Origin: Mobula hypostoma
Taxonomy: Eukaryota
Direction of reading: 5' to 3'
Length of the DNA: 64,000 bases
Assembly (NCBI RefSeq): GCF_963921235.1
Contig: NC_086108.1
Coordinates: 68,388,001-68,452,000, forward strand
Both the position numbers and the translations under genes were made by a program. Shown here piece after piece: positions 1 to 64,000 of this stretch. The notes beneath the pieces were generated by a model that saw only the letters and a program-made list of their open reading frames with translations, was not told the origin of the DNA and searched no databases. Position 1 is the first letter of the stretch. The number at the start of each line of letters is the position of its first letter.

Positions 1-3000
1 GGAATGACATTTGGCTTTTTAACCATATTTTTGAGATCTGTGGATATCAAGCTTATATTCTATGTGACTATTTTAAGAGGTAAATAGAATTATTCATTTC
101 TTTACTATTCATAGTGTTCTGCAGGCTTTTTTTCATCAGCTACTTGTTTTGATGGGTGTAATATAAATAAGATTAGATTGAACAGCTGAACTGAAAGTGA
201 TAGCTAGAAGGAAAAGCCTGTGAAAGGTTGCCAGGGAAACAAGCTAAAGGAAGCTGAACTGAGAGCAGGTGGCAGTCATATGGGAATACCATGAAGCAAA
301 CAGTAGAAAGGCACTGTGATTGTCTCCACCATTCTACAAGAGCCACAACTTTAATTGTTTCAAAAGGTGTTAATTATATTTCAGTTGGAGGCTACCTCAG
401 TTCAAGCTATTATTAGACATCTGTGCTTTAAAAGTAAATAACATTTTATTGGGTTTTCTTTCTGTAGAAACCTACTTGTCAAAGGAACAGAAATTATATG
501 AGCAAATGAGTAAATTTAATTTGGTATATAAAATCTAAACCAGTGAATCACTGCACTCCAATGAGACTACACTGATGATGGCTGCTTAAATTTTATACCA
601 GAATATTCTGCATGGTCTACCAATACAATAATTTGGATTTGTTGAAGATTGTAATAGTTAACCCAATTATAATAATTGAGTGAATGTGTCTTAGCAAAAA
701 TAAATTAATTAATTCCTGAATTGAAATCAAAAGCAATGATGCACTCCATTTGCAGAACTGGGGAGAGCACAGATGCCTGGCTAAACCTCTAGTATGAATG
801 TTCCCAATTTGAGCTAATGGAAATTAAGCAGAATAATACTTTGCATCTACAAATTATGGGATGTGTTAAATTTTATCCTTTATGAATTAAGACATTAGCT
901 TAAAAGAAAAACTAATTTAATGACCTGAAAAGATCATAGTACAAAATAATGTAAGGTCATGAACAACATTAATAAGGCCTGTGTCTTAGCAAATACATTG
1001 CACAACAAATTTTCACTGTGCAGAATATTATTTGAAGATACGAAGTGAAATGAAAATATGTGTTCCGGGTCACACATCTATACAGTGTATTGTAAGATAT
1101 TTATTTCTATACCTATTCAATATAATTGTTTCCTATAATGTAACATGTTCTTGAAATATCTAAAAATTATCCATTGCACACTAAACAATTCAATAATATA
1201 TTTCTAATACGATTCTAAATAAATCTACAATCAGGAAAATTTTCAGTGTTATTTTAACTAAAGCAGTTTTACAGCATATTAATAAATTGTTTAAGTTATT
1301 GTGTATATTACGTAAAAAGACATTTGTGAAGATTGAGTTTAAATTGTAAAGGTTTAAATGTAAGTTAAATATAAAAGTCATTAAGTACAATTGGAAAACC
1401 ACTACTTCACTAAGCAAACATCATAATTTTGCAGCTATTTTATTATTTTAATCCTTTAGCATTTATGATGACAAATCAGTAACAGCTAAAAAATTTAACA
1501 TGGCATTTAATAGTGTAGCTTACTGCATGAAAACATAAAAGCATACCAGAAATGAATTGTGTGATTCAGACATAATTGATCCAAAAATTACAAATATTTA
1601 CAGTTTATACCTGATAATCTTAACAATCATATTTTAACTGATGAATGTGAGAAGTAGTGTAGAACCTAATCTCTAGCAAACATAAATAAGTTAAACAGTT
1701 GTAGCCTTTTATCAGCTACACAAACCAACTTTTAAGTTTGCAGTTTCGGTTAATGCTGAACTTTATCTTTGTTACTATTTCAACTGGATTTCCCAGACCT
1801 TTTTTTAAGTCAGTGACTTCGTAGAGTACTGTAAAGAATTGTACAAATTATGATATTTTGGAATCCATTATGGTGATTTGATCAGTAACTTAAATATTGG
1901 CAGTTTAACATATCCAGTGCTGTTTAAAAGTAAGTCACATTTAAAAGCTCTAATCTAAATGATAATGGTAGCAGTACAACATTTGTTTAAAAAATGCAGC
2001 TGTAATTGGAAATGCAGACTGATGTCCTTTTGATCAGTCATGCCATTAATTATTGCATGACATTTTCCTTTTTCACCAAAATAAGATTTTGTTCCCCTGG
2101 TCAGTGGGATTTTGAGTATGAAGTATTACCAGCAATGGAATGTGGGAGAGAAATTACATTGCACAACAAATTATTCACAGTGTTAGTGCTACGGGGTTCT
2201 TCGTAATAAATGTACATCATGGTTTTCTTCCTTCCAAATCTACTTTCCATTACTTGTGGTTGGAAAGTTAGGAAGGAAAATATTTAAATACTTCTACCAT
2301 ATTTTTGCACATATCAATCATGGTGCTTTTTTCTCACACTTTTTCTTCAGGATGTAATTAATGATTGCTTTTGATTTAGCAATGGTACTTTTTTTTACAC
2401 TTCGAAGTATTTTTAAAATAATGTAATGACATTTTCTAATTTAGATAATAGTATGTCACCATGTGTTGAAATGACATTCCCTAATTTCTTTGATAATAAA
2501 TGTACTTTGAATCTTTAGCAAGTTTGATTAGGCTGACATTTCAAAAACTCAGAAAATATGGCATTAAATGCCACAGATAATAAGTAAAAACAGATGATTA
2601 ACATTATTTCTAGTTGTTTATAATTAATCTATTTTCTGATATCTAAATGTTGAACCATACATGGTTTTATAAGAATATTTAAAGGGGAGGTTAGTTTTCC
2701 ATGATGTCTCAAAATAATTAGGCAAAGGAACAAAATCAATGAAGTACATGAAACTGTTATTTTATTTTAAAATAGATTCTGGTCAGCATAAAGGGGCAAA
2801 AATGCCAGGGAAGATGCATTTTATTCAAAAAATTATATGTTTTTAGTATGAAATCCGGCAGTACTAGTGGAGGATCCACAAACTAAGTGCCGGTTTAGTG
2901 AATCAAGCCGACTTCTCCAGTTATCACATTAAAAAAGAGCCTTTTCTTGCTGTGCTTGTGACTAAACAATAATAGCCTTGCTACTTATACCACAGCTGTG

Positions 3001-3339
3001 TAACGTCTGGTGCATCTAACCATCAGTTTCAAGGAAATTTAAATTGTGAACTTGCATAAATGGGTATCTAAAAGCAAGAATAATTAAAAGAGGATCGTAA
3101 TCTTTGCTGGTTTTAACATTAAAGAAAAAAAGTAGCATTAATTTTTACCTTTATATTGCTCTTCATTTTGCATGACTAAATGCATCACATTTTACTATAT
3201 GTCTAAATACATAATCCCGGTTCAGTTATTGATATATAAATCAATTTACAATGCTATCTGTTTCTCTAAGTGTCGATAGTTATCTGGGAAATAAGAGTGT
3301 AAAAGATTTCTTCATAGTGAACTATGTGATAGAAGGGTG

Positions 3340-3730
3340 AGTATTATTAGTTATGTGAATAGTGTAGAGAGGCTGAGAACAGAGGAGCTTGAAGGAGGAT
3401 TGAGAATATATGTAAAATCATGATGAGTCTAGACACAGCAGATAAAGAGAATCTATGCCCATTGAAGGAAAGTTATAAACTAGAGATTGCAGAATGAGGA
3501 TGATTGGCAAAAAAGTCAGAAGTGACATAAGGAAAACTTGTATTTCAATAAGTGGTTAGAATCTGGAGTGGAGATTCATTTGCAGCATTCAAAGGGGAAT
3601 TGGATAAGTGCTTTCTGGAAAAATATTGCAGAGTTTTCTGGAGAGGGTGGAAAGCAAACTGAATTTCACATTTCTAGAGCTGGCACAGACCCCATGAACA
3701 ATACTCTAGCCTTTCTGAGATTCTGTTCAG
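3340..3730 (+). mobile_element. Old, degraded CR1 LINE 3' fragment
   Basis: Weak similarity to the CR1 ORF2 C-terminus and 3' UTR seen in younger copies in this window. Confidence 0.45.
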
Positions 3731-4289
3731 GGTGAATTTCATCTCATTAATCTGTGGCGATCTTTGTTTTAATTTTACATTGATATTTGACAAGGTATCT
3801 ACAATAAGAAACGTCAGCACTGGTCATTGAGATTTGGTTCATTGAGATAGCAGGTTAATCATCCGTAGTTCAACCTGAAAGTTTCCTTTCCATAATTTAT
3901 GGCAGACCCAAATACCCTTGAGCAGTACCATTTCCCAATGTTAAAATTACCACCAATGCATGATATTTTTAAAAATGTTTAAGGTTTGCAGCACTTAGGT
4001 CATATTGTGCTCTTTTGTGTTGTTTGTTAGTGCATCACTGAATGTTCCATCATCAAAACCACTAACCAGAAACAGCTGTGCTCCATGAGTTCTGACAAGA
4101 GGACATTTATTTTACATTCTTACTAGTCCTTCCTGAGAACATTAACATTTTAAGCACTGGAATTTAAATCGTGTACCATTCTGATCCCGAAGGAGTGGCG
4201 CGTTTTCTTTATTAATGAGTAACTTCAAGACCAGTGGAAAGAATTTTATGAAAGTCTCCCATACTCTGTCCCCACTACTTGCAGTCTTG

Positions 4290-5003
4290 GTAAAGCAGCA
4301 AACACAATCAAAGACCCTACCCACCGAGTCATTCTCTTCCCCCCTCCATCAGACAAAAGGTACAGAAGCCTGAAAGTACGTATCACCAGACTTCTATTCC
4401 ACTCTTATAGGCAGGCAAGATGCAGGAAGATTGTTCCCGATGTTGGGGAAGTCCAGAATGAGAGGTCACAGTTTGAGGATAAAAGGGAAGCCTTTTAGGA
4501 CCAAGATGAGGAAAAACTTCTTCACACAGAAAGTGGTGAAGCTGTGGAATTCTCTGCCACAGGAAACAGTTGAGGCCAGTTCATTGGCTATATCTAAGGG
4601 GGAGTTAGATATGGCCCTTGTGGCTAAAGGGATCAGGGAGTATGGAGAGAAGGCAGGTACAGGATTCTGAGTTGGATGATCAGCCATGGTCATACTGAAT
4701 GGCGGTGCAGGCTCGAAGGGCCGAATGGCCTACTCCTGCACCTATTTTCTATGTTTCTTATAACACAATTGACTAGTCCTCTAGTACATTAAGAGGGGCT
4801 CCTGACCTCACAATTCACCTCTTTATGGTCTTGTACCTTATTGACTGCCTACATTGCACTTTCTGTGTAACTGTAATACTTCATTCTGCATTATTATTTT
4901 TCTTTTGTATATTTTTAATGCACTGATGTGATGAAATGATCTGTATAGATGACATGCAAAACACGTTTTTTCACTGTACTTCAGTATATGTGACAATAAT
5001 AAA
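4290..5003 (+). mobile_element. Rex/Babar-type LINE 3' end, interrupted by a CR1 insertion
   Basis: atcaaagaccctacccacc...ccatcagacaaaaggtacagaagcctg motif (IKDP.HP...LPSG.RYRSL type C-terminus); tail gacaataataaa. Confidence 0.6.
4410..4755 (+). mobile_element. CR1 LINE, 5'-truncated 3' end
   Basis: ORF 4431-4670 is a CR1 ORF2 C-terminus (RGHSLRIKG...FFTQKVVKLWNSLP); CR1-type 3' UTR; TCTTATA duplication at 4403-4409 and 4756-4762. Confidence 0.85.
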
Positions 5004-5567
5004 TTTTGCAGTTTTTTTTTAAACCGGCAATTGCTTCTTGGCCATCTTTGTAAAGCAACGATAGTATTGGTTTCTCAAATCAGCTAAGTAGTTTGATCTT
5101 CCCACCCTGATAGTATCATGATGAATATAATCTGGACTGTCTTAATAATCCGAAATGTATTTTTTGTTAATGGGATGCCCCAATTTTGGTAAAATGCTTC
5201 AGCTGTGGTCCAACAGAAATTTTGTATGGATCTTTAATTATTTGTACAAGCTTGTGTATTACTCATCATTTATGATGTCACTTTTGATGTTAACGGCTTG
5301 CATTCACTCATGTATGAAAATAACATTGATAATAGTTCTGTATTCACATAGAGCCGCTGAAACTTCAGTGAAAATCAACAGAAACACCATTTATACATGC
5401 ATCTAGAATTTCCATTGCTGAATGTCAGAACCCTGAGAAAGTTCCTCACATACATATTGGAATATTTCTACACCCTTCACTGACTTCCTACTGACAACAA
5501 CCTCCTTTTTAAATCTCCCTGTTCCTCTGCAAAATGTGTAACTTGGTAGTTAAACATGACATATTCA

Positions 5568-6282
5568 AGAGAAAATCTGCAGGTACTGGAAATCCAAGCA
5601 ACACACACAAAATGCTGGAGGAACTCAGCAGGCCAGGCAGCATCTACGGAAAAGAGTACAGTCGACATTTCGGGCTGAGACACTTCATCGGGACTGGAAA
5701 AAAAAAGATGAGTCAGAGTGAGAAAGTGGGTGGGGGGGGAGAAAGAACTACAAGGTGATAGGTGAAACAGGGAGGGGAGGGGTGAAGTAAAGAGTTTGGA
5801 AGTTAATTGGTGAAAGAGATACAGGGCTGGAGAAGGGCTTATCTTATAGGAGAGGACAGAAGGCCAAGGGTGAAAGAAAAGTGGGAGGAGCACCAGAGGG
5901 ATGTGATAAGGTGAAAGAAGGAAATGGGAATGGTGAAGGGAGGCATGGGACCGTACTGGAAGTTTGAGAAATCAGTGTTCATGGCATCAGGAAGAAGGCT
6001 AGCCAGAGGGTATGTAAGGTGTTGTTCTTCCAACCTGAGTGTGGCCTCATCACAATAGTTGAGGAGGCCAAGGACTGGCATGTGGGAATGGGAACTGGAA
6101 TTAAAATGGGTGGCCACTGGGAGATCCCGCTTTTTCTGGTGGACTCAGCGAAGGAGTCTCCCAATCTGCGTCGGGTCTCACCGATATATAGGAGGCCACA
6201 CCTGGAGCATTGGATACAGTAGATAACCCCAACAGACTCACAGGTGAAGTGTCACCTCACCTGGAAGGACTGTTTGTGGCCC
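5568..6282 (-). mobile_element. Penelope-like element 3' fragment: GIY-YIG endonuclease plus terminal repeat
   Basis: Minus strand reads HFTCESVGVIYCIQCSRCGLLYIGET (GIY-YIG) and RLEEQHLTYPLASLLPDAMNTDFSNF, followed by the terminal repeat that recurs many times in the window. Confidence 0.85.
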
Positions 6283-6384
6283 TATTACATTGCTTTCTGC
6301 CTATTTGACTAACCAGTAGACAGTAAGATTTAAGAAAATTGCTGGTTTAGGAAATTTAGCCAGGCAGGATTAGAGAACATAGAT

Positions 6385-6515
6385 ACAAGAGGTACTGGCA
6401 GATGTTGGAACTCTAGAGCAATAGACACAATGTGCTGGAGGAGCTCAGCAGGGCAGGCAGCATCTATGGATGGGATTGATCAGTCAAAGTTTTGGGCTGA
6501 GACCCTTTATCAGGT
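6385..6515 (-). mobile_element. Penelope-like terminal repeat fragment
   Basis: gctggaggagctcagcagggcaggcagcatctatgga...gggctgagaccctttatcagg matches 5590-5700. Confidence 0.7.
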
Positions 6516-6529
6516 TTAGGGAACCTTGA

Positions 6530-8300
6530 CTGATGTAAAATATTGAGGCTCTGGTCAAGGAAAAGAAGAAAACATACATTTGATTAAGAAGGCTGGGATT
6601 GAGCAAATCCCTTGATGGCTATAAAAAGATAATGAATTCTCCTAAGAGAGAAATCAGGAGGGCCAAGTAAAGATATAATAGTCAGGCAAAATTCCAAGAG
6701 ATTCTCCAGCTGTATTAAGAGTAAAAGGGTGGCTGGGGGGAGAATTTCTGTTCCTTAGAGTTCTGCAGGGCTACCTACCTATGACTTGTGCCTCAGGAGA
6801 TGGGTGGAATTTTTTAATAAATATTTCTCCTAGGTGTCTTCTGCAGAGAAACTATGGTCACTCAAAAGATAAGGGAAACTAGTGGAGAACTTTGGAGTAC
6901 ATTCATATTTCCAGAGAGGAAGTATTTGCAGCTTTACTGCATATTGAGGTGGATAGATTACCAGACCCTCCCTGAGTGCATCCTTGGACTTTGTGGGAGG
7001 TTAGTGAAGAAATTGTGGAGTGCACTGCAAAGATATTTGCTTCATCATTCATCACTGGTGAAGTTCCTGTAGACTGGAAGATGGTTTATGTTGTTCTGTT
7101 ATTAACCACTACTCTACCATGGTGCCCATATAAGGTGGACTATAAGGGATGGAGTTCAACCCGGAGAAGTGTGAGGTGGTACACTTTGGAAGGACAAACT
7201 CCAAGGCAGAATACAAAGTAATTGGCAGGATATTTGGTAGTGTGGAGAAGCGGAGGGATCTGGGGATACATGTCCACAGATCCCTGAAAGTTGCCTCGCA
7301 GGTAGATAGGGTAGTTAAGAAAGCTTATGGGGTGTTAGCTTTTATAAGTCGAGGGATAGAGTTTAAGAGCCGCGAGGTAATGATGCAGTTCTATAGAACT
7401 CTGGTTAGGCCACACTTGGAATACTGTGTCCAGTTCTGGTCGCCTCACTATAGGAAGGATGTGGAAGCATTGGAAAGGGTACAGAGGAGATTTACCAGGA
7501 TGCTGCCTGGTTTAGAGAGTATGCATTATGATCAGAGATTAAGGGAGCTAGGGCTTTACTCTTTGGGGAGAAGGAGGATGAGAGGAGACATGATAGAGGT
7601 ATACAAGATATTAAGAGGAATTGATACAGTGGATAGCCAGCGCCTCTTCCCCAGGGCACCACTGCTGAATACAAGAGGACATGGCTTTAAGGTAAGGGGT
7701 GGGAAGTTCAAGGGGGATATTAGAGGAAGGGTTTTTACTCAGGGAGTGGTTGGTGCGTGGAATGCACTGCCTGAGTCAGTGGTGGAGACAGATACACTAG
7801 TGAAATTTAAGAGACTACTAGACAGGTATATGGAGGAATTTAAGGTGGGGGGGTTATATGGGAGGCAGGGTTTGAGGGTCAGCACAACATTGTGGGACGA
7901 AGGACCTGTACTGTGCTGTACTATTCTATGTTCTATAAATGTTTACAACTATGTGAGTCATAAGGTGGATGGTAACAGTCTTTTCTGCAGGGTAAGGTGG
8001 AGCAAAACTAGGGGGCTTGGATTGAGGGTGAGAAGAGAAAGATTGAAAGTGGTCCTGAGAGATAACTTCTTCACTCAGGGTGTGGTGTGTATATACAGTG
8101 AGCTAGCAGAATAAGCATCTGAGGCCGGTACAGTAGTATCATTTTAGAAACATTTGGTTAGATACCTGGAGGGGTGGGGTTTAGAGGGAAATGGACTGAA
8201 TGTTGGAAATTGGGACCAGCTGGATGGGCACCATGTTCAGTTTAGACAGGTTAGGCTGAAGGATTGATATCTGTGTTGTATTGCTTATGATTCTATGACT
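6530..8300 (+). mobile_element. Old CR1 remnant (6530-7100 and 7933-8300) split by a younger CR1
   Basis: Degenerate ORF2 motifs (GEVPVDWK..V, FFTQGVV) on both sides of the 7148-7932 insertion. Confidence 0.6.
7148..7932 (+). mobile_element. Young 5'-truncated CR1 LINE (end of RT, C-terminus, 3' UTR)
   Basis: ORF 7149 MEFNPEKCEVVHFG...[15 protein letters not shown]; ttctatg-type tail; nearly identical to 24129-24918. Confidence 0.92.
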
Positions 8301-8865
8301 CTAACCTTACTGCCTTCAAAATTTAGAAAGCTGATCCCCAAGTCCAGGTTCCAGTTATCTGTTTAATACAAGGAGCAAAAATGGAGTAAACATTGACCCT
8401 TAGGAACAATTCTGTAGTTCCTCCATTCCAAGAAACATTCTTATACTGAATGTTTTTCCTATTTCTCAACTACCTTTCTTGTATTATGTGCCTAAATTGA
8501 AGACACCATATTGAAACCCTCTGAGAGTCCATGTACCAAGTACCTGCTTCATTTCATCCAAATTTTCCTCAAGCCCCAAGTATGTTAAACAGATCTCACG
8601 ATTAACAAATATATATCAACTCTCTTTGATAATTCTCTACATTTCTTAAGGCACTGTATATTTATGTTACATCAAGGATTCTAAGAACTTGTCTGAGCCT
8701 AACAAAAGTAGTCACAAAGCAGACTTGAGTCAAGTATGTAATTGAATACAGTGCTAGAATGCAGCAGTATTATTTTTATATTTACTGTTTGTGATGTTTA
8801 AAACAGTTGAATCAAGCTTTGATTTTTTTTTTACTCATAGATATTTACTTCATATCTTATCTTAG

Positions 8866-9108
<243 letters not shown>

Positions 9109-9305
9109 TAGTTTGGGCCATGAGCATAAAGTGCCACTGCATTTCTCTTGAGAACGGTCCAAGCAACATTTTTCAATTTGTCAAATTTAGTTCAGTGTAC
9201 CAAAAAATTAAATGATTTTATATGCTTTACTTCCAAATAGGAACGTCCTGATTATCCTGCAGCAAATGTTTGCTTGCTGCTTCTGTGTTAGCAGTCCAGG
9301 CAGAT

Positions 9306-9609
9306 TTTATTTTGTTTAATTAGAGATACAGCACAGAACAGACCATTTCAGCCCTTGAGCTATACCACCCAGCAACACTCCGATTTAACCTTGGCCTAAT
9401 CGTGGGGCAATTTACAATGACCAATTATCCTACCAGATGGTATATCTTTGGCCTGTGGGAAGAAACCAGAGCACCTGGAGGAAACCCATGTGCACAGAAC
9501 AAAGAACATACAAACTTGCTTTCACAGGACACTGGAATTGAACTCCAAACTCCGACGCCCCAAGCTGTAATAGTGTCGCACTAGCCACTAAGCTACCATA
9601 GCGCTCCAC
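9306..9609 (-). mobile_element. tRNA-derived SINE with V-domain-like core and CR1-like tail (HE1/V-SINE-like)
   Basis: Minus strand: A-box TGGTAGCTTAGTGG, B-box GAGTTCAATTCC, core gggtttcctccaggtgctctggtttcttcccacag, tail tctgttctgtgctgtatctcta. Confidence 0.75.
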
Positions 9610-10399
9610 AGTACTATTGTAAAGATCATTGCTGCAGAGTTATCCATCATCTTTCTGAGTAAACGTATAAGTTATTGAGCCAATGAAGTTGCATTATATG
9701 TACTACCTTTTGTCTAAACAAATGCATCAACTGCTGTGGCCTTCTAATACATTTGACAGATATTTAACATCATATACTATTGCTAAAATATTACATGTTT
9801 TAAGTCTAAATATTTTGAAGAGAAGTTTCATAAACAATATGTCTTATTATTTGATTTTAACTTTGGGAAAGAACCACAATTCAACTAATTTCTGTAAGAA
9901 TCTTAGATTCTTCATTCCATGATGTAGCATTTGGCATTATTATCTGAAATGGAAATTTTCAAATCATCAGGCAGCATCTGTAGAGCAAGAAACAGAGTTA
10001 GGGTTTCATCAAATTAGGAAAAGACAGTAAGCAAGCAAGTCTTAAGTTTTGAGAATTTGGATGGTTGGAGAGAACAGGGATCTACTACAATAGTGTGAAG
10101 ACTATTGCTGTTAACAGAGTGTGTGATGAAGTTTTGCATTGATCTGCTTGGAAGAAAGTAAGTAGAATGAGCTAAATGAGGACAATGGAGGGAAAGGGAA
10201 AATTGAAACTTGGAGAATCTGAACATAGCAGTTGCTTGGAATCTGAAATGATCATCTGTGGTGAGAGTAAAGCTGAGTTAATTTTGTAGGTTAATTTTGG
10301 CACATAATGGAAGCTAAATTTACTTTGAACTTTGAATACTGATTATCTGAGATTAAAGATTCCCAACGGTTGTATCATAACTAAATGGAACATGAGATG

Positions 10400-11510
10400 T
10401 TCAAAGTAAATTTATTATCAAAGTACATATATGTATGTTACTATATGCAACCCTGAGATTCCTTTTCTTGCAAGTATATTCAGTAAATCCAAGAGCTATA
10501 ATAGAATCAATGAAGGACCACACCCAACAATATGGACAAGCAACCAATGTGCAAAAGCCAACAAACTGCAAATAGTAAAGAAAAATAATATAAATAAGAT
10601 AATAGTAAGGTTGAATGAAGTTATTCCATCGGTTCAAGAACCAGATAGATGAGGAATAATAACTGTTCCTGAACCTGGTGGTGTGAGTCCTGAGGTTTCT
10701 GCACCTTCTTCCTGATGGCTGCAGCAAGAAGAGAACATGACTTGGGTGATCGGGTCCCTGATTTCCATGTTGCTTTGCTGTGACAGCTCTCTATGTAGAT
10801 ATGCTTAATGGTGGCTTAACCCACAATGGACTAGGCTGTATCCACTACTTTTTGTAGGACTTTCCATTCAAGGGCAGTGGTGTGTTCATACCAGGCCATG
10901 ATGCAACCAGTCAATATACTCTGCACCACACATCTATAGAAATTTGTCAGAGTTTCAGGTGTCTGCCAAATCTTCGCAAACATCTAAGGAAGTAGAGGCA
11001 CTGCAGTGCTTTCTTCGTAATTGCACTTGCACGCTGGACCCAGGACAAGTCCTCTGAAATGATAACATAAAGGAATTTAAAGTTGCTGATCCTCTCCACC
11101 TCTGATCCCCTGGTGAGGACTGGCTTATGGACCTCTGGTTTCTTCCTCCTGAAATCAATAATTAGCTCCTCGGTCTTGTTGACCTTGAGTGAGAGGTTGT
11201 TGTTGTGGCACCACTTAGCCAAATTTTCATTTTCCCTATGGTATGCTGGTCCATCACCATCTTTGATTTGGCCAACAAACTTGAACTATTCAGCAAATTT
11301 GAATGTGGCATTGGAGCTGTGCTTAGCCTCCCAGTCATAAGTATAAAATGAGTGGAACAGAGATCTAAGCACACAGTCTGAGTTGATGGAGATTGTGGAG
11401 AAGATGTTGCCAATGCAAACTGACTGCAGTCTGCAAGTGAGGAAATTAAGGATCCAATTGCACAGGGTGGTAGCAGGGGAACCATGCATCCTTCCAAGAA
11501 TTCTGGTATA
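10400..11510 (-). mobile_element. Rex1/Babar-type LINE, RT C-half and 3' tail
   Basis: Minus-strand pieces LCNWILNFLT, KFAE, WCHNNNLSLKVNKTEELIIDFRR, LYFLRCLRRFG, PSGRRCRNLRTHTTRFRNSYY; tail gataataaatttactttgaac. Confidence 0.8.
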
Positions 11511-11689
11511 AGATAGCACTGGTGAAGCACAGCGACAACTTGCTGGCAGCAAACACAACCATTAACTACTTTATTTATCACATTTTTTCTGGTAAGCGAT
11601 CACTGCAATCACTAGTCTATAACTTCCCTTTCAGAAATGAGCTTATGAATCACCTGTAAAACTTGGCATTTTTGTGGTGTGAAATGAAG

Positions 11690-12320
11690 TCTTGAAGGTG
11701 CAGGGCAGTTGTGTTGTGGCATGTTTAGGCTGAATCAAGGAGGTGGGCCCCAGGCCTGAGAAAAGGGAACAAGTGAATATTTGGCTGCTGAGACGGACTT
11801 GGAGGTGAATCGAAACATCAAATCTGAAGTGAGGCAAAGTCAAGGCAGTGGGACCTGTGTTGAGCCTGAGAGTGAGAAACAAGCCAATATTTGACCGATT
11901 AAAGCACCGGGCCAGATTAGAAAGTTTGGGTATGGGCCAAATTGAAGCAGTAGGGCCTGGGCCTGAGCCTGAGAGGAACACTATGCTATTTTGCCGGTTT
12001 AAGCACCAGGCAAATTGAAAAGGTCACCTTATCAGAGCCAGTGCTCACGATAGTTAGCCATCTCTGCACTCCATTGACACTGTGGTCTGCAACTAACAGT
12101 GTTCTGGATTGGGTGCAACTGACTTCGTGTTCATGAACTCATTTGTGGGAACTTTAGTTCTGAATATTACTTGCTTCTATTGTTTGAATGATTTGTTTTT
12201 TTTTTCTGTTGACTGGCTGTTTGACGGTTTCTTTTAATGGGTTCTGTTGGATTTCTTTGTTTTGTGGCTGCCTGTAAACAGATGAATCTCAAGGTTGTTA
12301 TAGTATATGTACTTTGAAAT
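11690..12320 (+). mobile_element. Non-coding element ending in a Rex/Babar-like LINE tail (non-autonomous)
   Basis: Ends gatgaatctcaaggttg...gtactttga, like the LINE tails in this window; no RT motifs; body contains short internal repeats (cgatttaagcaccgggc-like). Confidence 0.5.
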
Positions 12321-12714
12321 AGCATGTGTGAGACCTTGCTGGAATTGCAGACTTCCTTATGGTCTGGGGAGCAATCCACTGCATGCAATCCACTTGAGGG
12401 TACTATATCACACAAGCATTGACATTTCTTTAAGGGATGCAACTGATCTGTGACGAGTCTGAAAATCCTGGTAAATTCAAGGTATGAAGGAGGCAGTTAT
12501 AAGATTTTTACCCTGTTTTGTGCCTGCATTTTTTGCTCTATCACACCAAACAAGCTGGTGGCAGCTTTATGATGAGGCTAAACTCTAAGGAACTGATTAC
12601 CATCACTGCTGCATTATTCCCATACCAGAAATGAGTAATCATGAAAGAGGTGTGCCGTAACATAGAATATTGTTCCATCACATAGTTGCACAAAACTTAT
12701 CGTGATCTTTTTGT

Positions 12715-13065
12715 CAGATTCAAGTTTATAATCATTGACATTTGTCATGAAATTTGTTCTTTTGCAACAACTGTACAGAGCAATATATAAAAATTGCTAT
12801 AAATAACAAAAAGAATATATTTTTTAAAAATAAATAATGCAAAAAGAGGGCAAAATAGCGAGGTAGTTTTCATGGGTTCATTAACTATTTTGAAATGTGA
12901 TAGTGGAGGGGAAGAAGCTGTTCCTTAAACATTGAGTGTGCATCTTCAGGCTCCTGTGTGTCCTCAATGATGGTAGTAATGAGAAGAGGGCGTGTCCTGG
13001 ATGGTGAAGATCCTTCATGATGGATACCGCCACCTTGAATCATCACCTTTTGAAAATGTCCTCAG
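12715..13065 (-). mobile_element. Rex/Babar-type LINE 3' end
   Basis: Same family as 15322-16735 and 48497-48995 (tcaggtttattatcactga-type tail; ggatggtga...tcctt...atggat). Confidence 0.7.
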
Positions 13066-13654
13066 TGATTCTAAATGCACTATTAGAATCAGTTTTTTGA
13101 ATTTTGGCTTCATAATGTAGCACTTTTGATGTAAAGCAATGAATTTCCAAAAGCACTATTATCATTATAGCATGCATATAGTGCATGGATCAAAGGTGAG
13201 CCTCCTGCCATTGTGTTCTGAAGCAATGCTTGAACTCCTTAACATTAAACGGGATTCTGTCTAATGAAGTCCTGAGGATCGTGTTACAGTTTGTCATCTA
13301 ATTTAAGCTGAGTTACTGCTGGTTGCTGGGCAATAAGAGGAGCAGTAACAAGAGAGGATAAATTGAAGATGGAAGGTGAAGGAGACAACTGAATTCTGGC
13401 CAGACAGTCAAGATCTAATGGAGATTCTCCCTAAATCAATATTTGTTTTAACCTTTCACTGCAGCTCCTCATTTTAATCTAAAACACAGAAAACCATCCA
13501 TTTATATTTCCATCCATTGTAACATATCCATCAGATCTTGCAACATCACTGATCACATTGTGCTTTTTCCTTTTGCTGAATGAATTTAAGTTGATCACCT
13601 TACAAACAACCTCATGCAGCCCTAAGACCGGAAGACAGCTTTCAACTATGAGTA

Positions 13655-14097
13655 GTTCGTTCATTATATGCCCTGTCATTTTGACGTGCGATCATGGTCT
13701 TTCCATGACCGTGATTGTTCTTGGCAAATTTTTCTACAGATGTGTTTGCCTTCTTTGGTAAATTTGGTAATGAAACCAAATTTCCCTTGGGATTAATAAA
13801 GTATATCTATCTATCTTCTGGGTGGTGTCTTTACAAGATGGGTGACCCCAACCATTATCAATATTCTTCACAGATTGCCTGGCGTCACTGATTGCATAAC
13901 GAGTACTTACGATATGCACCTGCTGCACATATGACTATCCATCATTTGCACCCATGGTTTCATGTGATCTTGATCGTGGGTGGTTGGGGGGTGTCTAAGC
14001 AAGTGCTAAGCCTTGCCCTAGGATGACGTGCAGGCTAATGGAGGAAAGGAGAGCCTTATACCTCCTTTGGTAGAGACGTATTTCCAACCCACCACCC
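13655..14097. repeat. Probable unclassified interspersed repeat with a short LINE-tail insertion (13775-13815)
   Basis: GC-richer block in AT-rich intron; embedded caaatttcccttgggattaataaagtatatctatctatct tail. Confidence 0.4.
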
Positions 14098-14879
14098 AAA
14101 GCATGAGTAGTAGCCTAAACTTCCATTGCAACATTCCAATGTTCAGTAGCTTTACCTTGTACTACAGTAGAAATTGAGACACTGACAATCAAGTGCAATT
14201 GTTGATTGGATTGGCCTATGTTGAAGTGGAACTGGCTGGACAGGATAGTGTTAGTTCTATGCAAAGACATCTGCAAAATTGAACCTGGACATCCCTCTGC
14301 TCCCTGTAGTTGCTCTCAGGCTTTCAGAGTGCCTTGCTTTTCATTGTGCATACATAATCTTACTGCTAAGACACCTCCATTGTCGTCTTTGTCATAGCTT
14401 GTTGCTGCAAAACTGCTACTAATCTTTAGAAAATTGAATACCATTATTTAAAATCATAGCTGCATAAATTAGATTAACAAGTTGCCAAAAGAGAAATGAA
14501 CGAAGGCAGGTTTATGGTAAAAATGCTTTGAGAACAAAGTTGGGAAGGTTGGTTGAGAACGGTGGAAATGGTTCTTTGACCATATACAAGTCAGGAGAAG
14601 AAATTGTGATTGTTAGATAAAGGGGAAGTGGATTGTGGCCAGAAGGATTCAGCATAAACCTCTGACCATCTTCAATGACCATGGCATCACCTGGCTTTGT
14701 TAGTTATGCTAGCATTCTTTCCTCTAGAGTGGTGAGTTCCTGAGATGCAATATAATCCCTCCCATTTGTTGTAGTTGCAGTGATTGTGAACTGCAGGAGA
14801 AAAGGAGTCAGCAAATACCTCAACTGAGATCTGTCTGCTACGGATGAATGTTCATAGTCTTTTTTAGAAATGGTGTGAG

Positions 14880-15310
14880 CATGAATATGAAAGCAAGATA
14901 AAAGGAGGTGGAGTAAGTCCCCTCAAGCCTGCACTGCCATCGGTCTGATCATGGCCAATTGATGCTGGCATCTTTAACTGTTCTGTCCCAGTTCCCCATA
15001 ATGCTCAATTCCTCAATCTTTCAAATGTCATCCTTAATACTTCTCTATGATCTGACCTCCTGCAACCCTAAGAGCAGAGAATTTCAGAGATTGCTTACAT
15101 TATGAGAGAAGAAATTTATTCATACCTCAGTTTTAAATGATGGTCTCCATATTTTGTAAGTCAGGTGCTCTTTGTTCATGACTTTTCACTTGTGAAAACA
15201 TCTCAACATCTGCTTTTGTCAAGTACCCTTAGGATCTTATATGTTAGTAAACTCCACGAAATACAGGCCCAAACTTTTGAAGCTCTTTTGATAGAACAAC
15301 CCAGGAATAG
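14880..15310 (-). mobile_element. Old CR1 3' fragment
   Basis: Degenerate match to the reverse complement of CR1 3' ends (gaagaaatttattcatacctcagttttaaatg). Confidence 0.55.
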
Positions 15311-15321
15311 TGATTTTCGCA

Positions 15322-16735
15322 ATCAGGTTTATCATCACTGATATACGTTGTGAAATGTGTTGTTTTGCAGCAGAGTACAATGCAGGACTTGCTATAAGTT
15401 ACAAATTGCTCGTGCAAAAGAGGAATAATGAGGTAAACAACAGGAATTCTGCAGATGCTGGAAATTCAAGCAAGACACATCAAAGTTGCTGGTGAACGCA
15501 GCAGGCTAAGCAGCATCTGTAGGAAGAGGTGCAGTCGACGTTTCAGGCCGAGACCCTTCGTCAGTCCAGATGCTGCTTGGCCTGCTGCGTTCACCAGTAT
15601 AATGAGGTAAAGTTCATTGACCATTCAGAATTCTGATGGCACAGCATAAAAAGCTGTTCATAAAATGTTGAGTGAGGGTCTTCATGTTCCTGTACCACCT
15701 CCTCAATGGTAGTAATAAGAATATGGCATGTACTGGATGGTGAAAATCCTCAATGACAGATCCCGTTTTCTTGAGGCATGACTTTTTAAAGATGTCTCTG
15801 TGGTGAGGAGGCTAGTGTCCATGATGGAGCTGGCTGCCTTCTTGAAGCACCATCTCTTGAAGACATCTTCGACAGAGGAGAAGATTGTGCTCATGATGGA
15901 GTCTCTGCAGCCTCTTTCCATCCTGTACATCGTAATCTCCTTACCAGGCAGTGAAGGAGCCAATCAAAATGCTCTTTACTGTACTTCTCTTCTGTACCAA
16001 ATCTCTTCAAACCCCTAACAAAGTAAAGCCGCCAGTGTGCCTTCCTTGTGGTTGCAGCAATGTATTAGGCCCAGAATGGATCCTCTGAGATTTTGGCACA
16101 CAGAAGCTTGACGCTGCTCCCCCTTTCCACTTTTAACCCCTCATTGAGTACTGGTTATATGCTTTCCCGATTTCTTCCTCTTGCTGAGGTCCTCAGTCAT
16201 GTCCTTTGTCTTGCTGATATTGAGTGCGAAGTTGTTACTGAGCTACCACTCAACCAGCCAATTTATCTCACTCCTTTATACCTCCTTGTCGCCATCTGAG
16301 ATTCTGGCAACAACAGTGGTGGCACTGCCAAATTTATAGGTTGCATTTGAGTTGTGCCTACCCACAATGTCATGAGTGTAGGGAGCTTAGAGCAGTGGGC
16401 TGAGCATATCCTTGAGGTGTGGCAATGTTGATTGTCAATGAGGAGATGTTATTTGTAATCCACACTGACTCTGATCTCCCCGGGATCCAGTTTCAGAGGG
16501 AGGTACCAGGGCCCAGGTTTTGAAGCTTGTTGATTAGCAATGTGGAGATGATGGTGTTGAACACTGAGTTGTAATTGATCAACAGCAGCCTACAGATGTT
16601 TTGCTGATGTCAAAGCCAAGTGAAGAACCAGTGAGGTTGCAGTTGCAGTAGGTCCAAGTCCTTGGTCAGGCACATGTTAGTTGCAGCCATGACTAACCTC
16701 TCAAATCATCTTATCACAGTGAATGTGAGTGCTAT
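15322..16735 (-). mobile_element. Rex/Babar-type LINE RT and 3' fragment containing a Penelope-repeat insertion (15437-15597)
   Basis: Minus ORF FKRWCFKKAASSIMD; KFGSATTVVARIS (degenerate KFADDTTVVG); aatgaggtaaa occurs on both sides of the insertion. Confidence 0.7.
15532..15564 (-). ncRNA. Penelope-associated minimal hammerhead-ribozyme-like motif (best-preserved copy)
   Basis: Minus strand CTGACGA-AGGGTCTCGGCCT-GAAAC-GTCGAC-TG: CUGANGA and GAAA core boxes around a short stem II, then a palindromic GTCGAC. Confidence 0.55.
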
Positions 16736-17571
16736 CTTTGAACTGCCTCCAATATTTTCCTTGTTACGTTATGGTTCCAAAACTATGCACAGTATTCCAG
16801 GTGTGGCCTTACAAATGCCCTGTGCAACTGTGTCAAAATCAACCAATTTTTAAATACTAACTCCCTTGTAAAAATGGCCAATATGCCATATGTCTTCTCT
16901 ACTGCTTGTTAGAGCTGCCTAATAACATTTTATGATTCATACATTGAACACCTAAATCCCTTTGAACTTTATTCATTTGCAATTTCTTTCCATTATACTA
17001 ACATTATGTGTTTTGATTCTTCATACCAAAATGTTTTAACCTCACACTTTCCTTACATTAATTCCAATTGTCAAGTTTTTTGCCTGCTCACTGAACCTAT
17101 TTATATTCCATTGCAAAATCATAATGTCCTCAGAATAATATGCCCTTCCACCTTTTTTTCAAATTATTGGCAAAGTTGTAAACCTTAAATTTTTTTCCCT
17201 TTTCTAGACCATTTATATGAATAGTAAACAATTGAGAGCCATGAACCCCGGGTTTACACCACAGGTTAGATCTGTTCAGCAATCAAAAGGCATATTACTA
17301 TCTTAATAGAAGGAAACTGCAAAGAAATAAGATCAAAGGAATCTAGGTGTTATAGTGCATGAATTTATTCCAAGTCTTTATTTTTTATGGGACAGGTAAT
17401 TTTCAGTCCACACTTCCTTCGATACTTTGCACTCTAATTTTATTTATTAGTTATATACATTTGAAAAGCTTGCGAAATTCACAAGCTCCCCTCTGTCAAC
17501 TTCCCTTGTCACATCATCAAAGAATTGAGCAAATTTGTCAAAAGTCATTTACCTTGTATAAAACCACAGAT

Positions 17572-19640
17572 AGATAGGTACTTTATTGATCTCAAAGGAA
17601 ATTACAGTCTCACAGTAGCATTACAAGTGCACAGATATATAAATATTAGAAGAGAACTAAGAAAGAATAAAAACAACATTAAAAATAAGATGTACAAGAT
17701 TTACAAGTCAAAGATTACAAGATTTACAAGTTCACACTGATGAGATGGTAGTGGAGGAATTCCTGTAATATTATACAGTAATGGGTGCACATTCACACCG
17801 TCCAGATAAGGAGTGATGGTGGTGTTGCACAGGGGGTCCACAATAGCAGAGCGTGACAAACAGAGGTTAATAACAGTCTAACAGGAGAGGGTCATCACTT
17901 CCCCGGCTATAGGTTGACTCATAGAGCCTAATGACCGAGGGTAAGAATGACCTCATATAGGGCTCTTTGGAGCAGCACAGTTGGTTTAGTCTATAACTGA
18001 AAGTGCTCCTCTGTTCAGCCAAGGTGGCATGCAGAGGGTGAGAAATATTTTCCAGGTTGCCAGGATTTTCCAGAGGGTCCTTTGTTCTACCACAATCTCC
18101 AGTATGTCCAGTTTGACTCTTATAACAGAGCCAGCCTTTCTAATCAGTTTATTGAGCCTGTTGGCATCACCCATGTTGATGCCATTACCCCAGCACGCCA
18201 CTATATAGAGCATTGTACTGGCGACAACAGACTGGTAGAACATGTAAAGGAGAGGCCTGCGTACAAAGGGCCTCAGTCTCCTCAGGAAGTAGAGTGACTC
18301 GGCTCCTTCTTGTACACAGCCTCTGTGTTGGTACTGCACTCAAGTCTGTCGTCCAGGTTCACCCCCAGGTGCTTTGCAGGTCTTCACCACATCCACGTCC
18401 TCACCATCAATAGTAACAAGGAGCAGTGCAGGCTTGGTCTTCCTAAAGTCCATCATCATCTCCTTTGTCTTACTGATGTTGAGCTGCAGATGATTCAGCT
18501 TGTACCATTCGACAAAGTCCTCCACCAGGGCCCTGTGTTCATTCTCCTGTCCTCCCTTTCTTCACCCAGCTATTGCTGAGTCATCAGAGAATTTCTGCAT
18601 ATGACATGACTCCATGTTGTATCTAAAGTCTGAAGTATACAGGGCAAACAGGAAGAGAGCCAATACGGTGCCCAGTGGGGCACCAGTGTTACTTATAGCC
18701 ATGGCAGACACACAGCTCTGAAGCTACACAAACTGTGGTATGCTAGTCAGATAATCCATTATCCAGGATACACTGGAAGTGCCAGCCTGTATTGACTGGA
18801 ATATTTCCCCCAGCAAAGAGGGTTGTATGGTATCAAAGGCACTAGAAAAATTTTAAAAAAGCATAATGCTCTGAGTGCTTCCCTGCCTATACAAATGTGA
18901 GTAGGCTCTGGTCAGCAGGTAGATGATACCATCTTTGACTACAGTGTGCTCCTGGTAGGCAAACTGCAGAGGTCAGAGACGAGCCAGGATCAGCCTCTCT
19001 AGGGTCTTCATGACGTGTGGACAAAAGTCATTCAAGACTTTTGGTCGGCCGTTCTTGGGTACTGCGACCACATGTGATATTTCCCACACAGGACCCTTTC
19101 CAGGCTTGAGACTCAGATTGAAAGTGTGCGGGAGAACTCCACACAACTGCTCAGCACACTGCTTCTAGCTCCTTGCAGTTCAGACTATCCAGTCCCAATG
19201 CTTCGCCATGTCTGAGTTTCCCCAGAGCCCTTCTCACCTGCTCAGTTATGAAGATGAGTCCACAAAGACTTGGGAGTTGGTGGCAGGTGGGATCTAGGGG
19301 AGGTGAAGAGCAGTTCATATATAGAGGTGTGGATGGTAGGTGCAGGGGAAGGAAAGGGTGTAGACAGTGGTAGCCTATGTTGTTTGTCCACGAGTTGAAC
19401 TGCACGAGGGAGGAGAGGAGATGTTGTTGCTGAGGGACCATTGGGTGTCTCAGCAGCTGCGGTGTGTAAACAGGAGGGAAGTTTTCAAACTTTGAAAAAT
19501 TGGTTTAACTGATTAGCCCATTCACGGCTTCATTCCAAGGCTCTGCAGCCAGGCAATTGAAGCCAGTGATGTTCCTCATGCCTCTCCACACCTCCCGTGT
19601 GCTACCCTGCTCAAGCTGGTTCTCTATCTCTCTCCTGTAT
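17572..19640 (-). mobile_element. Rex1-type LINE, RT region, degenerate
   Basis: Minus strand GAPLGTVLALFLFALYTSDFRYNMESCHMQKFSDDSAI, LNHLQLNISKTKEMMMDFRK, LYFLRRLRPF, FYQSVVAS; (tatc)n-type tail at 17572. Confidence 0.85.
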
Positions 19641-20689
19641 TCCTCCTTGCTGTCAAGGTTTGATGATACCCAGCTTTACTACATGACAAGTTATTTTCTC
19701 TTTGATTATGAACTAAAATCTTGTGAACAATCAGTATTATATTAACTGCCCTGTAGTTCACCCCATCTATCTTCATTTTTGAACAAGGAGTCATTTTGGC
19801 TATTTTCCACGTTGGTTGGTTAATGTATGAGAGCAATAGGGAACATATAAAGGACAATGAATTATTTTAGTGTTGGATGAATGATGGGAATTTACTGCAT
19901 TGAGGAGTGGATGACAGTAATTTTGCATTTGGAGAAACAGAGATGAAGAGCATTACTAAATATGACCATTCATTACTTAGATATACCTGTAAGTGTGCAC
20001 CAGCTCCAGAGTTAGACTCTGTCATTGACTTGCGTTGCAAAGTCCTCTCATTGACACTTAACAATAAGCCTAAAGGTCTCTTCATAAACGCACCAGTTCT
20101 CAAAACCCTACAAAAATGACAGCTTTCTTCCTTTCCACCTTGTTGACCTTTGCCTGAAGTATTAACTTGGAAAAACCAGGCTTGCAGTGTTGCCATGTAC
20201 CTGGCTGCCTGACGTCTGGAGTCACAAACCACCTTGTTCAAAACAAAAACACAGCCTTAGAGGGATGGTTATTGCTGGTTAGTTCCATTTTTTTGTTGGC
20301 TAATCCTAAATTGAGGAATGGTTATCAAAGCTAAAACCAGCAACAACCGATCATGCCAGATTACTGTGCTCTCTGTAGATTACTTAAGGCCCATTCATTT
20401 TAAGGGCAGTCATTCCACATGTGAGTGAAAAGGAAAGCACAGATAGCAATACAGACTTAATTACTAAGGTAGTTGTAAATGTTATTTGTTTTACTGTATA
20501 GCTTCTAATTAGTTTAATATGTTCAATTTTGTTTTACATTTTCTTTTAATAGTCTTTCAATCAATTTTGATAGTTTTTAATCTGAAACATTTATAAACAG
20601 TGACTGTCACGTTATTTAATGCAAGCTGTCAAAACAATCAGGGTGGCCCTGTGGAGGGCTTGGAGATTTTGAGGTCACTGCCTGCCTGA

Positions 20690-21256
20690 GGCCTCCATCG
20701 GTCAGAGTTGATCATGGATGTTGTGCCCTGGCTGTATAGATATGCAAGCCTGGGCAGTACAATATGGAGAGCAAGCTGTTGCCATGTAGTAAGCTCCCCC
20801 TTTCCACATACTTGATGAACCCAAAGGAACGGCAGAGTCCGATACAGTTTGGTACAAGCAACGTTACAGGAGTTGCCAGTCAACATTGAACTGAATGTAG
20901 GACTAACTTAGGGACTGGAGCTCCAGATTGTTCCCTCGGGGTTTACTCCTGAAACGTTCCCCGTTAGTGGGTGTAGCCACAAGGTAGCAGAAGTTTGAGA
21001 TCATAGTTTTCCTTCTAGATGAGCTGCTAACCACTGCTGATGAGCCCCATCTGCCCAAAGTGACTGGTTGTAAGGTGCCAGTAACCTGCCTTTGCACCTT
21101 GTCCTGTCAGTAGGAATGGTTCTGCTGGGCTTAACAGCTAAGCCACATGTGAAGGCCAGGTGCTGGAGTTGGTTATTTGAGATGCACACCACTGGGAGCA
21201 CTTAATGGGTAGTGGGAGCTTGTTCCATTACCAGCCCGGCTATAACAACCTTAAGG
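20690..21256. repeat. Unclassified ~570-bp interspersed repeat, copy 1
   Basis: Colinear with 40185-40764 from cctccat..tcag.gttga.catggatgttg to acaaccttaagg. Confidence 0.75.
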
Positions 21257-21404
21257 TTACAGCCAACCATCCACGACAAAAAACTAGTGTGACCTGAGGA
21301 ATGAGTGAGGGTGTTAGGATGGATCAAAAGCAGCCCAGTCAAATACATATGAAATCATGTTCAAAATGAACACATCTTCAGTCAGGGGCACCGCCTTGCA
21401 ATCC

Positions 21405-21588
21405 CTCGATTTAATCTGAGCCTAATCACGGGACAATTTACAATGACCAATTAATCTACCAACGAGTATGTCGTTGGACTGTGGGAGGAAACTGGAGCAC
21501 CCAGAGGAAACCCACGCGGTCACGGGGAAAACATTCAAACTCCTTACAGGCAGCATCAGGAATTGAACCCAGGTCACCATGCCGCCCC
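21405..21588 (-). mobile_element. V-SINE-like fragment
   Basis: Same core as 9306-9609 (gggtttcctctgggtgctccagtttcctcccacagtccaa) with B-box GGGTTCAATTCC. Confidence 0.7.
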
Positions 21589-22677
21589 ACTACAATGTGC
21601 TAAAGGTAGTGGATTCGGCCCAGTACATCACGGATAAAGCCCTCTCAGCCCTTGAGCACATCTACATGAAATACTATCTTAGGAAAGCAGCATTCATCAT
21701 CGGAGATCCCCACTACCCACGTCATGCTTTCTTCTCACTGCTGCCATCCAATTGAAGATACAAGAGCCTCAAGACTCTCATTACCAGGTTCAAGAATAGT
21801 TACTACCCTTTAACCATCAGGCACTTGAATAAAAAAGGATAACTACCCTCACCTTCACTTGCCCATCATTGAAGTGTTCCCACAACCAATGATCTGACTT
21901 TGAGGACTCTTTATCTCATGTTCTCAGTATTTATTGCTATTTATTTAGGTTCAATGGGTACAATTAATGTCAGAGAAATAGAAACAATATACATCCTGAA
22001 ATTCTTTTTCTTCGCAAGCATCCACAAAAACCGAGGAGCGCCCCAAAGAATGAATGGCAATTAAGGTTAGAACCCCAAAGCCCCCTCTCAGCTCCCCCTC
22101 CCAGCACAAGCAGCAGCAAGGCAGTGACCCCCCCCACCCCCACCAGCAAAAAAGCATCAGCACTCTCCACCAAATACTCAAGCCTGCAGCAAAGCATCAG
22201 TAAAGACATAGACTTGCAGTACCCCAAGACTACTAGTTCACCCGGTAATTCGATATACCACAGGCTCTCTCTTTCCCTAATAAGGGAAAAAGGGGTGTCC
22301 CCGTTTCACAGCAAGAGGGGAGACATAAACAACTGGCTGATTTATGATGTTAAAAGTCTGTTGCGTCGCTTTTTCCGAGCTCTGGACCCAGAGAATCAGC
22401 CCCAGAAAGGCTCAGATCTCTGGGCACACAACCCACAGCAACTAACCCGCTGCTCCCGACGTTCCGTATTTTCCCGTGACATTTCAGTCAGGGGCACCAG
22501 CCTAGAATCTGCACATCTCCAGAGCCAGGAGAATCTGGCACCCTGAAGGCACACTAATCTTCCAGGCCACGTCCTTGGGATATCAAAGAATGGCCGGTTG
22601 TGAAGCCCTGAGAGTGGGTCCCATTCCTGCTAAGAACAGAAGTCAGAGTGTAACTCCAGGCCAGGGTCTTCAAAAGA

Positions 22678-24986
22678 TTAGATTAGGTTATGAGGACACT
22701 CAGTCCTCATTTATTGTCATTTAGAAATGCCTGCATTAAAAAATGATACAATGTTCCTCCAGAAAGATATCACAGAAACACAGGACAAACCAAGACTAAG
22801 ACTGACAAAACCACATAATTATAACATATAGTTACAACAATGCAAAGCAATACCGTAATTTGATAAAGAGCAGACCATGGGCACGGTAAAAAATAAGTCT
22901 CAAGTCCCGATAGCCCCATCATTTCACGCAGACGGTAGAAGGGAGAAACTCCCTCTGCCATGAACTTCCAAGCGCCGCAAACTTGCTAATGCATTGGAAG
23001 CACTAGACCACAGCCGACTCTGAGTCTGTCCGAAAACTTCGAGCTTCCGACCAGCCCTCTGACACCGAGCACCATCTTCTGTCAAGCACTTCGACCCCGC
23101 CCCAGCCGCCAAGCAACAAAGCCGAGGACTCGGGGCCTTCCCCTCCAGAGATTCTTTATCACACAGTAGCAGCGGCAGCGGATCAGGCATTTCGGAAGTT
23201 TCACCAGATATTCCTCTGTGCTCTCACGTCTGTCTCCATCAAATCAGGATTGTGCACGGCACCCTACTTGACAGATGATGGTGACAACAATATGAGTGAG
23301 GTTGATGTTCTGGAGTATGTTGATATTAAGGGAGAGGAGGTGTTGGAGTTGTTAAAATACATTAGGACGGATAAGTCCCCAGGGCCTGACGGAATATTCC
23401 CCAGGCTGCTCCACGAGGCAAGAGAAGAGATTGCTGAGCCTCTGGCTAGGATCTTTATGTCCTCATTGTCCACGGGAATGGTACCGGAGGATTGGAGGGA
23501 GGCGAATGCTGCCCCCTTGTTCAAAAAAGGAAGTAGGGATAGTCCGGGTAATTATAGACCAGTGAGTCTTACGTCTGTGGTGGGAAAGCTGTTGGAAAAG
23601 ATTCTTAGAGATAGGATCTCTGGGCACTTAAAGAATCATGATCTGATCAGGGACAGTCAGCATGGCTTTGTGAAGGGCAGATCGTGTCTAACAAGCCTGA
23701 TAGAGTTCTTTGAAGAGGTGACCAGGCATATAGATGAGGGTAGTGCAGTGGATGTGATCTACATGGATATTAGTAAGGCATTTGACAAGGTTCCACATGG
23801 TAGGCTTATTCAGAAAGTCAGAAGGCATGGGATCCAGGGAAGTTTGGCCAGGTGGATTCAGAATTGGCTTGCCTGCAGAAGGCAGAGGGTCGTGGTGGAG
23901 GGAGTACATTCAGATTGGAGGATTGTGACTAGTGGTGACCCACAAGGATCTGTTCTGAGACCTCTACTTTTCGTGATTTTTATTAATGACCTGGATGTGG
24001 GGGTAGAAGGGTGGGTTGGCAAGTTTGCAGATGACACAAAGGTTGGTGGTGTTGTAGATAGTGTAGAGGATTGTCGAAGATTGCAGAGAGACATTGATAG
24101 GATGCAGAAGTGGGCTGAGAAATGGCAGATGGAGTTCAACCCGGAGAAGTGTGAGGTGGTACACTTTGGAAGGACAAACCCCAAGGCAGAGTACAAAGTA
24201 AATGGCAGGATACTTGATAGTGTGGAGGAGCAGAGGGATCTGGCGGTACATGTCCACAGATCCCTGAACGTTGCCTCACAGGTGGATAGGGTAGTTAAGA
24301 AAGCTTATGGGGTGTTAGCTTTCATAAGTCGAGGGATAGAGTTTAAGAGTCGCGATGTAATGATGCAGCTCTATAGAAGTCTGGTTAGGCCACACTTGGA
24401 GTACTGTGTCCAGTTCTGGTTGCCTCACTATAGGAAGGATGTGAAAGCATTGAAAAGGGTACAGAGGAGATTTACCAGGATGCTGCCTGGTTTAGAGAGT
24501 ATGCATTATGATCAGAGATTAAGGGAGCTAGGGCTTTACTCTTTGGAGAGAAGGAGGATGAGAGGAGACATGATAGAGGTGTACAAGATAATAAGAGGAA
24601 TAGATAGAGTGGATAGCCAGCACCTCTTCACCAGGGCACCACTGCTCAATACAAGAGGACATGGCTTTAAGATAAGGGGTGGGAAGTTCAAGGGGGGTAT
24701 TAGAGGAAGGTTTTTTTACTCAGAGAGTGGCTGGTGCATGGAATGCACTGCCTGAGTCAGTGGTGGAGGCAGATACACTAGTGAAGTTTAAGAGACTACT
24801 AGACAGGTATATGGAGGAATTTAAGGTGGGGGGTTATATGGGAGGTAGGGTTTGAGGGTCGGCACAACATTGTGGGCCCAAGGGTCTGTACTGTGCTGTA
24901 CTGTTCTATGTTCTATGTTATGATAACAGATATCACCACCGGAGTGGCCGCTGTGAGCTGCATCGCGCCGCCATCTTCTCATCCTG
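22678..24986 (-). mobile_element. Non-autonomous retroelement B, nested in A and interrupted by CR1
   Basis: CAAAAGA duplication at 22671-22677 and 24987-24993; minus 5' end AAGATGGCGGCG; 3' tail gacaataaa...(taatc)n. Confidence 0.7.
23274..24918 (+). mobile_element. Young 5'-truncated CR1 LINE with an open RT domain (ORF 23250-24755)
   Basis: SPGPDGIFP, GNYRPVSLTSVVGK, SQHGFVKGRSCLT, DISKAFDKVPH, PQGSVL, KFADDTK; no endonuclease or ORF1; frameshift in the T-run near 24711-24717; ttctatg tail. Confidence 0.95.
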
Positions 24987-25532
24987 CAAAAGAAATGTCA
25001 AAGATAGAAATAGAGCTGTTTCGGAAGATGCGAGCAAAGGAGTCGCCGTTTAGAGCCATCGTAACTTTGCTCCGCCCCCTTCCTCCTTTATATTTGCATT
25101 TACACAGTTGATTGCCTTCTGCACTCTGGTTGATCTTTCATTGATCCTGTCATAGTAACTATTCTAGATTTGCTGAGTTTTCCCACAAGAAAATCTCAGG
25201 GTTGTACATGATGACATGTACGTACATTGATAATAAAATTTACTTTGTACAATGTAAATCTGCTGAGGAAGAAATAATCACATGCCATAATACCAGAAAG
25301 TTTTTGTTTACATTTATTTATTTTTGAAGAACTGGGTACTGCTGACAAGACCACTCTTTATTGTCCTTCCCTAATTGCTGTCATAAGCATCCTGTAAGTC
25401 ATCATAATAAATGCCAATCAATAATATCAGTGATACTGATATTTGCAAAAATGGAAATGGAGTAGTTAAATTCAATTAGATAGTACTTAGTTCATGCTTG
25501 AATGGTAATCATCATATAGAATTTCAGCGATA

Positions 25533-26130
25533 TGGACAGATGATGAAAGACATCCAGAGTCCAGGCCTCCACTCTGCACTCAAAGGCCAACAATGTGGAC
25601 ATGGGATGAAAGACATCCGGAGTCCAGGCCTCTGCTCCACACTTTAAGGCCACTACGTGGACAGGTGACAAAGGACATCTGTGGATGTCAGACTGTTCCA
25701 GGTCAGTGAATCGCAGGATTAGATGTCACTGGGAGCAGAAGACATCAGAGACAATGTGTCGATGTACCCAGAGTTCGGATTTGGAATTCAGGGTCTTGTC
25801 ATCATCTACTCCAGGGGTCGATACTGAAGATCAAGGCTTAAAGGTCGATTGAAAGTTGAAGCCTGATATCTGAAAACTGGAGGCCTGCCCTGGAGTTGAA
25901 GCACTGTACATGTGTACGGGTGGGAGAGAGGAAAGGGACTTGTTCTTGTTGTTGTTTTGTTGCCTGTAATGAGCATTGTGTTGTATTCTTTGTTGTTCTG
26001 CCAGCATCATGGGAATGCTTTGTTTGTGCCAGAATGTGTGGTGACACTTGTAGGCTGCCCCCAGCATATCTTCGGCATAAACAGTGCATTTCACTGTATG
26101 TTTCAATGCACATTTGATAAATCTGAATCA
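25533..26130 (+). mobile_element. Non-coding element with a 62-63-bp tandem repeat at its 5' side and a LINE-type tail
   Basis: Units begin tggaca at 25533, 25596 and 25658; ends gcatttcactgtatgtttcaatgcacatttgataaatctgaatc. Confidence 0.55.
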
Positions 26131-26179
26131 TAATTTGAAACTGAATTATTTGAAAAGGACAAGTGTCATCAGGAGTGAG

Positions 26180-29100
26180 TTTTATTTGAGCTGATAAAAA
26201 GAGTAAGCAGAGCAGCCATTATGCAAGTGGACCAGTGTTAGAGAACAGGCAGAGGCTAAGGGTGCTGAGTTATTTGTTATCATTTGTTTTTGACTGTTGA
26301 AACTTGGGTTTGAGAAGTTAGAACCAAAGGTATAACAAGATCAGGAAGAAGAGGCTTAGTAAGTGACCTAGGTAAGAGTGAAACTCAGAGATTACAGAGA
26401 TAACAAGTAAGCTTTTCTTTTATTGTCTGTAATAAGCTTAATAACAAGTAAGCTTTTCTTTTATTGTCTGTAAACCCTCAGTCCTTAGTTCAGTGTCGGC
26501 AGAATGGTTAAGACATTGGAATTCTCTTCCTGTGTGATGCGGAATTTGAGGGTACCTAACAGTCTCCCTGATGACTACATGGCACAGGAAGTGCACCCAA
26601 TGTCAGCTTCCTGGCTGGAAAGGTCAAGGAACTGGATTTGGAACTGGAAGTACTCAGGACCGTTTGGGATGCTGAAAATCTCATAGATGAAACTTTTACT
26701 GAGGTGGTCACACCCAGAGTGCAGGGTTCAGGTAATAGATAGGTAACACCAGGAGAAGTAAGGGGGGTTGGCAGTCAGTGCAGGGTTCTCCTGTGGCCAT
26801 TGCCCTCAGTGACAGCGATACCCATTTGGGGGGGGGGGGGGGTGACCTATCAGGGCACAGCAGCAGCAGCCAGGCCAGCGGCATTGTGGCAGGGAAGGTT
26901 CAAGTCAGGCAAATCGATAGTGATAGGAGACTCCATAGTTAGGGGAACAGACGAGATCCTTTGGGTACAAAAAAGACAATGTGGAACCTTCCAAGTGCTC
27001 GGGTCTAGGATGTCTCGGAGCAGCAGCAGAATATTCTCAGGGGCGGGGGGGGTGGTGGCGGTGGTGTTGAGCAGCCAGAGGTGGTGCACATTACAATAAT
27101 GACATGGGTAAAATGGGGGAAGAGGTCCTCGCAGAGAGCATAGGGAGTTAGGAAAGAGGCTGAAGAGTAGGACCTACGAAGCAGTCATCTTTAGATACTC
27201 CCAGTGTCATGTGCTCGTCAGGGCAGGAAAGTAGTGCACATGAATGAGTGGCTGAGGAACTGGTGCATGAGGCGGAGTTTCGGGTTCTGGATCATTGGAA
27301 CGTCTTCTGGAGCAAGATGATCTGTATCAGAGGGACGGGTTGCATGTAAACTGGAGGGGAACCAATATCCTGGCCAGGTGGTTCACGAGTGCTACTTGGG
27401 AAGGTTTAAACTAGTTTGGCGAGGGGTAAGCGGGGGTGTGATAGGTGTGAACCAGAGCACCAGCTCAGAAAGTGCTGAAGAGGAAGGTAGATATCAGGGC
27501 CAGTAAAAACTTGCAGGAACAAAGTAGTTAATGCAATAGGATGGATAATTTGAAATTTGTGTATTTTAATGCTAGGGTAAAGGTGATGAACTCAGAGCCT
27601 GGATCAGTACAGGGAACTATGATGTTGTGCCTATTACAAAGACTTGGAGAGGAATGGTGCTTAATGCCCCAGGGTGTCAATGTTTTGGGAAAGATTAAGA
27701 GGGAAGTAAAAGAAGGGTGGGGGAGTGGAGCTATAAATCAGCGACAATATCACAGCTGCATTCAGAAGGGGACATAATGGAGAACTCGTCTACTGAGTCT
27801 GTGTGGGCAGAACTCAAAAATAGGATGGGTGCAATCACTCTGATAGGATTGACCTGCATACCCTCTCCCCATCCTCCCACCCACACAGATCAAATAAAGG
27901 TGTAAAACCAATAGGGTTGTTGTCATGGAGGACCCCAACTTTCTTAGTGCAAGATGGGACAAAGTTTGTTGGGTTAGTTTGTTAAATCAATATATAGCTG
28001 AGGGGCAGCTATACTGAATCTAGTATTGGGTAATGAGCCTAGTCAGACAACTGAGTGAGCAGTTAGGGAACAGTGACCACAGCTCCTTAAGTTTTAGGTT
28101 AGCTATAGATAGGGATAAGTATGGATCTTGCGGTAGAGTATTAAACTGGAGCAGGGCAAATTACAAGAGCATTTGGCAGTAACCAGAGAGAGTTAATTAG
28201 GAACAACTGTTTTTGGGCAAGTATACATCTGACATGTGGAGGGTGTTTAAAGACCGACTGCAAAGAGTACAGGACAGGAAAGAATTCCAGTCACAAGGAT
28301 GGCAAGGTAAGAGAACCTTGGATTTCAAGGGAGGTGATGAATTTAGTGAAGGAAAAAAGGAAGCTAGAATCAAACAGAGCCCTTGAGGATTATAAAGAAA
28401 CCAGAAAAGTACTTAAGGGAACTAGGAAAACCAAGGACCGTGAAAAGTCCTTGGCAAGTAGGATTAAAGCAGATCCCAGTTCTCCACATAGGTACATCAG
28501 GAGCAAGAGGATAACTAGAGGATGGGATTACTCAAGGATTAAGGGGGAAATTTGCTTGAATATGAAGGAGGTGGGTGAGGTGCTTACTGAGTATGTTACT
28601 TCAGTATTTACCAAGAAGGACGTGGATGATAGGGAGATCAGTGCTGAGAATATTGATATGCTTGGGCATTTCACAGTATAGAAAGAGATAGTATTGTGTC
28701 TCTTAAAGAACATTAAAGTCTCCAGGGCCCGATGAGATGTACTCTAGATTATTGAGAGATGCAAGAGAAGAGATTGCTGGGGCCTTGGCCAGTATTTTGG
28801 TGACACAGGCACGGTCCCAGCAGACTAGCAGGAGCTGATGTTGTTCCATTATTCAAGAAGAGAACCAGAGATAATCCTGGAAATTATAGATAGGTGAGTC
28901 ATGTCAGTGGTAGGCAGGTTACATGAGTGAATTCTTAGGGACATGATTTTTGAGCATTCAGAAAACCATGGCCTAATTAGGGAGAACCAGCATGTGGCAT
29001 TGTGTGGGGCAAGTCATGTATTAGTAACTTGATAGAGTTTTTTGACCAGTTTAGAAGGGTGATTGATAAAGGTATGTGTATAGATGTTGTCTACATGGAT

Positions 29101-30606
29101 TTTAGTAAGGTGTTTGACGAGGTCCCTCCTGGGAGATGATAAGACATAGGAGCAGAATTAGGCCATTTGACCCATTGAGCTGTGCTATTCAATCATGGCT
29201 GATCTATTTTTTTCCCTCCTCAGCCCCACTCCCCAGCCTTATAGACCATAAGATATAGGAGCAGAAGTAGGCCAATCACATCCCCACTCCCCTGCTTTCA
29301 CCCCATATCCTTTGATGCCCTGGCTAAAGTAAGAACCTATCTATCTCTGCCTTTAATATACCCAATGACTTGGCCTCCACAGCTGCTTGTGGCAACAAAT
29401 TCCACAGATTTACCACCCTCTGACTGAAGTAATTTCTCCACATCTTAGTTCGAAAAGGACGTCCTTCAACCCTGAAGTTGTGCCCTCTTGTCCTAGAATC
29501 CCCTACCATGGGAAATAACTATGCTATATCTAATCTGTTCAGGCCTTTCATCATTTGGAATGTTTCTATGAGATCCCCCCCTCATTCTCCTGAACTCCAG
29601 GAAATACAGCCCAAGAGCTGCCAGACGTCCCTCAGATGTCCCTTTCATTCCTGGAATCATTCTCGTGAACCTTCTCTGAACCCTCTCCAATGTCAGTAAC
29701 CCTTCTTCCCATAACCTTTGTTTCCGTGGCAAATCAAGGACATATCAATCTCCACCTTAAATACACATAATGACCTGGCTTCCACAGCTGTCTGTGATAA
29801 CAAATTCCACAAATTCACCACCCTCTGGCTAAAGAAATTTCTCCACATCTCCAAGGCTCATCCAGAAGATTAAAATGCACGAATCCCTGGTAAATTGGCT
29901 GCTTGGATTCACAACTGGCTCGTCCAAAGAAGGCAGAGGTAGTGGTCGAAGGGACCTATTCTTTCTGAAAGACTGTCATTAGTGATGTTCCGCAGGGATC
30001 TGTACTGGAACTTCTGCTGTTGTGATGTACTGCATATAAATGACATGGATGAACATGCGGGTGAGTGGTTTAGTAAGTTTGCAGATGATGCGAAGACTGC
30101 TGGTCTTGTGGATAGCACAGTAAATTGGTCGCCTGATCAGAGGAAGGGTGTCAAGGCTTTGGAGATGGTGCAGAAGAGGTTTACTAGAATGCTGCCTGGA
30201 TCAGAGGATATGTGCTATAATAAGAGTTGGGACAAACCTGTGTTGTTTTCTCTGGAGCAGTGGAGGCTGAGGGGAGGTCTCATAAAGGTTTATAATATTG
30301 TGTGAGGCAATATTGTATAGAGTAGGCAAAAATATCTTTTTTCTAGGGTTGAAGTAGCTCATACCAGAGGGAAGGCATTTAAGGTTCAAGGCAAGATTTT
30401 TACTCAGAGAGTGGTGGGTGCCTGGAATGCACTGCCTGGATTTGTGGTTGAGGTAGATGTATGAGGGACTTCTAAGAGACGTTTAGATAGGCACATGAAT
30501 ATGAGGAAAATGGTAGGCATAAGGGATTGGTTTAGTTGGCCATTTGGTTGAGCACAACGTTATGGGCCAAAGGGCCTATTCCTGTACTGTACTGTTCTAT
30601 GTTCTG
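26180..30606 (+). mobile_element. Near full-length degenerate CR1 LINE (5' UTR, ORF1 zinc finger/esterase, ORF2 EN-RT with internal deletion, 3' UTR)
   Basis: SLPDDY...(26560) ORF1 Zn-finger remnant; SIVIGDSIVRGTD SGNH-esterase motif (~26915-26953); LKFVYFNAR endonuclease start (27550); MDFSKVFD, KFADDAK; tail gtactgttctatgttct. Confidence 0.85.
29139..29852 (-). mobile_element. Two CR1 3' ends in opposite orientation, one (29241-29697) nested in the other, inside the 26180 CR1
   Basis: Minus ORFs LERVQRRFTRMIPG and RTRGHNFRVEG..YFSQRVVNLWN; host RT sequence resumes aggctcatccagaag at ~29853. Confidence 0.8.
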
Positions 30607-31044
30607 TGTACTAATCTTTAGATTGGTCATGGAGAACGATAAAAAAACAATCTAAAGTAGGATGACGAGCAAAAAATGATATATACTCAACAGTTGGAAT
30701 GCAAATAAAGTGCAGAAAATACTCTGCAAGTCAGACAGCGTCTGCGTAGAGAACAACAGGGTCAATGTGTATTCATTACAATGCTTTGATGAAGAGGCAA
30801 TGACCTGAAATGTTGACTCTCTATCTCTCCATGGATGCTGCCTACCTTGTGCAATTGCAGCACTTTTTATTTTCGTATGAAGTAAAACACCTTAATTAGG
30901 AGAGGGCTAAAAATCGATGAGATGAAGAAGGTTCTAACCAAGGCAAGTTGAAACCAAAGACTGGCAATCATCTGAATAATTGAAATGAGAGCCAGACTGA
31001 GTATAATACGCTGAGGCAAATATGCCGCACGAATGAGAATAAGA

Positions 31045-31385
31045 TTATTTTTATTTCAAAGCTAAACTTTATTCAGAATAAAATACAAAAGAAAAACAGC
31101 GCAAAACTCTTTGCATTCTTAGTGCCATTTGGTCAATACGTTCAGTAGTGTTAACATGTCTTTTTGAACATGGCATCATTGCTGTGCATGTGTGCCCTAG
31201 GGACAATACACGGTTTTATTGTTTAAGGGGCTGCAGTACCAGACTCAGCCCCTGCATGTCCGGCAGCAGAGTGTCCCTAGAATCTGCTCTTTCCCCGGAG
31301 AGCTGTGTTAGAATGTGCATTGGTTGGACAAGGCTGCAATGCATCCCTCAGCACGTACTTCTGCAGCCTGTAGTGGGCCAGTTTA
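31045..31385 (-). mobile_element. L1/Tx1-clade LINE 3' end
   Basis: Minus strand LAHYRLQKYVLRDAL (Tx1-type ORF2 C-terminus), then AATAAA and an A-rich tail. Confidence 0.6.
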
Positions 31386-31844
31386 CAGCATTCCCTGACA
31401 GACAACTCCCAATGTCAGAATACAAGGGAATGGCAGTTTACCAAAAGGGGAACTTGGATCTTACAAAGAAAAGAGACAGGACTGATTAGTGACTCGTCTT
31501 TGTACACTGATAGAAAAGAAGGCTGGGTAATTAATATAGAGGATGATGTCAAAAACTCAGCAGAAATGAAGGTTGTAGATTTATAGGATTGATGAAAATT
31601 TATTATTAAGAGTTATTAGAAGATTAGCGGTGTTTAAAATTAGTAAGTCACTTGGTCAGATTGATTATATCCGAAGCTATTGATAGAGTGGGGGTAGAGA
31701 TTGCCAGAGGGCAGCCTATCCTCTAAAGATACCAGAGGCTGTCAATAGGAATGGAAAGCGACAAATAGGAATTCTTTATCAAAAATGAGTACTAAATCAA
31801 TGCTAACAACTACAGATCAGTCATTTTAACTCTGGTGATGATTA

Positions 31845-34668
31845 GAAACATAGAAAACCTACAGCACAATACAGGTCCTTCGGCCCACAATGCTTGCCAA
31901 ACACGTACTTACTTTAGAAGTCACCTAGGGTTACCCATAGCCCTCTATTTTTCAGAGCTCCATGTAGCTATCCAGGAGTCTCTTAAAAGACCCTATCGTA
32001 TCCGCCTCCACCACCATCGTTGACAGCCCATTCCAAGCACTCACCACTCGCTGCATAAAAAAAACTTACCCCTGACATCTCCTCTGTACCTACTTCCAAG
32101 CACCTTAAAACTGTGCCCTCTCGTGTTAACCATTTCCGCCCTGGGAAAAAGCTTCTGACTATCCACACGATCAATTCCTCCCATCATCTTATACACCTCT
32201 ATCAGGTCACCTCTCATCCTCTGCTACTCCAAGGAAAAAAGGCTGAGTTCACTCAACCTATTCTCATAAGGCATGCTCCCCAATCCAGGCAACATCCTTG
32301 TAAATCTCCTCTGCACCCTTTCTATAGTTTCCACATCCTTCCTGTAGTGAGGTGACCAGAACTGCGCACAGTATTCCAAGTGGGGACTGACCAGGGTCCT
32401 ATACAGCTGCAACATTACCTTTCGGCTCTTGAACTCAATCACAGGGTTGATGAAGGCCAATACACTGTATGCCTTCATAACCACACAGTCAACCTGCATA
32501 GCAGCTTTGAGTGTCCTGTGGACTCAGGGCCCTAAGGTCCCTCTGATCCTCCACACTGCCAAGAGTCTTACCATGAACACTATATTCTGCCAACATATTT
32601 GACCTACCAAAATGAACCTCCTCACACTTATCTGGGTTGAATTCCATCTGCCACTTCTCAGCCCAGTTTTGCATCCTATCGATGTCCCCCTGTAACCTCT
32701 GACAGCCCTCCACACTTTCCAACACGCCCCCCCCCACCTTTGTGTCATCAGCAAATTTACTGACTCATCCCTCCACTTCCTCATCCAGGTCATTTATAAA
32801 TATCATGAAGAAAAGGGGTCCCAGAACAGATCCCTGGGGCACACCACTGGTTACCAACCTCCATACAGAATATGACCCGTCTACAACCACTCTTTGCCTC
32901 TGTGGGCAAGCCAGTTCTGGATCCACAAAAAGCAATGTCCCCTTGGATCCCATGCCTCCTTACTTTCTCATTAAGCCTTGCATGGGGTACCTTATCAAAT
33001 GCCTTGCTGAAATCCATATACACTAAATACATCTACTGGTCTACCTTCATCAACGTGTTTAGTTATATCCTCAAAAAATTCAGTCAGGCTCGTAAGGCAC
33101 GACCTGCCATACTGACTATTCCTAATCATATTACACCTCTCCAAATATTCATAAATCCTGCCTCTCAGGATTTTCCATCAACTTACTCACACCTGAATAA
33201 GACTCACTGGTCTGTAATTTCCTGGGCTATCTCTACTCCCTTCCTTGAATAAGGGAACAACATCTGCAACCCTCCTATACTCTGGAACCTCTCCCATCCC
33301 CATTGATGATGTAAAGATAATTGCCAGAGGCTCAGCAATCTCCTCCCTTGCCTTCCACAGTAGCCTGGGGTACATCTCGTTTGGTCTCGGAAACTTATCC
33401 AACTTGATGCTTTCCAAAAGCTCCAGCACATCCTCCTTCTTAATGTCTATATGCTCAAGCTTTTCAATCAGCTGTGCCATCTCTATAGTCGCCAAGATCC
33501 ATTTTCTGTAGTGAATACTGAAGCAAAGTATTCATTAAGTACCTCTGCTATCTCCTCCGGTTCCGTAGACACTTTTCCGCTGTCACACTTGATTGGTCCT
33601 ATTCTCTTGCTCTTCACATGCTTGTAGAATGCCTTGGGGTTTTCTTTAATCCTGCTCACCAAGGCCTTCTCATGGCCCCTTCTGGCTCTCCTAATTTCAT
33701 TCTTAAGCTCCTTCCTGCTAGCTTTATAACCATCTAGACCTCTATCATTTCCTGCTTTTTTCTGAACCTTTCGTAAGCTCTTCTTTTCTTCTTGACTAGA
33801 TTTACAACAGCCTTTGTACACCACAGTTCCTGTACCCTACCATCCTTTCCCTGTCTCATTGGAACGTACCTATGCAGAACGCCATGCAAATATCCCCTGA
33901 ATAGTTGCCACATTTCGCCGTACATCTCCCTGAGTACATCTGTTCCCAATCTATGTTTCCAAGTTCCTGCCTGATAGCTTCATATTTCCCCTTACTCCAA
34001 TTGAACGCTTTCCTAACTTGTCTGTTCCTGTCCCTCTCCAATGCTGTGGTAAAGGAGATAAAATTGTGATCACTATTTCCAAAATGCTCTCCCGCTGAGA
34101 GACCTGACACCTGACCAGGTTCATTTCCCAATACCAGATCAAGTACAGCCTGTCCGCCTGTAGGCTTATCTACCTATTGTGTCAGGATACTTTCCTGAAC
34201 ACACCTAACAAACTCCACCCCATCTAAAACCCTTGCTCAAGGGAGATGCCAATCAATATTGGGGAAGTTAAAATCTCCCACCATGACAACCCTGTTATTA
34301 TTGCAGCTCTCCAAAATCTGTCTCGTTGTCTGCTTCTCGATGTCCCTGTTACTATTGGGTGGTCTGTATATAAAAAAAACAACACCCAGTAGAGTTATTG
34401 ACCCCTTCCTGTTCCTAACTTCCACCCACAGAGACCCAGTAGACAATCCTCCATGACTTCCTCCTTTTCTGCAGCCGTGGCACTATCTCTGATCAGCAGT
34501 GCCATGTCCCACCTCTTTTGCCTCCCTCCCTGTCCTTTCTGAAACATCTAAAGCCTGGCACTCTAGGTAACCATTCCTGCCCCTGAGGCATCTAAGTCTC
34601 TGTAATGGCCACAGCATCATAGCTCCAAGTACTGATCCAGGCTGTAAGCTCATCCACTTTGTTCATGA
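31845..34668 (-). mobile_element. CR1 LINE, near-complete ORF2 (EN+RT), frameshifted
   Basis: Minus ORFs [66 protein letters not shown]; tail ttctatgtttcta. Confidence 0.92.
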
Positions 34669-35288
34669 TTGGGAGAAAAAATATTTGGTATCTGAAGGTA
34701 TTTGAGTCAGTAAAGGAGAACCATTGTGGAATTTTTAAAAACTAATTCTGCTTGAATTTTTTATGACGAAAAGATGAAGTCTGATGTCAGGAATGCAGTA
34801 TACGACATTTTAAACATCAATTTTCAGAGGCACCCCACAGAAATGGCTGGTCAGCAAAAATGAGCATTGTGAAACATAAAAGTCAGTAAAAGGTGGACAA
34901 AGGATTAGCTTATAACAGAAAACAGAACCACTGTAATACAGACATTACGGTGGGAGGCTGGTGCATATTGCTTTCTTAGAAAATAGGCTGTATCACAGTT
35001 CTCCATAACATAAAATCATGTCAAGAAACACTATACATTTTGTGTCAATTTAATTACTTTCTTTCACACAAATACTGTGAGATTATATTTTGTTCTGTAT
35101 CTCAAATTTTTTGGTGGTGATTTGCAAATTCTTTTAAGAATGAATTTCCTTAACCCGAACAACTATAGCACAGGTTCCACTGTAATTGTTTATTTTCTTA
35201 GAGATTTGTGGAAAATAGTGCTCTCTGGAGTGTCTCTGTTATGATAACTTATTATGCATATTAATGAATTAAATATGGACGTTCAGTA

Positions 35289-35438
35289 TGTTATGAACTA
35301 TAATGTTTTAGAAATAAAACAGCAACAAGAGATTTCACACTGAGTCGGGTTTTGATGTTAAAACCACTATCTTTATTAGTATCTGCTTATAATATCATAA
35401 CTTAACCAAGATAAACAAATGTTAGCAGTGTTGTGTGG

Positions 35439-35507
<69 letters not shown>

Positions 35508-36075
35508 TATAGCACCCAAACTATATCGAGCCTGGGGAAAATAAAGCTTAAAGTCTCAAGATGATAAAAAAGGGAAAGTTCAGTCATTCACAGAATAAGT
35601 GATAGGAGAGAGATATTTGTAATCCAGGGTAAAACGTAGGGAAAAGGTGGTTACGTCGAATTCCACAACTAAGCAAAAGTATTGTCGTTGAAGACCTTGC
35701 CCGTCGTTTTGTTCCAAATCCACATAGGAGTTATCACCGAAAATGACTTGTCACAGGGATATCGTCTTCAAGTGATTACCACACAACATACCCAGGCAAG
35801 GGTTAACACATAAGTGGTCTCCACAGGATATCTCAATCCACTCTTTTGGATTATACGAAGTGACAGCCACACATTATATGCACTCCATGCTGATGTTTAA
35901 CCCAATCTTTTGGGGGGTCTCTCACTCTCTCTTTCCACCACCCCGCCCCCCGAAGGTCGCTCTCTGTATATGAGTTTAAGTTCACAGCAGCCTGTGACTG
36001 ACATCATAGTCCCGCCTCACTTAGGCACTCTTAAAGTAACAGTCCACAGTAAATGAAACCTGTGGGTTCGTAACA
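35289..36075 (-). mobile_element. Solo LTR (787 bp)
   Basis: Ends TGTTATGAAC...GTTCGTAACA (TG..CA, inverted termini); AGTA duplication at 35285-35288 and 36076-36079; AATAAA on the minus strand near 35372-35377. Confidence 0.75.
35440..35507. repeat. Compound microsatellite (TG)7(TA)20(CA)7, a perfect 68-bp palindrome
   Basis: Read directly from the sequence. Confidence 0.95.
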
Positions 36076-37017
36076 AGTACTGAAAAAAATTAAATGTTGA
36101 TTACAACAAATTGTAATTTGTGAAAGGTCAAGACTAAATTCTTATAATGGTAAAATATAGGGTCTGTAGAACGGGAACACGTGGCAGATGAAATTTACTA
36201 CAGCAGGGAATATGAAATAATATAATGCAGATCAGTGATATTCAGATCACAGCTTGCGAGTCTTCAAAAGCTCTGCTTTCTGTATTAGAATATGAACTTT
36301 CTTAAACCTCAGTATAGAAATTATTGTATGTTTCTATTAAACACTAACACGGACTCACCCATTTCAAAACTTTTAGAGGTTGAGAGTGATAGTCAAAATA
36401 TATATGGTTAATCTAGGAACCATTGATGTAACTAAGAACCAGCCATCAAGCTTTTTCTATCCAAACCATTGTCCATAGAAATGCTAATGTCACACAGCAA
36501 ACTTTAGGGTAGTTCGTGGAGGTGGCAACGCATTTGTGTCCTTTGAGTAGACTGAGTGCAGGTTTGATCTCTTTGGACCTACAGGTAAATAAAGAATACC
36601 TCTAAATGTCACTTATACTGAACTTCTGTCACATCCTCTCAGGCCTAGTAGATATTCTTTGTGTAGTTGAATGTTGAGATCTGCTCTAAAGTATACATTG
36701 CCTCAGATATGTGATTACCATGGTAAATATCCACCAGATCCATGTCAGTTGATAGCCAGTATGATCTCCGGGATATTGTTTGTGAGGGAATGGACTATAG
36801 CACTATACCATGTCAAGTAGAAATGATAACTTTTGTACTACCATAATTCTATTTAGTGTTCATTTCTGCATGAGAACCAGCTGGGCACTAATATGAAAAG
36901 CAGCCTATTTAATGCAGCAAAAAGGGCAAAATCCTATATTTACGCAGGTGTCTTCAGAAGAAAATTTTTAAGGAATTAAATTTTTAGCCATCTGATCTAG
37001 ATGCCTTTTTTCTCTCT

Positions 37018-37368
37018 TAGTTTACTTTACTTTATTGTCACCAAACAATTGATACTAGTGCTTGTAATCATCACAGCGATACCTTTGCGCTCGCTGGAGT
37101 ACAAATCAATAGTAAATAGTAAAAATTTAAATTATAAATCATAAATAGAAAAGGGAAAGTAAAGTAGTGCAAAAAAACTGAAAGGCAGGTCCTGATATTT
37201 GGAGGGTACGGCCCAGATCCAGGTCAGGATCTGTTCAGCAGTCTTATCACAGTTGGAAAGAAGCTGTTCCCAAATCTGGCCGTACGAGTCTTAAGCTCCT
37301 GAGCCTTCTCCCGGAGGGAACCGGGGCGAAAAGTGTGTTAGCTGGGTGGGTCGTCTCCTTGATCATCC
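37018..37368 (-). mobile_element. Rex1-type LINE 3' end
   Basis: Minus strand IKETTHPANTLFAPVPSGRRLRSL..RFGNSFFP; (gtaaa)n tail. Confidence 0.75.
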
Positions 37369-38521
37369 TTTATTAGCTATATCTGTAGAAAATGCCAATT
37401 TTATTGTTTGATAGTCTAAAGGAAATAATTACACTATAACATTTGGAATTCCCCATTCCTGTAAAGGGGAAGGATGAAGGACAGGAACACTTCCAAAAAA
37501 GGGAGCGTTGACTTAGAATGGTGAATATTCTCCTCTGTACCATAGCACATTGATAGATCATTAAGTACAGTTGAATCTTCCAGGAACCATAGTTCTGAGT
37601 TCTTTGTAGTTACTGCAAAGTACTGGTTAGATAATTTTGAAAATTTCTTTATAGAATAACTCTTAATAAGCTCTGGTGTAATATTTGCTTCCTGCTATTT
37701 CTCGTCATTGTTTGCAAACTCTTTTAAGTTCATTTGGTGAAGACCAACTCGAACTTGAGTTACTCAGAACAAATTTTTGCAAAGTTTAAATCCCAGTCTG
37801 TGCTAACTTATTTCATTGAAGATTAGAAGGAGGCTTCTGTAATTGGCTTCAGATTTTCTAATAATTTAAGTTCACAACTGATATTCAATATTCCTTTCTT
37901 CAAAGTATGCGTGTGGCATACGGTTAAATAAAATAACTAAGTAAAATAATTCCTAGATTTCCAAACAGAGTGAGCAACTGCTAAGGGAAATGTTTCCCTC
38001 AAGGAAACATCAGTCTATGATGCTGTTTCTTGATGTAAGAAATATTTCCAGTACCAGCGCTGCTCAGAAAATAACAATGATTGGTTAACTGAATCCTCAT
38101 CAAAGATAATACTCTCCTCTTCATTTGAGATTTGTGTTATATTTTCAGTAAAAGGACTCTGTCTCAGAATTTATAGAGCTATGATAGGTATCGGGCCTGT
38201 TCTCTTGAATTGTAGCTTCATTAAGGCATAGAAAGGGACCATTTTGCTAGTACAATGCTTACTGGCTCAGAGGAGCAAGAGCAGCTGTCAGCGTACTATT
38301 AAACATGTAAGATGATCTCTGATTATACACAATCTTAATATTTTCCTATTCCTGTGTACTGACTCATTCATCCCAAAGCAACATTGCTAGAGCTTCCTTA
38401 TCATGATTACTTAATTGGTAGTTGCGAACTCCTCATTAACCTCAAAGACAAATAGGAATGTAGAATAGAAATTGGCCTCTTAGCACAAAGAATCCTTAAT
38501 AACATATTTATCAGAGCAATA

Positions 38522-38932
38522 TACACAAAATGCTGGAGGAACTCAGCAGGTCAGGCACCATCTATGGAAGTGAATAAACAGACGACGTTTTAGGCCGAGA
38601 ACTTTCATCACAAGAAATGAAGGGGAATGATGCCAGAATAAGAAGGGAGAGGGAGGGAAAGAAGGTGCTAGATAAAGCCAGGTGGGTGAGGGAGGGGAGG
38701 GGATGGGATGAAGTGAGAAGCTGGGAGATGATAGCCAGCAAATGTAAAGAGCTGGAGAAGAAGGAATCTGATAGGAGAGGAGAGTGGACCCTGGAACAAA
38801 GGGAAAGAGGAGATGCGCCAGGGTGAGAAGAGGTAGGGGGGTTAGAGTGAGGAATCTGACTGACCTGTTTAGTTCCTTCACCAGTTTGTGTGTGTTATTC
38901 TGGATTTCCAACATCTTCAGAATCTCTTGTGT
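38522..38932 (-). mobile_element. Penelope-like terminal repeat fragment with a short inverted piece
   Basis: acacaaaatgctggaggaactcagcagg... followed by a purine-rich tract, as at 5590-5950; inverted piece at 38855-38932. Confidence 0.75.
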
Positions 38933-40184
38933 TTGTAATGCATTCGCCATGGGTGTTTCTTATCATCTTATTGCAGACTACAGTAACAAATGTCTGTTAC
39001 TGGAACAATAAAAAAAGGACTGGCTGCTGAGAGAATTCAGTACCTGTTAGAGGTCAGATTGAGAGTATTCAGTACCTACTAGAGGTCAGATTGTTTACCC
39101 AAGATCTGAAAGAATTGTTACATTTCAGAAGCTGATTAAGAACTCCTCAGACCCAAAGAGCTATTTGTCACCATATCTTTACCACATCTACAAACTTTGA
39201 GTGGATCATCCTGAATTGTTACCAAGTATTAGCTCACCCTAAGAAACATGGATCTTTGGTATCTCTTTTATCAGTATCTTTACACATATGACACTGGAAA
39301 CATTTCTGAAGATCAACTATATGAAGAACAATAATCCAACCTCAAGGCAGTTTCTGACCACTAACCACATAACCCTTGTATGCTTGTGTTGTCTATTTTC
39401 AATGCAGTGCACTTGAGTTCTTCATTTTGTATAAGATTTTACGACCTGTTCAGAAGCACTGAAGACTTTGCAAGCAAAGATTTAAATAAAGCTCAGGGTT
39501 GTATATGCTAATAAATTTACCTTGAACTTTTAAAGATTAACTTTAAAACTTTAATCCAATCTCTTTGTATCAACTTTGTTATTGAGTTTATAATTTTGAA
39601 AATTAATAAAAAGATTTAAAAAGAAAGAAAGAACTTTAAGTGAATCAGATTTCTGACAATAGATTTACTTGTGTTCTTAGAAAGCTGCTGGAGGAGCATC
39701 TGTGTTGCCATTGCCAATGTAGTAATGGACCAAGAGCTGGGAAGCAGGATTAACCTAAAAAGTCCATTTATGGCTCCCAAGAGTATGATGGGCTAAGTGT
39801 GTGATTGGCCTTTAGTGCTCATCTTAACAAGATGAAAATGTTTTAATATACTGTATCTATAATAAAAAAGAGGCAAAACCCAGTCCAATTTAAAGACTGT
39901 GAGGACTCAAGCAGGCTTCTAAATTAGTTAGGTGAAGAATTGATGGATGCACCAGAGAAAGTTTAGCTATAAAGAAATGTTGTGCGAAGTGAGCAATATG
40001 TGATCAAGTACTGAATTGGTAGAGTAGCAATTATATTGAAGATTGATGAGATTATCTATAGAAAAGGATAACCTGGTAAATCAGTTTATATTTATCACAT
40101 GTACTGGAGGTACAGTGAAAATCTTTGTTTTGCATGCCACTTCTACAGATCACTTCACTAGGCAGCTTAAGGACAGTAGGTCAG

Positions 40185-40764
40185 GGAGGCCCTCCATTGA
40201 TCAGGGTTGACCATGGATGTTGCGTCTTAGCTGTCTGTTTTATACTGCAAACCAGGGTAGTACGATATGGAGAGCAGTCTGTTTCTTATGCAGCAGGCTC
40301 CCACTCTGCAGGTAGCTGATAAATCCCAAGGAACGGCAGAGACCATACAATTTGGCCACCAGCATGTCACAAGATTCCAGTCAGCATTGAACTCAACGTT
40401 GGACTGCCTTAGGGACTCCAGCTTCAGATTTTTCCTCGGAGTTTACTCCTAGATCCTTCCCCATGACAGTGGTATAGCCGCAAGACAGTGGAAGATTGGA
40501 TCAGAATTTTTCTTCCAGGTAAACTGCCAACCCTGGCTGAGCCCCATCTGCTGGAGTGACTGGTTTTAAGGCAACAATGACCCACCTTTGCCCTTCTTCG
40601 GCCAGTAGAAACGGTTCCACCAAGCTTAGTAGCTCAGCCACATGTGAAGATTAGGAGCTGATTTTGCTTATCAGAGGTTATTTGAGTTGCATACCATTAG
40701 GAGCATTTAATAGGGAATGGGAGCTTATCTCCCCCCCCCCCCCCAAAGCTAAGACAACCTTAAG
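40185..40764. repeat. Unclassified ~570-bp interspersed repeat, copy 2
   Basis: Colinear with 20690-21256; inserted in a LINE 3' tail (40080-40165 and 40765-41075). Confidence 0.75.
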
Positions 40765-41777
40765 GAACAAAAGTACTATCAGGAAAAACAATGCTAGAAT
40801 ACAGAATGAAGTGTTGCAGTTGCAGAGAAAATGTAGATCAGGTAAACAGTAAGGTGCAAGGCCAGAACAAGATAGATTGTGAGTCAAGAGTACACAAGGT
40901 CCATCCAGTAGTTTTCTACCAGTGGGATAAAATCAGTCCTTGAACATGGTAGTATATACCTTCAGGCTTTTGTATCTTCTGTGTGATGGGAATGTGGTGA
41001 AGTGATGATGTTCAGGGTGGGATGAATCTTTGATTATGTCGACTGTTTTACCAAGGCAGCGAGAAGTGTAGACAGGTAACACAATTAACTGACAAGATAG
41101 AAGTCACCTAAAAATGTTAAAAGTTAGATAAAAATCTTAGAGTATACTGACACTAGCTTCAATAGAACTCAAGATATAGAAGCAGGAGAAGGTCACTCAC
41201 CCCATTCTGCCTGCTTTACCAAATGTTAAGATTGTGGCTGATCTTCTACCCTGGTGTCATTTTGTTGCACCAATACTGTATTCCTTTATCAAAGCCCAAT
41301 CTGCTTTATCTCTCCTTGTATGTTAACCCAGGTATCAATTTGATGAAATCTCACTGGACTCCCTCAATCACAAATAGATTCTTCCTTGGGTAAATAGATT
41401 CAACATTCCAAGTGCAGTCACAGCAGAGCCGTATGTAATTGGAAAAAGAAGTCCCAGCTCTTGCACTCAAATCCTTGTGTTTAAAAAAAATACAACATTC
41501 TGTTAACTTTCCTAATTACCACCAATATTATTTAGGAGTATTTGGAAACATTCTTGATAAGGTCAGCACTCAGTTGTCAGCTTTATTTCCAACGTATTGT
41601 GGGAAAGATTTACTCTTGCTTTTCCTCTCCACTTGCAGGATGTTATCACTGCATAAGGCTCTTCTGCCACGCACAGCCACACTCACTTAGGATCAAGATA
41701 GCACTTAAAAGCATATGGATACCAGTAAATCTATGAATGCTAAGTTTGTACATGCCATGAACACGAGATTCATCGGT

Positions 41778-41985
41778 TGCTGGAAATCCAGAGTAAGACA
41801 CACTAAATGCTGGAGGAACTCAGCAGGTCAGGCAGCATCATTGGAAAGGAATAAAGAGTTGATGTTTCGGGCAGAGACCCTTCAGCAGATCCCAATGAAG
41901 AGTCTCGACTCAAAACATTGACTCTTTATTCCTTTCCACAGATGCTACCTGATCTGCTGAGTTCCCCCAGCATTTTGTGTGTGTG
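41778..41985. mobile_element. Inverted pair of Penelope terminal repeats (fold-back)
   Basis: ~90-bp arms aaatgctggaggaactcagcagg... and ...ctgctgagttcccccagcatttt with a short spacer near 41890. Confidence 0.8.
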
Positions 41986-43109
41986 TTACTTTATACATAC
42001 CACCTAGGTCAGCTCAGTCATCCTGCTGCTTTCCTGCAGCACAGACTGTTCAGCATGTATCAATAGTGTGAATTATGCCTGAAATTTTGTTGTGAATCAA
42101 CCTGGAATTCAATTGCCTAGCACTTTATATACTCAGTTAAAATGTACAGTCCGACATTGAATGCAGTCAGCTTTAGCTCAGCTGATTGTGAACCATACTG
42201 CAGATGACACACCTGCACATGGATGACAAATGTTTAACATCACTGCAGCTGTAGTGCCTCAGATACAAAGTCAGGAAATAGTGCAGGCCTTCACCAAGGA
42301 AGCATGCCCTAAGCAGAAGGAAACTTGCCCCTTGAAAGTATAAACCTTCCCCGCTCCATTGTTCAACTCTCCACTTAAGAAAACAACAATGAATTCAGTC
42401 CTGATGCTACATTGTACCAGCTTCCTCAGCATTTTTCCTTTGGGCTCCTTTTGGCAGGGGTATTTCTCCCTCCCAACTCTGTCTCAACAATGTCAAATAA
42501 GGTGAGGTAGTTCTAGCACCCTTCAGATCAGCTGAGCCCATTATATCTAGCTGATATCTATTATATTACACATGGTATTATATTATATCTAGCAATAGTT
42601 TCAGTTGAAATTTGGGATTTGAGAACTCCAGCAGTGGTGGCATTTCATACTCTTTAATCATGTGGATGAGTTTGGGCTTTATGTGTAAATTTGAAAGTCA
42701 GATGTTCAGTTTATAGCTATGACAAAAGCCCCAAAACATTTGTATACTGCACAGTATGATTTTAGCTTTCTTTCATGCACAATAATATGTAGCTTGATGA
42801 TTCTATATTGAAAATATTTGAAATGTAGCTAAATACAATGAAACTGCAAAACAAAAATATTGGATTAACCTTAAAAGAAATTCACCTTTATTGTCTGTTT
42901 TGCTGGTGAGCACTGGAGTTAAATCAAATACTGATCAAAGCATTTAATTTTTGAAGGTAATCCTTGTTCATTGTTTTAATCACTTCATTCTCAAGGGTTA
43001 ATAAATTTGATTTGAATATTTATCAGATTTTGTTTCTACCAATATCATTAGATGTGAGATTATTCTATTTAATAACAATTTAAAATAGTTATTGTCATTA
43101 CTCATTTGT

Positions 43110-43415
43110 GAGACTAGAACTAGGCATAATGCCTCAAGATTCAGGGAAATAGATTTAGGAAAAGAATGAGGAGAAACTGCTTTTCCCAGAGAGAAGTAAA
43201 TTTTCCCAGGGATTCTCTGCCCAGGGAAGCAGTTGGTGCTATCTCATTAAATATATATTTAAGACACAGCTAGAAATATTCTTGCATAGCAGATTAATTG
43301 AGGGTTACAGGGGAAAGGCAGCTGAGTCCACTGCCAGATCAGCCATGATCATATTGAATGACAGAGTAGGCTTGATGGGGCCAGATGGCCTTCTCCTGCT
43401 CCTATTTCTCCTTAT
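43110..43415 (+). mobile_element. CR1 3' fragment
   Basis: actagaactagg...ttttcccagagag...tggccttctcctgctcctattt, a CR1 3' end. Confidence 0.7.
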
Positions 43416-44961
43416 CCTTCTGTGTAAAAGAATGTTATTCCACCCTATTATTTCCTTCAAACACTTACCTACACCGATTTAATGTGTTTTAATCTTAACA
43501 GTTTTGTTACATAATACAGCATATAAATTTTCTGTGCTACATGAAACTATGAAATAACTCTTGTAAAATGCTTACTTTAAAGCATGGACCTGTGCTCAAA
43601 GCTTCCAATTTTAATGGTTTGTGTATTTCTTAGCAGTATTGAATTGTATGCCTTTTCTGCATGCACATTTGTAAGTTCACTATTTGTTAATTCTTCATTC
43701 TGGTGATAGAACCTTGAAGTGGAAAATTTACATAGTATTACATAGCTGCAGTACTTCCCGTAGCAAAATTAAGTACACACACTGCAACCACAGGATGTTA
43801 GTGGACATGAAATCATACAGCAAACAGAGATCATGCAGTCTAATATGGCTATGCTAACAAACTAAGAGCTACCCAATTATCTCCACTAATGACCTTTTTT
43901 TACATTTTACCACTGTACGTGGAGTTTTTTTGACATCTTTTCTTAAATCTGCCTTTGTAACATACAAGGAGAAAATGTCACCTTATATTAAAAAACTGCT
44001 TAAAAATTTCCCTCACTATTTTAAGAATGCACTGCACGTATAAAGTAAAGATGATGAATAAATGTTTCAATATGAACACGCATTTAATGTTTTAAGCTCA
44101 ATAGAGACCTGGTCTGCTTAACTTGTGTTCATATGATACATCTACCATCCCAGAAAGCTATCAGGTGAATCTTCACTGCACCATCAATTGCAAGGTTGCC
44201 CTTCTTTAGGTAGGGAGACTGGAATACTTCATGATATCCCATATGTGGTTTGAGTCATAGCCCTATCAAGCTGGAATAATTATCTCATGCACTCACATAA
44301 GGCCAACGTAACATTTCTCTTCCTAATTGCATGCTATATCAGCATGTTAACTTCTGACAAGAAAGAGGTAAAATTAGGTTTTAATATCTGTACGTGTTTT
44401 GGAAATTATTCACAAAGAATTTCTCTAACATATTAAAAGTGTTGAAAAGCTCAATATTAGGTAACCTTCATTCTTTAAAAACTTACAGACAGTTGTTACG
44501 AGTAAATCTGCTCTGTTTTACTTCCTGTTTCTGTCTCCATGCATTTCATTGGTACTGACTACAGATGATACAAAAAGAGCTGGTAGGTTTGGAAAATGTA
44601 TTTCAAAACTGTTTTTGGAATTCTAAAAACTACATAATTATTCAATTACTGTCTATTCACTATAACCATAATATGTTTAACATAACATTTAACTATAAAT
44701 ATCTAAAGTTGATTTGTTGAAAAATCTTGCAACAATTTTCATTAATTAGTACTGAATTAATAAATCTAGTATTAAAATTATAAATGGCAACTAGTGTTAG
44801 GCCATTTTCTTTGCATGAGTCCTTTACCGTGCATAGTGTCATGATTCATCAGTCATCTGATAAGACATGAAACAATCTTAATAATATAGTGTGTATAAAA
44901 TATTGAATTAGGAGCAAAACTATAGATGGCTTGTACCTATAGTAATCCAGTGGTATTTTAG

Positions 44962-45530
44962 AATAGAAACACAGAAAATCTACAGCACAGTACAGGCCCT
45001 TCGACCCACAAAGCTGTGCTGAACATGTCCTTACCTAAGAAATTACCTAGGGTTTCCCATAGCCCTCTATTTTTCTAAGCTCCATGTACCTATCCAGGAC
45101 CCTCTTAAAAGACCCTATCGTATCTGCCTCCACCACTATTGCTGGCAGCCCATTCCACGCACTCACCACTCTCTGTGTTTTAAAAAAAACTTACCCCGAC
45201 ATCTCCTCTGTACCTGCTTCCAAGCACCTTAAAACTGTGCCCTCTCGTGCTAACCACTTCAGCCCTGGGAAAAAGCCTCTGACTACCCACATGATCAATG
45301 CCTCTCATCATCTCATACACCTCTATAAGGTCACCCCTCATCCTCCGTCGCTCCAAGGAGAAAAGGCCAAGTTCACTTAAACTATTCTCATAAGGCATGC
45401 TCCCCAATCCAGGCAACATCCCTTGTAAATCTCCTCTGCACCCATTCTATGGTTTCCACATCCTTCCTGTAGTGAGGCGACCAGAACTGAGCACAGTACT
45501 CCAAGTGGGGTCTGACCAGGGTCCTATAAA
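44962..45530 (-). mobile_element. CR1 3' fragment (same subfamily as 31845-34668 and 51258-52052)
   Basis: Minus [38 protein letters not shown]; shared tail. Confidence 0.9.
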
Positions 45531-46947
45531 GCTGCAAACTTTTGTATCAAACTTTACTCAAAATATGGCACTTTATATCTGGAATGCTAAATAACAAATT
45601 AGAAATTAGTTCCAGTTTACAGCTATCCAAAATGCTTCTTTAATATTTGATTTATGATTTCTCAGTACCTTGGGTTGTTTAAAGCATGATACAAAAGTTG
45701 ATTCATATATGTTAAAATTGGTCATCGAAATGTTTGTATTACCACAGGGCTTTGAAAACCTTAAACACTTGTTAGAAGTTGATCCACCCTGCCAGAACTA
45801 TGTGAATAGAGAGCACAATTTGGTGAATTGCTAGATAAACTATGTTTCTATACATTTCATAAAAATACAGCTTTATGTTAATAAGCTGAATATGATAACA
45901 GGGTCAGTTTAATTTAAGAGAACTTCCAAAAGAACAAAGGAAAAGTTTTTTTTATATAATGCATTAAGTTCTAATTTCAGAAGACTATTATATATTTACT
46001 TGTACAGGAAGGTCAATGGGAAAAGGGCCGGGTAGCATGTCCAAGTCATTAGCTCTATTACGGCATCACAGGCATGATTAGACACTGAGTCTTCTTTGAT
46101 ATGATGTAATTTAATGATTTTACTTGCAGGATGTTCAGCCACCTATAATGAAATGAAACCATGAGTTTTGAATTGTAGATATCATGGTATTGTCAGCAGA
46201 ATGCATACCTCAGTGTTCAGTACTACCCTCTGGCTGTAAGCCGGTTCGATACCGGTCAGACTTCAAGCTGTGCCAGTTCCTCTGTGTTTTTGTTTGAGCC
46301 CTTTATGCTTTGTCTAATACTACGAGAAGCAAACATACCAATAAGATGCATTGTGGTCCTATTCATACCATAGCAATCTTACGTCCACGTACTAAATGAT
46401 ACAGCTCAGGAAATGTGATGTGCAAATAAGGAGTAGGCTGGTAAACCCAGCATCTTCAGGATTAATATTACCCATTTAAATTTATTAGCTCGTTAAAATT
46501 CACTCTGTTAACTTTTCTATTCCTGTTTCTTATGGTATAATCATGATGTAAATGTTTTAAAATTATCAATAAACCAAAATATTAATTGATAATCTAAGTA
46601 ATCTATATGTTTTGACTTTTAAGAGTTTTAGTTTTTAGCTTTATCTTAATTAATATTTTTGATGTATTGGATATTTTGATACAAGTTTAGTTTTGATTCC
46701 GTGAAATAATATTCATAACGATAAAGAAATTCTTAGGTCTTTGACTTTTCCCATTAGTTTTGTCAGTCAGTACAGGGTTGGTCCTGTTTCGAGGAGGTTC
46801 ATAGTTGGGGTTCAGGATGATGGTAGGAAGCACATTATTTTAATGTTTCACTCCTTTCAGAGAGCAAAATTTGTTCTTGATGAATTGCAGTGTTTTAATA
46901 CTTAATTTTTCAGAAACTAACGCTCGGCCATCTACAATTCCTCTTAA

Positions 46948-47079
<132 letters not shown>

Positions 47080-47756
47080 TGATTTTTCAAGTACATTTTT
47101 GATTAAGCAGAAGAAAAGCATGCCTTGCCTAATGTTAAATCACACAGGATAATTTTAACTTGGGGTTGCAGAATGAAATGGCTGGTATTGATTCAGCTCA
47201 TATTATACACCTCAGTAGAAATAAAAGTTGTAAGTAATGTATAACAGGCAACTGAATCAATACCACCCACATAATGCTGTCATCTAAGGTCAGAAACTCT
47301 CCTACAGCAAGTGGTATGCACAGAGAGCTGTTCCTCAGATTTCTTAACCTCAGGCTTTTTTTATTACCTGATACAATTGATTTGAGCAATGCAGTCTCCA
47401 GTCTGTTTGTTAAATTAATATCTGCTTAGTTAAAAAATGCATCTACTTAAGACATTTTCACTATCTAATCTTTACTCAGTGATTTTCTTCAGCTTATGCT
47501 TAGAAATCCAAACACACTCCCTGAAGTTGTCTCCATCTGCGACTATCCTCCATTTTCCCAATTAGGCCTGTTTAGTGGATGGAATTGAACTAGAATACGG
47601 CCAGCCTAGTGGGGATTTGAGTTCAGAATTGACATGTCGACAGTCAAATCGAGGAATCGGAGATTGAGATTTCCATTACTCAGCAGATCAGGCAGTATCT
47701 GTGAAAAGAGAACCAGTTAACAATTAAGACCATTCATTAGAACATTATGCTACAAG

Positions 47757-48148
47757 AAACACAAGGGATTCTCCATATGCTGAAAGTATTGAGCAACATA
47801 AGACACAAAATGCTGGAGGAACTCGCCAACTCAGGCAACATTTATGAAGCGGAAAAAAACATATCAACAGGACTGGAAAGGAGCAGAAGGCAGAATGAGA
47901 AGGTGGAAGTGAAAGGGGGGGAGGAATACCTACAAGCAGGCAGGTGATGAAGTAAGCTGGGAAGAGGTAAAGGGCTGAAGCTGAAGGAATCTGAGAGGTC
48001 AGTGGACCATGGAAGAAAGGAAAGGAGGTTGGGAACCAGTGGGAGGTGCCATGGAAGAAAGGGAAGGAGGAGAGAACGATCAACTATTCATTCCCCTCCA
48101 TAGATGCTGCCTGACTTGCTGAGTTCCTCCGGCATTTTGTGTGTGTTG
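47757..48148. mobile_element. Penelope-like terminal repeats, inverted arrangement
   Basis: acacaaaatgctggaggaactc... at 47803 and its reverse complement at 48100-48145. Confidence 0.75.
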
Positions 48149-48496
48149 TTCATTATGATAAGATCTTAGTGCCATTCCAAAGACCTGGTTGCATGAGGGA
48201 CAGGACTGGTAACTCAATGTTCCTGGGTTTTGTTGTTTTGGATGTGATAGAGAGAGGGGTAAAGGAGGTGGAGTGGTAGCGCCACTGATAAAGGAGAAGG
48301 TCACAGCAGTGATCAAAAGATATAATAGAAGGCAGTTTGGGGTGGAGCTTAAAACAAGTTAGGTGCAATTACACTGATGGGATTATAGTATAGAAGAATA
48401 GATCTGTAAACACATTACGGGAAGGTGCAGAAATAACAGGGTTGTCATAGTGGAGAACTTTAATTTCCAGTGGGAATTAATTAAAGACCGGCTGAT

Positions 48497-48995
48497 CAGA
48501 ATCAGGTTTAATATCACTGGCATATGTTGTGATATTTGTTAACTTCACAGCAGTAGTACAATGCAATACATGATAAATATAGAAAAAACTGTATTACAGT
48601 ATGTATGTATATGTATATTAAACTGTTAAATTAAGATAAGTAATGCGAAAACAGAAATTTTAAAGTAGTGTGTGATGTTCATGGGTTCAATATCCATTTG
48701 GAAATTGGATGGCAGAGGGGAAGAAGCAGTTTCTGAATTGCTGAGTGTGTTCAGGCTTCTGTACCTCCTTCCTGATGGTAACAATGAGAAGAGGACATAT
48801 CCTGGGTGGTGAGGGTCCTTGATGATGGAAGTCGCTTTTCTGAGGCACCATTCCTTGAAGATTTCTTGCATGCTATGGAGGCTAGTACAAATGATGGAGC
48901 TGACTGATTTTACAATTCTCTGCAGCTCACTTCAATCCTGTGCAATAGCACCCCCCACCCATACCAGACAGTGATGCAGCCAGTCAGAATGCTCT
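48497..48995 (-). mobile_element. Rex/Babar-type LINE 3' end
   Basis: Minus ORF FKEWCLRKATSIIKDPHHPGYVLFSLLPSGRRYRSL. Confidence 0.8.
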
Positions 48996-51257
48996 TGATG
49001 ACCTCAAAGATCCAAAATTTAGCCAGAAAAGTAAAGGAAGCATAACTAAAGTTTACATAGGTAAAATTAGACCTCATCTTTGTGGAACATAACGATCGCA
49101 GATAAGTTCTCAACCAGGCGACTAGGAAGACCGAAGTGGCCATGAAATGCCCATAGTGCACAGGATCAAGATAAACCCCAAGACAAACAAGGACGTAATG
49201 ATGAGGCTTTATAAAGCATTGGTGAGGCCTCAGAGTATTGTGACCAAATTTGGTTCCTTATCTAAGAAAGGATATGCTGACATTGGAGAGGGTTCAAAGG
49301 AGGTTCATGAAAACGATATTGGGATTGAAAGGCTTGACATACGAGGAGCTTTTGATGGCTCTGGGCCTCTGCTCACCAGAATTCAGAAGAATGAGGGGTG
49401 AACTCACTGAAACTTATCGAATGTTGAAAAGCCTCAACAGAGTGGATGTGAAGAGGGTGTTTCCTATGGTGAGGGAGTCTAAGATCAGAGGACACAGCCT
49501 CAGAATAAAGGGTGCCCTTTTAGAACGGAGATGAGGAGGAATTCCTTTCACCAGAGATATGCAGCTGTGGGGATCAAGTTGTTGTGTATGTTTAAGGTGA
49601 GGTTGATAGATTCTTGATTGGTCAAGGCATGAAGGGATAGGGGAGAAGGCAGGAGATTGGGGCTGAGAGAAAAATTGGATCATCCATGATGAAATGGAGG
49701 AACAGACTCCATGGGCCAAATGGCCTAATTCTGCTCCAATGTCTTCTGTCTTAATCCAAGATACAGTGAAAATTTGGTTTCACATACTGATCAAACAGAT
49801 CAAATCGTTCCACAATACATTGTGTTTGATAACTCTGGGTCTATAGTGACTAGAATTCAGAAGAATGAGGGGTATCGTCATTGAAACCTATCGAATGATG
49901 ACAGGCCTTGATAGAGTGGATGTGGAGAGGATGTTTTCTATGGTGGGAGAGTCCAAGGCCAGAGGGCACAGCCTCAGAATAGAGGGGGGGTCCTTTTAGA
50001 ATGGAGATGAGGAGGAATTTCTTTCGCCAGAGAATGGTGAATCTGGAATTCATTGCCATATGCAGCTGTGGAGGTCAAGTCGTTGTGTATATTTAAAGTG
50101 CGGTTGGTAGCTTCTTGATTAGTCAGGGCATGAAGGGATATGGGGAGAAGGCAGGAGATTGGGGCAGAGAGAAGAAAATGGACCAGCCATGACAAAATTG
50201 GTGAGCAGACTTGGTGGGTCAAATAGCCTAATTCTGCTTCTATACTTTATGGTCTTGTGTTAAGAAAATGAGAATAACTCAGGAGCGGGTAGTTCTACTC
50301 AAGGATAAAGGAGGGAGTTTGTGCTTGCAGTCAGAACAAGTAGCTGAGGTATTACCTAAGTATTTTATTTCAGTATTTACCAAGGAGAATGATTTGGAGG
50401 GAATGTTAATGTATTGGGCCAGTTTGAAATTAAGGAGGAAGTTGTGCTGTCTTCTAAAAAGCATTAAGGTGGATAAGTCCCCATGCTCCATTGGCCTATA
50501 TTCTAGAATGTTGAAAGAAGCAGGTGAGGCCTGGTAAATAGCAAATGTTATGCCTTTGTTCAAAATAGGAAATAGGGATAATCCACCTTAGTGCTAGGAA
50601 AACAATCGGAGAGGACACTGAGGGAAAAGATTCATGTATATTTCAAAAAGCCTGGTCTACTTAGCAACAGTCAGCTTGGCTTCGTGCAAACAGGTTATGC
50701 TTTACAAACCTGATCAAGTTCGTTGAGCAAGTGGAAAAGGAACATTTTGAGGGTAAGGCAGTGGCCATTATCTACGTAGTTTCATGACATTTGTTAAGAC
50801 TCCTCAAATGATAATGATGCATGGGATTTCGGGTGAATTGAGAGTTTACATTCAGAACTGGCTTACCCAAGAAAGACAAGGAGCCAAGGCTGTTATGCTG
50901 CCTGGAGGTCTTCTGCAGAGTTTCGTGCTGGAACCTCTGTTTGTGATATTTAACAATGATTTGGATGAAAATGTAGATGGGCTGATTATCAAGTTTGTGG
51001 GTGACACCAAAATTGGTGGAGTTGTAAAGGACTATCAAAGAAAACCATGGGATATAGATCACTTACAGATATGGACATTAAATGGCAGATGGAGTTTAAT
51101 CTAGGCAAATGTGAGGTGTTGCACTTTAGGTGATCAAATGAAGGAGAAAAGTATGCAGTTAAAGGTGGACCCCTTTATAATATTGAGGTAAAAAGTTCAT
51201 AATTTTCTGAAAGGGACTGCCCAAGTGGTTAAGACGGTAAAGAAGGAGTTCTTTTTA

Positions 51258-52052
51258 TGGAGTTCAACCCAGATAAGTGTGAGGTGCTTCAATTTGTTAC
51301 GTCAAATATGATGGCAGTATATAGTATTAATGGTAAGACTAGGCAGTGGGGAAGCTTAGAGGGATCTTGGGGTCCAATTCCATAGGAGACTCAAAGGTGC
51401 TGTGCAGGTTGATGTGTGGTTAAGAAGGCATACGGTGCATTGGCCTTCATCAACCAAGAGATTGAGTTCAAGAGCCTAGAGGTAATGTTACAGCTGTATA
51501 GGACCCTAGTCAGACCCCACTTGGAGTACTGTGCTCAGATCTGGTCACCTCACTACAGAAAGGATGTGGAAACTATAGAAAGGGTGCCGAGGAGATTTAC
51601 AAGGACGTTGCCTGGATTGGGAAGCATGCCTTATGAGAATAGGTTGAGTGAACTTGGCCTTTTCTCCTTGGAGCGATGAAGGATGAGAGGTGACCTGATA
51701 GAGGTGTATAAGATGATGAGAGGCATTGGTCGTGTGGATAGTCAGAGGATTTTTCCCAGGGCTGAAGTGGCCAGCACAAGTGGGCACATTTTTAAGGTGC
51801 TTGGAAGTAGGTACAGAGGGGATGTCAGGGGTAAGTGTTTTACACAGAGAGTGGTGAGTGCATGGAATGGGCTGCTGGTGACTGGTGGAGGCAGATTCAA
51901 TAGGGTCTTTTAAGAGGCTTCTGGATAGGTACATGAAGCTTAGAAAAATAGGGGGCTATGAGTAACCCTAGGTAATTTCTAAAGTAAATACATGTTCAGC
52001 ACAGCATTGTGGACCGAAGGGCCTGTATTGTGCTGTAGGTCTTCTATGTTTC
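51258..52052 (+). mobile_element. 5'-truncated CR1 nested in an older CR1
   Basis: MEFNPDKCEV..., ORFs 51416 and 51683, tail ttctatgtttc; the host resumes gggttatggcatgcttgcc. Confidence 0.9.
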
Positions 52053-52445
52053 AATGCTTAAGGGTTATGGCATGCTTGCCTTCAACGGTAGGGATATTGA
52101 GTAGAAGAGTAAGGAAGTCACACTGCAGTTATGTAAAACCTTAGTCAAACCAAATTTGGAGTATTGCATGCAGTTCTGCTCACCCCATTATAGGGAGGAT
52201 GTGAAGACTGTGGGTAGGTGCAGAAGAGATTTACCAGGATGCTGCCCGGATTAGAGAGTTTGAGCTATAAGGATAGGTTTGGAAAAATTTGTGGTGTTCT
52301 CCCTGGAGCATAGGAGGCTAAGGGGAGACCTGATAATCATATTTAAATTTATATGAAAGTATAGATGGGACCCCTTTTTATATAATGGTACAGTGGATGG
52401 GTATGAAAATTTGATTATCAGTAGTCCAAAGCACAAATTGAAGTA

Positions 52446-52689
52446 CAGGTCGACCTTCACTAATCCAGCACCCTTGGGTCCTGAGGAGTGCCAGATTAGT
52501 GAAAATGCCGAATTACAGAAGGATCACATGAAGCAATAGCTAACCTTCACTAATCCAGCACCATTGGGACCTGAGGAGTGTCGGATTAGTGAAAATGCCG
52601 AATTACAGAAGGATTACATTAAGCATAATCAGTGCCAGATTATCGAAGGAACCGGATTACAGGTAGTCGGATTAGTGAAGGTCGACCCG
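52446..52689. mobile_element. MITE of the Tc1/mariner-pogo type with an internal 90-bp tandem duplication
   Basis: TA-CAGGTCGACCTTCACTAATCC...GGATTAGTGAAGGTCGACCCG-TA; internal units start at 52453 and 52543. Confidence 0.85.
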
Positions 52690-53571
52690 TATTACAAATA
52701 CCAGGATTTATAACCCCAAACCTGCTGTTGGTCAAAGGATGACACCCAATCATCCATAAGGGATCTTGATACCTGTGATTCACTGCTCTTCATTTTCCAT
52801 CATCTCCCATCTGCGACTAACATAGAGAGATATCTTTAAAAGCACTGACTCACATCCCACAAGTCATTTTCCGAGTGTTACACTAGCTGCATCCTTAATT
52901 GCTCAGATCAGATTTTGTTGTTTCTGAAATGGAGGAAATCAGAATTATTATTTCTTTTAAAGCAGCTAAAAGTCCTACTTTGGGAATTTTGTTTTGGTTT
53001 AGCACCCGATGGATATGAAGGCAAAATACAATACACCAAAAGTGGATGAAATCCAGTTTAGAGATAATCATATCTTTTTTATATGCATTAAATGTACCGA
53101 AGGCCAAAGCTGGGCAAAGACATGCATCTGATTTGTGCCTTTGTTGCAGGTTTCTCCAATGTATATCAAATGTTTAATGATGATTTACTACACCTCAGAC
53201 AAACTAAGTACTGAGCCAAGCCTTCCACTTGAAGCTTAAGGAGTTGCTGTAGCCTAAAAAGTGACTACCACCTAAACCAAAGATTTTACTTTTTTACTTT
53301 CGTATAGAGCTCAGTTTAAATATAACAAAACTATTTCTGCTTTCAAAAAGCAAGTTTTATTTTTTATTTTTGATATGGATATCCATTTATTTATAAAGCA
53401 TATGTACGGAGTCCTAAATAAGATTGACGTTATGAATTTACTAATTTTGTAAATGGATAGATACGTTACCACACAAAAATGATACAAATTAATAAGAAGG
53501 AACTGTTTTTGAATCAGTGCATCCAGTGTTTTATAGCAGATCAAAATTTATTGCTTTTATCTTTTCCTTAG

Positions 53572-53736
<165 letters not shown>

Positions 53737-53849
53737 TGATCCTACTTTTTTTTCAAATGAGAATCACCATTCTTTTAACCATGCGAACATTTCAAGTGGT
53801 GAAAGTTTCAAATGTGTTTTGAGTGCAACAGGGGTCTTTATATTTCACT

Positions 53850-54048
53850 GCAGGAAAAAAAAGCTGCTGGGAGAACTCAGAGAATCAGATAGCGTCAGTG
53901 GAGACAAAGGGACCAGTCAGTGTTTCAGGTCGAGACTTTACATCAGGATTGGTGTCTGATTCCACTTTTGTCCACACATGCTGCCTGACCCACAGAGTTC
54001 CTCCAGCTGCTTGATTTTTTTTCGAGCTCCAGCCCCAGCATCTGCAAT
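53850..54048. mobile_element. Penelope terminal-repeat fold-back, degraded
   Basis: gctgggagaactcag...gtttcaggtcgagactttacatcagga...tgctgcctgaccc..gagttcctccagc. Confidence 0.6.
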
Positions 54049-55037
54049 TAAAAATGACACGATTTATCATTTGTTATGCTTTGCTAGTTGCTTTGAATTC
54101 TTCCTTATTTTTTCAGTGAGGGCTGTATTTGGTTAAGTCCTGTTAATCAGCATAGCTGACTATTCAGTATGTCGAATCGCATATAAAAAAAATTTAAACG
54201 TTACAGCTAAGTCATTCCTCCTTGCCATTTTTATTGAGACGTGCTTCCAAGTGGATGAGGGAGAAGAGATATCTAATCACCAAAGTGGCATGCATTTATC
54301 TGACCATTGTTTTGGTCTTTGAGATCATCATGATATTGGAGATACCCTTCTTGATCTCAGGAGCCAACCCAACCCACCCTCACCCCCCCCCCCACCACAC
54401 ACACAACTTCCTAGTACTCAAAACTCTACACACTTTTGTAGGGAACCAGTACAGGATGTTAGTATCCTCCATGCAGAATGACAAAATGGCAAGTTTAAAT
54501 TGATCATGTTTTTACAGTTTGAACCTGTGTAGTATGCCCTCAGTATGACTGAGGACTTATTTACGGTACATATTCTGCCCTACCACTCAGTAAGTAAGTA
54601 CACATTTTAAAATGCTAGTAACACATAATCTGATTGAGGAAAATAATAGGTTGATCAGCATCTGTAGGAAGAAGGGAATTGTCAGTGCTTCAGTTTGAAA
54701 CTGCATTAGGATCAAAAACCCTGTTTTTAGTTAGCATGGACTCATTGTATTGGTCTATGACTCTAATTTCTTTCCTCCCACAGATGCTAATTGATATGCT
54801 GTATTCTTCTAGCGGATTATTGGTTGCTGTAGATTCCAGCGTTTGCAGTGTCTTTGTGTTTTCATAAAATGCAAGCACCTACTGTAGGTCCAAATAATTA
54901 TCAACAACAAGAATAGCTGAAAGTCTAGAGCATTGTCCATGGTTCAGTGCTTTGAGTATTTGACAAACAGAACAAGTAGAAACTATTTTATTTTAATCCC
55001 AAACTTCAACATTTGCTTAGGCCAGTAGGACTCATCG

Positions 55038-56039
55038 CACTGGACAACAAGGATAAGAAAATCTGCAGATGCTGGAAATCCAAGCAACACACACAAAATG
55101 CTGGAGGAACTCAGCAGGCCAGGCAGCATCTATGGAAAAGAGTAAACAGTTGACGTTTCGGGCTGAGACCCTTCATTAGGACTATCTTGATGGGTCTCAG
55201 TCTGATACTTCGACTGGTTACTCTTTTCCATATACGCTGCCTGGCCTGCTAAGTTCCTCGAGCATTTTGTTTTTTTTTCCAAAAGTGTTGCTTCCCCAGA
55301 ATTATTATATGATAGACTGCTTAAAGCTGAACACACATATAATTTCAGACTACTTGTATCACATAGGAATTTGGAGAAACAAATTAACTTTTATTGAATA
55401 TATTGTGTTTAATTGCATATCAGTGTTGACACTTTGCAATAGTTCATCTAAGCTAAACATGTTTTGGTGATGATTTTTGTTTGTACTCAGTATCTGAGGC
55501 TTCTCACTTGTGTCCAACAATGATCAGCCAGCACTGATGGATTCCAGTTGCCCTGATACTGTTTCTCCGTGACCACAAGGTCCTGGTAAAACCTTTCACC
55601 ATGCTCGTCACTGACTGCGCCAAGATTTGCAGGGAAGAAGTCTAAATGGGAATGCAGAAAATGAATCTTTAGTGGCATGTTGTACTTCATGGTTTTGTAT
55701 GTTTGAGGCAATTTCTCAACCAGCCGCTTGTAGTTCGGTGTTCTGTAGTTGCCAAGAAAATTTTCAGCAACATCCTTTAATACCTTCCATGCCTTTTTCT
55801 CCAGTCCCACTAGAAGTTCTTCAAATTGCCTGTTTGATTTGTAGACCAACAAAAATGCCTTCCCTAATTTTTGCGTCAGTTATTCTGACTTGAATTATGA
55901 ATTGAAATAACAAATTTAGGCAGTTTCAAAAAGATGGTGCATGACAAGGAAATTGCATGGTTATTTTCATGATCAGCAGTCCAAAATCCATAAGTTACAC
56001 CCAAAAGTATTCAGAAAGCAAAATCTTTGTTGTCCAATG
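55038..56039 (-). mobile_element. Chapaev-like (CMC superfamily) DNA transposon, internally deleted, with transposase C-terminus
   Basis: TIRs CACTGGACAACAA (55038) and TTGTTGTCCAATG (56039); ORF 55487-55852 NMPLKIHFLHSHLDFFPANLGAVSDEHGERFYQD; Penelope fold-back inserted at ~55055-55270. Superfamily assigned from the CAC termini and HxxH...E motif. Confidence 0.7.
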
Positions 56040-56509
56040 TAGTCTATCACAAGTACAAGTGGACTGAAATTACTGGAAGTGATTTGAATTGTTGTAATCT
56101 AAATAATAGATATTTAAGATCTGATCTCACTACACATTTTCCTTCCCCTTCTTTAATTCCTAAAACTTTACCCCAGAATTGTTGACCTCACACGATGTCA
56201 GGAGAGAAAAATGCAAATTAGCAGATTCCACTTATTGCATTTACCCCTGCAGCGTTAGGTTCAAGACTTTCTTATAGTTTTCATTGTTTAAGAACTAACT
56301 TTCCAAAAGCAATTGCAATCAGTTCTTAGGAAAGCGGTGTTCAGAACACACACCGAGGTCACCCGACATGTTCAGTGATTTCAAATGATGTGAAACATTC
56401 AGTTTGATGTCACTGTGCCCATGAAGCAGCAATAAGTAAAGGGTTGAAAGCCAGCTTTGGCAGTTTTGATAGCATTTCTTCTCCCCAGTCCTCTTGCTAG
56501 CCCTGACAT

Positions 56510-57015
56510 TCTGCAGATACTAGAAATCCAGAGTAACACATGCAAACTGCTGGAAGAACTCAGCAGGGCAGACAAAATCTATAAAAAGTTATTAAAAAAA
56601 AAACTTGTATAGGAGCTATAAAAAGTTGATGTTTCAAGCCAAGGCCCTTCATCAGGACTTGAAAGAAAGGGGTCAGAATAAGAAGCTGAGGGATGGGAAT
56701 GAGTACAACTTGGAAGGTGATTGGTGAAGCCAGGTGAGGAGGAAGCTAAGTCAGTGGGCGAGGGAAGATGAAGCGAGAACCTGGGAGGTGACAAGTGAAA
56801 AAGATAAAGAAGGGCTCAGAAAGAAGAAGGAATCTGGTATGAGCAGAGAGTGGACTATGGGAGAAAGTGAAGGCGATGGTGAACCAGAGGGAGATGATGT
56901 GCAGAGGAGAAGGGACAGCCTGAATGGGGAATAGAAAAGGAAAGTCGGGGGAGGGGTGAGAAATTACCAGACTTTGGAGAAGTTAGTGTTCATGGCATCA
57001 GGTTGGAGGCTACGC
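56510..57015 (-). mobile_element. Penelope-like 3' fragment and terminal repeat
   Basis: Minus strand SLQPDAMNTNFS C-terminus; CTGATGAAGGGCCTTGGCTTGAAAC core at ~56630-56655. Confidence 0.8.
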
Positions 57016-57569
57016 AGTCCATTCGTAAACGAAAGCAAACTAAAGGAAGTAGAAAGATATACAAACGTACTTCACACTCCTGACTTATGCCTGTAACTGG
57101 TGAATGGGTTTTGGAAACCAGGAAGTGAGTCACTTGATATGAGATTTCCAGTCTGTCTTCTTGTGGTCTTAGTATCTGACCCTGTTAAGTTTCTAGCCAT
57201 TGATGATGTGTAGAATGTCAGAGATGGTAATACTGTTGAATAGCAAAAAATATTGGTGAATAAACTCTCCTGTTAGAATTTGGGTTTTGTGTGGCATGTT
57301 AATGATTGTTTATTGACTAAATCTTATCCAGGTCTGTTGCCACTGGCATGGATTGATTCATTTTGTAAGGAAATGTAAGTGAGATTAAACATTGTTCATC
57401 AGCACAAATACCAACTTCTAACCATGGAAATAAGGTTACTTTCAGTTGGTTCGCATCAACTCACTCATTTGTTCAGTGTACCAAAAACTTGTTGACTCCT
57501 CTGGTATCAAGTTCCATCTACTCTTGACAATCCAGGGTAGTAATTTCTAGATTGCTGCCTGTGCCACAC

Positions 57570-60500
57570 ATCAGTGAGAGGAAGAATAGGATGATCTGGC
57601 AGATGAATGAATTGCTGAGGAATTGGTGCAGGGGACAGGATTTCAGATTTCTGGATCATTGAAGTCTCATCTGGAGAAGGTATGACCTGTGCAAAAAGGA
57701 GGTGTTACACCTGAACCCAAAGGGGACCAATATCTTTGTGGGCAAGTTTGTTAGAACTGTTGGGGAGGGTTTAAACTACTTTGGTGGGGAATGTGAACTG
57801 GAATGATATGGCTGAGGATGGGGCAATGGGTATACAAGTAGATGTAGTGAGACTGTCAGGAAGGAGAGGCAGATGATAAACCAAAATTGCAGTCAATGGG
57901 AGAAGTTGAACTGTAACTTGGCAAAATCAAAAAGGGTGATGAATACATGACTGAAGCTCTCAGATTAGAATGTACACAGTATATAGAATAAGATTATCCT
58001 GTAACGCATTTAGGGATTGGCAGATAAGACGTTGTGGGCATCACTGAGTCATATCTGAAAGAAGATCATAGTTGAGAGCTTCGCTGTATACACATTGTAT
58101 CGAAAGGACAGGCAGGTAGGTAGAGGGGGTTGAGTGGTTCAGTTGATAAGAAGTGAAGTCAAGTCATCAGAAACTGGTGACATAAGATCGGAAGATGTAG
58201 AATCAGTGTACATAGAATTAAGAAACTCAGAAGACCCTGATGGGAGTTATATACAGGCCTCTAAATAGTAGCCAGAATGCGGAAGACAAATTAAAACGGG
58301 ATGGAAAAGGCATGTAAAAAGGGGGATTTCAATAAGTAAATTGGAAAAATCAAGTTGGTAAATCCCAAAAGAGGCAATTTGTAGAATGCTTATGAGATAA
58401 CATTTTAGAGCAGCTTGTGGTTGAGTACACTAGAGGAAAGGCAGTTCTGGATCGGGTGTTGTGCAATGACCCACATTTGAATGGGGGGTTTAAGGCAAAG
58501 GAACCTTTAGGAGACGCTGATCAAGACAGGATAGAATCAGCCTGCAGTTTGAGAGGGAGAAGATAAAAACAGATGTATTAGTATTACAGTGGAGTAAAGG
58601 GAGAGAGGATCTGGCCAGAGTTGATTGGAAGGGAACACTAGCAGGGATGATGGCAGAACATCAATGGCTAGAGTTTCTGTGGGCATTTTCAGAAGGCACA
58701 GATAGATTAGATTAGATTCAACTTTATTGTCATTGTGCTGAGTACAGATACAAAGCCAATGAAATGCAGTTAGCATCTAACCAGAAATGCAAAGAATAGT
58801 GTTATTTGCAAAATAACTGCGAATAAAAAGTAAGTGCTACAGCACACAAATATAAAAGTACTGAGACAGTACAATATGGGTGCAATACTGCTTAGCGCTG
58901 TGATGTGAGGTTCAGCAGAGTCACAGCCTCAGGGAAGAAGCTCTTCCTGTGCCTGCTGGTGCGGGAACGGAGGCTCCTGTAGCACCTACCAGATGGGAGG
59001 AGAGTAAAAAGTCCATGGTTAGGGTGAAATGTATCCTTGATAATGCTTTTCACCCTGCCCAGGCAGCGTTTATGGTAGATGTTCTGAGTGGTGGGCAATT
59101 GGATGCCAATAATCCTCTGGGCAGTTTTCACCACACGCTGGAGTGCTTTGCGGTCCGATACGAGACAAGGTCTGAAGGTAGATAAGTCACCTGGACCAGA
59201 TGGGCTACTCTCCAGGGTTCTGAAGTAGGTAGCTGAAGAGATTATGGAGGCATTAGTAATGATCTTTCAAGAATCACTAGATCCTAGAATGTTTATGGAA
59301 GACTGTAAAATTGCAAATGTCACTCCATTCTTTAAGGTGGAGGGAGGCAGAAGAAAGGAAATTATAGGCCAGTTAGCTTGACATCAGTGGTTGGGAAGAT
59401 ACTGGAGTCCGTTATTAAGGATGAGGTTTCGGGATACTTAGAGTGCGTGATAAAATAGGCCAAAGTCAACATGATTTCCTTGAGGGGAAATCTTGCCTGA
59501 CAAACCTATTGGAATTCATTGAGGAAATAATGGACAAGGTAGACAAAAGAGAGTTAGTGAATGGTGTTTACTAGGAGTTTCAGAAGGCCTTTGTCAAAAA
59601 GGGTAAAGGGTAAACAGTCAATATTTCGAGCCAAGGCCTTTCATCGGGACTGGAATAAAAGGATGAGAAGTCAGAGTAAGAAGGTACCTTACTCAAGCTG
59701 AAGGAACTCAGCTGAAGCATCAACTGTTTACTCTTTTCTGTAGATGCTGCCCCTAGCATTTTGTGTGTTTGTTTTGGATTTCCAGTATCTGCTGATTTTC
59801 TCTTGTTTGTGATTGGGTAAAGGGGAGCCTTTTCTGGTTGGCTGCCAGTGACTAGTGGCATTCCACAGGGGTCAATGTTGAGATTGCTCCTTTTCATGAC
59901 AGAATCATATGTCAACGATTTTGATGACAAAATTGGTGCCTTTGTGGTCATGTTTGCAGACTATACAAAGATAGGTGAAGGGGCAAGTAGTGCTGAGGAA
60001 GCAGGGAGTCTGCAGAAGGACTTAGTTGGGTTGGGAGAATGGACAAAGAAGTAGCAGATGGAATATAGTGTTGGGAAATATATGTTCTGGCACTTTGGTA
60101 GAAAGATAAAGGCATTGAGTATTTTCTAAACATGGAGAAAGTTCAAAAACAAAAGGTGCAAAGGAACTTGGGTTGAGTCCTTACTACTGACTCTAAAGTT
60201 GAGTCAGTGGTAAGGAAGGTAAATGCAATGTTATCATTCATTTTGAGAGGTCTAGTATATAAGAGAAAGAATGTGTTGCTGAGGCATTGGTTAGACCATA
60301 TTTGGGGTATTGTGAGCAGTTTTGAGCTTTTAAACTTAAAAAAAAAAGATATGCTGGCATTGGAGAGGGTGCAGAGGGTGTTTGTGAGAATGATTCCAGG
60401 AATGAAAGAGTTAACATATGAGGAGCGTTTGGTGGCTCTGAACCTGTACTCGCTGAGTTTTAGAAGAATGAGAGGGGATCTCATTGAAAACTATCGAACA

Positions 60501-60811
60501 TTGAGATGTCTGGATGGAATGGATGTGGGGAGGATGTTTATCATAGTGGGTGAATCTGTGACTGGAAGGGCACAGCCTCAGAATAGAGGGACGTCCATTT
60601 ACAACAGGGATTAGGAGGAATTTCTTTAGCAAGAAGGTAATAAATTTGTGGAATTTATTGCCACAGCTGTGGAGGCCAAGTTATCGGGTATTTTTAAGGT
60701 GGAGGTTGATAGGTTCTTGATTAGTTAGTGTGTCAAGGGTTATGGGGTAAAGGCAGGAGGATGGAGTTGATGGATAAGAAATCAGCCATGACAGAATGGT
60801 AGAGCAGACTC
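57570..60811 (+). mobile_element. Degenerate CR1 (end of ORF1 esterase, ORF2 with deletion, 3' UTR); its tail continues at 63018-63066
   Basis: LHLNPKGTNI esterase end, VIYRPLNS, KSPGPDG, SGIPQGSML, MFADYTK, LERVQRVF; tail split as gagcagactc|...|gactcaattggcc..tggcctaattctg. Confidence 0.85.
58702..59165 (-). mobile_element. Rex1-type LINE 3' end nested in CR1
   Basis: Minus ORF VKTAQRIIG..SIIKDTFHPNHGLFTLLPSGRCYRSLRSRTSR; (taatc)n tail. Confidence 0.85.
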
Positions 60812-60930
60812 TGTTGTATATTTAATACTTCAGTAGTATTTGAATAATATTGTAAATATATTGCTTGATTAGGCATTCTTGTTCATTTAAATAATTCATT
60901 ACGGTTTATATAGAAATTACGTGAATGGCA

Positions 60931-61234
60931 GGGGTGATTGATAAGTTCGTGGCCTATGGTAGAAAAAGATGAGTGATACAGCTCTCGTTACATGTGCATG
61001 CAGTTCAGCTCTTTGCGTGATTATGCAGAAAGTTTGAAGTTAATAACTCATCTCTTTCTACTTATCAATCACCCCTGCTGTGGGCACTTTCTGGAGGTCC
61101 AAGATCCGTATGCTCCACGACCGCTGGACTAAGTGTGTAAATGTTGGAGGGAACCATGTTGAAAAATAAATGTGCTAGGTTTTCTAAAATTGACTCCTTC
61201 TACCTTAGGCCATAAACTTATCAATCACCCCTCA
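60931..61234 (+). mobile_element. Mariner-derived non-autonomous element inserted in the 5' LTR
   Basis: TIRs GGGGTGATTGATAAGTTCGTGGCCTATGGTAGAA and TTCTACCTTAGGCCATAAACTTATCAATCACCCCTCA-TA; transposase C-terminal remnant RWTKCVNVGGNHVEK*. Confidence 0.85.
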
Positions 61235-61839
61235 TATGTCAAGCAGACAAAAAAATGGATTGCACAGGGAAAAGGAAAAGCTAAAAAGTCAAGTTACAGT
61301 TTCAGAAAAGCACTAACTTACATGCTGTTGATGAAAAATCTGATGAGAGTGACACAGGTCTAGGTAGCCTTGAGATTCAAAATGTGAAATTAACAATGGA
61401 CAAGCAATTTGGCTTACACTAGAAGTGAATGGCAAATTAATTAAAATGGAATTGGACACTGGCTTAGCTGATTCGGTCATTCCATAAAATGAGTTTCAAT
61501 GGCATTTCAAAGATACTAAACTGAAGCCTACAGATATCCAACTAAGAAATTATACTGGAGAAAAGATGACCCCTGTGGGAATGGCATTTACACCAGTGAA
61601 ATACAACACTCAGCAACCCACATTGGGTCTGTCTGTATTAAAAAGAACAAGAAGGCCAGCATTGTGGGCTCCAGAGTAGCTGAGACAGCTAGCTACAAAT
61701 TAATTGGAGATCCATCCACAGTTTGCATGCCATGTCCTCTATAATAGAGTCAACCAAAAGCGAATTTGAAAAAGGTACTGGTTGATGACACAATTGTCTC
61801 CATGCTGTACGCCATGAACCATTGCTCAACAGAGGGGAA

Positions 61840-62390
61840 ACGGGTGTTGCACCAACTTCTGTGCCTCTGGGTTGAAGGCATATTGGACCAAGCAAGGACC
61901 TTGCTGCCAGGAGTAATCGGGAAAGTGACGTAAGCAGTGGTCCGACTACAAAAGGTTTGTAGGCAACATACCTGAGAAAGCTTCTGATATGTTAACCGGG
62001 CAGTTAATTTTGAAATGTGGCTTGGTTTTAAGCTGGGAGAGTGTTCTAGGAGCTTTAGGAAAATTGCAAGCATTCGGCTTTTGTGAATATAAAGAACTGA
62101 AATCTACTATGTGTACGTTAAGATTATTGCATGAATTTCAAGTGGGAGACAAAAAGCTGCTTGTTAGAGTACCATGGATACAAAGACCATAGCCCAGCTG
62201 GATGAGTGGAAGGCCAAAAAGAAAGGAGATACAAAAACAGGCTTCATCAGATGATATTGATGTGGAAACCAAGAGGAGAGATCAGATCGTAAAAAGAGCA
62301 ATAGAAGGATTAATAAGAGAATATTCCAGTGAACTAAATGCACCTTCCCAAGATCAAGATGCACATCCTAGAAATACGAAAAAGAGCAGG
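61840..62390 (+). pseudogene. RBM25: Intronless RBM25 fragment (RRM and following helix) inside the LTR element
   Basis: Across frames: GPTT/FVGNIPEKASDMLTGQLILKCGLVLSWESVLGALGKLQAFGFCEYKELKSTMCTLRLLHEFQVGDKKLLVRV/DTKTIAQLDEWKAKKK/DVETKRRDQIVKRAIEGLIREYSSELNAPSQDQDAHPR, matching the RBM25 N-terminal region as I recall it; one stop and at least three frameshifts. Confidence 0.9.
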
Positions 62391-62778
62391 ATAAAGAGAG
62401 ACAAAGAAGTTGGGTCCGGAAGAGGAGCAAGGGTTGAAATAGATCCAGAGAGAAAAGCTGAGGAAAGGAGAAGAAAGATGTCCGGAGCTGTCAGAACTAC
62501 TTCCTGCTGTCCCAGAGGCGACCCCTACAACCATGGAGGGGGCCCCAGAACTTGAAATTGTTTCACAGCCACAAGTCTCACCTGCCAAGCAGAATATTTG
62601 CCCTTGTCAGAAAACACATTATCCCACAAAAGTAAGAAAGACTCCACAGTAATTAAAGCTTTAGGCCTGAATGGGACAATTTAAAGGTTACTATCTGGTT
62701 GTATTATATTGAATACTGTATATATAGTTGAGATGCATTCTCTATTGAGTTGACGTTTTTAAGCTGAGCAGGGAGGAG

Positions 62779-63017
62779 TGTTGTGTATTTAATATTTCAG
62801 TAATGTTTGAATAATATTGTAAATATATTGTTTGATTAAGCACTTGTTTAAATAACTTATTACTAGTTATATCCAAATTACGTGATTTGCATACGTCATC
62901 ACACTACCACATGATATGTGTGTACCTCCCTTAATAGTAAAAACAAATTAAGACTTGCATCTCTTAGGCGTCTGTCTTTTTCTTTAATTTTGTATCTTGG
63001 TGTTAGAAAATGAAATG
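62779..63017 (+). repeat. 3' LTR (239 bp); the 5' LTR survives only as 60812-60930
   Basis: The first 64 nt of the two LTRs differ at about 6 positions by eye. Confidence 0.85.
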
Positions 63018-63329
63018 GACTCAATTGGCCAGCTGGCCTAATTCTGTTCCTATGTCTATGGTCTTACAAGCTTACTTTCACAAATATTGTAATAATATAA
63101 TGAATATGACCCTATTCTTTATTCTAGCTGTTGTAGCCATTAAGTTCTTAAATGATTTCACATAACTTTTGTGCATAGCAAATTCTGGAAAAGCTAACTG
63201 CTAAAAATAAAGCCTTTAACATATATAAAAACAATTAAGCATAACCCTTTTTACTCATTTTTATAACTGACCCCCTCCTTGAAAATTAAAATATCGATAG
63301 CACAAAATACTGGGGAAGCTGTGAATTAA

Positions 63330-63920
63330 GTAAGGGGGTTAAGTATTGATGTTCAGAGTGATCTGGATATCCTCGTTTAAGGAACACAGAAAGCTAGCTG
63401 GCCGGTATAGCAAACAATTCTGAAGACAGACAGAATCTCAGTCTTTAAAGTGAGGATAATGGAGAAAAGAGAAGTGAAATCTTATTGCAACCATTCTGGG
63501 CTTTGGCAAGTTCACAGCCTTAGTGCAGTCTGTGATAGATGGGATAATGGGCATAGTGCTGTTCTCATTATTTAAAGAAGCAAGTTTACTATATGTTTCA
63601 ATGTATTTGTGACAAACAAATAACGCTATTCTTTAAATGTACCCAAGTTCCTGAAGTTCAGAATAATGAGAGGTCATGTTATTGAAACATATAACAGATG
63701 TTATTTAAACATTTCAACAGGATAGATGTTGTAAGGTTGTTTCCTCTGGTGGGGATTCTAAAACTTAGGGGCATAGACTAATGATACAAATTTAACAACT
63801 TAAAGCTAATCTGAGGAGAAATTTCAGTCCCCAGAGTTGTGAATTATTGGATTTCTCAACCCAAGAGAGCTGTGGATACTGGAGTTATTAAGTATATTCA
63901 TGCTGAGATAGATTTTATTG
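63330..63920 (+). mobile_element. Old CR1 3' fragment
   Basis: Degenerate LEFRIMRGHVIETY and RGHRLM..RVVNYWISQP motifs. Confidence 0.6.
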
Positions 63921-64000
63921 TAACCATTTACTATCCAAATACTGACGTGTACACCAAGTCTGCCAGGATTTCAAAACGTATCATCCAATGCCATGTTTTC

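Follow-up and report, generated by a model that had tools for sequence, protein, structure and literature searches.

A decayed Gypsy-derived LTR element in Mobula hypostoma bears spliced RBM25 sequence instead of a pol core and likely belongs to a large family spread in trans

How does sequence from a host splicing factor come to stand where an LTR retroelement should encode its enzymes, and how far has the combination spread? The question is raised by an element within 64,000 nucleotides of Mobula hypostoma DNA (contig NC_086108.1; hereafter the window), which a first-pass annotation described as a Gypsy-type element holding an intronless RBM25 mRNA fragment. We conclude with good confidence that the element is a Gypsy-derived copy in decay, that template switching likely captured the spliced RBM25 sequence in a single event, and that the chimera then likely reached hundreds or thousands of places by mobilisation in trans.

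A LINE tail as insertion site, and a damaged 5' end

The element (60812-63017; Table 1) is a single insertion into the 3' tail of a LINE, with GACTC duplicated to its left (60807-60811) and right (63018-63022), as first described. A single LINE tail, split by the element, makes up both flanks: aligned with an uninterrupted tail elsewhere in the window, the left flank runs to 49709 and the right flank starts at 49705, so that the two overlap by exactly 5 bases, and the chance expectation for a 5-mer match at the flanks is ~0.001. The sequence at 60650-60811 resembles five other places in the window at 71-78%, and the right flank matches 49705-49753 at 82%. The polypurine tract (PPT), likewise reported, was recovered with purines at 12 of its 13 positions, so that both a target site duplication (TSD) in the 4-6-bp range and a PPT, which are Gypsy features, are present.

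LTRs flank the chimera on both sides. Of the two previously described, the 3' LTR stands (239 nt), whereas the 5' LTR survives only as a 118-nt piece that aligns with its counterpart over 60812-60929; the 3' LTR's remaining ~125 nt lack a counterpart in 60930-61320 (score 17, equalled in 107 of 200 shuffles). The 3' LTR terminates in TG, not CA. LTR divergence, which had been proposed as a means of dating, amounts to 15 differences over 112 columns (60812-60929 versus 62779-62891), a K2P distance of 0.149 ± 0.04.

Table 1 Coordinates of the element, its parts and its insertion site within the window
Feature	Position	Strand	Evidence
LINE 3' end, left part (insertion target)	60177-60811	+	ORF remnant 60177-60614; similarity to other window copies
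TSD GACTC, left	60807-60811	+	
5' LTR remnant, 118 nt, starts TGTTG	60812-60929	+	alignment to 3' LTR
Later-inserted TIR element, MITE-like	60930-61236	.	35-nt arms 60930-60964 and 61198-61232, 91% complementary
gag tail, broken; fused to TIR element after loss of LTR rest, PBS and most of gag	61237-61394	+	tblastn matches from 61294
Aspartic protease remnant (DTG 61455, stop 61485-61487)	61395-61691	+	homology to polyproteins
Protease-RT linker, frame change near 61770	61693-61795	+	aligns to P0184 382-408
RBM25 piece 1: VSMLY..EGK exon, RRM (61956-62171), next helix; several frame breaks	61796-62382	+	tblastn P0003, P0124
RBM25 piece 2: RE-rich region (RSREKS), after internal deletion	62383-62476	+	contigs of X18/X21; tblastn P0034 316-390
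Likely extreme C-terminal pol tail	62477-62652	+	position before PPT; by-eye motif likeness
Polypurine tract	62766-62778	+	
3' LTR, 239 nt, starts TGTTG, ends TG	62779-63017	+	right end set by TSD
TSD GACTC (63018-63022) and remainder of LINE tail	63018-63075	+	

The TIR element in the 5' LTR, presumably Tc1/mariner-like, fills 60930-61234 proper, is followed by TA at its right end (61235-61236) and has no second copy within the window; a third, 19-nt copy of its arm lies at 61060-61078. The gag remnant abuts it directly, and no PBS follows the 5' LTR, this region being deleted. The U5/PBS/gag deletion adjoins the TIR element and its ends share ~5 bases (by eye, 61237-61241 can be assigned to either the LTR or gag); the TIR insertion may have triggered it. 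An LTR element without a PBS cannot be reverse-transcribed, so the loss of the PBS and of 5' LTR sequence presumably happened after insertion. Having lost its PBS and part of its 5' LTR, the present copy is immobile as it stands.

Elsewhere in the window, a 582-aa LINE-type ORF (23007-24755; RT by Pfam RVT_1, E 3e-33) is close in sequence to a 322-aa ORF at 7146-8114, marking a younger LINE family. An ARAGORN tRNA-Ser call (22980-23070) overlaps the start of the 582-aa ORF and is probably spurious or SINE-derived. A 130-aa ORF on the minus strand (55487-55879) has no Pfam match; we take it to resemble a DNA-transposon protein (HSHLDFFP..SDEHGERF).

RBM25 sequence replaces the pol core

The protease motif DTG at 61455 was confirmed. 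The protease frame has 880 relatives at E ≤ 0.001 in a full scan (best 55%), the closest being fish and frog polyproteins; a word-indexed protein search with the same frame yielded 0 of 42 candidates, and the Pfam match is weak (E 0.09). The gag part of the remnant first described was found only as a broken tail at 61237-61394, most of gag being gone.

A domain scan of eight protease relatives found RT and RNase H downstream of the protease in five and integrase too in four. None of these three domains was found in the element: the 150 protease relatives listed match it by tblastn only at 61294-61773, and because polyproteins with these domains match nowhere else in it, RT, RNase H and integrase are gone, in agreement with the first-pass annotation, which had seen no RT or integrase core. 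The RT-RNase H-integrase order that follows the protease in intact Ty3/Gypsy elements is absent, and for lack of these domains we call the element Gypsy-derived rather than an intact Gypsy member. The break point lies in the linker just upstream of RT. At the other end, the C-terminal pol tail reported earlier agrees in position and in its by-eye likeness to the C-terminal RYP-x-R-x-R-x-PP of P0184, P0198 and P0233; the putative tail (62477-62652) gave no tblastn or Pfam match. In sequencing run X1 (see below), summed contig depth over 62531-62596 is 58,000-115,000.

Between linker and tail, ~680 nt of RBM25 sequence in two pieces (61796-62476) occupy the place of RT, RNase H and integrase. 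RBM25 has taken over from the pol core rather than merely interrupting it. The RBM25 identity first proposed for ~550 nt covering the RRM and the next helix was upheld and the length was not, since the sequence begins at 61796 and includes a second piece at 62383-62476. Piece 1 matches P0003 over 61802-62390 (tblastn, E 1e-57); high-depth X18 and X21 contigs fit only 62383-62476 in piece 2 and continue as RBM25 on either side. In the protein search with the cargo, 208 of 274 candidates were scored, and among the 120 listed all gene-named ones are RBM25 or RBM25-like, the others being unnamed or generic. Both protein searches have Heptranchias RBM25 (XP_067833824) as best match, the outcome anticipated by the annotation. 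Pfam RRM_1 falls below the cut-off (E 0.004). Matches in PDB were distant RRMs only (U2AF65 and others) and uninformative. No RBM25-gag/pol fusion protein occurs among the 120 and 84 matches listed, a weak negative as the copies are broken.

The cargo starts upstream of the RRM with a VSMLY..EGK segment found in P0003, P0123 and P0124, which together with the Heptranchias match points to a cartilaginous fish as the likely host. The VSMLY..EGKQ segment (61796-61843) is present in the shark proteins P0003/P0123, also in P0124, and in none of six other compared proteins; it is likely a cartilaginous-fish-specific exon with a 4-residue splice variant.

Four exon borders are fused in the window (61843/61844, 62012/62013, 62070/62071 and 62227/62228), all contiguous, as expected of the intronless fragment first described; the borders were placed with the help of proteins of other vertebrates that read through, skip or vary at them, and not from the Mobula gene itself. 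The evidence for them comprises two RBM25 isoforms 4 residues apart at EGKQ/V, three of 72 proteins that diverge immediately after IRQLLA and another three that read VRQLLA-VSTGQ, an insertion at KLQ/A in 17 of 146 proteins, 27 single-exon read-through ORFs (P0131-P0157) and four proteins that end just past KKxxxG. Breaks of X21 contigs near 61843 and 62012 (a 173-nt record) also fit exon borders, as a weak hint.

Neither poly(A) nor a separate TSD was found beside the RBM25 insert, as had been claimed: the longest A run is 4 and words common to both sides are no longer than 4. The hallmarks of a LINE-type processed pseudogene are thus absent from the insert. This copy is dead, with frame breaks, an LTR distance of ~0.15 and changes at 16 of 72 RRM residues, compared with 0-5 differences from P0003 in 105 other RBM25 proteins.

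Related copies in public contigs

Contigs of seven of 24 listed sequencing runs were aligned, representing five organisms in all; X1 is possibly the same sample as the source of the window. Window positions 61640-62600 were searched at 80% likeness, a filter that drops more diverged copies. Contigs bearing on co-transcription from the LTR come only from runs presumed to be RNA; among the 24 runs listed, none listed as RNA carries the sequence, and low-depth diverged contigs of X18 and X21, which may be DNA, were not counted as expression.

Over these 961 bases, 7,721 contigs aligned in X1 and 7,179 in X3. The present locus is represented exactly over 61640-61985 in X1 (depth 17) and near-exactly in X3 (depth 8). 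Relative to that contig, the depth over 17 RBM25 bins is 83-3,469-fold in X1 and 127-3,985-fold in X3 (medians ~800 and ~900), where summed contig depth is not copy number and overlapping contigs are counted twice. Read from contig depth and not from assembly loci, the RBM25-carrying family likely has hundreds of copies at least, perhaps low thousands. The possibility that the element is multicopy, left conditional in the first-pass annotation, is in this sense borne out by contigs of five organisms; within the 64-kb window there is no second copy of the chimera.

Copies sharing the 5' junction, which the annotation had suggested counting, were found in four organisms (X1, X9, X10 and X12), whose contigs traverse 61796; over 61700-61910 (211 bases) these runs have 585, 631, 624 and 447 contigs, respectively. 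Depth does not drop across the junction (5,629, 7,664 and 7,360 in X1) and amounts there to ~310-520 times that of a single contig in X1, X9, X10 and X12, with the divisors of the last three set by eye. No loose ends occur in 61772-61848 among the 24 rows listed (431 more exist). At least 20 letters on each side of 61796 are present in 12 of 32 listed pieces, 11 of which are ~13-19% unlike the window, and 2 of the 32 satisfy a 31-letter crossing rule. On the 3' side, RBM25 passes straight into the tail, at 62530 or 62561, in contigs of X1, X3, X18 and X21 (15 listed of 345 joints), and some contigs carry a KLEEEKG-like RBM25 stretch (by eye) that is missing from this copy. One X1 contig goes from the pol tail (62584) back to 61801, as a tandem cargo or a rearrangement.

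At 34 of 36 listed cargo sites (327 further rows lie beyond the listing) the majority of X1 depth has the same letter as the high-depth X21 contigs. A 9-nt piece (GVN) is present in high-depth X18 contigs and in P0003 and in none of a depth of 20,726 in X1 and 8,995 in X3, although short contigs may render such a piece as a loose end rather than an insertion, as seen in X21. Its absence from all listed contigs of DNA runs points to one capture followed by amplification. The missing 9 nt (window 62224-62228) form an exon end, and one possible reading has them begin with GT; an alternative donor may thus have been in use in the mRNA that was captured, and slippage between two GGA fits equally. 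Divergences are alike for LTR versus LTR (0.13-0.15), copy versus copy (13-18%) and copy versus mRNA (11-17%), as expected from one old burst. Judged from sequence comparison, the pattern points to a longer fragment that was captured once and amplified in a burst, with separate deletions and decay afterwards.

Two close contigs possibly represent this same insertion in related species: one of X3 (organism B) departs from the window by 2 differences and a single gap over 189 bases of 61778-61984, and one of X12 (organism E) has 11 differences in 133 bases within the same interval.

Capture, spread and alternative explanations

The scheme that we favour would begin with RBM25 mRNA co-packaged with element RNA. 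RT would have departed from the element within the protease-RT linker (~61790-61796), continued on the spliced mRNA and switched back to the element in the last pol codons (~62476), and the resulting hybrid, with LTRs, PBS and PPT, would have been amplified by the enzymes of an intact relative. Its copies would keep one 5' junction and diverge by internal deletions in the purine-rich cargo. The present copy inserted into the LINE tail with a 5-bp duplication; entry of the TIR element into the 5' LTR, loss of the PBS and most of gag, and decay are all visible, presumably in that order. Template switching is inferred as the capture route, with hints of microsimilarity at the switch points. The proposal of the first-pass annotation, a host mRNA segment captured and mobilised in trans as a chimera, is supported by RBM25 as the best match, by the absence of poly(A) and of a separate TSD, and by the replaced pol core.

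The 5' join could instead have been made by splicing, from the linker of an element in or upstream of RBM25 to the VSMLY exon, with a later template switch making the 3' join; splicing followed by one template switch is the classical model of retroviral oncogene capture. The 5' junction lies at or just before the exon start (within ~9 nt), P0124 reads ATT/VSMLY, and one X21 contig departs from the window exactly at 61796. However, at 61788 and 61794 the majority of the other copies have letters unlike those of the window (75 and 76 X1 contigs), and with these letters the codons preceding 61796 match the ATT of P0124, which suggests a switch a few bases inside the upstream RBM25 exon. We therefore regard a spliced 5' join as unlikely.

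The cargo is most likely a passenger. A role for it is possible because the 5' join is in frame: the last linker codons read into RBM25 (KVLVDDTIV-SMLY; P0184 linker), gag and pol share one frame in the relatives P0184 and P0233, and the family is very large. Master elements would then have made a Gag-protease-RBM25 (RRM) polyprotein that aided spread, a host splicing-factor domain standing in place of the enzymes and serving to package RNA, control splicing or evade decay; the hybrid would have outpaced the autonomous element from which it arose, and selection would have acted on its cargo in the master lineage. An in-frame join nevertheless has a one-in-three chance, the RRM of this copy is far more changed than those of other RBM25 proteins, and many different cargo deletions are tolerated among copies, so that we give a used cargo slightly less credence again than a spliced join.

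Contig depth by itself is no proof of dispersal, and segmental or tandem duplication of a region with one chimera might have produced the copies, a reading into which the X1 contig returning from the tail to 61801 would fit; with its own TSD inside a LINE and no neighbouring copy in the window, the present element makes this very improbable. A LINE-made processed pseudogene that landed in the element later, with the depth coming from many separate RBM25 pseudogenes, is largely refuted and more improbable still: the window is rich in LINE sequence, and a recent preprint, in its available text, reports many retrocopies in cartilaginous fishes (10.64898/2026.06.26.734816), but the insert has neither poly(A) nor a TSD of its own, the pol core is missing, and diverged copies of four organisms share the junction. 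An assembly artefact has a negligible probability, for although no listed contig spans the whole stretch, overlapping X1 contigs are identical to 61640-61985 and a contig of X3 agrees with 61796-61984 except for 2 letters and 1 gap.

Significance and comparison with known systems

The capture mechanism is already published (Tan et al. 2016, PMC5131818), and the unusual part here is scale. Literature searches, with the supplements of two preprints, Repbase and Dfam outside their scope, returned no account of an RBM25-carrying element or of another such gene-carrying family this large. The main text of the Squalomix preprint (10.1101/2025.06.08.657570) mentions neither RBM25 nor retrocopies nor Gypsy, and no mention of RBM25 was found in the available text of preprint 10.64898/2026.06.26.734816. 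The latter links the number of retrocopies in vertebrates to non-LTR elements and reports 14,081 retrocopies in cartilaginous fishes, with MIPOL1, SUDS3, SDF2L1, SLU7 and ZNF276 as top parents; these are unusual as ordinary retrocopy parents and may be further cargoes amplified by mobile elements.

If our reading holds, a single LTR-mediated capture can grow into a major vertebrate repeat family, beyond the few-copy cases of animals. Many datable copies of one cargo would allow a test of whether captured sequence aids the spread of a non-autonomous element, and of whether silencing of such a family affects the host gene. Cargo amplified by LTR elements would also inflate retrocopy counts and blur both the annotation of RBM25 and the mapping of reads.

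Among Gypsy elements, the fish Mag type (PMC11117352, as far as its available text goes) is similar in its short LTRs, 200-300 bp there and 239 here, and in a single gag-pol frame, which here is seen only in the closest relatives P0184 and P0233. Any Mag affiliation is tentative, as the element retains no RT, and Gmr elements are also single-frame and CsRN1 elements also have short LTRs.

Pepper NLR retroduplicates (Kim et al. 2017, PMC5664825), numbering 86-123 per genome in the text available, are likewise host-gene cargo in mostly non-autonomous LTR elements amplified in trans. They differ in being from a plant and in comprising many whole NLR genes under purifying selection, whereas the RBM25 element carries one gene fragment, decayed in this copy. 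Maize Bs1, as summarized by Tan et al. (2016, PMC5131818), is also an LTR element with captured exonic sequence and switch points common to all copies, but it is again from a plant, has one to five copies and draws on three parental genes.

The closest counterparts are the LTR-mediated retrocopies described in fly and mosquito, in zebrafish and chicken, and in mouse and human (Tan et al. 2016, PMC5131818), a survey whose available text includes no cartilaginous fish and which models double template switching onto co-packaged mRNA followed by spread in trans. As there, a partial spliced mRNA replaces part of an element ORF, with LTRs on both sides, introns absent, and no poly(A) or TSD of its own; non-autonomous secondary spread with a switch point in common is a further likeness, read here from contigs and not from an assembly. 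Unlike the cases of that survey, in which nine fly retrocopies occupy 18 insertion sites and each species has 1 to 8 cases, the RBM25 family likely has a single cargo in hundreds to thousands of copies, shared by five organisms.
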